DNA of 64,000 bases from Octopus sinensis (taxonomy: Eukaryota), in NCBI RefSeq assembly GCF_006345805.1, contig NC_043000.1, positions 103,292,001 to 103,356,000 of the forward strand, in the 5' to 3' direction. A program made the translations under genes and the position numbers. How positions within the stretch are numbered: the stretch's first letter is position 1; every line of letters starts with the position of its first letter. Positions 1 to 64,000 of the stretch are shown piece by piece. Below the pieces are notes generated by a model. That model had not been told where the DNA came from, did no database searches, and was given only the letters and a program-made list of their open reading frames with translations.

Positions 1-256
1 GGTAACTACCAGGTCGCGATTAATTCTTTATTACGATTATAAAATCAGTACATAGAAGAACAATACAGGACATACATACAAAAAACAGTTAAGTGGTTCG
101 TTTAAAAATTTCCAAAATATATGGATTATTCATTATACAAAAAACTGTATTTAAATTGTCCTTTGCATTACATTAGATTGAAATCTTACCGATATATTTT
201 AAACCCCGGCAACCTATAAGGCCCCGCAGCTTTCCTTTCCTCTTCTCCATCCATAG

Positions 257-842
257 TTAAACTGGGTTTCTGACACCCACCTTTTTCGCCACTTCTTTCC
301 ATCTTTTTTCATACACACCTCGTAGTAAGGTCTTCTTTTCCAGCCCCATTTTGCTCTTCATATGATATCTGAAGTAAGTGAGTAAGCCGGGGCCTGAGAC
401 AAATGATCTTATTGCGACTCCTTCCATTCTTGTACGCCACATGCATTCTTTTACTACTGCAACCGTGCAGTGAAAACCTGCCTCACCTTCCTTCGAGAGT
501 CCAGTTGGCGGTATCATCTTAATCATAGACTCAGCCGACAGCTGTACTCGTCCCAGATGCGATAACACGTGTTCTGCGTAACTTATCAAGTCTGACAACT
601 GCCGACAGTGTACAAAAGCGTGCTGGACGGTTTCATCGTCCAACCCGCATCTTGGACATGTCGGTGGCACTGAAATTCCGTGCCGCGATAACTTCTCGCG
701 AACAGGTAAAGCATTCCTATTACACTGCCAGGCCAGGGATCTTCGGAAATTATCCAAATACCCCGTCCTGAAAGTCTTTTTAAACAGGTTGGTAAGCTGG
801 TCTTCGTCGAACCCCAGAGCCCCTCCTAGGACGTCGTCTTTG
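257..842 (-). pseudogene. 5'-truncated L1/Tx1-like LINE ORF2 C-terminus (zf-RVT CCHC knuckle)
   Basis: Open frame KDDVLGG...LAWQCNRNALPVREKL...CPRCGLDDETVQHAFVHC...WRTR matches the W-x4-ALP and C-x2-C-x8-H-x4-C pattern at the end of L1/Tx1 ORF2; stop at 257. Confidence 0.85.
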
Positions 843-942
843 CAAATACATAAGAGTTTTTCTAGTGACTTCTGTCACTGATTTCGAAAAACTGACTGTA
901 AGCATTATTAAATATCTTATATATTTGCAAAGCAGCCTTGTC

Positions 943-946
<4 letters not shown>

Positions 947-1014
<68 letters not shown>

Positions 1015-1046
1015 TGTGTGTGTGTGTTGTGTGTGTGGTGTGTGTG

Positions 1047-1078
<32 letters not shown>

Positions 1079-1081
1079 ATG

Positions 1082-1113
<32 letters not shown>

Positions 1114-1122
1114 TGTATGTAT
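947..1122. repeat. Compound microsatellite (TA)n-(TG)n-(TATG)n
   Basis: Directly visible; explains ORF-track entries 865..1131 and 938..1126. Confidence 0.98.
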
Positions 1123-1494
1123 ATAAATTAAGTTAATCCCCTGTCTATTTCTATATCTGGCAGTTCATACGTACTCAGTCTAGTTTGCCAACAACTTCCG
1201 CCTCAATAAAGTTTAGTTATTTCTTACAAGTTGAGTAATGAATACGACAAGCAAAAATCTAAAAACAAACTATGCATGCTAGCACACACGCATGCGCGCG
1301 CCTAAATAGATACATACATATGTACATACATATATACATACATACATCAATTACATACATGTATACATACATAGTGCGAGAGGTATTTGAGGACACATTT
1401 AGTAATTCAACCTCTAACCTAGCAAGACCCAAAAGTATTTTAAGAAAAGTTTGTGCACACGTTCTTGATAAACTTTCTTATAATATTATTGTAT

Positions 1495-1826
1495 GAACCC
1501 GACTTCAGCATCGATGAAGCAAGCATACCTACACTAAATGGTCCTTATTCGTTTCGAACATCATCAGGACAATAGTGAGACTACAGTATTGTGAGAATGA
1601 CGATTAGCTCCCGCTTCAACAACGCTCCAAACGTAGTAATACATAAGATTTAAATCTGATGAGCTTTGGAGGCCACAAGTTCAGGGTTACATGATTCTAA
1701 AGATCGTCTGACATCCATTCATGGGTTACATGGGCTTCGTGGAAAGATGCTGAGTCTTATTGAAATACGTGTAACCTTCTATCGTGTGTTTCATCCATTT
1801 AGGGTTTAACAACTTTCTCCAGTATC
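1495..1826 (-). mobile_element. Decayed Tc1/mariner DD37D (maT-type) transposase fragment
   Basis: Minus strand reads ILEKVVKP*...VFQ*DSASFHEAHVTHEWMSDDL*NHVTLNLWPP/SSDLNLMYYYVWSVVE across one frameshift; about 37 residues separate the FQQD aspartate from the PDLNPMD position. Confidence 0.8.
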
Positions 1827-2298
1827 ACAACATATCTAGTAACATTAGTTTTGAGATTGTGCAGGAAGATGTGAGGTGACATGAACTACAGCTCTGAAGG
1901 CCACCTGAAGTTCTATTAACAGTACCTCTCATTGATTTTCCAGGATCGCCGTCGATAGTGTTTTGAACCCGTTGTAAGAAATGCAATATCTTTATAGCGT
2001 ACAAATGCTTTAGAGTGTTTTTTCTCTTTGATAGTTGAAACATTCCCGCCAGAAGCTTCAAATTCCAACCGAATTTTGTGTACAAAAAAATCTTTTAAAA
2101 ACTTAGCAGTTTTTAAGTCGCTGTCTTCGACTCGTATGACAACAACGGCATAATTTACCAAAAGGTTTAGCAAAAAGGGCTCGAGAGAAAAAGTACCAGA
2201 ACTTTAACAAAATATACCGGGGGCAATTTATTCGACTAAAATTTCCCGATGTCGTTGCATCAACTTGGTCGCAGTCTAAGTAAAAGATATCTATATGC

Positions 2299-2308
2299 AT
2301 ATATATAT

Positions 2309-2386
<78 letters not shown>

Positions 2387-2440
2387 TATATATATATATA
2401 TTATATATATATATATATTATATATATATATATTATATAT
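2299..2440. repeat. Interrupted (TA)n microsatellite
   Basis: Directly visible. Confidence 0.98.
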
Positions 2441-2442
2441 AA

Positions 2443-2715
2443 AGTTAATCCAACATGAAAGCACAAAAAAACACAACGCAAGGACAAATATAGTATTATT
2501 GGACGCCCAGGAAAGAAGGAATAAAGGAGCGTTTAACGTTTCGAGCGGAGCTCTTCGTCGAAAACATAGGTGAAGGGAAAGATCCAGAGAAGGGAAGACA
2601 GAGGGAAAAAAATCGCCAACGGTACACACGTGGTCACATCTTGAATGACCGGAAGGAAATGGGTGAAGAAAAGTTCTTTCAAAGTGGAGGAACGAGTGCA
2701 AGTCAGGCATGTTGA
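2443..2715 (-). mobile_element. Penelope-like pLTR remnant, family 1, with hammerhead-like motif at 2531-2565
   Basis: Homologous to 8378-8680 and 63678-63775; minus strand GTTT-TCGACGA-A-GAGC-TCC-GCTC-GAAAC-GTT-AAAC; terminus GGATTAAC abuts (TA)n. Confidence 0.7.
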
Positions 2716-2730
2716 GAAATATATATATAT

Positions 2731-2918
2731 TAGCTCAAATTTACAGAAAATAAAGACGAAGACCGGTGTAGGAACAATAAGCAGGTGTGTTAGTTTAACG
2801 CTGGGGAAAGAATGGAAAAGTCTTTTACGTTTCGAACCTGCACTCTTCGATAGAAAGGATTAAGAGGGAAATAAACGGAGAGAGAAAAATGTGCAGAGTT
2901 CAACGGTCCAGCATGACG
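2731..2918 (-). mobile_element. Penelope-like pLTR remnant, family 2, with hammerhead-like motif at 2822-2857
   Basis: Homologous to 16101-16290, which is linked to a GIY-YIG ORF; minus strand CTTT-CTATCGA-A-GAGT-GCAG-GTTC-GAAAC-GTA-AAAG; (TA)n on both sides. Confidence 0.75.
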
Positions 2919-3555
2919 ATATATATATATATTGAAAATCATATTATCTAACTGCATTTCAGATTTTCACACATTATGTCACACTCATTAGTTATACTTG
3001 TATTCATGCTGAATAGACAACAGCGTTGTCGTATCAACTGTGCTGAATTTAGTCAATTACTTTTTGTCTTTAATTGTGGGAGGAAAATGTCTTTCGTGAA
3101 GATACGACGTTCTTCTCCCACTAGTTGATATGAAAACACTGTCGCCGGCCAGGTATGAATGCTAAGCATTTCTAATGAGAGTTACTCAATCTCTGAAGAT
3201 TTTACAATGTAATCAAGTAATAAGATTTTTCCGCATATAACTGATATTTATTCACTGTTTGTGGAAAGCGCGGATGATGATGTAACTAGTTACTATATAA
3301 ACAACCTTTTTGTTTTCCTTTATATATATATAAACCAGACGCATCGCACAACCAACTAAAAGCGGTCAAGTACCACCACCCAACATATCGAGAAAGAGCT
3401 ATCGGTCAGTTAATGCGATCGGAGGCTGGATCGGATGGGTATACCCATGCTGGTCAAATTAAACCACTCCTGATAGTAGCTACCTGTCAATTCAATTACG
3501 TTTCAGTTTTGTAAACATACTTCCCTGGAACTAACTATGGCTTCCTCTACATATA

Positions 3556-3965
3556 GGCGCAGGAGTGACTGTGTGGTAAGTAGCTTTCTTACCAACCACA
3601 TGGTTCCAGGTTCAGTCCCACTGCGTGGCACCTTGGGCAAGTGTCTTCTACTATAGCCTCGGGCCGACCAAAGCCTTGTGAGTGGATTTAGTAAACGGAA
3701 ACTGAAAAGAAGCCGGTCGTATATAAGTGTATGTATATATATGTGTGTGTGTGTGTGTGTTTGTGTGTCTGTGTTTGTCCCCTCCCCAACATCGCTTGAC
3801 AACTGATGCTGGTGTGTTTACGTTCCCGTAACTTAGCGGTTCGGCAAAAGTGACCGATAGTTTAAGTACTAGGCTTACAAAGAATAAGTCCTGGGGTCGA
3901 TTAGCTCGACTAAAAGGCGGTGCTCCAACATGGCCGCAATCAGATGACTGAAACAAGTAAAAAAG
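3556..3965 (+). mobile_element. Full-length tRNA-derived CORE-like SINE (family A)
   Basis: tRNA-like head (GGCGCAGGAGTGACTGTGTGGTAAG...GGTTCAGTCCC), CORE-like CCTTGGGCAAGTGTCTT, internal (TA)/(TG) tract, tail GACTGAAACAAGTAAAA; more than 10 homologues in the window. Confidence 0.9.
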
Positions 3966-3984
3966 GAAAAAAGAAATACATACA

Positions 3985-4018
<34 letters not shown>

Positions 4019-4049
4019 CATACATACATAATACTTATGTACATACATT

Positions 4050-4260
4050 ATTGACAAAATCGTTAACACGCTGGACAAAATGCGTAGCGGTATTTCGTCC
4101 GTCTTTACTTTCTGAGTTCAATTTGCGCTGAGGCCGTCTTTGCCTTTCATCCTTTCGCGATCGATAAAATAAGTACCATTTGAATATTGGGGTTGATGTA
4201 ATCGACTAGCCCCGCTTCTACAAAATTTCACGCCTTGAACCTATAGTCGAAAGAATTATT
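4050..4260 (+). mobile_element. Diverged tRNA-derived SINE (family B, Deu/Nin-like core)
   Basis: GAGTTCAA B-box followed by GCCTTTCATCCTTTCG..TCGATAAAATAAGTACC core; homologous to 14585-15535. Confidence 0.85.
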
Positions 4261-4478
4261 AAAATTATTGTTTCCTTCTTCTTCGTATGAATAAAAACTA
4301 AAGAATTTTCCTTGTGGAATTTATTTTTAGATATTGAAAGTTTTTGCTTGCTTAGGTTGTGAATTTTATCTTGGTGTGACCTTAGCTTTATTTTTCCTGG
4401 GGTCTTACTTGCACATAATCCTAACGATGATAAATGCATTTTCTACCTCTGTTAATAGTAACCTTTGTAACTACATTT

Positions 4479-4480
<2 letters not shown>

Positions 4481-4565
<85 letters not shown>
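4481..4565. repeat. (ATCT)n microsatellite
   Basis: Directly visible. Confidence 0.98.
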
Positions 4566-4566
<1 letters not shown>

Positions 4567-4739
4567 TCTATGTAGCTATCTTTTTTTTTTTTTTTTTTTG
4601 AACCACTGACTACACTCACACAGGCATACACATATTCGCACACAATCACAAATACATTTGCATACACTATGTCATCCCACGATGTGTACAACCGAGACAA
4701 CCCCTGCGTGCTCGCTGAACCTGCTAGAAATCCAAATAC

Positions 4740-4811
<72 letters not shown>

Positions 4812-5408
4812 CGGACACAGGCAAATGTATCATTGTATCCGCGGTAGTGTTTGTTCGGGGGTTTTTATATAGTTTTTATTGATGGTCCTTTAGTAGAAAG
4901 TAGCTGGTGGCAGATCACATAGCTTAATATAAAAGTGTTAAGATTTATGTTTCAAAAGTCTTTTTGCTCTGTTGATCAGTGATGTGACGACGAAAAGAGA
5001 AAACGTTGAAAGTCTTTCGTTAACTGACCGTATAAAGTAAACTCTAGTCAAAGGTGATAACCTTTTGATAGCAGCTGATATTTATCTCGAACTCTTATCG
5101 CCAGATCTCTCACTGTAACAGCTTTATTATTCTGTTGTCCGATAGACCCCGAACTAAGTAGGGCGAATTGTTTTCTTTCTTTTTTCTTTCTCTCTTCTTC
5201 TCTCTCTCTCCTTCTTTCTTTCCGTGTGAATGTCTGTCGTTCATTTTCTTTTTCTTTCTTCTATATTTTTTTTTTATCATTTTCCAAGCAGATAGACTCT
5301 TTCTTTCAGTAGCTATACGTATATCTAATTTCATATTCGCTGAAAGAAATTTACCAAAACGAAATATATGCGTGCGCGTTCAAACATACACACTCTCTCT
5401 CCCTCACG

Positions 5409-5461
<53 letters not shown>

Positions 5462-6200
5462 AGAGTCATACACACTCGTACCCACACATACACACGTACA
5501 TACGCACGTATACACAAATACACAAATGCACACTTGCATACATTCATGATCACATAAAGGAATAATAAACGCACATCAATGAACTCACGCAGGCACACAC
5601 TCGCACACACGCACAGACACACACACACGCATGTACACAGTCATACACAAACTCCTCATACACACGCTCACACATACAATCATACACACGCACGAACACA
5701 AAACAAGCACCAACACAGAGAATAAAGAACTTACTCATTAGCACTTATACACATGAATGAACACACACACACACCAACGCACAAACACATACACACACAC
5801 ACACACGCACACGCTCATACACACACATACTCACACATTCTCATTGTATGAACACATACAGATAAATATAACCCTAACATACACATGCATAAACACTGAC
5901 AAGCACATGTACGTTTGCACTTATATATGAGTGAAGCCAAGACGGACGACATTAATACAACATCAATATTTATATACAACTAGCACAACCTTTTCAATAG
6001 TCTTGACTCTCAAGACTATTGAAAAGGTTGCAAGACGCAACGAAAATTTTAGGAAAATAAAAGTAAGAAAAAAGTGTAAATTTTACCGGTGAGTGTGTTA
6101 CATTATAAGGCACAAAAAGAAAACGACTCTCCCCAGACACAACAGAATATGCTTCAACACCCGAACTCATATAAAGAATCTTGCAAACGAAATCCAAAAA

Positions 6201-6367
<167 letters not shown>

Positions 6368-6599
6368 ACCAAAATAAGCAACAAGAATGACTCCGAATCA
6401 CACCACGGATTTTTATGGATAACACCATACAGAATTCTGGTGCATCTAAATTAAGTACCATATTCATTTGAATCTAAATTTTTGCTGAACTTATATATAT
6501 ATATATATATATTACAGTTATGTTGAAACAGGAGGTGATACTGGAAAGTGCACCATTGATAACAAAATATTTGTGGAGTAAATGATGGGCTAATTCGAC

Positions 6600-7330
6600 A
6601 AAGCAACATGCTGTGCATCTGTTTGGAGTATTCCAGGCCCTAACCTGTCATGGAAAATTGGGGTCGGGGGTTATGGGATTTTTAAACGCACCGAAAAGCT
6701 GTACTTTCCTTTTCGGCATCCGGCACTGCGTCTAACACAACCGATCGTCTGAAGTTTTGACACCTCCTTTGGGTTTGTTGTCCTACATCACTCATAAAGT
6801 AACTTTGGAGGAAGTGTGGTTGTTCATTTGTGGGCAACAGGGAACCAATGAGGTAATAGACTTGCGCTTGAACTTTGGCATAAATCTATGTTCAACTATC
6901 TTCTTAGATGCACCAAACGATGTCATTTGAAATGCAGAGTTGTATTGTCTGATACTGTTCAGAAAATCCTTTGACTGGATGGAAGTGCCTTCTAGAAGAT
7001 CCATAAGAGATTGAGCAGGAGCTGGTAGTGCTGGCAATCTTACCTTACCGCCTGAGCAGCACATGCCATTAGTTTCATTTGGAAATCTTAAAGCTTTGCA
7101 GAAATGATAATTTGAGTTTAGCACATCAATTTGGACAAAATTATCATTTTTATAAGAATGGGATGGATCATATCTGAAAGAAGCTCCAGGAATTGTGAAG
7201 AACGAATTCTGAGAGCTATTCTATGTCGCTTCTGTGTTGAGACTCCATTTGACGTGCTGCAGCATGCATTTGCTTATCTTGGGAAAGTCTCATATCCCTT
7301 CAGTATTGAGACTTCATCTGCGTAATGTTG
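6600..7330 (-). pseudogene. Helitron Rep/Helicase N-terminal fragment
   Basis: FRYDPSHSY...FCKALRFPNETNGMCCSGGKVRLP...FLNSIRQYNSAFQMTSFGA is the characteristic Helitron-like N region; stops and frameshifts present. Confidence 0.9.
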
Positions 7331-7415
7331 TTCACATTAGGATGTAAATTACTCATTTATTCCAAATATAATAGAAATAAAAGTGAAAGAATGAAAGTTG
7401 TTTGGTATTGTTTTG

Positions 7416-8237
7416 TATTGTTTGGTATTGTCATTGATATGCAAAAATATGCAAAAATATCATATTTGATAATAAAACCGATCTGAAACAAGGAGCTTCA
7501 TCAGATTGAAGAATAAATAAAGAAGAGCTTAGAGAAGAAAAGAGAAAAAGCTGAATATGGTTGCAATCATATCATTTTGCTTGTGTGTCTCTTTGGGATG
7601 TTAAGTAAAAGGCAAAACCACAATAGCAACTGGTGAATTAATCCTTTGTACGGATGGTGGATAGGATGGATAAATAATTAAAAATAAAAAATTAAAAATA
7701 ATAGAGGGATACGCCAATGGATTTTAGTCGAAGAGGTGTAGATACAGTAAGGTTTTATATTAACCATAATAATTTATAATAATTATGTTTGTATTACTAA
7801 TTAATAGTATTAACCATAATAAAGATTTTATCATAATGATAAAGATTATCACTTTATTAATACTATTAATTAGTACTACAAACAACTATTATAAATTATT
7901 ATGATTAATATAAGAACTTGCTGTATCTACACCCCTTCTCCGACTAAAACCTTTTGGCGTATCCCACTATTATTTATTGCTTTTTTAATTTTTTATTATT
8001 TAGCTATCTTCCCCCACCCCCTGTACAAAGGATTAGTCCACCAATTGCTATTTTGATTTAGTCTTTTACTTAACGTCCCAAAGAGACACAAGCAAAACTT
8101 TTCCCTTTTCTTCTCTATGCTTTTCTTATTTATTTATTCTTCACTCTCATGAAGCTCCTTGTTTCAGATCTTAATACCAAATCTGATAAATATTTTTGCA
8201 TATCTGTGCATATCAATAGTAATACCATACAACATTG
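7416..8237. repeat. Long imperfect palindrome (about 410-bp arms, centre about 7835)
   Basis: GATCTGAAACAAGGAGCTTCAT (7480) vs ATGAAGCTCCTTGTTTCAGATC (8149), and further paired blocks in nested order; centre TTTATCAT-A-ATGATAAA. Confidence 0.95.
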
Positions 8238-8337
8238 GGAGCAGAAACAGCTGTTAGATGGAATGCAGTCTATATGCATTGAATTAATAAATAATAATTG
8301 ATGTAAGTCAATTGTTGTTCATTAGTACTTCTCCATT

Positions 8338-8377
<40 letters not shown>

Positions 8378-8380
<3 letters not shown>

Positions 8381-8680
8381 TAATCCAAACGGGAAAACAG
8401 AAAAAACAACAACACAAGGAGGTGGAAAAATTAAAGTATTATTATTAGGCGCTCAGGAAAAAGGGAAGAAGGAGGGTATGACGTTTCGAGCGGAGCTCTT
8501 CGTCGGAAACATAAGAGAAAGAAAGATCCCGAGGTGGGCGAACGGAGGGAAAAAAAACGCGACTGGTTTTTACGAAGTAAACATGCTGAAAGGCCGGAAG
8601 TTTTGGACAACAGGGGCTGGTTTTTAAAGACAGAAGAGCGGAAAAAGGAAGGTTGGTAACAACTCGATGAATGGGATATA
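8378..8680 (-). mobile_element. Penelope-like pLTR remnant, family 1, with hammerhead-like motif at 8476-8510
   Basis: Minus strand GTTT-CCGACGA-A-GAGC-TCC-GCTC-GAAAC-GTC-ATAC; abuts (TA)n at 8343-8376. Confidence 0.7.
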
Positions 8681-8738
8681 TATATATACACTGAGAGAAG
8701 TCTGTCAAAAAAGTGAGATTATCTCATAAACTTCATTA

Positions 8739-8817
8739 GCTTACAGGTGTTTCTGCTATTAGATGCAGTGAACACATAGTTGAGTGCCTGAATAACACCT
8801 TATAGCTTTATCGGAGC
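8739..8817 (-). ncRNA. Decayed type I hammerhead-like motif with long stem II loop
   Basis: Minus strand GCT-CCGATAA-A-GCTAT...ATAGC-A-GAAAC-ACCT-GTA-AGC; stem I GCT/AGC, stem II GCTAT/ATAGC; core is mutated. Confidence 0.5.
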
Positions 8818-9039
8818 CTCGAATATAAAGTGCAATTTCTTTTGGCAAATTTACATTTGTGCCTATATAGGGGACGGCATGAACAATGAGAACAGTCAAT
8901 ACTAAAGAATATATATATTATTTTATTCTTTTATACGTATCAGCTCTCAGCCTGGAGCACGCCCACAGCCTTTGGGCTGAAACGTGTAAAAAAATATACA
9001 TATACATATGTATATATATATATGTATATATAATATGTA

Positions 9040-9151
<112 letters not shown>

Positions 9152-9649
9152 GAGGAGGAGAAAGAGAGAGACAGACAGAGGTAGACAGATAAACAAAGAG
9201 ACCTTGATATAGATAGTACAAGCAAACTGCACATTCATATATATATATATATTTGTGTGTGTGTGGGTGGGTGTGTGTGTGCGTGCGTGCGTGCATAAGT
9301 GTTGTGTGTATGCTTGCGCGTGAGTATGCATGAATGTATAATCGTATAAAACTGAGTACATTCGCATTTTTAATCGCTTCATCTAGGATATGTTCGCTGC
9401 AAAATCTCATATATTAATCTCAGAATTTATGGTTTCCGTAATAGAATCTCAACTAGTCATCACAGAAGTCTTGGTGATGCCTTTCAAAAATATGCATAAA
9501 TGTATGCAAATATATAAAATGTGTGAGTATGTGCGTGTGCGTGCGTACGTATGTGTGGCTGTGCGCGCGTGCGATCGTGTATATACAGACAGAGTGGAAA
9601 AGGAAGTGAGAAAGAGAATATTACACATATACGAAATATATAGGACTAC

Positions 9650-9684
<35 letters not shown>

Positions 9685-9742
9685 TGTATGTATGTATGTA
9701 TGTATGTATGTATGTATGTATGTATGTATGTATGTATGTGAA

Positions 9743-10083
9743 GGCGCATGGCTCAGTGGTTAGAGCGTCGAGCTTACGATCGTGAGGTTGTGAGCTCGAA
9801 TCCCGGACCGGGCTGCGTGTTGTGTTCTTGAGCAAGACACTTTATTTCACGTTGCTCCAGTTCACTCAGCTGTAGAAATGAGTTGCGATGTCACAGGTGC
9901 CAAGCTGTATCGACCTTTGTCTTTCCCTTGGATAACATTGGTGGCGTGGAGAGGGGAGGCCGGTATACATGGGCGACTACTGGTCTTCCATAAAACAACC
10001 TTGCCCAGACTTGTGCCTCAGAGGGTAACTCTCTAGGTGCAAAACCCATGGTCACTCATGACCGAAGGGGGTCTTTACCCTTT
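9743..10083 (+). mobile_element. Full-length tRNA-derived SINE (family C, V/Meta-like central domain)
   Basis: A box TGGCTCAGTGG, B box GAGCTCGAATCCC, TTGTGTTCTTGAGCAAGACACTTTAT domain; partial homologues at 45917-46050 (+) and 52660-52910 (-); embedded in (TATG)n. Confidence 0.9.
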
Positions 10084-10753
10084 TATGTATGTATGTATGT
10101 ATGTATGTATGTATGTATGTGTGTGTGTGTCTTTATGTCTGTATGTCTGTCTGTCTGTATGTATGTATGTATGTATGTATGTATGTATGTATGTATGTAT
10201 GTATGTATGTATGTATGTATGCATGCATGTATGTATTGATTATTTCGGTTGTCTTGTGAAGCTGAAACTCTATTGCCTCCAAAACCACCAAGAACATTAT
10301 AACATTTGTATGACATGGAAAATATTCCAACAATATTGCCCAAATGAAGTTGGCATCAACTTTGTAGTGCACTCAGTGTTAGGCCCCCGTGCTAAACATT
10401 CTCGAGAAAATAAACAAGAAGGGCTGCTAAGCCTAAATGAGGTTGTGGTGGTGAACGCATGAATCAAGGTAGGACAGGAGACAAACAAGAACACGTCTTG
10501 CTTGTTCCAGTTACAACGGAGCGAAAGAAAGAAATATGGCCGATGGTCACGTGGGAGCCACGTGAGCAAGGAAGAAGGAGTGAGGGAGAGAGAGTGACAA
10601 AGTAATAGGATAGAATAGTGGGAGCAGGTAAAAGAATAAGACTGAGAAAAAGAGAGAAAAACGAACGAGTAAAAAGATCGTATAGAGTGGACATCAGAAT
10701 TATTAAGATAAAACTTATTTGGAAGAGGATGCGTGGTGTTCAGTTATACAATG

Positions 10754-10801
<48 letters not shown>

Positions 10802-10804
<3 letters not shown>

Positions 10805-11714
10805 GTTGTCCATAAAGTATCTTTACAATTTTAAAATTTTATTACAAAGGCATTTGACAAGATATCTTAACCAGATTTCTTTTATTGTAATAATTATTTA
10901 TTACAGTTTCTTTAACAGTTATTTAATAGACCTCAATATGGGCACCATTAGTTGCGCGAAGCACATCAAGACGGTACTCGATTTCTTGCCATGTTCGCTG
11001 AAGGATAGCCTCATCAGTGGTGGCAATGGCATTACGAATCCTTTGCTTCAAGTCAGCAATGTCCCGTATTTTTGTTTGATACATATCTTTTACATAACCC
11101 CATAAAAAGAAGTCCAAGGGAGTGATATCTGGCGAATGCGGTGGCCATGGAATTGGCCCATCCCTTCCAATCCATCGGTCTGGAAAATCTTGATTGAGGA
11201 ACTGACGAATATGCCGTCCCCAATGTGTGGTGCACCATCTTGATGGAAAATGTTGGTTGGTTGTAAATCAATCAGTTGTGGTGCCAAATATTCGGTCAGA
11301 AGGTCGAGGTAAACATCTGCTGTTGCCTCGTTGAAGAAAAATGGACCAATTATTCGATTACACATGATTCCACACCACACATTCACTTTTAGATTATCCC
11401 GTTGAAGCTCCCTAGTCACATGGGAGTGTTCTGATCCCCAGATTCTCACATTGTGTCTGTTTAATTTCCCTGAAACATGAAAAGTCGCCTCGTCCCTAAA
11501 ACAAACTCGCTTGAGGAATGCTTCATCCTCATTTTATAGGAGTTCAGTGAATCAGTTCCCTTCCATCAACAGAGTATCTGAAACACAAACATTTAATATC
11601 AATAAAAACTTTGATAAACAATTATTAAAATAAAACAAATCTGATTAAAATATCTCATCAACTGCCTTTGTAATATTTTTTTTTTAATTGTAAAGAGACT
11701 TTATGGACACCCTG
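10802..11714 (-). mobile_element. Internally deleted Tc1/mariner DD41D (rosa-type) transposon
   Basis: TIRs CAGGTTGTCCATAAAGTATCTTTACAATT / AATTGTAAAGAGACTTTATGGACACCCTG with TA flanks; KVNVWCG...IIGPFFF...FHQDGAP/HW...WIGRDGPIPWPPHSPDITPLDFFLWGYVK gives about 41 residues between the last two D; DNA-binding region missing. Confidence 0.92.
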
Positions 11715-11756
11715 TATATATATGCATATATACATACGTATATGTATATATGTACG

Positions 11757-11799
<43 letters not shown>

Positions 11800-11802
<3 letters not shown>

Positions 11803-12010
11803 ATATGTAGGCACAGGACGTCATGAAACGTGTACAATAAAAAAGTACGAAGCACGAGTACATGGAATATGAATTATTCTTTCGAAAAACGAAAGACAAA
11901 AATGGGAGACAAAACAAACAACATAAAGAACGACCCTTCATCAGTTGTTGGCTGTTTTTCGAGTCTCGTATTTCGAAAATTTAACAACAATATACGCTCT
12001 CAGAATATAT
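11800..12010 (-). mobile_element. Penelope-like terminal repeat remnant, family 3
   Basis: Homologous to 17545-17725 (ACAGCC.ACAACTGATGAAGGGTCGTTCTTTATGTT); terminus abuts (TA)n. Confidence 0.6.
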
Positions 12011-12896
12011 AAAAAGTATATGATTTTAATTGGAATTTATAAACTGCATATAATATTAATTGGAATTTATAAAATGCATATTAATGTGTATCGAAAACTA
12101 TGGATAATTCATATTTAAAAATATATAATTGAAAAACAAAGGAAAATCAGTACAACATAAAAATAAATGAAATTATAGCAATGAAAGTAGTATCATGGAA
12201 AAGGGCGAAACCCTTTCAAAACACACCTGCACATGGACAGTATTATCACTTTAAATATCATCGGTAGCTGCTACTACCGTTGAGTATGTGCGTGGGGAGG
12301 GGTTGTGTGTGTATGTATGTTGATACATAATAGGTATATAAATACATTGTAGCTATGATATATTATAGAATAAAATTAAAATTTTAGGCAGTATTATATG
12401 AATAAATTTAATACAGTGGACCGTTGTTAAATCACACAGTCAGTAATATTTTGGACGTATATATACATGCGCTCGTGTGTGTGTGTACAAAACATACAGA
12501 TATATATAATGATACATTGCTAGATCTCCGGGCAACCGAAGAGTACTGTCCTCCCCATCTATATTGACAGGACGGAAGTGGGAGCAATCATCTCTGTACT
12601 AAATTTGTAAGTGGATACCTCGTAATTTTTTCTCTCAAGGCTACGATAAGATGTTTTCACATTGTCTACAATATGCTCGACTAAATGATTTCAAATAATT
12701 AACTGTAGATATAGCTACATAATACATGCTTCAGTATTCTAACTTACGCTTTCCATATATAGTTTTATTAATTATGTAGTCGACTATCGAATTATTTGCA
12801 ATGCTAAGAGATTAGCTCTGTTATATCTTCTTATGCTACTACTATATATAGCAATCCAAGCTATTAATTATGCAAGCAAACAAAGAATGAAACGTG

Positions 12897-12947
12897 CATT
12901 CTTCTGATGAGTGGGTAACCATCTCCGAAACACGTCCGTAATAGAAT
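12897..12947 (+). ncRNA. Type I hammerhead-like motif with canonical core
   Basis: ATTCTT-CTGATGA-GTGG-GTAA-CCATCTCC-GAAAC-ACGTCC-GTA-ATAGAAT; canonical CUGAUGA/GAAA/GUA, imperfect stems. Confidence 0.55.
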
Positions 12948-13302
12948 TCCAAGTTGTTCTCTATTTACTTAAGAGAGCAAATCAATTGTAATTTTTACAG
13001 CTAAAATCTTCCAAATAGATAACTAGATGTTTCCACAAAATACAAATTTCCTCCTTTAATATATTTCAGAAATATACTTGTACAGTAGGGTGAGAAAGAC
13101 AAAATACATATATATTTATAGGGTGTTCAGGTTAAATTTGTCGATGGCATGGCTTATAGAGACAAGCATGGTTGCGTTAAGAGGCTTGCTTCCTACATTT
13201 TGCTCAAAAGAAATATCATTACATAATGTAACCTATGTAGCAGATATATAAACTAGGAAAATTTAACTAGTTTCTGCGTAGATTGAAAAATGTGATGATC
13301 AG

Positions 13303-13343
13303 CCTTAAACGATTTTCGAACCTTATTGGGCTTTCATCAGAGG
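13303..13343 (-). ncRNA. Minimal type I hammerhead-like motif with canonical core
   Basis: Minus strand CCT-CTGATGA-A-AGCC-CAATAA-GGTT-C-GAAA-ATCGT-TTA-AGG; stem I CCT/AGG, near-palindromic stem III. Confidence 0.6.
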
Positions 13344-13544
13344 TGGCTACATCAATTTGACCAATCTCAGAGAAAGAAGCGGCCACTGTGTTTACATATT
13401 CAACAAATCCAGTCGCTACAGAAAACTGGCTATTTATTTGCAAATTGTCTATCCCCCTTGATTATATTTCAAAAATATACTTCTACAGTAGGGTACGAAA
13501 GACAAAATACATATATACAAGGTGTTCAGGCGAAATTTGTAGGG

Positions 13545-13945
13545 ACAAGCGTAGCTGTGTTAAGAAGCTTGCTTCCCAATCACATGGTTTCGGGATCAAT
13601 CCAACTGCGTGGTACTTTGAGAAATTGTCCTCTACTAGAGCCTTGGGTCTATCAAGGCATTGTAAGTCGACTTCGTTCATAGAAATTGAAAGAAGTGTGT
13701 GGTGCGTGCGCGGTCGTGCATGTTACCGACAGTCACCCACCGCCTAACAACTCGTATTTGTGTGCATACGTCCCCGTAACCTAGCGGTTCGGCAAAGAAT
13801 GGGGAGGGCCCATTCGATTACATCGACCCCAGTACGCAACTTTAAAAAATAGAATAGAGTCGATTTGTTAAAAAAAAAACTCTTCAAGGAGGTGCTTCAT
13901 CATGGCTGGATTCCAATCACTGAAACAAGCAAAGGATGCAAGATA
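13545..13945 (+). mobile_element. Diverged family A SINE
   Basis: Head, CORE-like segment, CGTCCCCGTAAC.TAGCGGTTCGGC body and tail recognisable. Confidence 0.8.
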
Positions 13946-14093
13946 TATCTATTTATCTCGCTCTGTCTCTCTTTGTCTCTCTCTGTCTGTCTATCTGTCT
14001 CTCTCTCTCTCTCTCTATCGATCTATCTATCTATTAACTTATATATATGTATATATATATATACATTTATATACACGCGCATAAACATACATG

Positions 14094-14149
<56 letters not shown>

Positions 14150-14584
14150 CACACATACACGCGTGCACACACGTAATATTATATCTGTGAGTCTATGTAT
14201 GTATGTATGAATGTGAGTGGGCGCACGCGTGCGTATAGTGTGTAGATAGCTTCAATATGTCACGCACTTGCGTGTATTTTTAGCTGCACAAAAATGCTTG
14301 TATGACTCAGCTTGAAAGAGCCGGGTATAGATGCTCACACTTTTACAATGTCATCATTACCATCATCACCAAAACTACCAAAGCTCTCAAACCTCCTACC
14401 CTACCCCGCTCCTGGTCATCGTGGTTGTCATTGTCCTCACGATCAATAATTCGTAGTTTTCCGCTTGATAGGTGATACGGCGGATGAAACACTCACTGCC
14501 ATATTCATGAGCGGATTACTGCAAACATATATCCACAAGGTGTCAAATGCAGGCAAGCTTATACCCTATATTTTCCGGTTCGAA

Positions 14585-15535
14585 GGCGGTGCGCTGGCAG
14601 AAACGTTAGCACGCCAGGCGAAATGCTTAGCGGTATTTCGTCTGCCGCTACGTTCTGAGTTCAAATTCCGCCGAGGTCGACTTTGCCTTTCATCCTTTCG
14701 TGGTCGATTAAATAAGTACCAGTTACGCACTGGGGTCGATATAATCGACTTAATCCGTTTGTCTGTCCTTGTTTGTCCTCTCTGTGTTTAGCCCCTTGTG
14801 GGTAGTAAAGAAATAGGTATTTCGTCTGCCGCTACGTTCTGAGTTCAAATTCCGCCGAGGTCGACTTTGCCTTTCATCCTTTCGTGGTCGATTAAATAAG
14901 TACCAGTTACGCACTGGGGTCGATATAATCGACTTAATCCGTTTGTCTGTCCTTGTTTGTCCTCTCTGTGTTTAGCCCCTTGTGGGTAGTAAAGAAATAG
15001 GTATTTCGTCTGCCGCTACGTTCTGAGTTCAAATTCCGCCGAGGTCGACTTTGCCTTTCATCCTTTCGTGGTCGATTAAATAAGTACCAGTTACGCACTG
15101 GAGACGATATAATCGACTTAATCCGTTTGTCTCTCCTTGTTTGACCTCTCTGTGTTTAGCCCCTTGTGGGAAGTAAAGAAATAGGTATTTCATCTGCCGC
15201 TACGTTCTGAGTTCAAATTCCGCCGAGGTCGACTTTGCCTTTCATCCTTTCGTGGTCGATTAAATTAGTACCAGTTACGCACTGGGGCCGATATAATCGA
15301 CTTAATCCGTTTGTCTGTCCTTGTTTGTCCTCTCTGTGTTTAGCCCCTTGTGGGTAGTAAAGGAATAGGTATTTCATCTGCCGTTACGTTCCGAGTTCAA
15401 ATTCCACCGAGGTCGACTTGGCCTTTCATCCTTTCGCGGTCGATAAATTAAATAGCAGTTGCGTACAGGGGGTGATCTAATTGACTGGCCCCTCCCCATA
15501 AATTTCAGCCATTGTGCCTAGATTAGAAAAGAATA
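14585..15535 (+). mobile_element. Family B SINE carrying a tandem array: head + 4 x 184-bp units + divergent terminal unit
   Basis: Units start at 14632, 14816, 15000, 15184 and 15368; TSD ATATTTTCCGGTTCG at 14568-14582 and 15533-15547. Confidence 0.97.
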
Positions 15536-15902
15536 TTTTCCGGTTCGTTGTCTGGTTAATGATTGCATACTGCTGGTAAATGCGACTGAGAAATACAAAC
15601 GAAAAAGCCACCACGTACAGATGACAGATAAATTTCGTCCCAATTACTTTTAGAAAAGGGAAACATGTAAAGAAGATTATCTAGAAACACTAAGACAAAA
15701 TAAGGGACGATATGGAAATGGCAGGAATGATTATGATCATAAGTTTACTCAGTGAGGGCCGACCTGCGGTTAATGGAAGCAATAAGTATGGTAATACAGG
15801 ATTCACAAAATATAAATTCAGTTATCGAATCGACAACATACGAGCGTATGTTGTTTAAAGTTTATATACGTATATACATATATATATGCATATATATATA
15901 TG

Positions 15903-15952
<50 letters not shown>

Positions 15953-16100
15953 TATATTATAGATAATATGTTCAATAAGAAATAATTTTTTTCGAAATTT
16001 TTTCTCTTATGAGGTTTTTACGCTATCTACCTGACAATTTCTTGTTAAGTTTTCCTTATTAAGTAGTTGTCCTTAATTGCTATATATATATATATATATA

Positions 16101-17162
16101 GTTGGAATTTATAAAAAAACAAACAAAACAAAAGACGAAGACCGGTGTGTAAACAACAAACAGATGTGTTAGTTTAACGCTCGGAAGTGAGAAAGTATTT
16201 TACGTTTCGAGCCTACGCAGAAAGGAACACAGAAATAAAGAGAGACAGAAAATAAAAACGGTTTAGTGGCTAGCGATCAATCATGGCGAATGCCGGACAG
16301 AGGTGGTCAGACAGGAGAGCTCGGAAGAAAGCGAGATAGTAAAGTAGTAGTGATCCCAAAACGAAGGTGCGCGTGCATACATGTGTATGTGAGAGCGTTT
16401 ATGTGCGTGTGGATAGGGGCTGGTGACCATGACGTGTGTGTGTGTGCATGTGTAGGTGTGTGGATGATGGTATAGGTGCTGAGAAGTGGTTAGTGCTAGT
16501 GTGTGGGGGGTTGTGTGAGGTGGTGTGGTGTGGTAAGGTGATGTGTGGCGTGTGGTGTGGTGGTGTGTGGTGTGGGTGTGTGGGGGTATGGGGAGGCGAG
16601 GGTGGGGGAATAAAGGGTAGGCTGTGTGTTGGGGTGAAGATGGTGTATGGGTGAAGTTGGGGTGGGGTAGGTGTAGGTGTGAGGGTGGGGGTGGGGTATG
16701 TGGGAGTTGAATGTGTGGGATGGGGTGGAATGTATAGGGAGGGTAGGGCTGGAATGTGCAGGGGTGGGTAACGATGGAGGGTAACAATGAAGAGAGGGGG
16801 AAGGGGAAGGGGGAGGGGAGGTGGGTAGGAGTGAAAAGAGGAAGTAGGTGTCAGAGCAAGAGAGGAGAGGAGAGGGGGTGAGAGTGAAGGGAGGATATAG
16901 GTGTGAGAGGAAGAGAGGAGGTTGTTAGATGAAGAGAGGAGGAGAGTTGAGCCCATTGGCGCAAAAGATCGAAGAGGGAAGATTAATTCCTATTTACGGC
17001 GAAGACGGGAGTCCGGATGGCCCCTGTGGAAGGACAACTGAACACAGACAGATGTTGTAAGGAATGACCGGTAGAGCGGAAATGGTGCGAAACCGAAGTG
17101 TCGTTGCCAAGTCTGATGCCTCGGAGGTGTTCCGTGATCCGGTCAGCCAAGCGGCGTTCGTT
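16101..17162 (-). mobile_element. Penelope-like retroelement 3' remnant: GIY-YIG endonuclease C-terminus (16925-17160), C/A-rich 3' region, family 2 pLTR
   Basis: ERRLADRITEHLRGIRLGNDTSVSHHFRSTGHSL...RLRRK*ELIFPLRSFAPNGLN fits the R..EH / HF...H / P.GLN signature of Penelope endonucleases; ends at (TA)n. Confidence 0.88.
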
Positions 17163-17164
17163 TC

Positions 17165-17725
17165 GTTTTTTTCTCTCTTATCCTCTCTCTAATTCTTTTT
17201 CTCCCTTTCACCGTTTTCTATCTGTCTGTCTGTCTCTCTCTCTCTCTCTCCCTCTTTCTTCTTTACTCACTCTCGTTGCTCACACGTGACCATCGTCTAT
17301 CTTTCTTTTCTTTTAGTATGTCTTACAGACCAGACGCATTCTTATCTGTCTCCTCTTCTATTTTCTATTTTGTCAAAGACAATATTCTTCCAGCGTTTGC
17401 TAACTCACCTCGTCTGGCCTAACGGCCCTCCGTATTTGTTTTCGTTTGGTTTGTTGTATGTCTCCACTGTCCTGTTTTTATTACCAACTTTGACCCTCCG
17501 AAAATCCCAAATTATATTTTGGTGCGCGGAAGAAACTGCCTTCCAAAGCTTCATATTGTCGTTAAATGTCCGAAATAATGAGTACATGGACAGCCGACAA
17601 CTGATGAAGGGTCGTTCTTTATGTTACTTGTCTTGTTTTCCATTTGCTTCTCTCGTTGTTCGCATACCCAAGTTTGTCTTCATATTTCATGTTGTTTATG
17701 TTTTGTAACGTCCTGTACCCATATA
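17165..17725 (+). mobile_element. Penelope-like 3' remnant, family 3, joined in inverted orientation to the previous element
   Basis: CT-rich region and CACGTGACCATCG (also at 10540-10560 on minus), CCGAAAT...CTGATGAAGGG segment, terminus on (TA)n. Confidence 0.55.
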
Positions 17726-17777
<52 letters not shown>

Positions 17778-17886
17778 TATGTGTATATATGCATATACAT
17801 ATATTTTATTTACATTATATATGGATTTACACACACGCATCCATACATACATGCATACATAAACACTCACGCACAAACACACACAC

Positions 17887-17945
<59 letters not shown>

Positions 17946-18149
17946 CATACATCCGTGTGTGCAATCATATTTAACAGTTTCATGTACCCTCGAATATGAG
18001 AAGGCCTTTCGTTTAGGTGTACACGAACTTATCAAATAGGATTGCATTCACTTATATTCCATTCAAAGCTGCATCCCGCACCTCTAATTTGCATGCATAC
18101 ATGAATGCATCATGTTCACGTGCGCGTGTGTGTATGTGTGTGATTATAC

Positions 18150-18715
18150 AAACACAACCAGGACACTGTATAACAAGATCTATTGGAAGGATAGCCCCGA
18201 GGATAAAGCATTTAGAACCCACAGTGTGGTGGCAGCCATAGACATTCATAATAAAAAGGAATGCTGGTGGAAAGTTCAAGTGAAAACCCCAATAAAATGT
18301 AACCACAGTAGACCGGATATAATGATTTAAAACAGAGAAGAGAAACTGCATACATTTGTGGAAATCAGCTGCTAAGCAAATGTTAACATAAAGCTGAAGA
18401 ACAATGAAAAAGAGAATATTGACGCTGAACTATTGTGAAATCTGCAGTTACTCTATCCAGATTACAAGTTCAAGTTTATACCTGTAATTATTGGGGCACT
18501 GGAATATGTAAAACACTGCCCAAGTACCAATCTTGAGAAATTAGGTTTCTCGAAACCAGAAAGGTGAAAGCTGATCGAAGACTACAGATCCAAACCATGA
18601 CTGGAAAAGTTTCCAAACGTGTATCATTTAAGTATACATGAACATGTCTAGCTGTGCAGGTATATACTTGAGAAAACTTACATAAAATAAAACATACAAA
18701 TCTGCACGTATAAAT
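18150..18715 (+). pseudogene. 3' remnant of an RLE-type (R4/Dong-like) non-LTR retrotransposon
   Basis: WWKVQVKTPIKCNHSRPDIMI*NREEK...VEISC...KENI.AEL...KFIPVIIGAL = RPD...E..C PD-(D/E)xK endonuclease; 3' end runs into (ATAC)n. Confidence 0.85.
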
Positions 18716-18899
18716 ACATACATGCATACATACACAAACATACATACATACATACATACATACATACATACATACATACATACATACATACATACATACA
18801 TACATACGTACATACGTACATACATACATACATACATACATACATACATACGTACATACGTAAAACATTCTTAGCTCTAATATAAAATAATGTTGCTGA

Positions 18900-20446
18900 T
18901 CTCTTATTATAAAAGGCAGATTTTATCTGCCTCCCTTTGGGAGTTATAGAAATCTACAATATAGGATTTCTTCAATTACAATTTACCTAGCATTTTTAGG
19001 AGTACAATGCATCGCGTCATGCCAGGTCCAGTTTTTAAAATTTAAACTCCAATTAAGCAAAATTTACAGAAAACTCACATTCTGGTGTGTGTGTCAAATG
19101 CTTTTCTTAGTCTGGTTTACACCACACGCAAACGCACACACACAGTGTGCAACGAATAAAATGAAAGTAAATAGCGACAGAGTGATTTGAGGAAGACTAA
19201 ACTGAAAGTATTTAAACCACTACTCAAAAAATAAAAAAACACAGCAAACAGAAACAAATAAATACATAACCATTTACTCCTCACACAATTTCTTCAATTA
19301 GAATTTACCTAAGATTTTTCGGAGTACTTCAGTGGGTGATGCCATAAAAATTTCTTTCAATTTTACCACCAATTAAGACAAAATTCGAGAAAACTCAATA
19401 TTTTAACATATCACTCCGAAAGCATTGATGTACATGTGTGCGTGCGTGCGTGAGTGTGTGTGTGTCATTCCTCACACACACGCATACACATACATACTAC
19501 ATACAACTACATACAAACACGTGTGTGTTTGTTATTAGTAAAAAAGGCGCCAAAACTCAACTCACTTATCATTCCAACACATTTGCAAAGACACACGGAC
19601 GGACAGAAAAGGTAAATTGGTTTTTATTTTACTCTGTATATATTTTATTATATAATATTATATATAGATATATGTATATATAATTGCAGTATGAAACAGT
19701 GTTTATGTATAAACAGACGACACTTATATATAGTTACCAAGCCGCCCGAATTTACCTATTCATATTTAAATGAGAATATCAGAGCAAATCTCTTTAGTAC
19801 ATTCGTGAAAACACGTATTATACTTCGTAAACACTTCAACTACAGTTTTGTACAAAAATCGAAGTGTAATTTTAATTCCGTGAATTATGGGAGATTTTTT
19901 TCCGAAATTTGTTCCTATTGTGTTTTCAAAATTTGTAATTCTGACAAAAAATGGATACGAATTTCATTATATCAAGCAGCGAGTCAGAATTCGAAGGATT
20001 TTCTACTGAAGACCTTCATAAATCTAACTCTATGACTGAAAAAAAAAAGCATCTTTATATAAGAGTGAAGTTGTGTGTCTGTCTCCTACGATTTAGATTC
20101 CTAACTACTCCCACATTTTGCGGTGCAGTTTAACCAAAAGCGGGTATCTTATAGTCGTGATTCATATCGAGCCCTTCTGGGTATTAGCGTGCGTCTACGA
20201 TGAGTCTACGATTAAAAAAAAATTTACCATCATATTTTTCCATTTTAATGCATTTTTTTCGCTTTTATATAAGGGAAGTAACTCTCTAAAAATATCTACC
20301 ATGTGTCAACGATTTAAAAAAAAATTTACCTTAATTTTTTTTCAATTTTTAATGCATTTTTTTGCTATTTTTTGGCTATAACTCTCTAAAAATGCTTATA
20401 TAGTTATTTCCCTTACAACCCGAGCAACGCCGGGCGATACTGCTAG
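18900..20446 (+). mobile_element. Composite non-autonomous Helitron
   Basis: A|TCTCTTATTATAAAAG 5' end; CCCGAGCAACGCCGGG hairpin + CTAG|T 3' end; second 5'-like end at 20052; internal direct duplications. Confidence 0.85.
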
Positions 20447-20551
20447 TTATACCCTAACTATATTCCGGACTTCCGATGAAGCTATCACTTTCAACTGCAT
20501 TGATTTTTTTTTTAATATTTAATCATTAGCAACGGAAGCAGTACTAGTGCC

Positions 20552-20881
20552 AAAGGCAATTCTTATATCCATCTTAACGTGGATGTCTTATTAGAACTCC
20601 GAATTCTGCGTTGTTAGCCCTGGGTGATTTTCTCATATAGGCCTTTGGTGCAAAAAAGCACACACTTAGATCGTAGCTGTCGAGAATCATGTGTTATGGA
20701 CGCCGGAACTCCCATGTCACGCCATTTCAGTCTACTGGGTAGACGATTCTCATCGGCTACGATCTATGTGTGCGCTTTTATGCACCAAACGCCTATATGA
20801 GAGGCTCTCTCAAGGCTAATAACGCAGTATTCAGTGATCTAACAAGATATCCTCGTTAAGTTGGATATAAGGATTACCTTT
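20552..20881. repeat. Foldback element: 141-bp ungapped inverted arms, 48-bp spacer
   Basis: 20552-20692 vs 20741-20881: 115/141 identical by hand alignment, no indels. Confidence 0.95.
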
Positions 20882-21073
20882 TTTTAAACGTTACTCTGTA
20901 CAACGTAGTGCGGTTGATTTATGAATAATATTAAATCATTTTCAACAAGGCATATCGCTAACTTCGTAAATGATATGATGTTCCGAAAACAAAATTGGAG
21001 CCCTGTTTAAAATATCATAGTACAGAAGAAAGGTGTTATTTTGATCCAGTCGATTACATTTAAGATATCTGTG

Positions 21074-21099
<26 letters not shown>

Positions 21100-21110
<11 letters not shown>

Positions 21111-21498
21111 TAAAAGCGAAATTCTGTTTTTCTGACTGAGACTCCTGTATCTCATTCTACTTTTGCTCAACATAGACATATACTTTCTTGGAATCAGGAT
21201 GATCCCAAGACTGAGAATCTGCCCTTCATCTGGTTCTTAAACCTCAAGCATTGGGATCTGATTTAATAGTATTTGGGTTGCTATTTCTTGTAGGTAAAGC
21301 TTGACTGATTCACGCCATCTTGGTTGGCGTTTGTGAGATTACGTCAGAGATTAAGAGGGAGATAAATGACATTAGCTTCGTTAATCTAACGTCGAGATAA
21401 AAACTTGGGGACAAACTGACCAGTAGTTGGAATTCAATTTGGCCTCCGTCCAATTAGCCCAGTTTAAAAGTCTGCACGGAGTGCGACTTTTAAGCTAG
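21100..21498 (+). mobile_element. Short non-autonomous Helitron
   Basis: TATATTAATAAAAGCG 5'-like end after a TA run; GTC(T)GCAC-GGA-GTGCGAC hairpin followed by CTAG|T. Confidence 0.75.
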
Positions 21499-22095
21499 TT
21501 ATATATGTAGCCATATTTAAAGTATACGCTTTGATTGAACTGAATATATCCCTTCTTTCACAAATCAGTGGTTAAGCAGTTATATTAAAAATTCAAAGTG
21601 TTAACAAAATCGTGTATGGGAAATTTAATCATTCATTTAACTGTGATTGACATATAACTTTTCTAGAAGGTGCTTCACGAAATTCAGGGAGAAACTTTAG
21701 GGACCACTGATTAAAAATTTACTTTAAAATTTTTTATGTAACAACAAATAATTGATCCTTCGATCAAACCGAGGAAACTACAATTCCATTGATTTTGCAA
21801 AATTACTGATAGTTACAATCCGTTGGTGGGAACATCGGATAGAGGTTTCTCCACTGAACGGCGAAGGGACTGAGTTTGAATTCACAATCGACAAAGCTGG
21901 AACAAATACCGCAAAACATCATGACCGATGCTCCCAAAAGAGTAAAAAGCAAAATTGGCCTCGGTGGGACTTGAATTCAGAGTACAGAGGATCGCAACAA
22001 ATACGGTGAAGCATTCTATCTTACACGCTGAAGACTCAGTTAGTTCCCCCTCTGATCACGGTGAGGCATGGATATTTGAAATGAAGAACTTCATG

Positions 22096-22505
22096 GTGCA
22101 AGCATAGCTGTGTGATTTAAAAGCTCGCATTGCAACCCCACAGTTTCCAGTGCAATCTCATTGCACAGCACCTTGGACTAGTAACCCCGGGTCAACCAGT
22201 ACCGTGTGAGGGAATTTGGCAGACGGAAACTGTTTGGAAGCTTGTCGCATGTGTGTATGTGTGCGCATGCGCGTGCGTGTCTTTGACCTGTGTATGTCCC
22301 CCACCATAACTTGACAACCGCCGTTGGTTTGCTTACGTCCCCATAATTTAGCAGATCGGCAAAAATGACCGATAGAATAAGTATTAGACTTTTAAAAAAT
22401 AAAACAAACGTAAGTAATGGGCTCCATTTGTTCAGGTACAATCTCTTCAAGGCTGTGACCCAGTATGGCCGTAGTCCAATGACTGAAACAAGTAAAAGGT
22501 AAAGA
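22096..22505 (+). mobile_element. Diverged family A SINE
   Basis: Colinear homology to 3556-3965. Confidence 0.85.
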
Positions 22506-23964
22506 TGCGCGTAAATTTATTTTTAAATGATTTTTGATTTTAGAATATCTTATGTGAATAATCAGTGACATCTATGATCTTCTAAAACTCGCCGTGGACC
22601 TCTGAAACTCAGGTATGGAACAATAGCTGAGTACACCTGAACCATGTTTTGCATCACTACTATGATTATGAAGTAGATAGATGAAGTGCTTCCACTGAGT
22701 TATTCCATTTTAAAGTGGTTTCTATCTAAAGCTTTAAACCCTCTAAAAAGGCTTTATGTACCAATTTTTTCGTTGCTACATTTTGAAAACCATTGGTGCC
22801 ATTGCTGCTGTTGTTATTGTTGCAGTTGTTTTCTTGTTTAGCTTCACATAGCTCTGATGGAGTAGACTTATAATTAAAGGCCATCTATCCATGATCACCT
22901 TACCTTTTCAGAAGTACTTTATGTTAGACTATAACATCCAATATGTTCTTTTTTTTAATTTTATTTTTCGAGAAGGCGTGGTGTGATATGAAATGCATTT
23001 TGCTACTGGTACTTGTTTTATCAATTTCAAAAGAATAAAAAGCAAAGTTGGCCTCCGTGGGATTTGAACTCAGAACATAGAGGCAGACGAAATTGTGCTA
23101 AACATTTTGCCCGTCGTGCTGACGATCCTGCCAGCTCGACCTCTTCTTGACTACAAATATTAGATATCTTCATTTCAAGAACTACTCCCTCTTGACATCG
23201 ATTTTATTTAATACATTCTCGACTACTATTGTTAATTTATTAAGTTCCCTTTTACATTCGTTTACCTTTATTCGTATTCTAAACACGCTATTTTTTATTT
23301 TCAGTAACTAGATTTCAAAACCTTTCGCATCAGTGGAACTTTGTTTCAGTTCGATAAATAATTCCATGGTCGTTCTTGTACCGAACTTCTCTTAATCCTT
23401 TGCCTGACCTGAATATCACATTTGATGCCCAAAACATATTTCCCTGGCGTCCATGCTTCCTGTATGATACACATTCTCGATTTCTTTTCAACCAGTAAAG
23501 TGACTTGGGACTTTAAAAGGAAAGCTTTAAACTGTAAGAAACAAGGGCTAACTAAAAGTCTGAAACCAAGCCTGGACGTTTAAGAAAGACTTATGAAAAT
23601 GCTTTAGATAGGCAGAGGGTTAAGGTTAAATGAAGTAACTAGCCTTTCTGCTAACTTTCATTCTTTCACTCTTGTTGTAAAAAATATTTTTATGCTATTA
23701 TTCTCTTTTTCTCTAAGCAGCTCAGTTGAGAAACTCTCTCCTTTGCCAGATAAACATACTCGGAAGTCTTTTAAATCTTAGGTTAAATATTTTATGATTC
23801 TTAGGTCAACATTTCATTAGACATTTTTCTTACCTTTACTTTTGTAACTTCTAACGCACTAAATGCTTGATTATCGTCTATTTGATCCTATTTTATTATT
23901 GGTTGCTTCCTGCCTTGTTGGAAAAGAATTTTAATTAAAAAGAAAAATTTACTCTGATCATATT

Positions 23965-24412
23965 CGATGTGGTTCTGTGGTTAAGAACCTTGTTTTGCAA
24001 CCATGTGGTTTCGGGCTCAATCTCACTGAGACAAGTGACTTCTATTATAGCCGCGAGTCGACCAATACTTTGTGAGTGAATTTGGTACACGGAAACTGTG
24101 TGGAAGCCTCCTATATGTGTGTTTGTCTTTGTATTTGTCCCAACCCCACTGCTTGACAACCGGTGTTTGTTTGTTTACCTTCCCGTTACTTGGCATTTCA
24201 GCAAGAGACCAATAGAACAAGTACCAGATTTAAAATAAGTACTAGGGTGGGAAACCGTTTTGAAGGGCTTAGTCGAACAAATCGACCCTAGTACTTATTT
24301 TAACTCTGGTACTTGTTCTATTGGTCTCTTGCCGAAATGCCAAGTTACGGGGAGGTAAACAAACAAACAAACACCGGTTGTCAATTAAAACACGTGAAAA
24401 CTAAAGATAAAG
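23965..24412 (+). mobile_element. Family A SINE with internal inverted duplication
   Basis: Arms 24153-24248 and 24285-24384 are reverse complements. Confidence 0.9.
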
Positions 24413-24586
24413 ATACTGTAATAAAATATACTTCTTCAAAGTATGGTAGTCAAAATGCTTAATCATTAATTAGAATTAGTCCTGTCTTCAGTAAGAACCA
24501 TAAACGCTTTTATTGTCTGATCGCAAGAAGCGAAATAAGTTTTCAAATATATATTTAAGTTCTGTTCTTTAAGTGTGTGAAATAAT

Positions 24587-25002
24587 GATTTCAATTTTTG
24601 GCACAATTTCGGTGAGAGAGGTAAGTCGATTACACCAACCTCAGTACTCAACTGGTAAAATGGCAAAGTCGCCCTCGGCGGAATTTGAACTAAAAATTTG
24701 AAGACAGGTGAAATGCCAGGGCGAAATGCTTAGCGGCATTTTGCCCGATGTGCTAACGATTCTGCCAATTTGCCGCCTAACTGTGTGAAATAATCCTTTC
24801 TACAAAAGGCACAAGGCCTGATATTTGTAGTGGGGGAGTGTGTAAGTCGATTATATCGACCCCAGGGTGTAACTGGTACTTATTTAATCGACCCCGAAAG
24901 GCTAAGGCAAAGTCGACCTAGGCGGAATTTGAACTTAAGCAGAGACGAAATCTGCTAAGGGTTTTGTCAAGCGTGCTAACGATTCTGCCAGTTCACCACC
25001 TT
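24587..25002 (-). mobile_element. Two adjacent family B SINEs
   Basis: Two heads (ending about 24778 and about 25001); TGTGTGAAATAAT occurs left of, between and right of them. Confidence 0.85.
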
Positions 25003-26907
25003 AACTGTGTGAAATAATGCAAATAATAACATAGTCATAGCTTATAGTTGATCATGTTTCTTCGCAAAGAAATATAATCGCTTCGTGTATAGATATTCAA
25101 ATTTACAAACTGTTGTAATTCTTAACCGCTTACATGCTACAAAGAGGTATCGACACTACTCATTACTACCTACTGGTCTTGTGATTCGATACACTTAGTA
25201 TATCATTACTACCTACTGGTCTTGTGATTCGATACACTTAGTTCTACTCTGTTGAACTTTTTAAAAATAGTAAAATACGTGTAACCGATACCTTTTCTCT
25301 CTTCTTTAAAATTCAAGAAGAAATATAATAACTTCCTTAGAGATGTTCACTCCTAGGAATTGAAAATCAGGTGATTTCTATGGTTAAAGGGAAAGCTTGA
25401 TGGCCTAGACATAATATGTCGCTGGATGTTGTTACCTGGGATTATTATTTCTTGAATTATTGCAACTTCTTGAAACTTAGTCTATTACTGATGAACCGAT
25501 GAAATGGCTTCTACATTGTCGACTGAAATGCTAGAAATAGCAGCCAAATTCCCTTCAAATCACAACCCACGTGGTCTTATATGACCACGGCTTGAACACA
25601 TTTCATCATAGGCGTACTTTATCTGAGCTGGCGTGAGTTCAACCAATAAGAACAGCAACAACAACAATAACAACAACCCAGAGCATCAACAACAATAACA
25701 ACAGCAACTAGAACAGCAATAGCAACAACAACAACGACGATAATAACCACAACTACGGCAACAGCGATATCTAGAACTACTACTGCGGCTAACAAATCAC
25801 TCAACCTATTTGCATTTGCAGCGAAACTCCCCTCAATTCAAACCTTTACCTTTTTAAAAATACGAAGTACACATTAGCTAATAGTAATCCACAATGCTGA
25901 ATCAATATGGAAGAAAACACTAATAAAGAATTCATAAAGTTTGCATCGGTGTACAGGAAATGTTCACAAATACTTATTGTTCAAGTATACTGCTAACGTA
26001 TGTGACGTACTTTCGCAATGAGGCTTTTAATGTAAGGCATTATCTCGATCCAGATAGTAAAAGATATATTTGTTTACAGTCATTGTCTTCTCACCATCAA
26101 AATCTAAACGTTACATAATCTCTATATAAGTTTCTAAATCTAATCCAGTCAGCATATAGTTCAAGAAGATTCAAAGAAATGGTGGTCTGGTTTTTTGAGC
26201 ACATATTTTCATTAACTTCATTATTCCCAGACTAACTAACTTTGCATACTCATTATAAATTACGTCATTATGATGTACGATGAAATTTATAATTAAAACA
26301 GAGAATAGTATTACAACCATTTTCATTACATTTACATTTGTCAAAAGAGATGACTGTTCACTAAAAGTTGCCTGTTTCAATACCATTTATAATATGTCTA
26401 AATATTTCTGTGATGTCAATGCGGCTCTTGTTATCATCAACAAAATACAAGAACGCATATGTGTGTGTGTGTGTGTGTGCGAGCGCGTTTGCGTGTGTGC
26501 GTATGTGCGCGCACACACATAGATAGATAATACATACATAAATATACATATATACATACACACGTATATATATATATATATGACGTAAACTTCGCTAACT
26601 TTCTCTCTCTCACAGTCTTTTTTCTTGCTTTTTAAATAACACAAAGAATATGTGTGAAGATTTGCACATCTAGAAAAAGCTGTTTGGACTTCACAGCGTT
26701 GACATTTATTTGCAGATAAAATGTAAGTTTGTTGACAAGACAAGGCCACGAGCAAGGTTGGATCCCGGCAGTTTGATGGTTTAAAGGAGACCAGACAGAT
26801 ATAGGATGTTGAAGTTGGAAAGAAGCACACAAACGTTGTTGTGTGCTTTTTCCACCCACCCCATACGCACTAAACCAACCACTAAGGTAAACAACACAAT
26901 CATAATG

Positions 26908-26960
<53 letters not shown>

Positions 26961-28336
26961 CTTGGTATTAAAATTATAAAGCTAAAACGAAAAAAAAGAA
27001 CGTTTAAACGATGAATTGAAACAAAATAACAAAAATGAATTTGAACAAAACGGAGCTAAATTTACACAGTACAAGACGCAATAGCGAGTTTGTTTTTGAA
27101 CAAATTTCTAAATTCAAACTGACACAGATCTCACTCCCAAGTTTTTCAAATCATTCCATCACCAAGACCTCTACCACACAATGCACTCACTCCATTAGCT
27201 TCTATTAGCTTCACACATTCGGAATTAGTTCCTATCTTTTTTCAGTCATTTCCTTTTGTGTACTAATTTATTTCTTATGATTATTATTCTCATTTCGTTT
27301 CATGTTTATATTTTATTTGTTTCCTTGCTTATCAATAATTCATTGTCAATATAGATTGATTTACACTTAAGATTTAATTTATTTATCTAAGAACTATTAA
27401 TCACGCATGACGTACTTTTAGCACTAGTTTTTTGGGGTTAGTTTAGTGCATTATTATCGAATTATTTATTCGTAAATCTTCAATAAATATATTTCCCTCC
27501 ACTATTTGATTTTACGTAAAACGAATAACGTTTAGAGTTGCTCTAACCCTCTATTAAAAAAGGGAAAATTAATTCATTTATTATTTAACCATCAACGCCA
27601 ATAAGATGGCAAAAACGTTAGAATGCCGGGCTAAATTAATTGTTTCTACGTTTGGAACAAGGTCAGTGATTTTGAGGGAAGTGATTTAGTCAATATCATG
27701 GGTTAACCCTTTTCCCTTAAAATGTCTCCTTTTCTACCAAAAATAAAGTACCGTAAAATAAAGCATTGGTACTTTAGTTTATCGACTCTGAGAGGATGGA
27801 AGGTAAACTTGACTCGGTAGAACTCGTTTTTTTTTTTTGCCTTTCTACTTCAGGCACAAGGCTTGATAGTTTAGGGAGGGGAGCTAGCCGACTACATCGA
27901 ACCCAATACTCAACTGGCAATTATTTTTCGTCCCTGACGGGATGTGAACTCAACGTGAAGGGACAATAAAAACCGCAAGGCATATTTCCATCTCCTTAAC
28001 GATTTTCTAGACTAAAATAATATGATTAAATTGAATACAGGCAATATTCAAGTTGAACCCCGTTGAAGATGATCGCGTAATACAGCATATTTTACTTCGC
28101 AATAACAAATAATTTTCTTTAACTGTAGTGTGACAACATTAACTACTGTGCCACATTCTACTTGATCCTTTCTACCCATTCATGGCATTGAGTACACTAA
28201 ATATTAAATTACCATCCCTATGGTAGTAGCTTCATACGTTATCAATTCGTTTGATTAATGGAAAAAACGAAACCATCTTTATCCTAAAATGATAATTTAA
28301 ATTCATAAGTTAGCAGTACCTAAAAGCAATTATTTT

Positions 28337-28866
28337 TAAAGGAATGTTCCAGACTACCCATTGACTAATTTTTTTCACAGGTGCCAGAGGTTCAAGGACG
28401 GTAGAGAGGAGTTGAGACATGATAAGAGGAGTGGAAGGGAGAGGGACGTCAGAACATCAAAGCTGTTGAGAAAATTGGTAATTTTCTGAACGAAGACTGT
28501 CGTGTGTCTATAAAGACAATACGCATAGTATGAAGTTGGTGTGGCAACCTCGCACAGAATAATTCATGAAGATATGAACATGTGCAAAGTTTATTCTCAC
28601 AGTGCTCAATGACAAGCATCCTGGTAACCAACTATTTGACAGAGAAGGCCATCAAAACTGTCCTTCAGCCTCCCTACAGTTCAGGCCTTACTCCTTGTGA
28701 CTTTTGGTTGTTCTCCAGACTGAAGGAGGCCGTAACAAGGATCCAGGATAGCCTTACTCTGAAGTCAGGGCATCTTACTTTGAAGGGGTTTAGAGTTTTG
28801 TACTTCTATGAAATTAATAAATATTTCTCCTGAAAAAGTCAATAAACTTCTGGAATGCACCTTGTA
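28337..28866 (+). mobile_element. Deleted mariner (DD34D) remnant
   Basis: RFKDGREELRHDKRSGR (HTH linker) and ILVTNYLTEKAIKTVLQPPYSSGLTPCDFWLFSRLK (YSPDLAP.D motif); right end AACTTCTGGAATGCACCTTG-TA. Confidence 0.8.
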
Positions 28867-28879
28867 TGTAGAAGAATAC

Positions 28880-29292
28880 TCTTTTATTATTTTACTTGTT
28901 TCCGTCATTTGAATGCTGCCATGCTGGAGCACCGCCTTTAATCGAGCAAATCGACCCCAGGACTTATTCTTTGTAAGCCTAGTACTTATTCTATCGGTCT
29001 CTTTTTGCCGAACCGCTAAGTTACGGGAACGTGAACACACCAGCATCGGTTGTCAAGCGATGTTGGCGGGGGGCAAACACAGACACACAAATACACACAC
29101 ATATATATATATACATACACATATATACGACCGGCTTCTTTTCAGTTTTCGTCCACCAAATCCACTCACAAGGCTTTGGTCGGCCCGAGGCTATAGTAGA
29201 AGACACTTGCCCAAGGTGCCACGCAGTGGGACTGAACCGGAACCATGTGGCTGGTAAGCAAGCTACTTACCACACAGCCACTCCTGCACCTA
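28880..29292 (-). mobile_element. Full-length family A SINE
   Basis: Close reverse-complement match to 3556-3965. Confidence 0.92.
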
Positions 29293-30023
29293 TGAATATA
29301 AATGATTTGAAATTAACGATACGAAACTTTGTGATCCCCTAAACAGACCATAAAGATATAGTAGGTCTCAACTTGTTACAAGTTTTTCTCGTAAAAGAAA
29401 ACATTCTAGGCAGAAGCATTATAATTTTTCTAATTATTCCGTTAGTGTTGTTTGCTTGCAGGCAAATCATAAAACAGCAGACCTACGGTCAAAGATGCTG
29501 CTGAAATTGTTTTTTCGTAAAATAATTTCTGTTTAGGTGACGTAGGTCCTAGCACTTTTTAAGTGGTTCATATAGCCGACAGAAAAGTCAATTTGGGCTA
29601 TTTTATAGTACAAGAGTAAATCATGATTTAAGTGAAGTGAGAAGAGTACTTACGTCGTTTTAACATATAGGTATCATAGTGCTGCTTGTGTTGGTATCGA
29701 TATTCATATTGTTATAATCAGTATCAGCCATGATCGTAAAAGCTAAATTCTGCATGATGTAATATATATCTTATAATCCTGCCTGAATAATGCTACGTTG
29801 GAAGAGAAAAAGGCACTTCACTCATTTATCACAGAATGAATAAGCCATATATTGATTTAAGATCAAGGAGTCTGCATAATTGTGGAAAACGTTCCAAAAC
29901 ACATTTTTAAACGGTCCTCCTACGCCTCCACGCCTTATGGAGAAGGTGCAATATTACATTGTATGTATATATGTATGTATGAATGTATGTATGTACGTAT
30001 GTGTGTGTGTGTGTGTGTGAATG

Positions 30024-30443
30024 TAGTGCTGGATTAACCATTAAGCAAAATAAGGACTTGATTAGGTTATCAAGGGAAGAGGAGGAGCACCACAGAAATG
30101 GTAAATGGTTGACGGCACAAAAGTAATCACATTAAGCTTGCTAAAATAGTAATCGGAATGTCTTATCGCTACCAAATATAGAAGCAATGTCTTACTTGAG
30201 ATTCAATTTGAGGATCTGATCAAATACTTTGCAATTAAAAAACGTAGGAAAAAAACTTTTTACTTATGAGTAAAGTGAAACTACACAAAAATAATGATTA
30301 TTTTCCATCTTACTGTGAGTTCTGTTTCATTCGGAATAATAAAAGTTTATTCTATGGTTTATTATTCTTTATATTTTGAATTACATGTATATGGGGGGAA
30401 CCAAAATCTTCCTTAGTGCTCTATGAGTCTTAATCTGGCCTTG
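30024..30443 (+). mobile_element. Non-autonomous hAT (Tip100-like) element
   Basis: Degenerate TIRs TAGTGCTGGATTAA / TTAATCTGGCCTTG; internal IQFEDLIKYFAIKKRRK resembles the hAT C-terminal tail; 6/8 TSD match. Confidence 0.7.
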
Positions 30444-30658
30444 TATGTATGTATGTATGTATGTATGTATGTAGTATGTATGTATGTATGTAGGTATCTA
30501 TGTATGTATGTATGTATGTATGTATGTATGTAGGTATCTATGTATGTGTGTATGTATGTATGTATGTATGTATGTATGTATCTACGTACGTACGTATGAT
30601 TATGTTTGTGCGTATGTACGCTTGCTATTTATGCTTGTGTGAATTCAAAAACTATGTA

Positions 30659-30691
<33 letters not shown>

Positions 30692-30893
30692 ATGTATGGC
30701 AGAGTGGATGGATGAACGGACAGATACGCGAATAAGAGAATGGATTGATGAAGAGAGGAATGTGTGTGTGTATACGCGTGTTTGTTATGTATGTGTGTAT
30801 TTGTATATACACACATACTAACCTTTGACCTTTTATGCTTTCAGCAATGAAACTGTAATGCTGGACTCTGACACCGACCTTCCTTAAATTGTT

Positions 30894-30970
<77 letters not shown>

Positions 30971-32584
30971 ATGCGACATTTTGCTTGCAAAAACCGGAAA
31001 AAGGTAGACAAAGCAGATTGGTCAGCAGGAAGGTAGGACAGGGAATTTTTTCTGATTCAATGTATGTATGCATAGTTGTACAAGTGTACGTTCATGTGAG
31101 TATGTGAATGAGTGGGGGAATATTTGTACATACGCATATACTATCATCGTCATCACCCCCATCATCATCATCATCATCATCATCACCACCATCATCATAC
31201 TTTTCCATAACTTTATTTCATTATTAACGGATTAATCTTTTGGTGGATATGATTCGAGTGAAAATATTTCGTGTTCTTTATCAATTCCAGCCGGCGTCAA
31301 TCTGTGTTTTGCTTTTTCTAAGGTGCAACCAGATTTGTTCTATTTCCCGACAAAGACTGCATTTCTAGGAACTCCTTTGTTATACTTTTACTAAAATCGT
31401 CAAAGCCTTCAAAAAATGCTTTGCGGTATTCCTTCCGACTTTTTAGGTTCTGAGTTCAAATCATGCTGAGTTCACCTTTGCCTATCATTTTTCGGGGTTA
31501 ATAAACTAAAGTACGAGTTAAGTGCTAGGTTCGACTAACCCCCTTCTCTGGAAATTGAAACCTTTAATACTGTTGCTAAAGCATGAGGCTTTGTTACAAC
31601 GACCGAAATCAGTAAAAGAGTAACGTGACATGTGTTCCATATCAGTCATTTAAGGTCGCATGCATATTTGCTCATACAAATATCTAATTGTGGAATTTAC
31701 ATATTAAATGTTTAATTATTTATTTATTTTATTTTGTTTTTCTATTTCGGGTTACAATTTGGATCAGATCTCCCAAAAAGGAATGCAATCAGATAATAAA
31801 GTTTTGTTTCACAAAATAATGAAAAAAATTATCCTTCCATATGATCAGATAAAAGCAAAAATCTGACATTTCATCTCAGAAATATCAGACCACCCTAAGT
31901 GTTTTAGAGTAATCAGATGTGGGTGGCCATATAATTTACTATGAATCAAATAGAAAAAAAAATTAACTAAATAAACATCAGAATTAACATAATGAATTAA
32001 AAAAAAAGACTATAATATAGCAGAGCCAAGCGGTTAAGAAATTAACTTCGCAAAGGCGTGGTTCCGGGATTGATCCCACAGCGCAGTATCATAGATCGTG
32101 TTTTCTGTTTTAGCTTCAGTTGTTCAATACACTCACATGCATGTATGTGTGTGTGTGTGTGTGAGTGTGAGTGTACAAAGAGGGTATGTTTATCGGTGAA
32201 TGGACAACTACATCTGATAGATAAACGAAAAACCAGTGTTTCCGGGTAGTCTACTCTAACCCGGAGCAGTAGCAACTGTCAGGGCTATGAGTTAGCTAGC
32301 ATATGTGATGTGTAATTCATCTGAGTGCGGTGACACAGAAATAACCTTGGTTGATGTCAGGGCACGTAGTAAAACTACTCGGTGTGAGGGTTCTATTGTT
32401 GTTGTCACAGCATCCTGCCAGAAGAGGGACACTGATGCAAAATTGCGGTTTCACGTGATTACTGGTCATCTCGCTTCGGTTTATCACAAGGTAAGATCAC
32501 TAATCATGGGGACTCGACAAGTGGAACTAGAATTGTACTAGAGTTTATAGGTGTAATCAAATGATGTGCAGATGTCTCTTTATA

Positions 32585-32828
32585 CTTTTTACTCTTTTTA
32601 CTCTTTTACTTGTTTCAATCATTTGACTGTGGCCATGCTGGAGCACCGCCTTTAATCGAGCAAATCGACCTCAGGACTTATTCTTTGTAAGCCTAGTACT
32701 TATTCTATCGGTCTCTTTTTGCCGAACCGCTAGGTTACGGGGACGTAAGCACACCAGCATCAGTTGTCAAGCGATGTTGGGGGGGGGACAAACACAGACA
32801 CACAAACACACACACACACACACACACG

Positions 32829-32907
<79 letters not shown>

Positions 32908-33083
32908 TACATATATATACGACGGGCTCCTTTCAGTTTCCGTCTACCAAATCCACTCACAAGGCTTTGGTCGGCCCGAAGCTATAGCAGAAGACACTTG
33001 CCCAAGGTGCCACGCAGTGGGACTGAACCTGGAACCATGTGGTTCGCAAGCAAGCTACTTACCACACAGCCACCCCTACGCCT
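32585..33083 (-). mobile_element. Full-length family A SINE with expanded internal microsatellite
   Basis: Close match to 28880-29292. Confidence 0.92.
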
Positions 33084-33690
33084 ATGGTGACCAATTTATG
33101 GTGACCAAATTTATCATTCTATTAAGTAAAAGTCTTATGGTGATGGAAAGGTGGTGACGTGAGCAGCCCTAACCAGTTGGAAGCGCACAGTAAGCTACAG
33201 CATTCGTCAGTTGCTTGAAATCATACAGATTGATTTGCAGCAGAACTGAACAGTCATTTGAGAGGTCATGAACGGAAGTCAGAAATACCGTTGAGAACGA
33301 GGAAGTACAAAAAGACGGTAATTATCTTTGAAGATGAAAAGATCACCATATGTATGTATGTATTTGTACACAGAGGTATACATATGAAAATATTGTTTAA
33401 CGATATGGAATATCTTCGAAAATAAGTATATAAATAATTAGTTCAGTGCAAGTTGAAGTTCTAAAAGAAACACTCCATATACGGAAGCGCTAACATCACA
33501 ATGCACTCTTTTGCCTACAGTCATCTCTGCATTTATACTCCTTTTGTGCTAGTATACTGCACTCACTCAAAAGGTGGTTGGTACTGTCGTCTCTTTCCTT
33601 GCATATTCTACATTTGCTGACATTTTTTGTCGATCTTTGCCTATACTGGATTTATTCTAAGGGCTTGTTCTTGAAAGTTTTTGTCTCTTG

Positions 33691-33758
<68 letters not shown>

Positions 33759-33774
33759 TATCATTGTTATCATT

Positions 33775-34920
33775 ATTTTCATATACACACAACAGATTAG
33801 ACTGCTAGAAAAGAAAGATTCCTGACATCGGACTACAACAAATAATCTTGGATGCCAAGAACCCTCCTAAGTATTCTAGCTGTCCCTAACAACACTGTTT
33901 TCTGGAGCTGTACTAAACTGAGTTTTATGCCTATTTCTTTTATCCATCTGTTCAGGTCTTTAGGGATACATTTTACTCGCACTTTCCATAGTCTCTGTAA
34001 TTCAACGGCAAGGTTCTGGTACTTAGCTATTTTTTAATACCTCTCATATTGATTTTTTTCATCATTTAGGACTGTAAAGTCAATTATCTAGCACTTTCTA
34101 TCCTCTTTATCTACTACGGCTAAATCTAGCTTATATTACTCTGTCAGGCTGAATGTTAAAGTCCCACAACAACTTATATTTCTTGCTTTCTAGTACTTTA
34201 TTAGGTTCATATTCATACCATTTATGAGTATATTTAAATCCTAGCTTTCTACGTAACTCCCGGTGAATTACTCTCCCTAAGTTGTCATATCTTTTATTGT
34301 ATATTTTCCGTGCCAGCATGCTACATTCACTTACTATACGAGTACGCTTTCCTCTTTTGATTTACATAATCTACATTGGGAATCTACTTGGTTTTTTAAC
34401 TTAAGTTTATCCAATTATCTAAAATTATCTAAAATTAACCATAATTTTATCCAATTAGTCCTTAATGCATGATCTTGTGTAGCTACTAACAAACTTTCTG
34501 TCTCCCTTTTCATCTTTCCTTTCTGCCACCATAGCCATGTCTCACTACTACTATTTGCTGTAACTATCTTTGGGAATCTACCGTGCAACGCCAGTCAGAT
34601 AATTTCTGTTCTTTTTTCTCTTTTTAACTTCGCTTAGGTTTTTGGTTTCCCTACATCTTGCTGTGATTCTTGCAGTTTTTAATAGACTTTCTTCACTATT
34701 ACCTACATAGAAGTCCATATCTACTCTAGCTAACCCTACGCAATCTTCTGATATTAACCCTCTTCAGCCTTCTTTTCTAGGTAAATATAATCTTGCTACT
34801 CCTGCCCTTGGGTGGAGTCCACCATTCATATTGAATTCCTTCCTAGTTCTTCTGTCTAGCTTTACTAATTCAGTTTTCGTCCAATCTACAAAGGCTGCTG
34901 AGTATATAAGTATTGATATT
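33775..34920 (-). pseudogene. R4/Dong-like RLE LINE 3' remnant
   Basis: LDRRTRK...LHPRAGVARLYLPRKEG, CRLCKSKEES..IVSECSMLA...RYDNLGRVIH, LLWDFNIQ.DRVI, LQKTVLLGTARILRRVL; 3' end next to (TTA)n at 33693-33752. Confidence 0.9.
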
Positions 34921-34924
34921 ATTA

Positions 34925-35260
34925 TAATATTATGTTTGGCTTTTGCTTTGTATTTGTACAAGTTGACTGCAGGTCTCACCCAGAGACCTTAAGAGACAAC
35001 AACTTAGATGTTCAAGTCGATATTATGACTAGGATACCATACTTTTGGTTTTGCACAGAGTGCTGTTCTAGAGAGTGTGTGTCAAAACATAAGAATATTC
35101 ATAGTTTGTTTTAAAAGTAATTTGATGGTAAGATGATAGTGTGATTTTAAGATGACATTAAAAGGTGTTGGCTATTATGTATATTTAAAAGTACTTTTGA
35201 TAATGTCCACAGATTAAAATGTTTTTGGAATCACATAGACAACATTTTTCTTAGGATATG
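34925..35260 (-). mobile_element. Short element with R4-type 3' tail between TAA-rich tracts
   Basis: Minus strand GGTCTCTGGGTGAGACC hairpin...AAACATAATA tail; bounded by (TAT)n at 35268-35315. Confidence 0.45.
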
Positions 35261-35265
35261 AGCAG

Positions 35266-35316
<51 letters not shown>

Positions 35317-35364
35317 TTAACATATATTAATACATATATGTATACACACACACACATATATATA

Positions 35365-35440
<76 letters not shown>

Positions 35441-35899
35441 CATGCATATATATTTCCATATGTATGTGTGTGTACGTATGTGTGTGTGTATAAACAGGAA
35501 AAAATTTGCTGAGATTTAGAAAGTCTGGAAAAACTTGTTTTATTTAATTTTATACGTTATTAAAACAACGTTTAATGAAAAATGACAGAAATAAATAGAA
35601 TAATCTCTATGTACCTGATTTGAACACGATTTCATTTGAAACGGCAATGAAAGTAAATGACAGAAAATTACGGGTAAGTAAAAAGAGGGTAGATATTATT
35701 TAGAAGGGGGCGTCAAGGAAATAAATGTGAGGGAAAACTTGAGACAAACTTAGAAAAGAAAGTGAAGATAAATAAATGTGAACGGAAAACGTGACAGACA
35801 CACAGACGGAAAAAAAGGAAGAAAAAGAAAGGAAGGAAGAGTTGATGGATTTTGTGATAGTTGGATTAAGCTTTCTGTGTCTGTATATCTCGATCTTGG

Positions 35900-35930
35900 A
35901 GATAGATAGATAGATATAGATAGATAAATG

Positions 35931-35982
<52 letters not shown>

Positions 35983-36024
35983 TAGATAGATAGATAGATA
36001 GATAAATGGATAGATAGATAAATG

Positions 36025-36070
<46 letters not shown>

Positions 36071-36104
36071 AAGATAGATAGATAAATGGATAGATAGATA
36101 AATG

Positions 36105-36161
<57 letters not shown>

Positions 36162-36313
36162 ATATAGATAGATAAATGGATAGATAGATAGCTAAATGGA
36201 TAGATAGATAGATAGATACATACATACATACATACATACATACATACATACATACATACATACATACATACATACATAGGTAGGTAAGTAGATAGATAGA
36301 TAGACAGACAGAC

Positions 36314-36372
<59 letters not shown>

Positions 36373-36435
36373 GATAGATAGATAGATAGATAGATTATAC
36401 ATACATACAAAAATAAAGAAAAAAGAGAGTGAATG

Positions 36436-36470
<35 letters not shown>

Positions 36471-36472
36471 AA
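35900..36472. repeat. Compound (GATA)n/(CATA)n/(GAAA)n tract with recurring AAATGG variant
   Basis: Directly visible. Confidence 0.98.
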
Positions 36473-36516
36473 AGGAGTAGAGAGATTCGCGTGAGAATTA
36501 AATACCATGAGATATA

Positions 36517-36729
36517 CGAGGGGAAGCTGAAAAGTTCTTGGCTTTAAGGGTTTTGCGAAAGGCCTGGTTGGAGGCCCAACCTTCCGAGTTCTTTTACAGG
36601 GCTTTGAAACCCTGAAGGACCGTTGCAGTATGTGATTCTGAGAGGGGAATAATTTGAATAAAATCATAATTAACTAATTCTATTGTATTTTCTTTTACCC
36701 AAGGCCAGGAAATTTTCAGTACCTCTTCG
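36517..36729. mobile_element. Mariner-type MITE (213 bp)
   Basis: TA-CGAGGGGAAGCTGAAAAGTTCTTGGCTT ... AAGGCCAGGAAATTTTCAGTACCTCTTCG-TA. Confidence 0.8.
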
Positions 36730-38025
36730 TAGACTGGAACAAAAAGAGAGTTGGGCAGAAGAGAGAAAATGGGTTTGTGTCAGGAAGTGAGAAACAGTGA
36801 GAGACCGATGCGCAGAGAGAGGGGCAGAGGTGGGAGAGATATAGAGACAGAGGGAGCGAGGAGAGAGGGAGAGAGGGAGACAGAGAGATAGAGATACAGA
36901 GACAGACGGAGAGAAACAGAATTATGAGGAACAACTGAGAGACATTATTTATAGATAAGTTGAATAAAGAAATGTATTCTCTTTCCCACCCCCTCCAGAA
37001 TCAGCAGATATTTTTGCCCCGGTATAGCCTAAACTTTAATCATTTCCCGTAATTTTTCCTCCTTTTTTTGACGAGACAGAAAGAAGGTTTCGTTAAATAA
37101 AAAAGATGTCACACAGGATATACTCCGTTTATGATATATTGGTGTAACTGAGGAAAAAAAAAGGATTCAGACTTTGGTTGGGCGGATCGGAAATTGTTTG
37201 CGAAATACGAGATTGTAAAAGAAAAAAAACACAAGTATGAAAATGAATAAAACAAGGGTTTTATTTTTAATTCATTTTGTTGTTAAAGTAACTAAGCGAA
37301 GAAATGAATCCTTGGGTGAGGTTTCTGATGAAGACATCGCAAGAATAAAAAAGAACAATAACGATAGTAGACACAACAACAACAACAACAGCAGCAACAA
37401 CAGCAATAATAATAATCTGTAAAATAACCGTAAACATCTACATGTTAAAGTCTCACTATTTCATGAAGCAACTTCTTTAAGCAACAAAGCATTGAAACTT
37501 AGATTCTCAAAATAAAATTATCAAAAACCTGCCTTTCTTGGAATTTTGGGGAAGTAGGGAAAAATAATTATGTGAAAAAAGAAACAACAGTAAATGAAGG
37601 GTAAAATTAAAAAAACAAAAGCGATAAATTCAACGAAAGAATGAATGCAAATAGTTTTTTTTTGTTAACTATTTTATTTTATTCTATAACAAGGTTTCTT
37701 TGGGTGGTCTTTGGTGTAAGTTGTGTTATTTCAAGAGCGAAAAAAAAAAGAGGGGAAAACAGTCTGAGGCATCAGTTTGGATGTTGTCTTTATGAGAAAG
37801 AATGAAACAATTACCAAAAAATATATCAACAATCTGTGAGCTTTCGTAAACTAGTGAGTTCTTAGAACAAAATTTTAACGACTTCGTCTTTTTGTTGTTG
37901 CTGTTGATGTAGTTAAACACAAATTCTGTCGTGATTGAGCAATTTTCTGACAGAAAGCATTCCAGCAATGGTCCATTGGTCACTCTTTCTTTTTTTTTTG
38001 TACCCCAGATACCATCTATCTAATA

Positions 38026-38243
38026 CAGTGGTTCTCAACCGGGGTACATATGGTTTTTGGGGGTCCCATATATAAGTTGATGTACAGTAAACTGGCTTTA
38101 CTTCTACAACACACGAAAAATTTTAACAATTTTTTAAATACAATTCCTGATAGTATCTTTATCCTCGAATGGTTATAAGGATTCATCCGAGTAAAAATAG
38201 CAATCAAAGGGTTCCACAGGTAAAAAATGGTTGAGAATTACTG
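38026..38243. mobile_element. hAT-Charlie-type MITE (218 bp)
   Basis: CAGTGGTTCTCAACC ... GGTTGAGAATTACTG; 8-bp TSD ATCTAATA / ACCTAATG. Confidence 0.85.
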
Positions 38244-39219
38244 ACCTAATGCTACATTATACTAAGTAGGTGTCATTTTTATTTAAGACAGCATAATATG
38301 TTTTAATGGAAATTTCACTGCTACTTCAGGCAGGTCAAGCGACCGCGCTAGATCTTCCATTCGTTTTCATGTAGACTATACAGGTCAAATCAGCATGATG
38401 AACATCACTCTTCTACAGACCTGGCATACGAATACGTTTAAACTCGACCTGCTAGAAATTAAGAGACAATTCTACCTCAGATCACAATATTCTATTTCAA
38501 AAGTGCAACCGCAATGGATAATGTATATCTAGATAGATTATATCTAAAAGGAGCAAAACGCCTTTCGTATTATATCTGCTCTATCAGTGCTAATCTGAGA
38601 CTGAAACCATAACACAACAGAAGCATTAATTGTACAATATTCCAAGATGGCAGATATGACAGAATCAGAAACCAAAGATGGTACAATATTTATTAGTATC
38701 CTGCGCGCTGAGAGTTTGAATTCCCTTTCAAGTTAGAGAGGTCAATAAATAAATAAATAAATAAATAAATATGCACAATGGATAAACTCAGATGATTACT
38801 TTCCTCTACAAAATAATTGACTTCTAACTGAGCAAAGGAATTGTTCCATTACGTTAAAAACTTCGATCGTCTTCGATTTCGTTTCATATTTTAGGTGGTT
38901 AAAAGTGTGATACTCAAACAGATATCGAATCTTAATCATCTTGGTTCGCTTTTCGAATTGGTTTTTTGTGGCCTGATGTCCTTCAACACTTTTAGTTGCC
39001 TCTAACGACACACGGGCATATAATGAACTTATTCTAAAACTGGGATGGACACGGTCATATTACAAGAAGTAAAATAAAAAACAATGGTGATTGTCTACGT
39101 TGATGAAAATTGTATAGCAGTGATTGTGAGTTTATTTAAATTTATACAATGTAGGGCAAAGAATAATTTGACGTTTAGGATCTGTCCCTTCACTTGAGTG
39201 GGGGAAAACATTATTCTTT

Positions 39220-39287
<68 letters not shown>

Positions 39288-39599
39288 TTCTATCTCAGAC
39301 CTGTGACTTGCGCAACCATACTTGTTGACTTAATATGACTTGCACGAATACATTCTCATGTAGTAGGAAATGAAATGGCTTCAGATTACCGGTAGCTTAC
39401 CTGTATCTTAATTACCGTAAATATATTCTAAACATGTGTCACAAATTGTTGTTTAGTCCCAAATCTACTCTGATTCGGCGGACTTATAATCAAAAGTATT
39501 CTAGCAAAGACAACGCTGTCGTTTTTCTTCTTTTTTTTTTCGGAATACAACTTCTTTAACCGTACAATATTATATATATATATATATGTCCACGTTGTG

Positions 39600-40050
39600 A
39601 CTGATAGGGGAACCCTGGTTTGGGAGATTCAGAGTTTTGAGGATTATAGAACCACCTCTTAGCCTCTACTGTTCCCCGGTCGGCTCTGACCTAGAATAGT
39701 AATACCTGTCTGAGTCTCAGCTGTGGATTAATTACCATGTCACGGAAGTGCCTTCGGAAGGTCACTCGCAGACATCCCACCGGACCAAGGGCAGATGAGG
39801 CCCTTCAGCTCTTTAGCTGCTCATCTAAGAGAAGGTAACTCCGTACAAATCCTGACAACCACTGGCTCGTGACATTATTTGCACCAGAAAATACAAGCTG
39901 TGGGACAATATAGTGTAGCTGGTTCTGCACAAGCCGCTCTGACTATAATATTGCCCATTAGGGTAATTTATTGAGCGTTAAGAAAAGGCAGAGGGAGTAA
40001 AACCTATAAAAAAAAATCTGGAATGAGGGCCCCTAAGGCAGATATGTACG
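39600..40050 (+). mobile_element. Probable RTE-clade LINE 5' UTR fragment
   Basis: CTAAGAGAAGGTAACTCCG and AAAATCTGGAATGAGGGCCCCTAAGGCAG resemble RTE 5' regions (from recall); partial homologue at about 32235-32300. Confidence 0.4.
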
Positions 40051-40099
40051 GTGATAGTGAAGTAATAAGCGCTACTCACTGTTTCTCAGTTGATTTGTC

Positions 40100-41690
40100 T
40101 TCCCTTCTTGATAAGAAATATAAAGAGCTATTAAAGCCAGGAAAACAATCGAAAGGGTTGGGTATTATGAGTGTAGCTAAACTGTTCCTTGTGTAGAGGC
40201 GTCTGTGTCCGCTGCCCAAAAAGGAAATACTGGGAGGCAAGAGCGGGAGCTCTCGTTGACACGAAATGTACAACTATTTTGTGACATGGTGAATGGTGGA
40301 TAACTGGGGTGGTATGAGTATAGAATTGACGATATATGGAACCCTGCTGAAGGCCCAGTTCATCGCGATTAACTACACTGATGAGGGTGCAGTCGTGGGG
40401 ATATTTATGAATGTGATCGGCGGACCTAGATGTGTCACAATCAATAATGGGGTTGTAGTTAAAGGGACAGCTGCGACTGTGCTGCCAAAATGGGGGTGGG
40501 GGTACAATGTGCAGTGAATGTAGTACCAAAGTGGTAACTGTTTAATTGTTGAAGTCAGCTGCAGGTAAGGGATTATAATTTTTTATCGAAGATAAGGATT
40601 TCTGTAAGGAGTTTTACAGCAGGAAATTCGTAGTCAAATGGTTCTGGTGGGGAAAGATTTTGACGTTCGAAAATATGTGAGCTGATACGTGTTCACCAAA
40701 AAAAAAAAGTTGGGGGCAGTGAAAGTCGAAATCGAAGGGAAGATAGATTTGAAGAGTTATTCTAATGCATTGTAGTGAAGAAATGGAAGATAGAGTGTTG
40801 TCACTGAGGGCCGTAATGCAGAGCACAAAAAATAAGCCTGGCCAACATTAGACTTTCGGGAGTTAAAATGTTATGTGACTTATCATTGTGATCAAAAATG
40901 TATGTGAGAAGACTTTATGGGGGAAGGGTTAAATGATTGGACCCCCTACAATTTTTTGTTTAAAATCAGCTCCCTATCGCTTCATGTAGCTAAGAAATTA
41001 TAGAAATACCAACTGGTGAAATATAAGGGCAAGACATAGTTTAACAAGGATGGGGTTCAGGCTGAACTCTCCGCTAAAGATAATAGCGACTCTCTTTAAA
41101 ACGATATTGGGAAAGTGAGACAACGAAAAGGCCTACTAACTTTTAACTAGATAGTGTTTTGGTGGACGACAGTGGCAGAGTATACAGGTCATCTGAAAAG
41201 TTTGGGACTCACTGCAAAGACACCAGAAACAGTGGTAAAGAGAACAGCATTGGGGCTAAAGCTGAAGAAACACAGGGCGAGTAAGTTGGTATTTCAGAAA
41301 TAAAATTCTAGAACTGTATGTTGATCAGAGTCAACAGAAACTATTCTCGATTTGTAGGAAGATATTAGGCCATTATATTTATCACTGGATGGCTCAGAAC
41401 TGCAAGCAGCCATGTAAAAAGTAGAGCTTGTGGGGGACAAGCTGGGAGATAAGATGGACAGAGGCGAATTACTATTGTGAAAAACAACTGGAAGAAATTG
41501 GCAATTTATGTGACGCATTATAGGCAAGGGTTGCATCTCTGAATGACTAGAATCTGGATCTGGATGAGTGGTTATGTGAAGGGAGATCAGAGTAGAGTCT
41601 GTCATTGAAATTGTAAGGGTGCTGAATGAAATATCTTCGGAGAGACGTCCGTTAGATGGCTGTTGATGGACACAGTACTACATTTCGGTG
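40100..41690 (-). pseudogene. Highly decayed CR1/Jockey-like LINE ORF2
   Basis: IHKYPHDCTLI at the YADD position preceded by a QGS-like segment, a PW-like motif near 41410; many stops. Confidence 0.5.
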
Positions 41691-43523
41691 AGAATCACTG
41701 AAAATACTGGACAAATAGAATGTCAAATTCTTCTCTAGAGCTGCATATAGAATGTGTAGGAATGCATGTTTTTTATTTTTGCATAATCATATGAATTCCG
41801 GCGTGTAGATTACAAATTCGCAAAATTTTCTGAAAATTCGAAAAAATAAATAAAGTTATGCGGGGTTTATATGGTGTGAGTAAAGCAGAATTGCGTCAAT
41901 ATTTCATTTGTTTACACGCGCTGTTTCGCACAAAATGACAGCTTCCAAATTTTATGACTGTGTAAAAATGATCAAACTTTAAAACTCTGTAACTTAAAAT
42001 TTTTTTTCTGGAGAGAGCTAAGTATCCCCTGGAATTCAGCATGGAAGACAACATAAATACACCAAATTTTAAAATTTTCACTAAAATTAAAAATTTCCAC
42101 AGGTACAACCAAACAGAAAACATCCCAGGCTGAGGAGTCGAAGCTTTTTGATAGTAGTGGTCGAGTGTGAGTGGAAAAATTTGAGAGTAGAACCAATGAC
42201 GGCCGTGAAGGTTTATCGTATTTTAAAAATATATTTGGTTGTTTATTCTTAATTCTTTGTTAGCATACTGTTTTGTAAAGAGATATTTAGATCAAGCTCA
42301 GCTTGTGTGATAGACAGATATCTATATGTCCGCCCATGGTAACAAAGTTAGATGCCAGAGGGTGGTTAGCGTTCGTCGTTTCTGAAAGCCATTGAAATTT
42401 GTACCTCTCTTCTCGTTTTCAGTAAAGAACGGGTATTTTTGCCTCGAGACCGCCTTGACACGCCCTGGAGTAGGAAGTCAGTAACCGAGGTAAGGCCAGA
42501 TTATTTTGTTGTTCACCTATTCCACCATACAAACACTACACACACACACTTACACACCACAATAAGAAGATATTGTATTCATACACAGATCAAGAATATA
42601 CAAAATAACACTAACACACACACACATTTACAAAATTACATCCACATGCACGCACACACGTACACAAAACAATAAATAACTTGATATCCGACAGCAGTAA
42701 GAACCTGAAAGATATGAATAAAGCTTAATTTTAGCGCCTTATTGATTTCAGTCACATACACTCAAAACATTTTGGAATTTCTGTACTTAACATTATATAT
42801 GACCTTTGAACTTTGACATTTTTTTCAGCTATTTTATTAGTATGATTGCTAGCAAATAAAATTAGCTGTGTTTAAGATTGTGAGAGAGACGAGGGAGAGA
42901 GAGGAAGGATGGGAGGTGAAAAGAGCTGGGCTGGGAGAGATTGAAAAATAGATATTGAGAGAAATCGGGAAGAAACTATAAAAGAACCTCAAAATAAAGA
43001 CTGCGACTGATAAGAATTTGACGAGTCTAGTCGCAATTTGTTGACGAAAGTCTATTCAACTATAATTCCAAAAGGAGTTATGTTGTTAGTGTGTCATGAG
43101 ATGAACAAAAACAAAATTTATTGGTAAGTAAAAGGTTCTGTCTGAAAAGTTAAATAGTTTTCTTTCTCTACAACACACATTATTGCTACTTTTTATATAA
43201 ATAAAGATGGTTAGTGGTAGATGTGATAATTCATACAATTTGGAATAAAGTGAGAAAGATAGGAAATATATTGGTACACGCATGGCTGTATGGTTAGGGA
43301 ATTCGCTTCGCATCCAAGTGGTCCCAAACACTTACCTCGTATTTATTGCATAGGACTTTGAGCAACGGTCCTAATTTTATAAGGAGCCATACGAGTGGAT
43401 CTGTGTGTGTGTGTGTGTGTGTGTGTACACGTATGTTTGTATTTATATATATATAAATATATATACACATACACACTCAAACACACACGCGCGTGCTTTT
43501 GTGTGTACGCGAATGTGTGTATG

Positions 43524-43617
<94 letters not shown>

Positions 43618-43962
43618 TGTACACATAGACACACTCACACACACGTATACACACACTCACACTCACATGCGCACACACGCGCACACTTATACACATGTGT
43701 AAAAAAGAAAACTTCAGTAAAGTTGTAGAATAGATAATCGCCAAATTAGTGCTCGAACCAGACCTAATTCTTAAAATCTAGCATACTAACCACGAGAAAA
43801 ATGTCTAACTTAACAAATTTCAAGCAATGATATGCATTATGCAAGCAAGAAAACATAATGATGCGAGAAAACAGCGGAAGTTCCAAAATTATTAACATAT
43901 AAGTGTCAATTCAAGCTATAAGCATTATATCACCGACGAAAAGGTTCTGTGTGGATATATAT

Positions 43963-44053
<91 letters not shown>

Positions 44054-45599
44054 TTATATACTTATATTAAGGGCATTACTATACATAAATGCCTCACACT
44101 AGGAGGGACTCTTAAAGCCAAATCTATCATAATAAATAAACACATTGTACCGAACGCGAGGAAATGCAACTCTCGAAGTGAGCATTTTAAAATCAGAATT
44201 CAGCTGCATATAATATGATTTCATAATTAGTGCCCAAAAGGCACTTTTTAATCGTCAGTGCAAGCATAATTCAAGACACACAAAAATGAATAAAAATCAA
44301 CATACCAAACGAACACCAAATGTATCCACCATAGTACATAGAATTGTTCACACTTATATATCTATGTAAAAGGCCGGCTTTTCATATTGCAACTCGGTAC
44401 ACGTGTTCATTCAGAAAAAAATTCAGCACTGAATGTATTCCGGTTAGATTTACTCTAGAAACAACATGTCTTTACGAATGCCACACGAGTAAAATTTTTT
44501 GCTATGAATGGTACGGAGGGAGGCGAGTGGGTTTACGAGCAATTTCAAAGTATCGAATTTGTAGGTGATCAAAGAGCACAACATAGCTAAAACAGAACTG
44601 AAGTAGATTCAAATATTGCTAAACCTCATTGTGGGTGAACTAAGAGTGTAAACACATTCTTTCTATGCTATTGAAATGCAAAAAAGAAAGTGGAGGGGTA
44701 AAGTTTTCTGACGGACAGTTTTACTGTTTGTTGACCGCTCCTCAGAGAAGACACATTAGGCTCCCTTCCTCAATCAGTAGCAGATACCATCAGCTATATA
44801 ATGCCATAAATTAGGCTAGCATATCAGCTTGTTCAAGTAGTTAATTAAGCTTCAAGATACTTGAGGAAGGTGAGAGATGTCTAACGGAAGGCGAAAACTG
44901 AATGCGTGTGGCAAGACTGGAGAGGTTTAATGGATCTATTAGAACATGTTTTTCGAAAGAACAAAGTGTGAGACGACATTTTTGATAACCTAGATGTAAC
45001 AGAGTAATCCGGGTCTTTATGCGAATTTTCCTCCAGTTATCCTGAGTTGCCTTCCCACTATTTACAATTTTTTTTGTTTGATTTTTTAGTGTTACATATT
45101 TTGTTTTTGTTGATTTCTTTCTACTCGGTATAAAACCTGCTTTGTGCGTTTGTACTTCTTTGTATTATCCTCAGTGTTTCATGTCCTTGTAACCAAAAAA
45201 AAAATCATTGTTGTAATTATTACTGTCGTTGTTATTGGTGCTGCCACTTCCACCGCCGCCGCTGCCGCTGCCCCGTCGTCATCGTCGACTTTGTTGTATT
45301 ACTGCAATAACAAATGGTTATCGCGATTATCTGTATCATTAATGTTTCCCTCTAACCGCGATGATATATTTAGGAATTATCAAGATAATTTGTGTTGGCA
45401 TCTTGACCGAGGTGCTTAAGCGGCCTCTGACAACATTCAAAGTGGCAGAAAGTTTGTTTCCTAGCTATTAGCTAACGTCTTTGTCTTGGCGATAACCAAA
45501 TAGTACCTGCAAGCACCAAAGATTAGTCCTGTTTCAATAGATGCTTTGTTTTACGATTTCCAGTCTCCAGTTTTCTTTCTATTGTTGTTGTTGTTGTTG

Positions 45600-45631
<32 letters not shown>

Positions 45632-46272
45632 TGCTTCAACTTTTATCAAACCACCATACTGCAAGATTCTTAATGGTCTTTTGATTACGTTAATTTCCCC
45701 CATTTTAAGTTAGTTGATATTATATCCCAACGGGAACAAAGATCGTACATAACACCAAAGTTTTACTCAGCTTTCGCGAAAAGTTTAGTATACAAGAAAC
45801 ATTTGTCACTTAAAATTGAAAATTGTAAAAAACAAAAAAAAAAAGAATTAACTGCCTTGTGAAAATATATCGAATAACATTTTAAGAATTAGGTAATCTG
45901 ATTATGACATCAGTTACGTGGAGAGGGAAGGCTGGTATGCATGGGCGACTGCTGGTCTTTCATAAACAACCTTGCCCGGACTTGTGTCTCTGAGGGGAAC
46001 TTTCTAGGTGCAATTCCATGATCATTCATAACTGCAGGGGTTCGTTACTCTATATTAATGACACGAAAATGAGCTAAAAGGAATAACTCAGTGTGACCAG
46101 CGGCATATATTTGAACGACAAGTACAAATAACGGTATATTGAATAACATACAACATAAATTCTTGAGTTATTGAAATTACCATTACTTTCAGTGACGGTA
46201 GAACATCCACATAAAAGCAGCTACAATCCACTCAAAATGTGTGCCTCTGTGTGTGTGTGTGTGTGTGTGTAT

Positions 46273-46343
<71 letters not shown>

Positions 46344-46431
46344 GGTAAAGATCTCATGTGTGGTATTTCTTCTTCCTGAGTTGCTCAGGCAATCTCTTGT
46401 CATTCTTGCCATAAGAAACACAGTGAACCAG

Positions 46432-46467
<36 letters not shown>

Positions 46468-46477
46468 AAACTGTAAC

Positions 46478-46940
46478 CAACGATATTATTGTGAACAAAG
46501 GTGATATATTTTTACATATTCTATATAAAAAGTGTTACATAATTTGAACAGTATAAAGAATGTACCACCAGCATTGCCCCATTGACCTTAACATCAGAAT
46601 TCATCCAAGGTTGAGATCCTGATCCATACACCCATCTGCAGAATTCAAGCTCACAACACATAAACGTATTGCAACACAATTAGTTAACCTCAACAGGCTT
46701 TGCTCTATTTAACATTATCCCAAAACAAATCAAAGAAGAAAAACGATCCCCTTACCTTCAAACGATATCTGGACAAATTTTATCAAGGAATACTAATAGA
46801 CAAGCTACCTATACCTGGACACAACTTAGTCAACAACTTTCCACATGAATGAGCCATGATATCACAAAATGTCACTTAAAAATTACTTCATAGATTTTAT
46901 AAGGTAGTGCTATTAAGTGAGATATGGCATGGGCCAATTT
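46478..46940 (+). pseudogene. CR1/L2-like LINE 3' remnant
   Basis: HPRL...ALFNIIPKQIKEEK/...FKRYLDKF...LPIPG matches the FK..LD.FL..IPD.P..PG C-terminal signature. Confidence 0.7.
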
Positions 46941-47374
46941 TGACTTAATCATATCTAAGTTATTTTATCTCAATTATTTTACAATCCTACAGCTTTAAAC
47001 AAACAGAGAAGGATTTGTTTTTCTTAACTATAAAACACATATTATAGTCAAATAAATTCATTGTTCGACTACTAATTAGACTCTTGTATCTTAGATCACA
47101 TTCTCTCCTATATCAAAATATATACCAGTATGTTTGGCAAGAAAGACATAAATATTGCTTAGCTGTGACGTATTATCGAAAATTAATTATTGATTAAAAA
47201 TTGTATTTAATTTATGTGCGACGTTAGTAATTTTTAACGGCAGGGGTTAGACGATACCATCGACCAGTAACTGGTACTTTATATTATCGACCTAGGAGGG
47301 ATGAAATGCAAAGTTGACCTCGGCGAAATCCGAAATCAGAACAAAAAAACCGGAAATTATTGGTTCTGTTATCG

Positions 47375-47942
47375 TTTACTTGTTTCCGTTATTTGACTAT
47401 GACCATGCTGGAGAACTACCTTGAAGGATTTAGTAGAAGAAATCAACTCCAGTACTTACTCCGGTACTTATTTTATAGGTCTCTCTGCTGAACCGCTTAG
47501 TTACAGCGACGTAACAATGTCAACACTGGTTATTTAGTGACGGAGGAGGAACAGACACAAATACAAGCACATACACATATGTATATACGTTAGAAGAATC
47601 GCAGTAAAACTAGTGCGAAAATAAGTATCTTACTATGGCGCTTGAATTAGTTTGCTGTGAGAAAGAAGAGAGAAATGTCATTCTGTGTCGTGGACAAAGA
47701 ACTATCCTCGAAAAGCCACGCTTTCTCAAGACAAACTACTTTATTTCAGTATATGAACAGTTTGTATAAACATGTATATATACGGCGGGCTTCAACACAG
47801 TTTCTATCGACCAAATCCACTCACAAAGGCCTTGGTCAGCCCGGGGCTATAGCAAAAGGCACTTGCCTATGATGCCGTGTAGTGAGACTGAACCCGAGTT
47901 CATGTGGTTGCAAAGCGAGCTTCTTAGCAACACAGCCATAAG
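47375..47942 (-). mobile_element. Family A SINE interrupted by a 170-bp local repeat
   Basis: Tail at 47375, head at 47942, insertion about 47590-47770. Confidence 0.8.
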
Positions 47943-48559
47943 CCAGCATATGAAAGAAAAAAAAAGAAACATCAATAATTGGATGTAATTGCTGTATGTG
48001 TCCCAGTTTAATGTATGCAAAGCAGTAAATGTGAATATTATCTTTTAAATTTATTTATAGTACCGCTAACGACAGCAATACCTCCGCTGGCTCAGTTGAA
48101 TTATTCTCCAACTTTATAAAATTGGTATTTATTTCATCTCTGCTGGAGAATGGAGAAACGCTATTATAAAAATAAACACGTCTACTGAAACAGGATCTGA
48201 ATTCTGAAAACAGTTTCAATTTCTGTAATATCATCTGGACCAATGAGAATTCTGATGTATTGAATATAAAGATCAACAACATATTAATGTGAAATTATAT
48301 ATGTCGTTGTTGCTGCTGTTTTGCTCCTAATTGAACAAACTATGTTCAAAGGACATTCAATCTTTGACAATCCAGCCTATTTTTTTTTGTCAGCCGGTGT
48401 TGTTGTATGGTTAGAAGTTTACTTAGCAACCACACAATTCCAGGTACAGCCCAACTGTGTGACACCTTGGGCGAGTGTCTTCTACTATTTCCCCAGGTCA
48501 ACGCAAGCCGTGTGAGAGAATCGTGTAGACGAAAACTGAAAAAAGCCCGTCATATATAT

Positions 48560-49865
48560 ATATATTATATAATAAAGCAGAGTTTGTGTGTGTGTGTGCA
48601 TATGTTCCTTATGGATTTGAAAATTGAATCGCCGATTTTGACGTATGGGGTATCAAAAGATTCAGTAACCCTTTGGCTACCAACTAAAGTATGTTTTTTG
48701 CACAACTCTATTTTACTACAAAGATATCCCCGAAAACGAGGTCGGGTCGCACAATTTTAATGCCTTTAGATAAGGGAGGCAATTCTACCTGAAACATCTT
48801 TGTCTTAGAGCATAATGAGAAAATGTTTAAAATACATGAGCTTTTACCAGGGAATGAAACTTCGAAGATATATCGTCAACTTTATTAGTATTATTTAGTA
48901 GATAATCTTTTAATGTGAAGTATGATTGTCTGTGTTTTGTTTAGCCAAGAGTTGCATCTGATGTAGCCGACACATTGCATAGTTTGTTCTTTTTTCTTTC
49001 TTCCTGAAATAATGTAAATCTGTCTTTCTTTTTATGTAAGGGTGTGTTTTAAGAGAGATTTGGCTGCGATTTGTAGTAGCTCAAGTTACCACAGAGACAC
49101 CTCTGTGTGTGTATGTACGTTATTGCAGTGGAAAAATATTTTTTCTCAGAATATTTTGCCCAATAATTTTTTAAAGAAATCTGGACATCTTTCTTACTGC
49201 TAACCATTCAACTTCAAATTACAAATGTTAATTGTTGGAAGTCAAGTAGACTAAGGTGTACATATTGTGTTATCGTATAGAGTGAAAGTTCAATACGAAG
49301 TTTTGAACTCGTAATCCTGTGGTTAGTAGTCCATTACCTTAAATTTGAAGCCATTAAGTAATTAAACATGATTTTACTGGGTTTATTCTTTCGACTGTCG
49401 CTATGATGGAGTATCACTTCAAAAATTTAATTCATCATAGTGACCTCTATACGTATTCCAATCTGGCACTTACTTTATAGATCGCTGCTTGATGAACTGC
49501 TACCTTTGATAATTAGTGGGACACAATACTCGATTAACAACAATTGTAAACACACACATACACACACATATTAGGTGCAAGAATGACTGTGTGGTTGAGA
49601 AGTTTGCTTCTCAACCACATGGTTCCACGTTCAGTTCCTCTGCTTGGGCAAGTGTTTTCTTCTATAACCCTAGGCCAACTACAGACTTGTGATTGAATTT
49701 GATAGAAACTGCAGCGTTGTTCATAAGAAAATGACTGAAAAACATGTTTATAAAGAAGAAATGTATACTTCATACACCTCGTGTGCTAATTCTGCCCATA
49801 AAAAGGAACAAATAATATGTGGTTGAGTGTCATGACATCCGAGCAACGCCGGGGTGTATTGCTAG
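48560..49865 (+). mobile_element. Non-autonomous Helitron nested in a family A SINE
   Basis: TATATAATAAAGCAGAGTTTGTGTG 5'-like end; CCGAGCAACGCCGGG hairpin + CTAG|T; SINE halves at 48395-48560 and 49940-50180. Confidence 0.7.
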
Positions 49866-49882
49866 TATAAATGTTTGTATAT

Positions 49883-49942
<60 letters not shown>

Positions 49943-50870
49943 ATTGTATATGTGTGTGTGTGCGTAAGCACGCGCGCGTTTGGGTTTGACGTCGCTTGGC
50001 AACCGGTGTTGGGTTATTTACGGCTCTGTAGCCTAGCTTTACGGCAAATGAGAACAATAAACTAAATACAGAGTTTTAACAAATAAGCACTGGGATCGAT
50101 TTGTTCAATTAAACCCTTCAAGTTGATGTCCCAGCACGGTCGCAGTCCATTGATTGTAACAAGTAAAAGAAAAGAAAAAATGCCTTCCATTTTATTCGTT
50201 TAAAGACAAAGGGTATTGCATACGGGAAATTTAGCTGATATTTCTAGTATTGAGCGACTACATAGAGACACCCTCCTTGGCTCTGTTGCTTCAGGGTGGC
50301 TATGAGCAAACAGTCCACAAAGTGGAATGGATTTTGCTATGAAGTTTACTATGAGAAAGAAGCGAGATCTGGCATTTCGTACAGGAACCTACTGGACAAA
50401 GAACTATCCTCGAAAAACCATACTTTCCCTCCTTCTCAAGACAAACTACTTTATTCAGTAAGTGAATAGATTTTATATGCTATCAGCCGATGTAGACCAG
50501 AAATATCAAACTTACGACCTGTAGGTCGGATCTTGCTTAGGGTAAGATGTAGTCCGGCTTGCCGGCTCAATTTTATGATTAAAATTTGTTATTATTGTTT
50601 AAAATTTAAAATACTCAGTAAGATATATATCGCTAGCATTCGTTTAAAGGCAGAACCTGACTAGGATCATGATTAACACTAATCAAATCAGTGCACCTTA
50701 AGGACTCTTTTCATCACAAATTAATGGAAAAGAAGCTTATAAATCAATTTACAAAAATATGTAACCTCGCCCCGAATAGATCCAGTGGTATGAACGTTGG
50801 TGAACAAAACGTGTAATGAAAATAAATGAGTTGGAAGAATCAAAGTAAAATTAGTGCGAAAATGACCATA

Positions 50871-51102
50871 TTTATTTCTTTACTACCCACAAGGGGCTAA
50901 ACACAGAGAGGACAAACAAGGACAGACAAACGGATTAAGTCGATTATATCGACCCCAGTGCGTAACTGGTACTTATTTAATCGACCCCGAAAGGATGAAA
51001 GGCAAAGTCGACCTCGGCGGAATTTGAACTCAGAACGTAAAGACAGACGAAATACCGCTAATCATTTCGCCTGGCGTGCTAACGTTTCTGCCAGATCGCC
51101 GC
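50871..51102 (-). mobile_element. Young monomeric family B SINE
   Basis: Near-identical to head + unit 1 of the array; short TSD CATATT. Confidence 0.93.
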
Positions 51103-51942
51103 ATTCATATTACTATGGCGCTTGAATTAGTTTGCTGTGAGAAAGAAGAGAGGTCTGACATTTCGTGCAGAACCTACAGGACAAAGAACTATCCTCTAAA
51201 AGCCACACTTTCTCAGGATAAACTACTTCATTTCAGTATGTGAATAATGTATATACACTATCTACAAAATAATGACGGCCAAATCTGGCAAGTATTATAG
51301 CTAACTTAAACGATCCCCAAAGTAACTAGTACAACCAGAGTTGTATTACTTACTTTATTGACTCGGGAACGATGGCAGGCAAAATTGATTTCTGTGGAAT
51401 TTAAACCAAGAATGTAAAGTGACATACCTTAATATTGCAAGCTATTTAAATCTGGGGTTTCTCCTATTTTAAACGCTTTCCCTGTTTACAAATAATGATA
51501 TACCTTCTCTGAATATCCATTGAAATTTATCTAGCAAGCTTCAGAAACTCCTCTCCAAAATGATTAATTATATCGAGTTTTTTTTTTTTATTTGAAATGT
51601 ATCGAGCAACAGAAATTTCATGTACTATCTACACAGATTTATTTTATTTTATTTATATGTATTTTTTTTATTTATTTGTTCATTTATATATTTTCTGCTT
51701 TTCTTTCGCTTTGTGTTGTTTTGTACTCAAATTGTTCCGCACCAGGGAGTCAGTAAACTCTAGCGGCAAATATATTTAACACTGACTATACAACGGATTT
51801 CTTGCCGACGTCGTTTACATCGTAGCCAAATCCCAGTGTGCCGAAACGACACTGGGTTTTTGTTAATACAATAATTAAATAATTAACTTACAAGTAGTTT
51901 CAATTCTTATTGATTACAGAGCTGTTAACGAAATAGGAACAC

Positions 51943-52046
<104 letters not shown>

Positions 52047-53311
52047 TCACACACCCATACATATATACATACAGACATGTGTGTGTATGTGTGTGTGTGA
52101 ATGTGCGCCTGTGCAGTCAAGGCATGAATGGAGATGAAGAAAATAAATAAAATTAATTATGTATTAATTGGAATATTTCTCATAAGGAATGCTCAGGCTT
52201 CATAAGTTAATTGTGAGAACTTCACATCCATTAATCAACGTACGACAACACCCACACACCCACTGAAGTATATATGGAAACTTTACCTCACTGATCCTAC
52301 CCCCAACAACCAATTCTCAAATCTCTCGTCATGCACAATTTCCATAGAACATTAATCAGAGTGAAAACTTTCAGCTTTAGTTGTTTACTTTTGCTGTTTT
52401 CTTGTTCATTTGGAAATAGTATTTACCACTGAAAAAAAGGGGGAAAATTAGTATAAAATCAGTAGATTGTGAAGGCAATTCTCACAGTAGAGTATCATTG
52501 GTTTATTGTGAGAGTTATTCACATACTGTGAGATGGTATTATAACGGAAGAATTTACACAAATTGCTTTCTCGTCGTCGTACGAACAAGTCGTCACTCGC
52601 GAACGAGTATGGTTTGGTAATGCGTACCATATTTTCGCTTATTGTTTTTGGTTACTATGCAAGCATCAGCAGATATAGACACCTTCTCCAGTCTACTGCC
52701 CTTCGACCCAACGAAACATCCAGAAAATAACAACTGGAGCGAGCTAGAACTTCGCCAGCATTTGGTTTCTATTTATTTTGAGGTGAATAACTAGAGCAGC
52801 ATGAAATGAAGTGCCTTGTTCAAAGACACAATTCACCTCACAATCCATAAATTGAACCCATGATATTATGATTGTGAGTCGAACACACTAACCACAAGAA
52901 AACGCTCCTTCATTTTCTGGTTGGGTTCATTTACAAATTGTTCTGGTCATTAGCTGTCCTTTGATCTTTGCAATATGATAATCACCAATACACCAATAAA
53001 TATTTACATTTAGATAAGGGAACTTCAATTTGGTCGTTTGATACACTAGAATTAGCAACCAAAATCTCATTCGAATCATATGCTGTTATCTTAAAAACAG
53101 AAATAATATATGGAACAACGCTAGAATGTTTTTGATCTCATCTTCTACGTCCGCCATTCGACCTGCAAGAAATAACTGTCATTTCTCCTAACTTCCCTTA
53201 ATTATGTATTTCACCCAGCCTAAAATAAATTGGCATCGTATTTTTGTAATAAACAATTGATTGTCAGAAAAAGAATGAACAAAAAAACTGTCATTTCTCT
53301 CTTGTGCTACA

Positions 53312-53542
53312 TATTTCTTTACTACCCACAAGGGGCTAAACACAGAGAGGACAAACAAGGACAGACAAACGAATTAAGTCGATTACATCGACCCCAGTGC
53401 GTAACTGGTACTTAATTTATCGACCCCAAAAGGATGACAGGCAAAGTCGACCTCGGCGGAATTTGAACTCAGAACGTAACGGCAGACGAAATACGGCTAC
53501 GAATTTCGCCCGGCGTGCTAACGTTTCTGCCAGCTCGCCGCC
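53312..53542 (-). mobile_element. Young monomeric family B SINE
   Basis: 18-bp TSD TTTCTCTCTTGTGCTACA at 53294-53311 and 53543-53560. Confidence 0.95.
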
Positions 53543-54627
53543 TTTCTCTCTTGTGCTACAGTCCGAGCTTTGTGATTAAAGAATCAATCCGAGCCATCAG
53601 ACAGCTTAACTTTCATATAGCAAGGCAAACTTATTACACTTATTTTTAATTTTTTAATTTTTTTGTGGATCGGTAGAATCGTAAAAGCAACGGACAAAAT
53701 GCGTCGCGGCATTTATTCGTTTTTTGTGTGTTTTGAGTTCAAATCCTGACGAAGTCACTTCTGCTCTTCATCCCTCCGATGTCGACAACATAAAGCACTA
53801 ATGAAATCTCGGGCGTTGATTTAAATGACTAACCCTTTCTCCCTAAATTCAAAGTCTTGTGTCTATATAAGAAACAATCATTTGCCGAAAGCGGACCATC
53901 ACAACTATTTCATTTCCATTATGAAGAATACATTGCATGTACTGTTTAGCAACAAGAGTAATAGGTAGTCAAGATCTTTAAGGATAAATAGTGCACCAGA
54001 GAACTGAAACCAGATTGCAAACTTAGTCTGAGCTGGAGGAACGCAGCCATCAATTCTATTTGTAAATCGCAGATCCTTTTCCTCATCAAGCCACTGAGGT
54101 TAGTATCAAAAGACAGCATGAATTTCCATTTTCTTTCTCATTTGGGGGCAAAATGAATCAAGAGAATTTGGGATTCCATTTAAATACAGTATCAGTTTCG
54201 TCACGTCATAAGGGAAATATGCCAAGACTTTCCATAGATTTTCGTTCAGAATCTGTTAGCGAAATTTAATACCTGCCTCACAGGAAGTCGTCTGTTTTAT
54301 TCGTCAGTCGTCTTCATCATATTTTGACACTTAACGAAGGAGCCTGTACAAGGTCACCCGAACTGCTAACAATAGCAACCAAATCTTCTTCAAATCACCC
54401 CCCACCAAAACTTCTGCTTTAAATACAAAAAGGTCACATTGGCTAATGCAGTCGTACCTCCTCCCTAAAAATATTATAACATCTGTGGTCAGGGTTGACT
54501 TGGGACTAAGCATCACCACCAACTTCTCAGAAAATTGTTACGAGACGTGTGTGTACGTGTGTATATCATTGGTTTCTATATGTGTGTGAGTACATACACC
54601 ACACACACGCACATAGACACACATACA

Positions 54628-54726
<99 letters not shown>

Positions 54727-54773
54727 CAATGATAAATCTCAGAGCGAGTTATAAACAGTAGCAGCAACACATC

Positions 54774-54916
54774 GTGACGTATATTTGCCATTTGAATATG
54801 GAGGGCACAGAAAGTGTGTCTATAGCCAGCTGGAGGAGGTGTCCCCCTGGGGCTACAAACTACAGTAGCATTCACCCTTAGGGGTTAGCCATATTCAAAT
54901 GGCAAATATACGTCAC
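54774..54916. repeat. 143-bp segment bounded by perfect 28-bp inverted repeats
   Basis: GTGACGTATATTTGCCATTTGAATATGG at 54774-54801, exact reverse complement at 54889-54916. Confidence 0.95.
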
Positions 54917-55536
54917 TATATATATATATATTATATATATATATATATATTCACACATATTCTTAAACAGGCTCTTTAAATTTTCATGCACAAAAGTATC
55001 TTTAAGTAAGCCAGTCCCACTTGTAAAACGGACATTAGTTAATAACGGATAGCCAAACATATTAGTAGACCGGAACATATTCACCCCCACTGATACAATA
55101 GATGCTACACTCACTAAAAATAGACACACAAATATATAACGTTAGCTATAAGAACAAAATGCACTTTGATTACAGAATGGATGAATATGTTTCTGAAACC
55201 TCATAAAACAGATCACAGCATGTATCACACAAAACCACAAATTGATGGTTAGAATTTATTACAATAACACTAAAATGAAAAACATCCTCATCGTCGCGAA
55301 ACCACAAATTTAGAAACCATAAAACCTACTTTCTGAATTTAATACAGATGTTCAATATAAGCTTTATAACTAGACAGTACATATGGTGCACGAGTAAAAT
55401 GCTCTCAAGTCGGAGATATGAAGACACTATAATGCACAAAACAAGGAATGCAATTAGAGAGAGAGACGTTGGTCGACAGGAAAAGGTAGAATTCCACAAT
55501 AAATACGTGCCGTACACAATAGCTTTTGCCGAACTA

Positions 55537-56102
55537 TTGGGTTGTCCGGAAAGTTCGTGCCGATTTATAGTAGCTTACTTTTCGACTTATTTTAGAACAT
55601 TGTTGAGTCCATTAAATAGGATTTGACTACACCTCCATTTAAAGCACAGTTTAAGCTATCTTTTCGTGGAAGAAGATTTATGTTCCTATAATCTGTGTTA
55701 ATTCCGTAACCCTTTAAAATGGAAGATAAGAAAGGTCATTTTCGGCACTTGATGCTTTGGGAACCAGACAAAAATTGCTGCAGCTCGGCTGGGATGTATT
55801 ACCCCACACTCCATATTCACCAGATATTGCTCCTTCGGATTTCCACTTATTCAGGTCTCTGCAGAATAGTCTGAATGGTAAAAATTTCAATTCCTTGCAT
55901 GACGTAAAAAGATACCTTGATGAATTCTTTGCCATGAAACCACCTCAATTCTGGGAAGAGGGTATTTTCAAGTTAAAGGAAAGATGGAGACGCATTGTGC
56001 AACAAAATGGTTCATATATGGTTGACTAAAAATGTAATGGCAAGTATTTATTGACCTTTTTCTTTCCTTTAAAAATCGGCATGAACTTTCCGGACAACCC
56101 AA
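55537..56102 (+). mobile_element. Internally deleted mariner (mellifera-subfamily-like), 566 bp
   Basis: TA TSD; TIR TTGGGTTGTCCGGAAAGTTC(G/A)TGCCGATTT; MEDKKGHFRHLML fused out of frame to TRQKLLQLGWDVLPHTPYSPDIAPSDFHLFRSLQNSLNGKNF...NGSYMVD. Confidence 0.95.
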
Positions 56103-56643
56103 TAATTTACAGGGATGTTACAGAGCCGATAACAAGACAACACCGACTATTAAGAGGTGGGTGGAGACAAACACAATGGCGCGCGCGCACGTCTGCATAC
56201 ACACAGGCACACACACAAACACACGCACAAACACACACACACACACTTCAGTTTTCGTCAATAAAATTTGTTGACAATACTTTGGTCGGTTCGGTGTTAT
56301 AGTAGAAGATACTTGCCCAAGGTGCTGTGAAGCGGGACAGAACCCAATATCACGTGCTTGGGAGTGTGTATAGATATGAGTGTGTGCATGTGTGTGTTCG
56401 TGTGTGTGTTTGTGTGTGTGTTTTACGAAACTAATATAGAGTATTTAATTTAATCGCAATGTTCCTTGATTAAGCGACTAGTTCCAATAAGAAGTATATA
56501 ATTTCTATGGTGTATGAAATACTAATTTCGGCGCCTTGATAAGGAGGAGAAGCTTACTCTTTTAATTAACTAACTTCCATAACTACATCTTTGTCCATGT
56601 TGCGATCAAGTTTCAATTCTCAGCTGAACGACACACATACATA

Positions 56644-57430
56644 CAGGGTACGATGGATAAATTATCGTCATTTTATATTTTTAATTTTGTGCTTGCGCAT
56701 TGTTTTTTTTTTTTTTGTCGACTATACAGTATAGTAGGGTCAGTTGGGTACCATCTGTAAGAAAAACAACACCATGACGCAATTCCCTCTGCCAGAAATT
56801 TGGAAACGACATGCTGTACTGCTTGGCATTCGCAACGGAAGCACCCAACACGAACATTTCAGAGTGTCTGGGTGTCAGTCTGAAGACAGTGTAATCTAAG
56901 GACCTGTACCGAAAGTGATAAAAAATCAAATATCCAGTCAACATCATAGTGTTTGAAGTGCTCATTAGTAATGGCGACGTTATGCCTCCATTCATCTACT
57001 CACACGGCCTCAGACTCAACACAGAGGCCTACATCAAATACCTGAAGTGGGTAGTGCTTCCCGGGTGGCTGCTGGAAGACCCTATGTCTGACCACAGGAC
57101 TCTGCAACATGCCACACAAGCAGGAGAATCCAGTCAAGGCTGTCAGACAGTTTCTGTAACCACAACATCCCAAACATCTCGCCAGACCGCAACCCCCTTG
57201 ATAATTATATGTGGGACGCAGTTGAGCGAGGGACCAACAAAACTCCTTGTAACACCAAAGATGAACTGAAGGCAAAGATTATGGTAACATTCACCAACTT
57301 AAACAGGGAGACCATCCAGAAGAGTTGCAGGAGATTCCGAAGTCGTCTGGAGGACGTGGTTGAAGCCAATGGTTTTTTTTTTTAAATAAATTTACTCTTT
57401 AGTATTTCAAGAAATTTTTATGCAATGTTG
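56644..57430 (+). mobile_element. Decayed DD37D (maT-type) transposon
   Basis: TA-CAGGGT start; KIKYPVNIIVF...GDVMPPFI..GLRLNTEAY, QDSATCHTS, SPDRNPLDNYMWDAVE...CRRFRSRLEDVVEANG; right end cut by a SINE. Confidence 0.85.
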
Positions 57431-57432
57431 GT

Positions 57433-57583
57433 GAGGTGTGGTAAGTAGCTTGCTTACCAACCACATGGTTCCGGATTGAGTCCCAATGCGTGGCACCTTG
57501 GGCAAATGTCTTCTACTATAGCTTCGGGCCGACTAAAGCCTTGTGAGTGGATTTGATAGACAGAAACTGAAAGAAGCCCGCCG

Positions 57584-57637
<54 letters not shown>

Positions 57638-57855
57638 TGTGTGTGTGTCTGCTTGTACCCCATGTCCACCATCGCTTGACAACCGATACTTGTGTGTTTA
57701 CGACCCCGTAACTTAGTAGTTCGGCAAAAGAAAACTGTAGGATAAGTACTAGGCTTATCCTGTACTAGGCTTATCCAGTGGTCAGTTTGTTCGACTAAAG
57801 CCGGTACTCCAGCATGGTCATAGTCAAATGACTGAAATAAAGAATAAATAAAAGA
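57433..57855 (+). mobile_element. Family A SINE
   Basis: Colinear homology to 3556-3965. Confidence 0.88.
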
Positions 57856-58177
57856 ATATCTGTTAAAATGAGACGTCAATGTTATTTCATTTTCGCGTAA
57901 TTTGGACGACAGTTTATTCACCGCACCTGTATACAGACAAAAGGTAAGAGGCAGATCGAAAAAAACGTTACGGTACACAAAGGAATTGAACTTAACCTCC
58001 AAATTCGTTAACCAGGATTAGATCCACGTCGTCCAGAGTGGGTATAAGAGAAATCCAGGCGAGCTGATATGGAGATAGTGTGACAGATGAACCCGATTAG
58101 GCTTGGCGTAAACATAAACAGATATAGGTACACATTGATACAGACAGAACGTGTATGTATGTGTGTGTGTGTGTGTG

Positions 58178-58225
<48 letters not shown>

Positions 58226-58474
58226 AACTATTTGCACGAATTTTTTGAGTATTAACGTTTATGTGCATGCAATTATGAAGAAGTCTAATCACCAATATAT
58301 TTTTTTTCCTTTTGTGTTCAGTCTGTGCAGCCAACTGAATGCGTGTCTTGTTCGACCACCAACTTATTACACAATTAACCCCACATCACAAAATTCATAC
58401 AAAATTTTTTTAAAAAACGGGTAATACCGTGGCTTTCTCGTTCCTTCTTTCCATCTTTGATGTCTGTCGATTTG

Positions 58475-58788
<314 letters not shown>

Positions 58789-59186
58789 CTACATATGCGC
58801 GCGTGTGTGTGTGCGCGGGCGCTTATGTCTTTCTATCTTTGGTATTCATTTATTTACTCTCTCTTTTTCCTACATCTTATATCTACCTATCGTTCTTTCG
58901 GCTTATCAATCAATTTCTTTATCTTTCTGCCTGCCTCCATTTCTGTTTATCTGTTTTTCTTTCTTTCTTTGTTTCTTTTTTGTTGACCCTTTCTTTCATT
59001 TTTTTTTATATATTGCTAACATATTTAGTTGTCGAGTCTGCACGCACGCACGCACGTCTGTTGAAGAATAGATGGATAACTTGCGCACCATTGTTAACTA
59101 ATGCTTTATTCCTTGATCCACTGCTGTGTCATCAGCTGGTTGTTATTTTTGTTCTTGCTTGCTACTGCTGCTGTTGTTGCTGTTGC

Positions 59187-59239
<53 letters not shown>

Positions 59240-59909
59240 ATGATGCAGTTATCATTGTAATAGACTCCAACCTCTATACCATCACTCTCACGCCACCGAT
59301 GACATAAGAGAATGCAAAATAAAAAAAAAGATAACGAACAGAATTTCCCCACCCCCTCCAAAAATAGCATATATAAATATATATAAAAAAAATTGAACGA
59401 TATCCTTTAATGAAAAGGTGGGAAAGGAGTTGGGAAGATGGAGGGGAGAGGAGAAGTTTGTGTCCGGTTGGCATGGCAATACATGAGATCTTGGAGAATG
59501 TGTGGATGGTGTTGGCAATGGTAGTGATGGTGGTGATACAGAGGGAGAAATGGGAGAGGGTGATACGAAAAAGAAGAAAAAGAGAGGGTAAAAGAAAAAG
59601 AGAAGGTAAAAATGAAATCACACACACACACACACACACACACACATGCACACACATTTGTATATAAAGTAAATGTATTAAGAAATCCCGTTTCTGATCT
59701 ATGAATAAGCGTTTTGTTCTCTAACGAGGAAGGAGACGGCTTACGCATCTACACAGCCAGATCATGAACCTTAGTGCCCCCCATCAGAGGGTTTCATGTA
59801 GATACAACTGCAGCCGGTTTCACCTCCCTTGCCCTAACACATTTTTTTACGTGACCTTTTGGAAATGAAATGTTAGGTCAATGAATACGAATACGTATTA
59901 TATGTAAAT

Positions 59910-60559
59910 ATGCATCCATCCATCCATCCATCTATCCATCCATCCATACATACATACATACATACATACATACATACATACATACATACATACATACATA
60001 CATACATACATACATACATGATACATACATACATGATACATACATACATGATACATACATACATACATGCATGCATGCATACATACATATATACATACAT
60101 ACATAATATATCCATCCATCCATCAATACATACATACATACATATATACAGACATACATACATACATAATACAGACATCCATCCATCCATCCATACATAC
60201 ATATTACATACATACATACATACATATTACATACATACATACATACATACATCAATACATACATACATACATACATCAATACATACATACATACATACAT
60301 AATACAGACATCCATCCATCCATCCATATATACATACATACATATTACATACATACATACATGCATACATAATACATACATACATGCATGCATACATACA
60401 TACATATAATGTATTTACACACATTCATTTATATATGTATGTATATATATATATGTATATGTATGTATACATATACATATATATGTATGTATACATATAT
60501 GTATGTATACATATACATACATATTATATTTAACTACATGTGCGATGTGTATGTCCGTA

Positions 60560-60592
<33 letters not shown>

Positions 60593-60636
60593 TGTATGTA
60601 TGTATGTATGTACTATGTATGTATGTATGTATGTAT
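59910..60636. repeat. Complex (ATAC/ATCC)n tract that switches to (GTAT)n
   Basis: Directly visible; orientation flips at about 60410-60540. Confidence 0.95.
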
Positions 60637-61090
60637 ATATTTAAAGGTCGTTGGAGTGTGTGGTGCGGGTTGTTATTCAGTGAGACAATCATTGACATTC
60701 GAGGGAACTTGTAGTGGTGGTCTGTGTCGGCATGAATCAATTGGATAGAAATATTTTTTCCTTACCTTTATTCGTTTTCTCTACTGCGATGAAGGTTACA
60801 GACCGATTTTCTTTCTTCCCCAAACACGATAACATATCACTCAGTTAGATATACCTACTGCACAGTACTGTATTTTGTGCATGTGAAGATGGGGACTGGT
60901 GGAGAGACAGTGACGGGTTGGGTACATGTGTGTAAGAAAGGGTTTGACATACGGAGTCAGAGGCACTCAGACATGGAGGAAAAAGTGAGTGAATGTGAGA
61001 GACATAAAAATAATGACCGTGAGAGAAGGAAATTATGAAAAATACGCATAAGTAGACAGGTTGATAGAATGATAAATGTGTTTATTAAAT

Positions 61091-61515
61091 ATAGGTGCAG
61101 GAGTGGCTGTGTGGTAAGTAGCTTGCTTACTAACCACATGGTTCTGGGTTCATTCCAACTGCGTAGCACCTTGGGCAAGTGTCTTCTACTATAGCCTCGG
61201 GCCGACCAAAGCATTGTGAGTGGATTTGGTAGACGGAAACCGAAAGAATCCCGTCGTATATATGTATATATATATATGTGTGTGTGTGTATATGTTTGTG
61301 TCTATGTTTGTCCCTCCAACAACGCTTGACAACTGATGGTGGTGTGTTTACGTCCTCGTAACTTAGCGGTTCGGCAAAATAGACCGATAGAATTAGTACT
61401 AGGCTTCCAAAGAATAAGTCGTGGAGTTGAGTTGCTCGACTAAAGGCCGTGCTCCAGCATGGCTGCAGCCAAATGACTGAAACAAGTAAAAGAGTAAAAG
61501 AGAAAGAGTAAAGAG
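61091..61515 (+). mobile_element. Full-length family A SINE
   Basis: Close match to 3556-3965, (AAAGAGT)n-like tail. Confidence 0.92.
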
Positions 61516-61519
61516 TATA

Positions 61520-61930
61520 AGGTTTGTAATTTTAAATAAAAGGGTTAGTTGATACCATCGACCTCAGTACTTGACTGTTACTTTATATAATCGACCCCCG
61601 ATGAGTGAAAAGCAAAATTGACGGTGTGGAGATTTGAACTCAAAAACCTAAAGGGCCAGAATGAATACCAAAAGGTATTTTTCCTACGCTCTAACGATTT
61701 TCTATCTAGATTGATAGAAATAAAGGTTTCACATTTTGTTACCAGGCCAACAATTTTGGAGAAAGTCATGTGTGTGAGTGGGGTGTAGTTGATACCATCA
61801 ATCCAGTACTTAACTGGTACTTTACTTTACCTGCGCCAAAAGGATGATAAGCAAAGTTGACCTCAGCAAGATTTGAAACCTGGGAGTAAAAGACCGGAAG
61901 CAATATGCTATTGCAAGATATTTCTTCTGA
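61520..61930 (-). mobile_element. Two old family B SINEs in tandem
   Basis: Two GTACTTTA...AAAGTTGAC...ATTTGAA cores. Confidence 0.7.
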
Positions 61931-62225
61931 CGTTTTCATGTCTGATTCTGTCTACTTAACCGATTGTGACTGCTCAGCGACCAAAAGTGAGAAACAGTTA
62001 TTGGTCAAAGAGTGAGAGATGGCGGATTAAATTGTACGAACGAGTAAAGATGATGATGATGATGATGATGACGACGACGACGACGATGTAGTTATCGTAA
62101 TAGACTCCACCTTACCACCATCAGTTCTACTCCATCGATGGTATAAGAGAATACATATACGTACGCATGTACAAACATACACAACAACACACACGCACAC
62201 ATCCAGGAAGAGGGAGAGATGGGGA

Positions 62226-62275
<50 letters not shown>

Positions 62276-62418
62276 ACTGTGGCATGAAACACGAGTCGCG
62301 AGAAAAGAATTTAGTTTGCGTAAACCATATAATCGAGTACACACTTCCTCATTCGTCAACAAATGTAAGGCTTAACCTTACTACCTACACAGACTCGCAT
62401 ATATGTATGTGTGTGTGC

Positions 62419-62502
<84 letters not shown>

Positions 62503-62790
62503 TGTGTTGTGTATGTATATATATATATAATATACACACACAAAATTGGTAGATGGAAACAAGAAAATTCTATCGTAATTGTGTGTGTGTGTGCATACAC
62601 ACGATGAAATTCTGTACTGTTTCCGTCTACCAATTTTTCGCTTAAAAACGAGTAGTCAACCAGTGGCTGCAAAAGGAGATGCTCACTGAAAGTTCACTGT
62701 TGTAGAAGAAAACCCTCAAACAATGTAGCCTGCTATTAACCATTAAGGGTTTCGGATTTTGACTAAGTGGACGTTCTGCTGGCCCACAAT

Positions 62791-62888
<98 letters not shown>

Positions 62889-63677
62889 TATATATATGTA
62901 TATTTATTAGCTTTGTCCAAGCCTAATTAGGTTACCTATGAAGAAGACCAAAGTAAGCGATCCCCTCAAACTATGAATTCACAAACACTTTCCACCTTAC
63001 AAGAATGAAAGATGACTCAGTGTATCGAAGACATAAAAAGATGATTATAACATATCTGTATTCCTATCATTAGCTGCCCAAACGGTTATCACTGTGGTTT
63101 TGACGCCTAGTCTATAAAATTCAATCCGGTGGTGTCCACAGCGTTAAAAATATAAACGTTGCCTAGGAATCCATCAGTTAGTTACTACAAGTAACAACAT
63201 AAGAATAAACAGACACTGATAACTTATAGCTACAAAATAGTGGTTATGACAAAGAAATAATTCCAAAACGGACATTCTGGCAATATAACAAGTGTAGATA
63301 ACTAGATACCTTGTTTCTCAACCAATATCACATTACGAACATAATATCGTACCCAAAACGAGACTGATAACGATAAGCGGAACAGTACATCTCGTAAACA
63401 ACGTTCTCGAACTATGTACAATGAAAAGGACACTTTTAGATAGATATCTATGAAATAAGTTCAATAGTGTAAAATATATTAACCAAATAAACTGGTTTAT
63501 TAAAATCAAAACAATAAGAAAAGAGAAATAGAATTCAACCAAATTACACACACACCACACACACACATCTTTAATTAAAACGAATAATTAACACTTCTCA
63601 ATTACAAAGAGACTAAATAATCTTTATATATATACATATGTATGTATATACATACATACATACATATATACATACAT

Positions 63678-63770
63678 ACTTCTTTCCTTCTTTCCTGAGC
63701 GTCCAATAATACTATATTTGTTCCACGTCCTCGCGTTGTTGTGGTTCTTTTTGTGCTTTCTTGTTTGGAT

Positions 63771-63775
<5 letters not shown>
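63678..63775 (+). mobile_element. Penelope-like pLTR family 1 terminal stub
   Basis: Reverse complement of 2443-2525; ends GGATTAAC then (TA)n. Confidence 0.75.
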
Positions 63776-63838
<63 letters not shown>

Positions 63839-64000
63839 TATATATAATCATATATATATATGGCAGAGAGGGTGTGTATGTGACAGATATTGAGTGAGAA
63901 AAAAGATGACGAGATGAAGGGAAATATATAAATGTAGAAAGAGAAAGAGTGAATGGGGAAGAGTAAGAAAGGTCGAAATAAATATAAAAACCAATAAAGA

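What the first reader, a model, noticed from the sequence alone, without database searches (positions are those of the whole stretch)
2443..2918. Families of short hammerhead-bearing Penelope-type repeats that dock on (TA)n
Seen: three families recur in the window (family 1: 2443, 8378, 63678; family 2: 2731, 16101; family 3: 11800, 17545), each with a fixed terminus abutting a (TA)n run. Families 1 and 2 carry a compact motif: stem I, YYRWCGA-A, 4-bp stem II, GAAAC-GTH, stem I. Stem III has no loop and overlaps the palindrome ACGT/AACGTT. Family 2 is physically linked to a GIY-YIG ORF at 16925-17160. Established: Penelope-like elements carry minimal type I hammerheads in their pLTRs, proposed to fold as dimers via a palindromic stem III. 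Inference: these are microsatellite-targeted PLEs or non-autonomous retrozyme-like derivatives with non-canonical cores (CCGACGA in family 1). Both family 1 copies share U4C and stem II, suggesting a family trait rather than decay.
Basis: partly seen in the sequence, partly recalled or inferred. Interest (0 to 1): 0.72.

Follow-up and report, generated by a model that had tools for sequence, protein, structure and literature searches.

The report
Rewired hammerhead ribozyme among Penelope repeats
Two of the three repeat families are ordinary tail ends of Penelope-type jumping genes with a slightly altered copy of a known self-cutting RNA motif, but the third carries a predicted self-cutting 'hammerhead' RNA whose parts are wired in an order I could not find in print, and the same design sits at the ends of Naiad jumping genes that were reported to lack the usual one.

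Summary
All three families are real, each with over a thousand genomic copies. Families 1 and 2 are 5'-truncated 3' ends of Neptune-type Penelope-like elements (PLEs): RT plus C-terminal GIY-YIG ORF upstream, 3' ends at TA-type microsatellites (43 of 46; 41 of 50; background 3-7%), and the known minimal type I hammerhead. U4C marks only one subfamily of family 1; family 2 has A6U with N7 free. Activity is untested. It has a canonical CUGAUGA/GAAA/NUH core in non-circular order (site, GAAA, CUGAUGA), and the 5' strand of stem II lies upstream instead of after A9. Stems I-III keep 5-8 bp across three subfamilies and a Naiad-linked family, with two-sided changes at 12 positions. The motif follows Naiad RT remnants here and can be read by eye in published Naiad consensi. 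Ten literature searches did not show it; this scan found it before on other DNA, including this genome. Both window copies are decayed; cleavage is not shown, truncated copies do not pile up at the cut, and family 3's autonomous partner was not found.

The parts
2443..2718 (-). Family 1 copy: 5'-truncated 3' end of a Neptune-type PLE, fixed 3' terminus at 2443 next to (TA)n
   Evidence: ORF link of the family in L442
2531..2565 (-). Minimal type I hammerhead motif of family 1 (core UCGACGA here; U4C subfamily; GUU site; 4-bp stems I and II)
2731..2918 (-). Family 2 copy (diverged), TA runs on both sides
2822..2857 (-). Minimal type I motif of family 2, decayed here (G5A on top of the family's A6U)
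8378..8675 (-). Family 1 relative; motif at 8476-8510 with CCGACGA, GUC site, stem I nearly lost
63678..63776 (+). Family 1 terminal fragment starting about 9 nt 3' of the predicted cut; no ribozyme core
16101..17157 (-). Family 2 copy: endonuclease C-terminus, low-complexity 3' UTR, motif with core deletion at 16197-16224, terminus at (TA)n
16925..17160 (-). Broken C-terminal part of the GIY-YIG endonuclease of a Neptune-type PLE
   Evidence: matches residues 650-706 of the RT-EN protein P0001 at 67%
17161..17725 (+). Family 3a copy, joined back-to-back to the family 2 copy at its 5' end
17492..17613 (+). Split-core, non-circularly permuted hammerhead motif (decayed): helix IV/V scaffold 17492-17528, upstream stem II strand about 17529, site AUA 17553-17555, stem I 17556-17561, GAAA 17572-17575, stem I partner 17595-17600, CUGAUGA 17601-17607
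   Evidence: this copy fails the strict descriptor
11800..12001 (-). Family 3b copy, truncated just 5' of the site block, so the upstream stem II strand is missing; site block 11985-11996, GAAA block 11967-11977, CUGAUGA 11938-11944

Best explanation
The window holds dead copies of three abundant Penelope-like retroelement families that insert at TA microsatellites, and family 3 carries a predicted hammerhead ribozyme whose strands come in a non-circular order with the core opened between A9 and G10.1. Families 1 and 2 are truncated 3' ends of Neptune-type PLEs (RT, CX4CxxC linker, C-terminal GIY-YIG). Their endonuclease likely nicks (TA)n and their RT likely copies the RNA from a fixed point near its 3' end, falling off at variable places. 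Their minimal type I hammerheads would need to dimerise through the ACGU palindrome and are likely slow (U4C or A6U, mostly GUU or GUA sites). Family 3 is a unit of about 0.6-0.9 kb with no ORF found, two fixed 3' termini, head-to-tail partial tandems and inverted 5' arms, so it is likely moved in trans by a PLE enzyme, probably a Naiad. Its RNA is predicted to fold as: helix IV strand, hairpin V, stem II 5' strand, P4 strand, stem III 3' strand, cleavage site, stem I, short linker, stem II 3' strand, GAAA, stem III, P4, stem I partner, CUGAUGA, helix IV strand. Helices IV and V would rejoin A9 and G10.1 in space, so the core would assemble in one molecule without a dimer and would cut after the NUH triplet, freeing unit-length RNA from read-through or tandem transcripts. 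Shown: sequence, copy numbers, flanks, ORF links, stem covariation. Inferred: fold in three dimensions, cleavage, role in transposition, identity of the mobilising enzyme.
For: Core CUGAUGA, GAAA and UH are invariant in the majority lines of families 3a, 3b, 3c and the Naiad-linked family; stems I, II, III are 5-8 bp in all four, with two-sided changes at 4, 4 and 4 positions. A prediction held: the GAAA and CUGAUGA blocks of subfamily c, seen first in the pattern listing, predicted the site block found (5-bp stem III, GUC site, 6-7-bp stem I). On 12 hand-picked copies 94% of 282 cells pair, 9 pairs change on both sides, slid partners pair 36-45%. A strict descriptor hits 8/30, 9/30, 2/30 and 13/30 loci and 12/30 pattern-chosen loci, against 0/90 shuffles each and 13 of 17000 core-fixed shuffles. 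The upstream stem II is five Watson-Crick pairs in all four families, while the strand after A9 gives wobbles and mismatches. The motif lies in sense, mostly 0.4-1.4 kb, downstream of Naiad-type RT remnants in 16 of 50 loci. By eye the split form fits nine and the type-CSG order six published Naiad 3' ends (PMC8557442 File S5). PLE-like architecture: inverted arm in 14 of 69 copies, second terminus. Families 1 and 2.
Against: No cleavage data. 5' ends do not pile up at the predicted cut: 3 of 28 truncated family-3 copies within 3 nt (about 2 expected if uniform), 0 of 12 Naiad-type copies, none evident in families 1 and 2 (by eye). Helix IV is the weakest element: 7 bp in 3a/3b, only 4 bp in 3c with two outer pairs broken and not compensated, and 0 by the strict rule in the Naiad-linked majority. 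Helix V and IV show no two-sided change. Covariation rests on few related lineages, stems were extended until a mismatch, and the 12 rows were chosen by hand. Both window copies fail the strict descriptor. No family-3 ribozyme lay in sense behind a Naiad RT in 50 loci. Two Naiad 3'-end hits did not fit either order. The hammerhead of the Anolis PLE is not needed for insertion in vitro (PMC11167929, passages).
Confidence: 0.7

Rival explanations
1. Family 3 is an ordinary type-SGC hammerhead: stem II forms with the strand directly after CUGAUGA plus one extra nucleotide, and the upstream complement is an alternative or inhibitory pairing.
For: In 3a and 3b the strand after A9 can form G-C, G-U, G-C, U-G with the stem II 3' strand; an extra nucleotide after A9 and G10.1-C11.1 are typical of PLE hammerheads (PMC4209133); helix IV is weak in 3c and the Naiad-linked family.
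Against: That pairing shrinks to 3 pairs (2 wobbles) in 3c and breaks at the third pair in the Naiad-linked family, with no compensation, while the upstream strand gives five Watson-Crick pairs that change together; in the Acropora Naiads no pairing after A9 is visible by eye.
Confidence: 0.12
2. The family-3/Naiad motif is a conserved structured RNA derived from a hammerhead that no longer cuts; it serves as a binding or initiation signal for the PLE protein. The same may hold for the variant cores of families 1 and 2.
For: No pile-up of truncations at the cut; PLE hammerheads are slow in vitro and dispensable for insertion in vitro; the family 1 and 2 motifs fold by energy minimisation into simple rods that pair the core with ACGU (-7.2 and -7.6 kcal/mol); U4C and A6C lower activity in other hammerheads (PMC3088659, passages).
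Against: In family 3 and Naiads all 11 catalytic nucleotides and H17 (A or C) are kept while the stems turn over, and N7 varies across Naiads, the pattern expected from selection on catalysis. In family 2 position 7 varies freely, as in active hammerheads.
Confidence: 0.14
3. The pairings in family 3 are chance complementarity in an AT-rich repeat.
For: Few independent lineages; helices were derived from the same sequences they are counted on.
Against: Shuffle and slide controls, a successful prediction, fixed register to the core, and the same design in unrelated sequences of other phyla.
Confidence: 0.03

Closest known systems
Minimal type I hammerheads of metazoan PLEs (Cervera and de la Pena 2014, PMC4209133; read parts 1-2 of 4: abstract, results, discussion)
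   Same: Families 1 and 2: type I order, 4-5-bp stem I, extra nucleotide after A9, G10.1-C11.1, no loop III, palindromic ACGU, in the 3' repeat of an RT-EN element, mostly as single truncated copies.
   Different: Cores with U4C (one subfamily) or A6U; the paper's text names only the U3-A8 variant; stem II is 4 bp. Lunse et al. 2017 on short-stem-III variants could not be read and may list these cores.
Type-SGC hammerhead (HRIMA-1 and variants; Eckert et al. 2023, PMC10085705; read outline, methods, all results, discussion part 1 of 2)
   Same: Order site block, GAAA block, CUGAnGA; short linker from stem I to stem II; all core nucleotides kept; mutually crossing stems.
   Different: Stem II's 5' strand is detached from CUGAUGA and lies upstream, which that paper assumed could not happen; extra helices IV, V and P4 (with an AGUA/GAA internal loop, named loop E from memory). 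SGC was found only in metatranscriptomes and none in genomes of known organisms; here it is an animal genomic repeat.
Naiad PLEs (Craig et al. 2021, PMC8557442; read passages, supplement parts 1 and 24 and search hits in Files S1, S2, S4, S5)
   Same: TA insertion bias, tail, inverted arms; cephalopod Naiads are annotated 'HHR_half_core'; the same motif follows Naiad RT remnants in this genome.
   Different: The paper found no canonical hammerhead and did not describe a permuted one. Family 3 itself has no ORF and its motif string is absent from the supplement.
Neptune-type PLEs (definition from PMC8557442)
   Same: Families 1 and 2: RT, CX2-5CxxC linker, C-terminal GIY-YIG with CCHH, microsatellite bias.
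   Different: Clade not tested by a tree; Nematis shares the linker.
Animal non-LTR retrozymes (bioRxiv 10.64898/2026.07.22.740005; read part 1 of 5 and passages; PMC7229834 search listing only)
   Same: Family 3: non-coding, hammerhead-bearing, head-to-tail units, probably PLE-derived.
   Different: Retrozymes carry type I hammerheads in full tandem arrays; family 3 is mostly single or partial tandem and has the permuted form.

Membership tests
EN+ PLE, Neptune-type (families 1, 2) | ORF with RT followed by C-terminal GIY-YIG endonuclease, upstream of the terminal repeat | tested here: met
   P0001 and L091 ORF: RVT_1 E 2e-7 and 6e-8, GIY-YIG E 0.004 below cutoff; 27 of 29 EN loci have the family-2 end downstream; family 1 in 1 of 8 extended loci
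EN+ PLE, Neptune-type (families 1, 2) | CX2-5CxxC linker and CCHH motif | tested here: met
   seen in the translation of the family-2-type ORF; not checked for the frameshifted family-1 ORF
EN+ PLE, Neptune-type (families 1, 2) | RT groups with Neptune in a tree | not tested
   homologues carried no clade names
EN+ PLE, Neptune-type (families 1, 2) | Microsatellite insertion bias, fixed 3' end, variable 5' truncation | tested here: met
   43 of 46 and 41 of 50 vs 2.7-6.6%
Minimal type I hammerhead (families 1, 2) | Stems I and II, GAAA-C-G-U-H with palindromic stem III | tested here: met
   one compensatory change in stem I between the families
Minimal type I hammerhead (families 1, 2) | Canonical CUGANGA core | tested here: not met
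   family 2: U6 in 37 of 40; family 1: canonical in 16 of 44, CCGACGA in 19 of 44
Minimal type I hammerhead (families 1, 2) | Self-cleavage as dimer | not testable with these tools
   needs an in vitro assay
Hammerhead ribozyme (family 3) | CUGANGA, GAAA, NUH and three stems in register with them | tested here: met
   all core nucleotides in 19/29, 29/30, 7/29 and 27/30 copies
Hammerhead ribozyme (family 3) | Site-specific self-cleavage | not testable with these tools
   no assay; truncation test inconclusive
Type-SGC hammerhead (family 3) | Block order site, GAAA, CUGAnGA | tested here: met
Type-SGC hammerhead (family 3) | Stem II 5' strand directly after CUGAnGA (intact block C) | tested here: not met
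   covarying strand is upstream; strand after A9 gives wobbles and mismatches
Naiad PLE (family 3) | ORF with N-terminal endonuclease and C-terminal RT ahead of the 3' UTR | tested here: not met
   no ORF in family-3 units or 1.5-kb flanks; not behind Naiad RT in 50 loci. Met for the separate Naiad-linked family as far as the C-terminal RT goes
Non-LTR retrozyme (family 3) | Non-coding head-to-tail units each with a hammerhead | tested here: inconclusive
   pairs of motifs 592-931 nt apart and partial tandems exist, but most copies are single
Non-LTR retrozyme (family 3) | Type I hammerhead | tested here: not met
   permuted, split form
Non-LTR retrozyme (family 3) | Circular RNA intermediate | not testable with these tools
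   tandem DNA copies give the same junction as a circle

The most novel reading that the evidence does not exclude
Animal Naiad retroelements and their non-coding passengers encode an active hammerhead of a new topology, in which the backbone between A9 and G10.1 is open and a two-helix scaffold rebuilds the core. With the type-CSG form in nematode Naiads, this is the ribozyme Naiads were thought to lack, and it gives non-circularly permuted hammerheads their first host in a known genome and a traceable evolutionary series.
Probability: 0.6. Interest if true: 0.85.

Novelty: new variant of a known kind. Interest (0 to 1): 0.72.

Why it matters
Non-circular RNA permutations were reported only from metatranscriptomes, metagenomes and one doubtful bacterial case, and their three blocks were assumed to be indivisible (PMC10085705). 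A split-core form in thousands of animal genomic copies would break that assumption, explain the 'half-core' puzzle of Naiads (PMC8557442), and give a monomer-folding PLE ribozyme that can be tested directly, unlike the slow dimer-dependent minimal forms. It bears on the open question of what hammerheads do in PLE transposition. Families 1 and 2, the stretch named in the finding, are of a known kind; their sister subfamilies with canonical and U4C cores and the fixed A6U core are a modest natural test of whether PLE hammerheads must cut.

Tried and rejected
Rfam scan of the window: 241 matches at E up to 10; none of the 150 shown is a hammerhead, 91 not shown. The repeat finder was swamped by microsatellites. 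Pfam found nothing in the three window fragments of the endonuclease. First idea for family 3, a type I hammerhead with a deleted stem II, was dropped. Second idea, contiguous type SGC, was lowered. The idea that family 3 is the 3' UTR of the published octopus Naiad was rejected: its motif is absent from that supplement and the Naiad has its own version. The search for family 3's autonomous partner failed; three family-3 pieces near Naiad RT remnants were read as separate insertions. The lead that truncated copies begin at the cut was not reproduced; 14 of 28 truncated family-3 copies start 1-14 nt 3' of the cut, which is more than uniform but is confounded by alignment drop-off and the pattern's edge. 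Sequencing runs: no RNA holder listed. Three raw RNA runs, most reads under 90% alike and apparently unstranded, were laid on family 3 and family 1: reads on both strands, no pile of ends at either predicted cut; treated as no evidence. Energy minimisation cannot show the pseudoknotted fold; it recovers only nested parts. Ten literature searches showed no paper describing permuted or split hammerheads in PLEs or Naiads; the library lacks most subscription papers, Lunse et al. 2017 was not held, and supplements of PMC10085705, PMC4209133, PMC3088659 and of the bioRxiv preprint were not seen and may bear on novelty and on the U4C/A6U variants.

Full report
Setting. The window lies in G000 (2.72 Gb, contig C4), an AT-rich, microsatellite-dense animal genome. 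A motif from the published octopus Naiad consensus occurs 263 times exactly against 0 control, so the host is likely an octopus (inference).

Observation. All three families recur where stated and are abundant: first-look candidates 3770, 4348, 1970 and 2374; exact motif counts 6654 vs 0, 1374 vs 0 and 4488 vs 230. RNA sense is the minus strand for the copies at 2443, 2731, 8378, 16101 and 11800, and plus for 17545 and 63678. In pattern-chosen samples the 3' terminus is followed by a TA-type repeat in 43 of 46 family-1 and 41 of 50 family-2 copies with a recognisable end (49 and 51 examined), against 6.6% of window positions, or 2.7% of positions not already in such a repeat. The Rfam scan showed no hammerhead among the 150 of 241 matches listed.

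Families 1 and 2 are truncated Neptune-type PLEs. The remnant at 16925-17160 is the C-terminal part of a GIY-YIG endonuclease, broken over frames. Of 29 other loci found with it, 27 have the family-2 end downstream in sense. Longer copies give an ORF with RT (Pfam RVT_1, E 2e-7 and 6e-8), a CX4CxxC linker and a GIY-YIG domain with CCHH residues (E 0.004, below cutoff). This matches the Neptune/Nematis definition in PMC8557442; homologues gave no clade name and no tree was built. Family 1 shares a CA-rich 3' UTR of over 1.4 kb and has a frameshifted RT-EN ORF 1.9 kb upstream in 1 of 8 extended loci. So the short copies are 5' truncations, not short elements.

Their motif is the minimal type I hammerhead of PMC4209133: 4-bp stem I, extra A after A9, 4-bp stem II, GAAAC-GUH with the ACGU palindrome. 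Among 44 family-1 copies with a readable motif (of 49), 19 read CCGACGA and 16 are canonical; the two types go with a separate diagnostic site (21 and 11 copies, one exception), so U4C marks a subfamily; the triplet is GUU in 32. Among 40 family-2 copies (of 51), 37 have U at position 6, position 7 varies, and the triplet is GUA (20) or GUU (14). The longest-ORF copies also read CUGUUGA. Natural U4C and A6C variants are known and slow (PMC3088659 passages); a search for A6U gave only a twister paper (listing only). The window copies are partly decayed (G5A at 2853, a core deletion at 16200, little stem I at 8378). Whether these cores cut is open.

Family 3 holds a rearranged hammerhead. Thirty copies each of the 17545 and 11800 types show canonical CUGAUGA with GAAA 5' of it. 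A site block lies further 5': stem III strand, NUH, stem I strand. Between subfamilies a and b, two stem III pairs and one stem I pair change on both sides. The pattern search then showed new GAAA- and CUGAUGA-block variants, and the site block predicted from them was found in subfamily c, with a GUC triplet. This order is type SGC of Eckert et al.. But the strand after A9 pairs poorly with the stem II 3' strand (3-4 pairs with wobbles in a/b/c, a mismatch at pair 3 in the Naiad-linked family), while a strand about 20 nt upstream of the site gives five Watson-Crick pairs starting with G10.1-C11.1 in all four families. [quoted passage not shown] A hairpin V ends directly before G10.1, a helix P4 extends stem III across an AGUA/GAA loop (named loop E from memory), and the strand after A9 pairs with the strand before hairpin V (helix IV: 7 bp in a/b, 4 bp in c with two outer pairs lost, none by the strict rule in the Naiad-linked majority). 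On 12 hand-picked copies 94.3% of 282 cells pair, 9 pairs change on both sides (all in stems I-III), and slid partners pair 36-45%. A strict descriptor hits 8, 9, 2 and 13 of 30 loci per family and 12 of 30 pattern loci, 1 and 0 of 30 family-1 and family-2 loci, 0 of 90 shuffles per set, and 13 of 17000 core-fixed shuffles. Neither window copy passes: 17545 has damaged stems II and III, and 11800 is cut off just 5' of the site block.

What carries it. Family 3 is a unit of roughly 0.6-0.9 kb (motif pairs 592-931 nt apart) with no ORF found. Of 69 pattern-chosen copies, 14 have an inverted arm at the 5' side (families 1 and 2: 2 of 49, 1 of 51), 57 reach the tail motif, 19 of these run on through a TA-rich segment into a head segment, and 14 of the 19 stop again before TA after a splice-donor-like motif. 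Two fixed termini and inverted arms are PLE hallmarks (PMC8557442; two RT start sites in PMC11167929). A fourth family with the same fold but different stems lies in sense downstream of Naiad-type C-terminal RT remnants in 10 of 30 best and 6 of 20 diverged RT loci. Family 3 itself was not found behind any of those 50 RTs, so its mobiliser is inferred, not shown. In the published Naiad consensi, read by eye only and only for the hits displayed, nine entries fit the split form (three Acropora, two Octopus, four others) and six nematode-section entries fit intact type CSG; two 3'-end hits did not fit and several were not worked out.

Tests that did not support cleavage. Of 83 family-3 matches, 55 extend beyond the scaffold and 28 are truncated inside a 95-nt span: 3 start within 3 nt of the cut (about 2 expected), 14 start 1-14 nt 3' of it; 0 of 12 truncated Naiad-linked copies start near the cut. 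Families 1 and 2 show no cluster either (by eye). The PLE hammerhead of Anolis cleaves in vitro but is dispensable for insertion and leaves no reads at its cut, so this absence is weak evidence.

Mechanism. Shown: anatomy, copy number, TA bias, ORF links, covarying stems. Inferred from known PLE biology: endonuclease nick at (TA)n, reverse transcription from fixed internal start points, variable 5' truncation. Predicted: the family-3 RNA folds as a monomer, helices IV and V bring A9 and G10.1 together, and it cuts after AUA, GUC or GUA to release unit RNAs. I put about 0.85 on the fold, 0.65-0.7 on cleavage, and 0.6 on a Naiad as mobiliser.

Novelty. Families 1 and 2 are new members of a known kind. 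Family 3 works like a type-SGC hammerhead but fails membership on the intact CUGAnGA block. Eckert et al. found SGC only in environmental sequence and none in genomes of known organisms; Craig et al. flagged Naiad 'half cores' without a fold. Ten searches showed no description; PMC13725137 (passages) only cites alternative permutations. Unseen papers and supplements may bear on this. I reached the split-core reading before the first look-up of earlier findings (note; look-up); that look-up and one search show that this scan has reported the same design several times, also in this genome. These notes are not independent support; one gave the truncation test, which I could not reproduce.

Verdict. 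Real; the named coordinates are ordinary PLE ends, and the value lies in family 3. New variant of a known kind, interest 0.72.

Noticed in passing
window 17157-17161: A 5'-truncated family-2 copy (minus) and a 5'-truncated family-3a copy (plus) meet back-to-back with no TA run between, as if one insertion event used two different RNAs.
   Followed up: partly
window 14582-15538; 50868-51106; 53308-53544: A 184-nt unit in about five tandem copies at 93-98% identity, with dispersed single copies on the other strand; not examined for a ribozyme.
   Followed up: no
window 3548-3958, 28876-29294, 32590-33125, 57436-57860, 61061-61502 and others: An abundant dispersed repeat of about 410 nt, at least ten copies in the window, SINE-like in layout.
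   Followed up: no
window 20552-20881 and 24177-24356: Long imperfect palindromes (330 nt at 76%, 180 nt at 82%).
   Followed up: no
families 1 and 2, about 20-25 nt 3' of the cut (e.g. window 2503-2510, 16177-16184, minus): A GAGCG motif is kept in both families and could pair with the stem II 3' strand as an alternative fold.
   Followed up: no
L259:1440-1560 and L485, L491, L497: An older Naiad-linked subfamily differs after the core; in L259 the strand after A9 can form a 7-bp helix IV with the strand before hairpin V (by eye).
   Followed up: partly
L092:1-1350 and 3140-6260: Two family-2-type elements in the same orientation 4.9 kb apart, one with a nearly complete RT-EN frame; 3' UTRs of 800-900 nt are built of C-rich and CA-rich repeats.
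   Followed up: partly
PMC8557442 File S5, nematode entries: Six Naiad 3' ends read as perfect type-CSG hammerheads, often with an extra helix enclosing the CUGAnGA block.
   Followed up: partly

Follow-up and report, generated by a model that had tools for sequence, protein, structure and literature searches.

The window, a stretch of 64,000 nucleotides from Octopus sinensis (contig NC_043000.1, positions 103,292,001 to 103,356,000 of the forward strand), contains at 14568..15547 on the plus strand a tandem array of SINE units enclosed by one exact 15-bp direct repeat (14568..14582 and 15533..15547), the sole flanking repeat of at least 10 bp. The left target site duplication (TSD), the start of which resembles the flanks of elements with tail variant B, would belong to a founding tail-B element. 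It is followed by a 48-bp head (14584..14631), by four units of 184 bp ending in tail A (14632..14815, 14816..14999, 15000..15183 and 15184..15367) and by a fifth unit of 165 bp (15368..15532) carrying the different tail B. TRF reported a period of 184 with 4.6 copies. In all four joints, the end of a tail is fused to the base of head position 49, the main insertion site, where unit 1 (U1) also starts; the joint between U4 and U5 carries one tail substitution. A second self-insertion site known from the fetched loci, position 16, lies at 14599 and is unused in this array. The 3′ part of tail A (14771..14814, repeated in units 2 to 4) is related to LINE tails by similarity. A preliminary description of the sequence had proposed this layout, and both its boundaries and the use of a single head base at every joint were confirmed.

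U2 is identical to U1, U3 carries five private changes, U4 differs from U1 at four sites, one of which (position 9) is shared with U5, and U5 shows 18 differences from U1 within the first 120 bases in addition to its different tail. The first 16 bases of U4 and U5 are identical. These counts agree with those given before; the accompanying statement that divergence is lowest at the head end holds for the identical U1 and U2 and for U5 as the most diverged unit, but the series 0, 0, 5, 4 is not monotonic. At unit position 70, U1 to U4 carry a T, U5 carries a C and both monomers in the window carry a G, so that an allele common to U1-U4 and absent from the monomers indeed exists. U5 has the body and tail of the older tail-B subfamily, with B-type alleles at 94, 97 and 110, and is likely the resident element that was invaded.

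The head had been regarded as a Pol III head, but it contains only the A-box-like half (motif at approximately 14595-14605), whereas a B-box-like motif is located inside every unit (14657-14669 in U1). Both motifs were named by eye from the tRNA-promoter consensus and would be those of a putatively tRNA-derived head; ARAGORN returned 0 genes and Rfam 0 matches. The SINE may resemble octopus OR1/OR2/OK or members of the CORE or Meta superfamily. Runs of four T are absent from the inside of the array and from the stretch between the head and 15536, the first one downstream of the head being contained in the right TSD (15533..15547). Two tail-A monomers lie on the minus strand of the window. For the one at 50873..51102 no TSD of at least 9 bp was found, whereas the one at 53294..53560, with a C at position 49, is flanked by an 18-bp TSD (53294-53311 and 53543-53560); only the latter therefore conforms to the earlier claim of monomers with their own TSDs.

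Genome-wide, the 27-nucleotide tail-to-core joint was detected in 20,803 exact copies compared to 0 for the reversed control and is thus not due to chance. Tail A occurs in two types, with 73,561 matches for the T-type (the last letter of the pattern excluding C) and 19,014 for the C-type, and tail B has 9,302. The first 100 matches listed for each, all from the start of one contig, were inspected. For the T-type, reading by eye showed that 58 were joined to the core start, while 16 had other G-starts (GGTA in 8 of them), 23 TA-type starts and 3 A-starts. The C-type ends, also read by eye, included one at position 49, five at position 16 and 40 AG-starts, and tail B was followed by the core start in none of its first 100. 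Among the fetched loci, a sample enriched for site 49, SINE sequence follows 220 of 368 tail-A ends; the junction is at position 49 in 188 and at position 16 in 18, and the remaining 14 are mostly only a few bases away from one of these two positions. C-type tails account for 3 of the 188 joints at position 49 compared to 14 of the 18 at position 16, so the tail variant predicts the site.

Out of 126 complete arrays, 108 begin with a head; two units are present in 65, three in 38, four in 12, five in 5 and seven to ten in 6. The elements are short, dispersed, of high copy number and flanked by TSDs, which were found for 49 of the 86 tail-A elements and for 56 of the 110 with tail B, and they share the 3′ tail with a LINE, as is characteristic of SINEs. 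The TSDs of tail-A elements in unique DNA (49/86) are mostly 13-18 bp long, and 26 of the 49 begin exactly after the tail. Since a GGTA or AGAA start is found inside the TSD in unique DNA, it represents target DNA. A single TSD surrounds the whole array in 29 of 50 B-ended and 12 of 31 A-ended arrays with a TSD. The same core also contains an antisense GGTA site with 660 exact tail-A insertions, 57 of the 100 listed being by the same tail type; it is used approximately 55-fold less than the sense site, the count for which includes local duplicates. Antisense tail-A insertions at this fixed site form inverted structures (for example L076, L335, L391 and L450). As a further peculiarity, a six-base repeat of the tail end precedes the core start at joints in L006, L087, L156, L356 and L426-L429, the last four loci belonging to one long array that has the repeat at most of its joints.

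Several loci carry footprints of self-insertion. In L445, a 16-bp copy of the core start is present on both sides of a full-length unit, and the same arrangement was recognized in degraded form in L013, L016, L163 and L417 (five of ten pattern matches including L445). An old head is thus retained, and the full-length new element behind it has the core start on either side, which is the order of a non-homologous 5′ join. Invaded B units differ from the consensus in 3.8% of their first 13 bases compared to 11.9% in B monomers, and A-type alleles at positions 14-16 were found in 5 of 20 invaded B units versus 0 of 31 B monomers. A-type heads occur in 6 of 30 versus 0 of 37 cases. Later recombination inside the arrays could also account for A-type alleles at the start of last units and for A-type heads.

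A LINE family, the tail variant of which was noticed in L009 and L435, inserts at the same base. It yielded 141 exact tail matches, and in about 98 of the 100 listed the core start follows. Out of 30 loci, 29 contain ORF2, and all 29 of these are at site 49. The SINE is less specific, since 42 of the 100 listed T-type tail ends lie outside SINEs. All 20 LINE copies fetched are full-length (4.9-5.5 kb), 19 behind a SINE head and one behind an existing joint, and in these 20 the 5.35-kb element has core positions 1-17 repeated on its left. The LINE has two ORFs; ORF1 contains a zinc knuckle and ORF2 an APE endonuclease, a reverse transcriptase and a zf-RVT domain, and its best matches among solved structures are L1 endonucleases and L1 chimeras. 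We presume that it is Tx1-like and refer to it as L1/Tx1-like. The LINE copies are mostly less than 1% diverged, whereas the SINEs that host them are 2-21% different from the window copy, so that the hosts were present before the LINE. Positions 15-17 on the left of the LINE are constant, whatever the right copy reads, which suggests that the 5′ end of the LINE itself carries target sequence and joins by homology. An insertion at site 49 splits the A-box-like from the B-box-like motif of the host, and the LINE 5′ end bears a constant three-base stretch of SINE core. In the window itself, 260..838 (minus strand) represents a fragment of an L1/Tx1-like ORF2 C-terminus which is 48% identical to the site-49 LINE.

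The 3′ ends of several L1/Tx1-like LINE families are similar to tail A. Its identity with the tail of the site-49 LINE is 81% over 41 nt, and SINE and LINE share one target position. Mobilization of the SINE in trans by the LINE proteins would be in keeping with this, but three findings argue against so simple a pairing: the tail identity of 81% is limited, most SINE units (approximately 4%) are older than the LINE copies, and the tail of a TATC-tailed family is equally close (36 of 42 identical, score 64 compared to 22 ± 3.6 for shuffles), although that family ends in TATC repeats. Two pattern searches for a LINE with the exact tail of the SINE found only SINE variants. The TATC-tailed family has 7,303 tail matches genome-wide, and the window contains a short 3′ end of it at 58639..58674 within a (TCTA)n run (compare L304-L333); in related LINE families the 3′ end consists of ATT or TATC repeats, and a run of the respective repeat follows. 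An ATT-tailed L1/Tx1-like family was rejected as a partner, as its tail scored 45 compared to 24.5 ± 3.8 for shuffles and none of its 30 loci was at site 49. The best reverse transcriptase matches were likewise rejected, the chromosome-borne (ATT)n- and (GA)n-tailed families sharing neither SINE tail. The 30 best matches on small contigs gave no SINE match and were set aside; these families (L181-L210) are absent from the fetched chromosome matches and possibly represent foreign DNA or a special compartment.

The arrays are ordered by age, the last unit usually being of an older subfamily. Tail B was internal in 0 of 165 cases and in 0 of 100 in a separate tail-B listing, and 34 of 93 elements picked by tail B alone have A units upstream. 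In 30 B-ended arrays, the first unit was less diverged than the last in 23 cases, more diverged in 4 and tied in 3 (p = 3e-5). Over core positions 61-118, last units showed a divergence of 0.095, close to that of B monomers (0.097), compared to 0.045 for first units and 0.035 for T-type monomers. In addition, the first unit was less diverged than the second in 14 versus 4 of 21 arrays (p = 0.02). In A-ended arrays, the last tail is of the older C-type in 18 of 27, and among the inner tails 104 of 106 are T-type. The unit before the last one shares private alleles of the latter at positions 18-30 (6 of 16 in dimers and 9 of 23 in longer arrays; controls 1.0 and 1.3), whereas the first unit of longer arrays does not (1 of 23). 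No correlation was found between head divergence and last-unit divergence. At the window locus, contigs of a relative (X6), whose flanks are approximately 6% diverged, extend from the two flanks into the head and into tail B, which shows that the outer element is old. No empty allele consisting of head and U5 was seen among the usable contigs of four runs, which are anchored in the flanks and end before the inner units, and the lower joint depth in the X6 reads is no measure of copy number.

Taken together, the older last units and the LINE at the same base with its duplicated core start point to seeding by self-insertion. We consider it probable that the stack in the window, the joint of which recurs throughout the genome, goes back to a young tail-A copy which inserted at position 49 of an older tail-B copy, followed by lengthening through in-register local duplication. 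Genome-wide, the likely origin of the arrays is the site-specific insertion of new elements into copies already present, the second head being lost through homology at the 5′ join. The endonuclease of the L1/Tx1-like LINE lineage, which itself is found almost only at position 49, would nick a resident SINE. The SINE RNA, presumably recognized by its LINE-like tail, would be read through into the core start, as no stop of four T is present, and this extension might pair with the nicked strand and prime reverse transcription. Homology with the duplicated core start, or else with the head, would then serve to join the 5′ end of the cDNA, either at insertion or by later recombination, so that exactly one headless unit would be added and the oldest element would remain last. 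Every joint or head would again be a target, and unequal exchange between units could add near-identical copies. Self-targeted insertion with homologous 5′ joining, one of three models put forward in the preliminary description, is thus supported at the level of the family.

The role of the RNA end in this scheme depends on the first base of the joint. G is found in 20,803 SINE joints and C in 184, while intact head sites number 36,173 and C occupies position 49 in 46 of 100. Units starting with C account for 0 of 109 non-first units but for 16 of 60 first units. LINE joints as listed comprise 54 with C and 44 with G; their base matches the upstream copy, left and right agree in 20 loci, and near-identical LINE copies carry either base. 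The avoidance of C by the SINE, in contrast to the LINE which takes both, points to the read-through end of the SINE RNA. These data are compatible with an extension of the RNA which pairs with the target or overwrites it, as are the much rarer use of the antisense GGTA site, the relation between tail variant and site and the consensus-like starts of invaded B units. Alternatively, most SINE insertions may have taken place before C-type heads arose, which would produce the same contrast, and later recombination may have contributed to the pattern. Separate clades of C- and G-type LINEs were tested and rejected: in a tree from which 4 of the 30 loci were left out (one SINE, three rearranged or old), clustering was mild (5 changes compared to 8.3 shuffled; 14 and 7 of 500), and it arises because older copies are C. 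The head variant itself (compare 53480-53510 in the window) combines a change from T to G at position 44 with G to C at position 49, by which the head stem would gain one pair; approximately 46% of intact head sites are of this type, which is nearly absent from SINE joints. Joining driven by the stem-loops proposed for head and joint was rejected, as their folds as DNA were no better than those of shuffled sequences (z = −1.30 and −0.22). The fold of the read-through RNA was slightly better than shuffles (z = −1.94) and is not counted as evidence.

It is quite possible, if somewhat less likely than not, that the SINE carries a heritable landing address: the read-through RNA would end in its own core start, copied from the last landing site, and would pair with or overwrite the nicked target, so that self-insertions create both templates and targets, the LINE cutting at the same base. 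The C-type head would then be an escape variant closed to the SINE and open to the LINE. A rather less probable explanation is that the LINE enzyme alone chooses the site, the tail variants reflecting different LINE subfamilies and the RNA end playing no role. The agreement of the LINE joint base with its target in 20 loci and the near-identical copies with either base speak for it, as does the available text on Tx1 elements, in which target choice is ascribed mainly to the endonuclease (PMC4494074). Against it speak the SINE joints, which avoid C approximately 100-fold even though the LINE accepts it, the lack of C among the 109 non-first units, and the invaded B units, whose first 13 bases are nearer to the consensus than those of B monomers.

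With regard to the origin of U1-U4, the shared rare allele T70 argues for one template, and local duplication is the likely process. The T70 haplotype has 245 copies in the genome, and among the 100 listed, in-register neighbours were observed only at the window array. T70 as a subfamily mark was rejected, as 30 loci were mixed and had neighbours without it. That in-register duplication did occur is demonstrated by chimeric units: L356 and L168 combine a B start with a U1 body, and L008 is likewise chimeric. Varying joints, previously named as a sign of unequal crossover, are the wrong test, since unequal crossover keeps the joint exact. Position 9, a CpG site with A in 15 of 88 monomers, is G in U1-U3 and A in U4 and U5. 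The G at this site and branch lengths of 0, 0, 5 and 4 match simple duplication only loosely, and the identity of U4 and U5 over their first 16 bases is compatible with either a TSD or an in-register breakpoint. The identity of U1 and U2 and the homogeneity of the window array may also be an effect of assembly polishing.

For a homogeneous minority of arrays including U1-U4, multimers might have been formed in one step, either by a reverse transcriptase jumping from an inner to the 3′ core start or by copying of a multimeric RNA. Among 21 arrays of 3-6 units, neighbours in 5, the window array among them, are near-identical (at most 10 sites apart, compared to a between-array median of 20), L180 consists of five near-identical A units in a perfect 17-bp TSD in unique DNA, U1-U4 form a star, and the window array lacks a run of four T. 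In the other 16 of the 21, neighbours are about as unlike as random pairs (median 20 differences). The chimeras of B start and A body in L356, L168 and L008 are expected from duplication at the DNA level, and long arrays show nested blocks of shared alleles, those of 7-10 units sharing private alleles, both of which argue against a single step and leave it an unlikely origin. The multimeric master gene proposed earlier fails on age for B-ended arrays and could apply to a minority only.

It is very improbable that whole arrays arose in a single event by template switching, in which reverse transcription of a tail-B RNA would stall at the head hairpin and jump to tail-A RNAs, or that a fixed composite master was copied as a whole. 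The single TSD around many arrays and the frequent A-type heads would be explained in this way. In contrast, last units equal B monomers in age and first units share the young age of A monomers, old heads remain upstream with a duplicated core start, the young LINE occupies the same base in SINEs of varied age, and the hairpin required for stalling folds no better than shuffles. The parts of the arrays are also not of equal age from one master, as in dimeric or composite SINEs of the Alu type. Rolling-circle reverse transcription of a 184-nt circular RNA, the first of the earlier models, would account for the exact unit length and joint and for the T70 common to U1-U4, but it is not supported and highly improbable: Rfam gave 0 matches at E ≤ 5 and no hammerhead core motif was found on either strand (HDV-like folds being covered by Rfam only), 108 of 126 arrays start with a head which the circle lacks, units are of mixed age and subfamily with older last units and unlike neighbours in most short arrays, and two joint sites are tied to tail variants. 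Retrozymes likewise form tandem genomic units of a small RNA element; the octopus arrays differ in having no ribozyme in each unit, in carrying a non-unit head and in consisting of units of mixed ages rather than like units of equal age.

Target-specific Tx1-type LINEs with a SINE passenger, as well as 3′ pairing in priming, are already known in principle. As far as described in the available text of Kojima 2015 (PMC4494074), the crocodilian SINEU families and Tx1-Mar LINEs resemble the octopus pair in that a SINE and a Tx1-type LINE share one target in an abundant repeat and that successive insertions give rise to tandem copies; the discussion there also names co-transcription with the target as a factor which strengthens specificity. 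SINEU elements, however, target another element (Mariner-N4_AMi) and their tandem copies sandwich the TSD, whereas the octopus SINE targets its own head, and its arrays consist of headless units, are polarized by age and offer a new target in each product. In the blood clam Scapharca broughtonii, arrays of the form TSD1-(SINE)n-TSD1 have a first unit with a head, later units truncated at one position of the head and a single TSD; inner units are also 3′-truncated, the arrays comprise approximately 3% of copies, unequal recombination is proposed, and the available part of the paper describes neither self-targeting nor a joint partner LINE (PMC11481361).

The sSat arrays of squamates are also composed of tandem sub-SINE units with a longer terminal unit, long arrays being more homogeneous, but according to the sections available their seeding is ascribed to duplication by unequal recombination and unit limits vary (PMC10702118). 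The octopus arrays share the tandem sub-SINE units, the extended terminal unit and the local homogenization, although the window array, with three middle units only, is below the sSat working limit of four as given in that text (PMC10702118), and they differ in that a single site is used for seeding, that short arrays have arisen independently in tens of thousands of places and that the last units are older. For RTE-related SINEs, the accessible text reports that the 3′ end of the RNA correlates with the TSD start and proposes priming by the RNA end, which there is a microsatellite-like repeat (PMC6007223); in the octopus SINE, this end would be its own core start, obtained by read-through from the previous self-insertion. 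Further related literature, as far as its available text goes, includes PMC13282606, PMC4824008, PMC4758252, PMC11194090, PMC3747384 and PMC7265360. Our literature search yielded no description of a SINE that targets its own head, nor of these arrays in octopus.

If the proposed scheme is true, copies of its own family serve the SINE as safe landing sites, and this on a very large scale (58 of 100 sampled young tail ends and 34 of 93 older elements invaded), and a LINE lives almost only inside that SINE. This would provide a direct and countable route from a retrotransposon to a tandem repeat, with the order of ages built in. The C/G base, the antisense site and the two tail variants with their two sites would represent a natural experiment in which the choice made by the endonuclease can be told apart from pairing of the RNA primer. 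In this genome, the chimeras would be mistaken for separate families in repeat libraries and age plots. A different arrangement was observed at 24590..25013 (minus strand) of the window, where two old copies of the SINE family lie in tandem with the same 16-18-bp repeat between and flanking them, a TSD-SINE-TSD-SINE order distinct from that of the main array.
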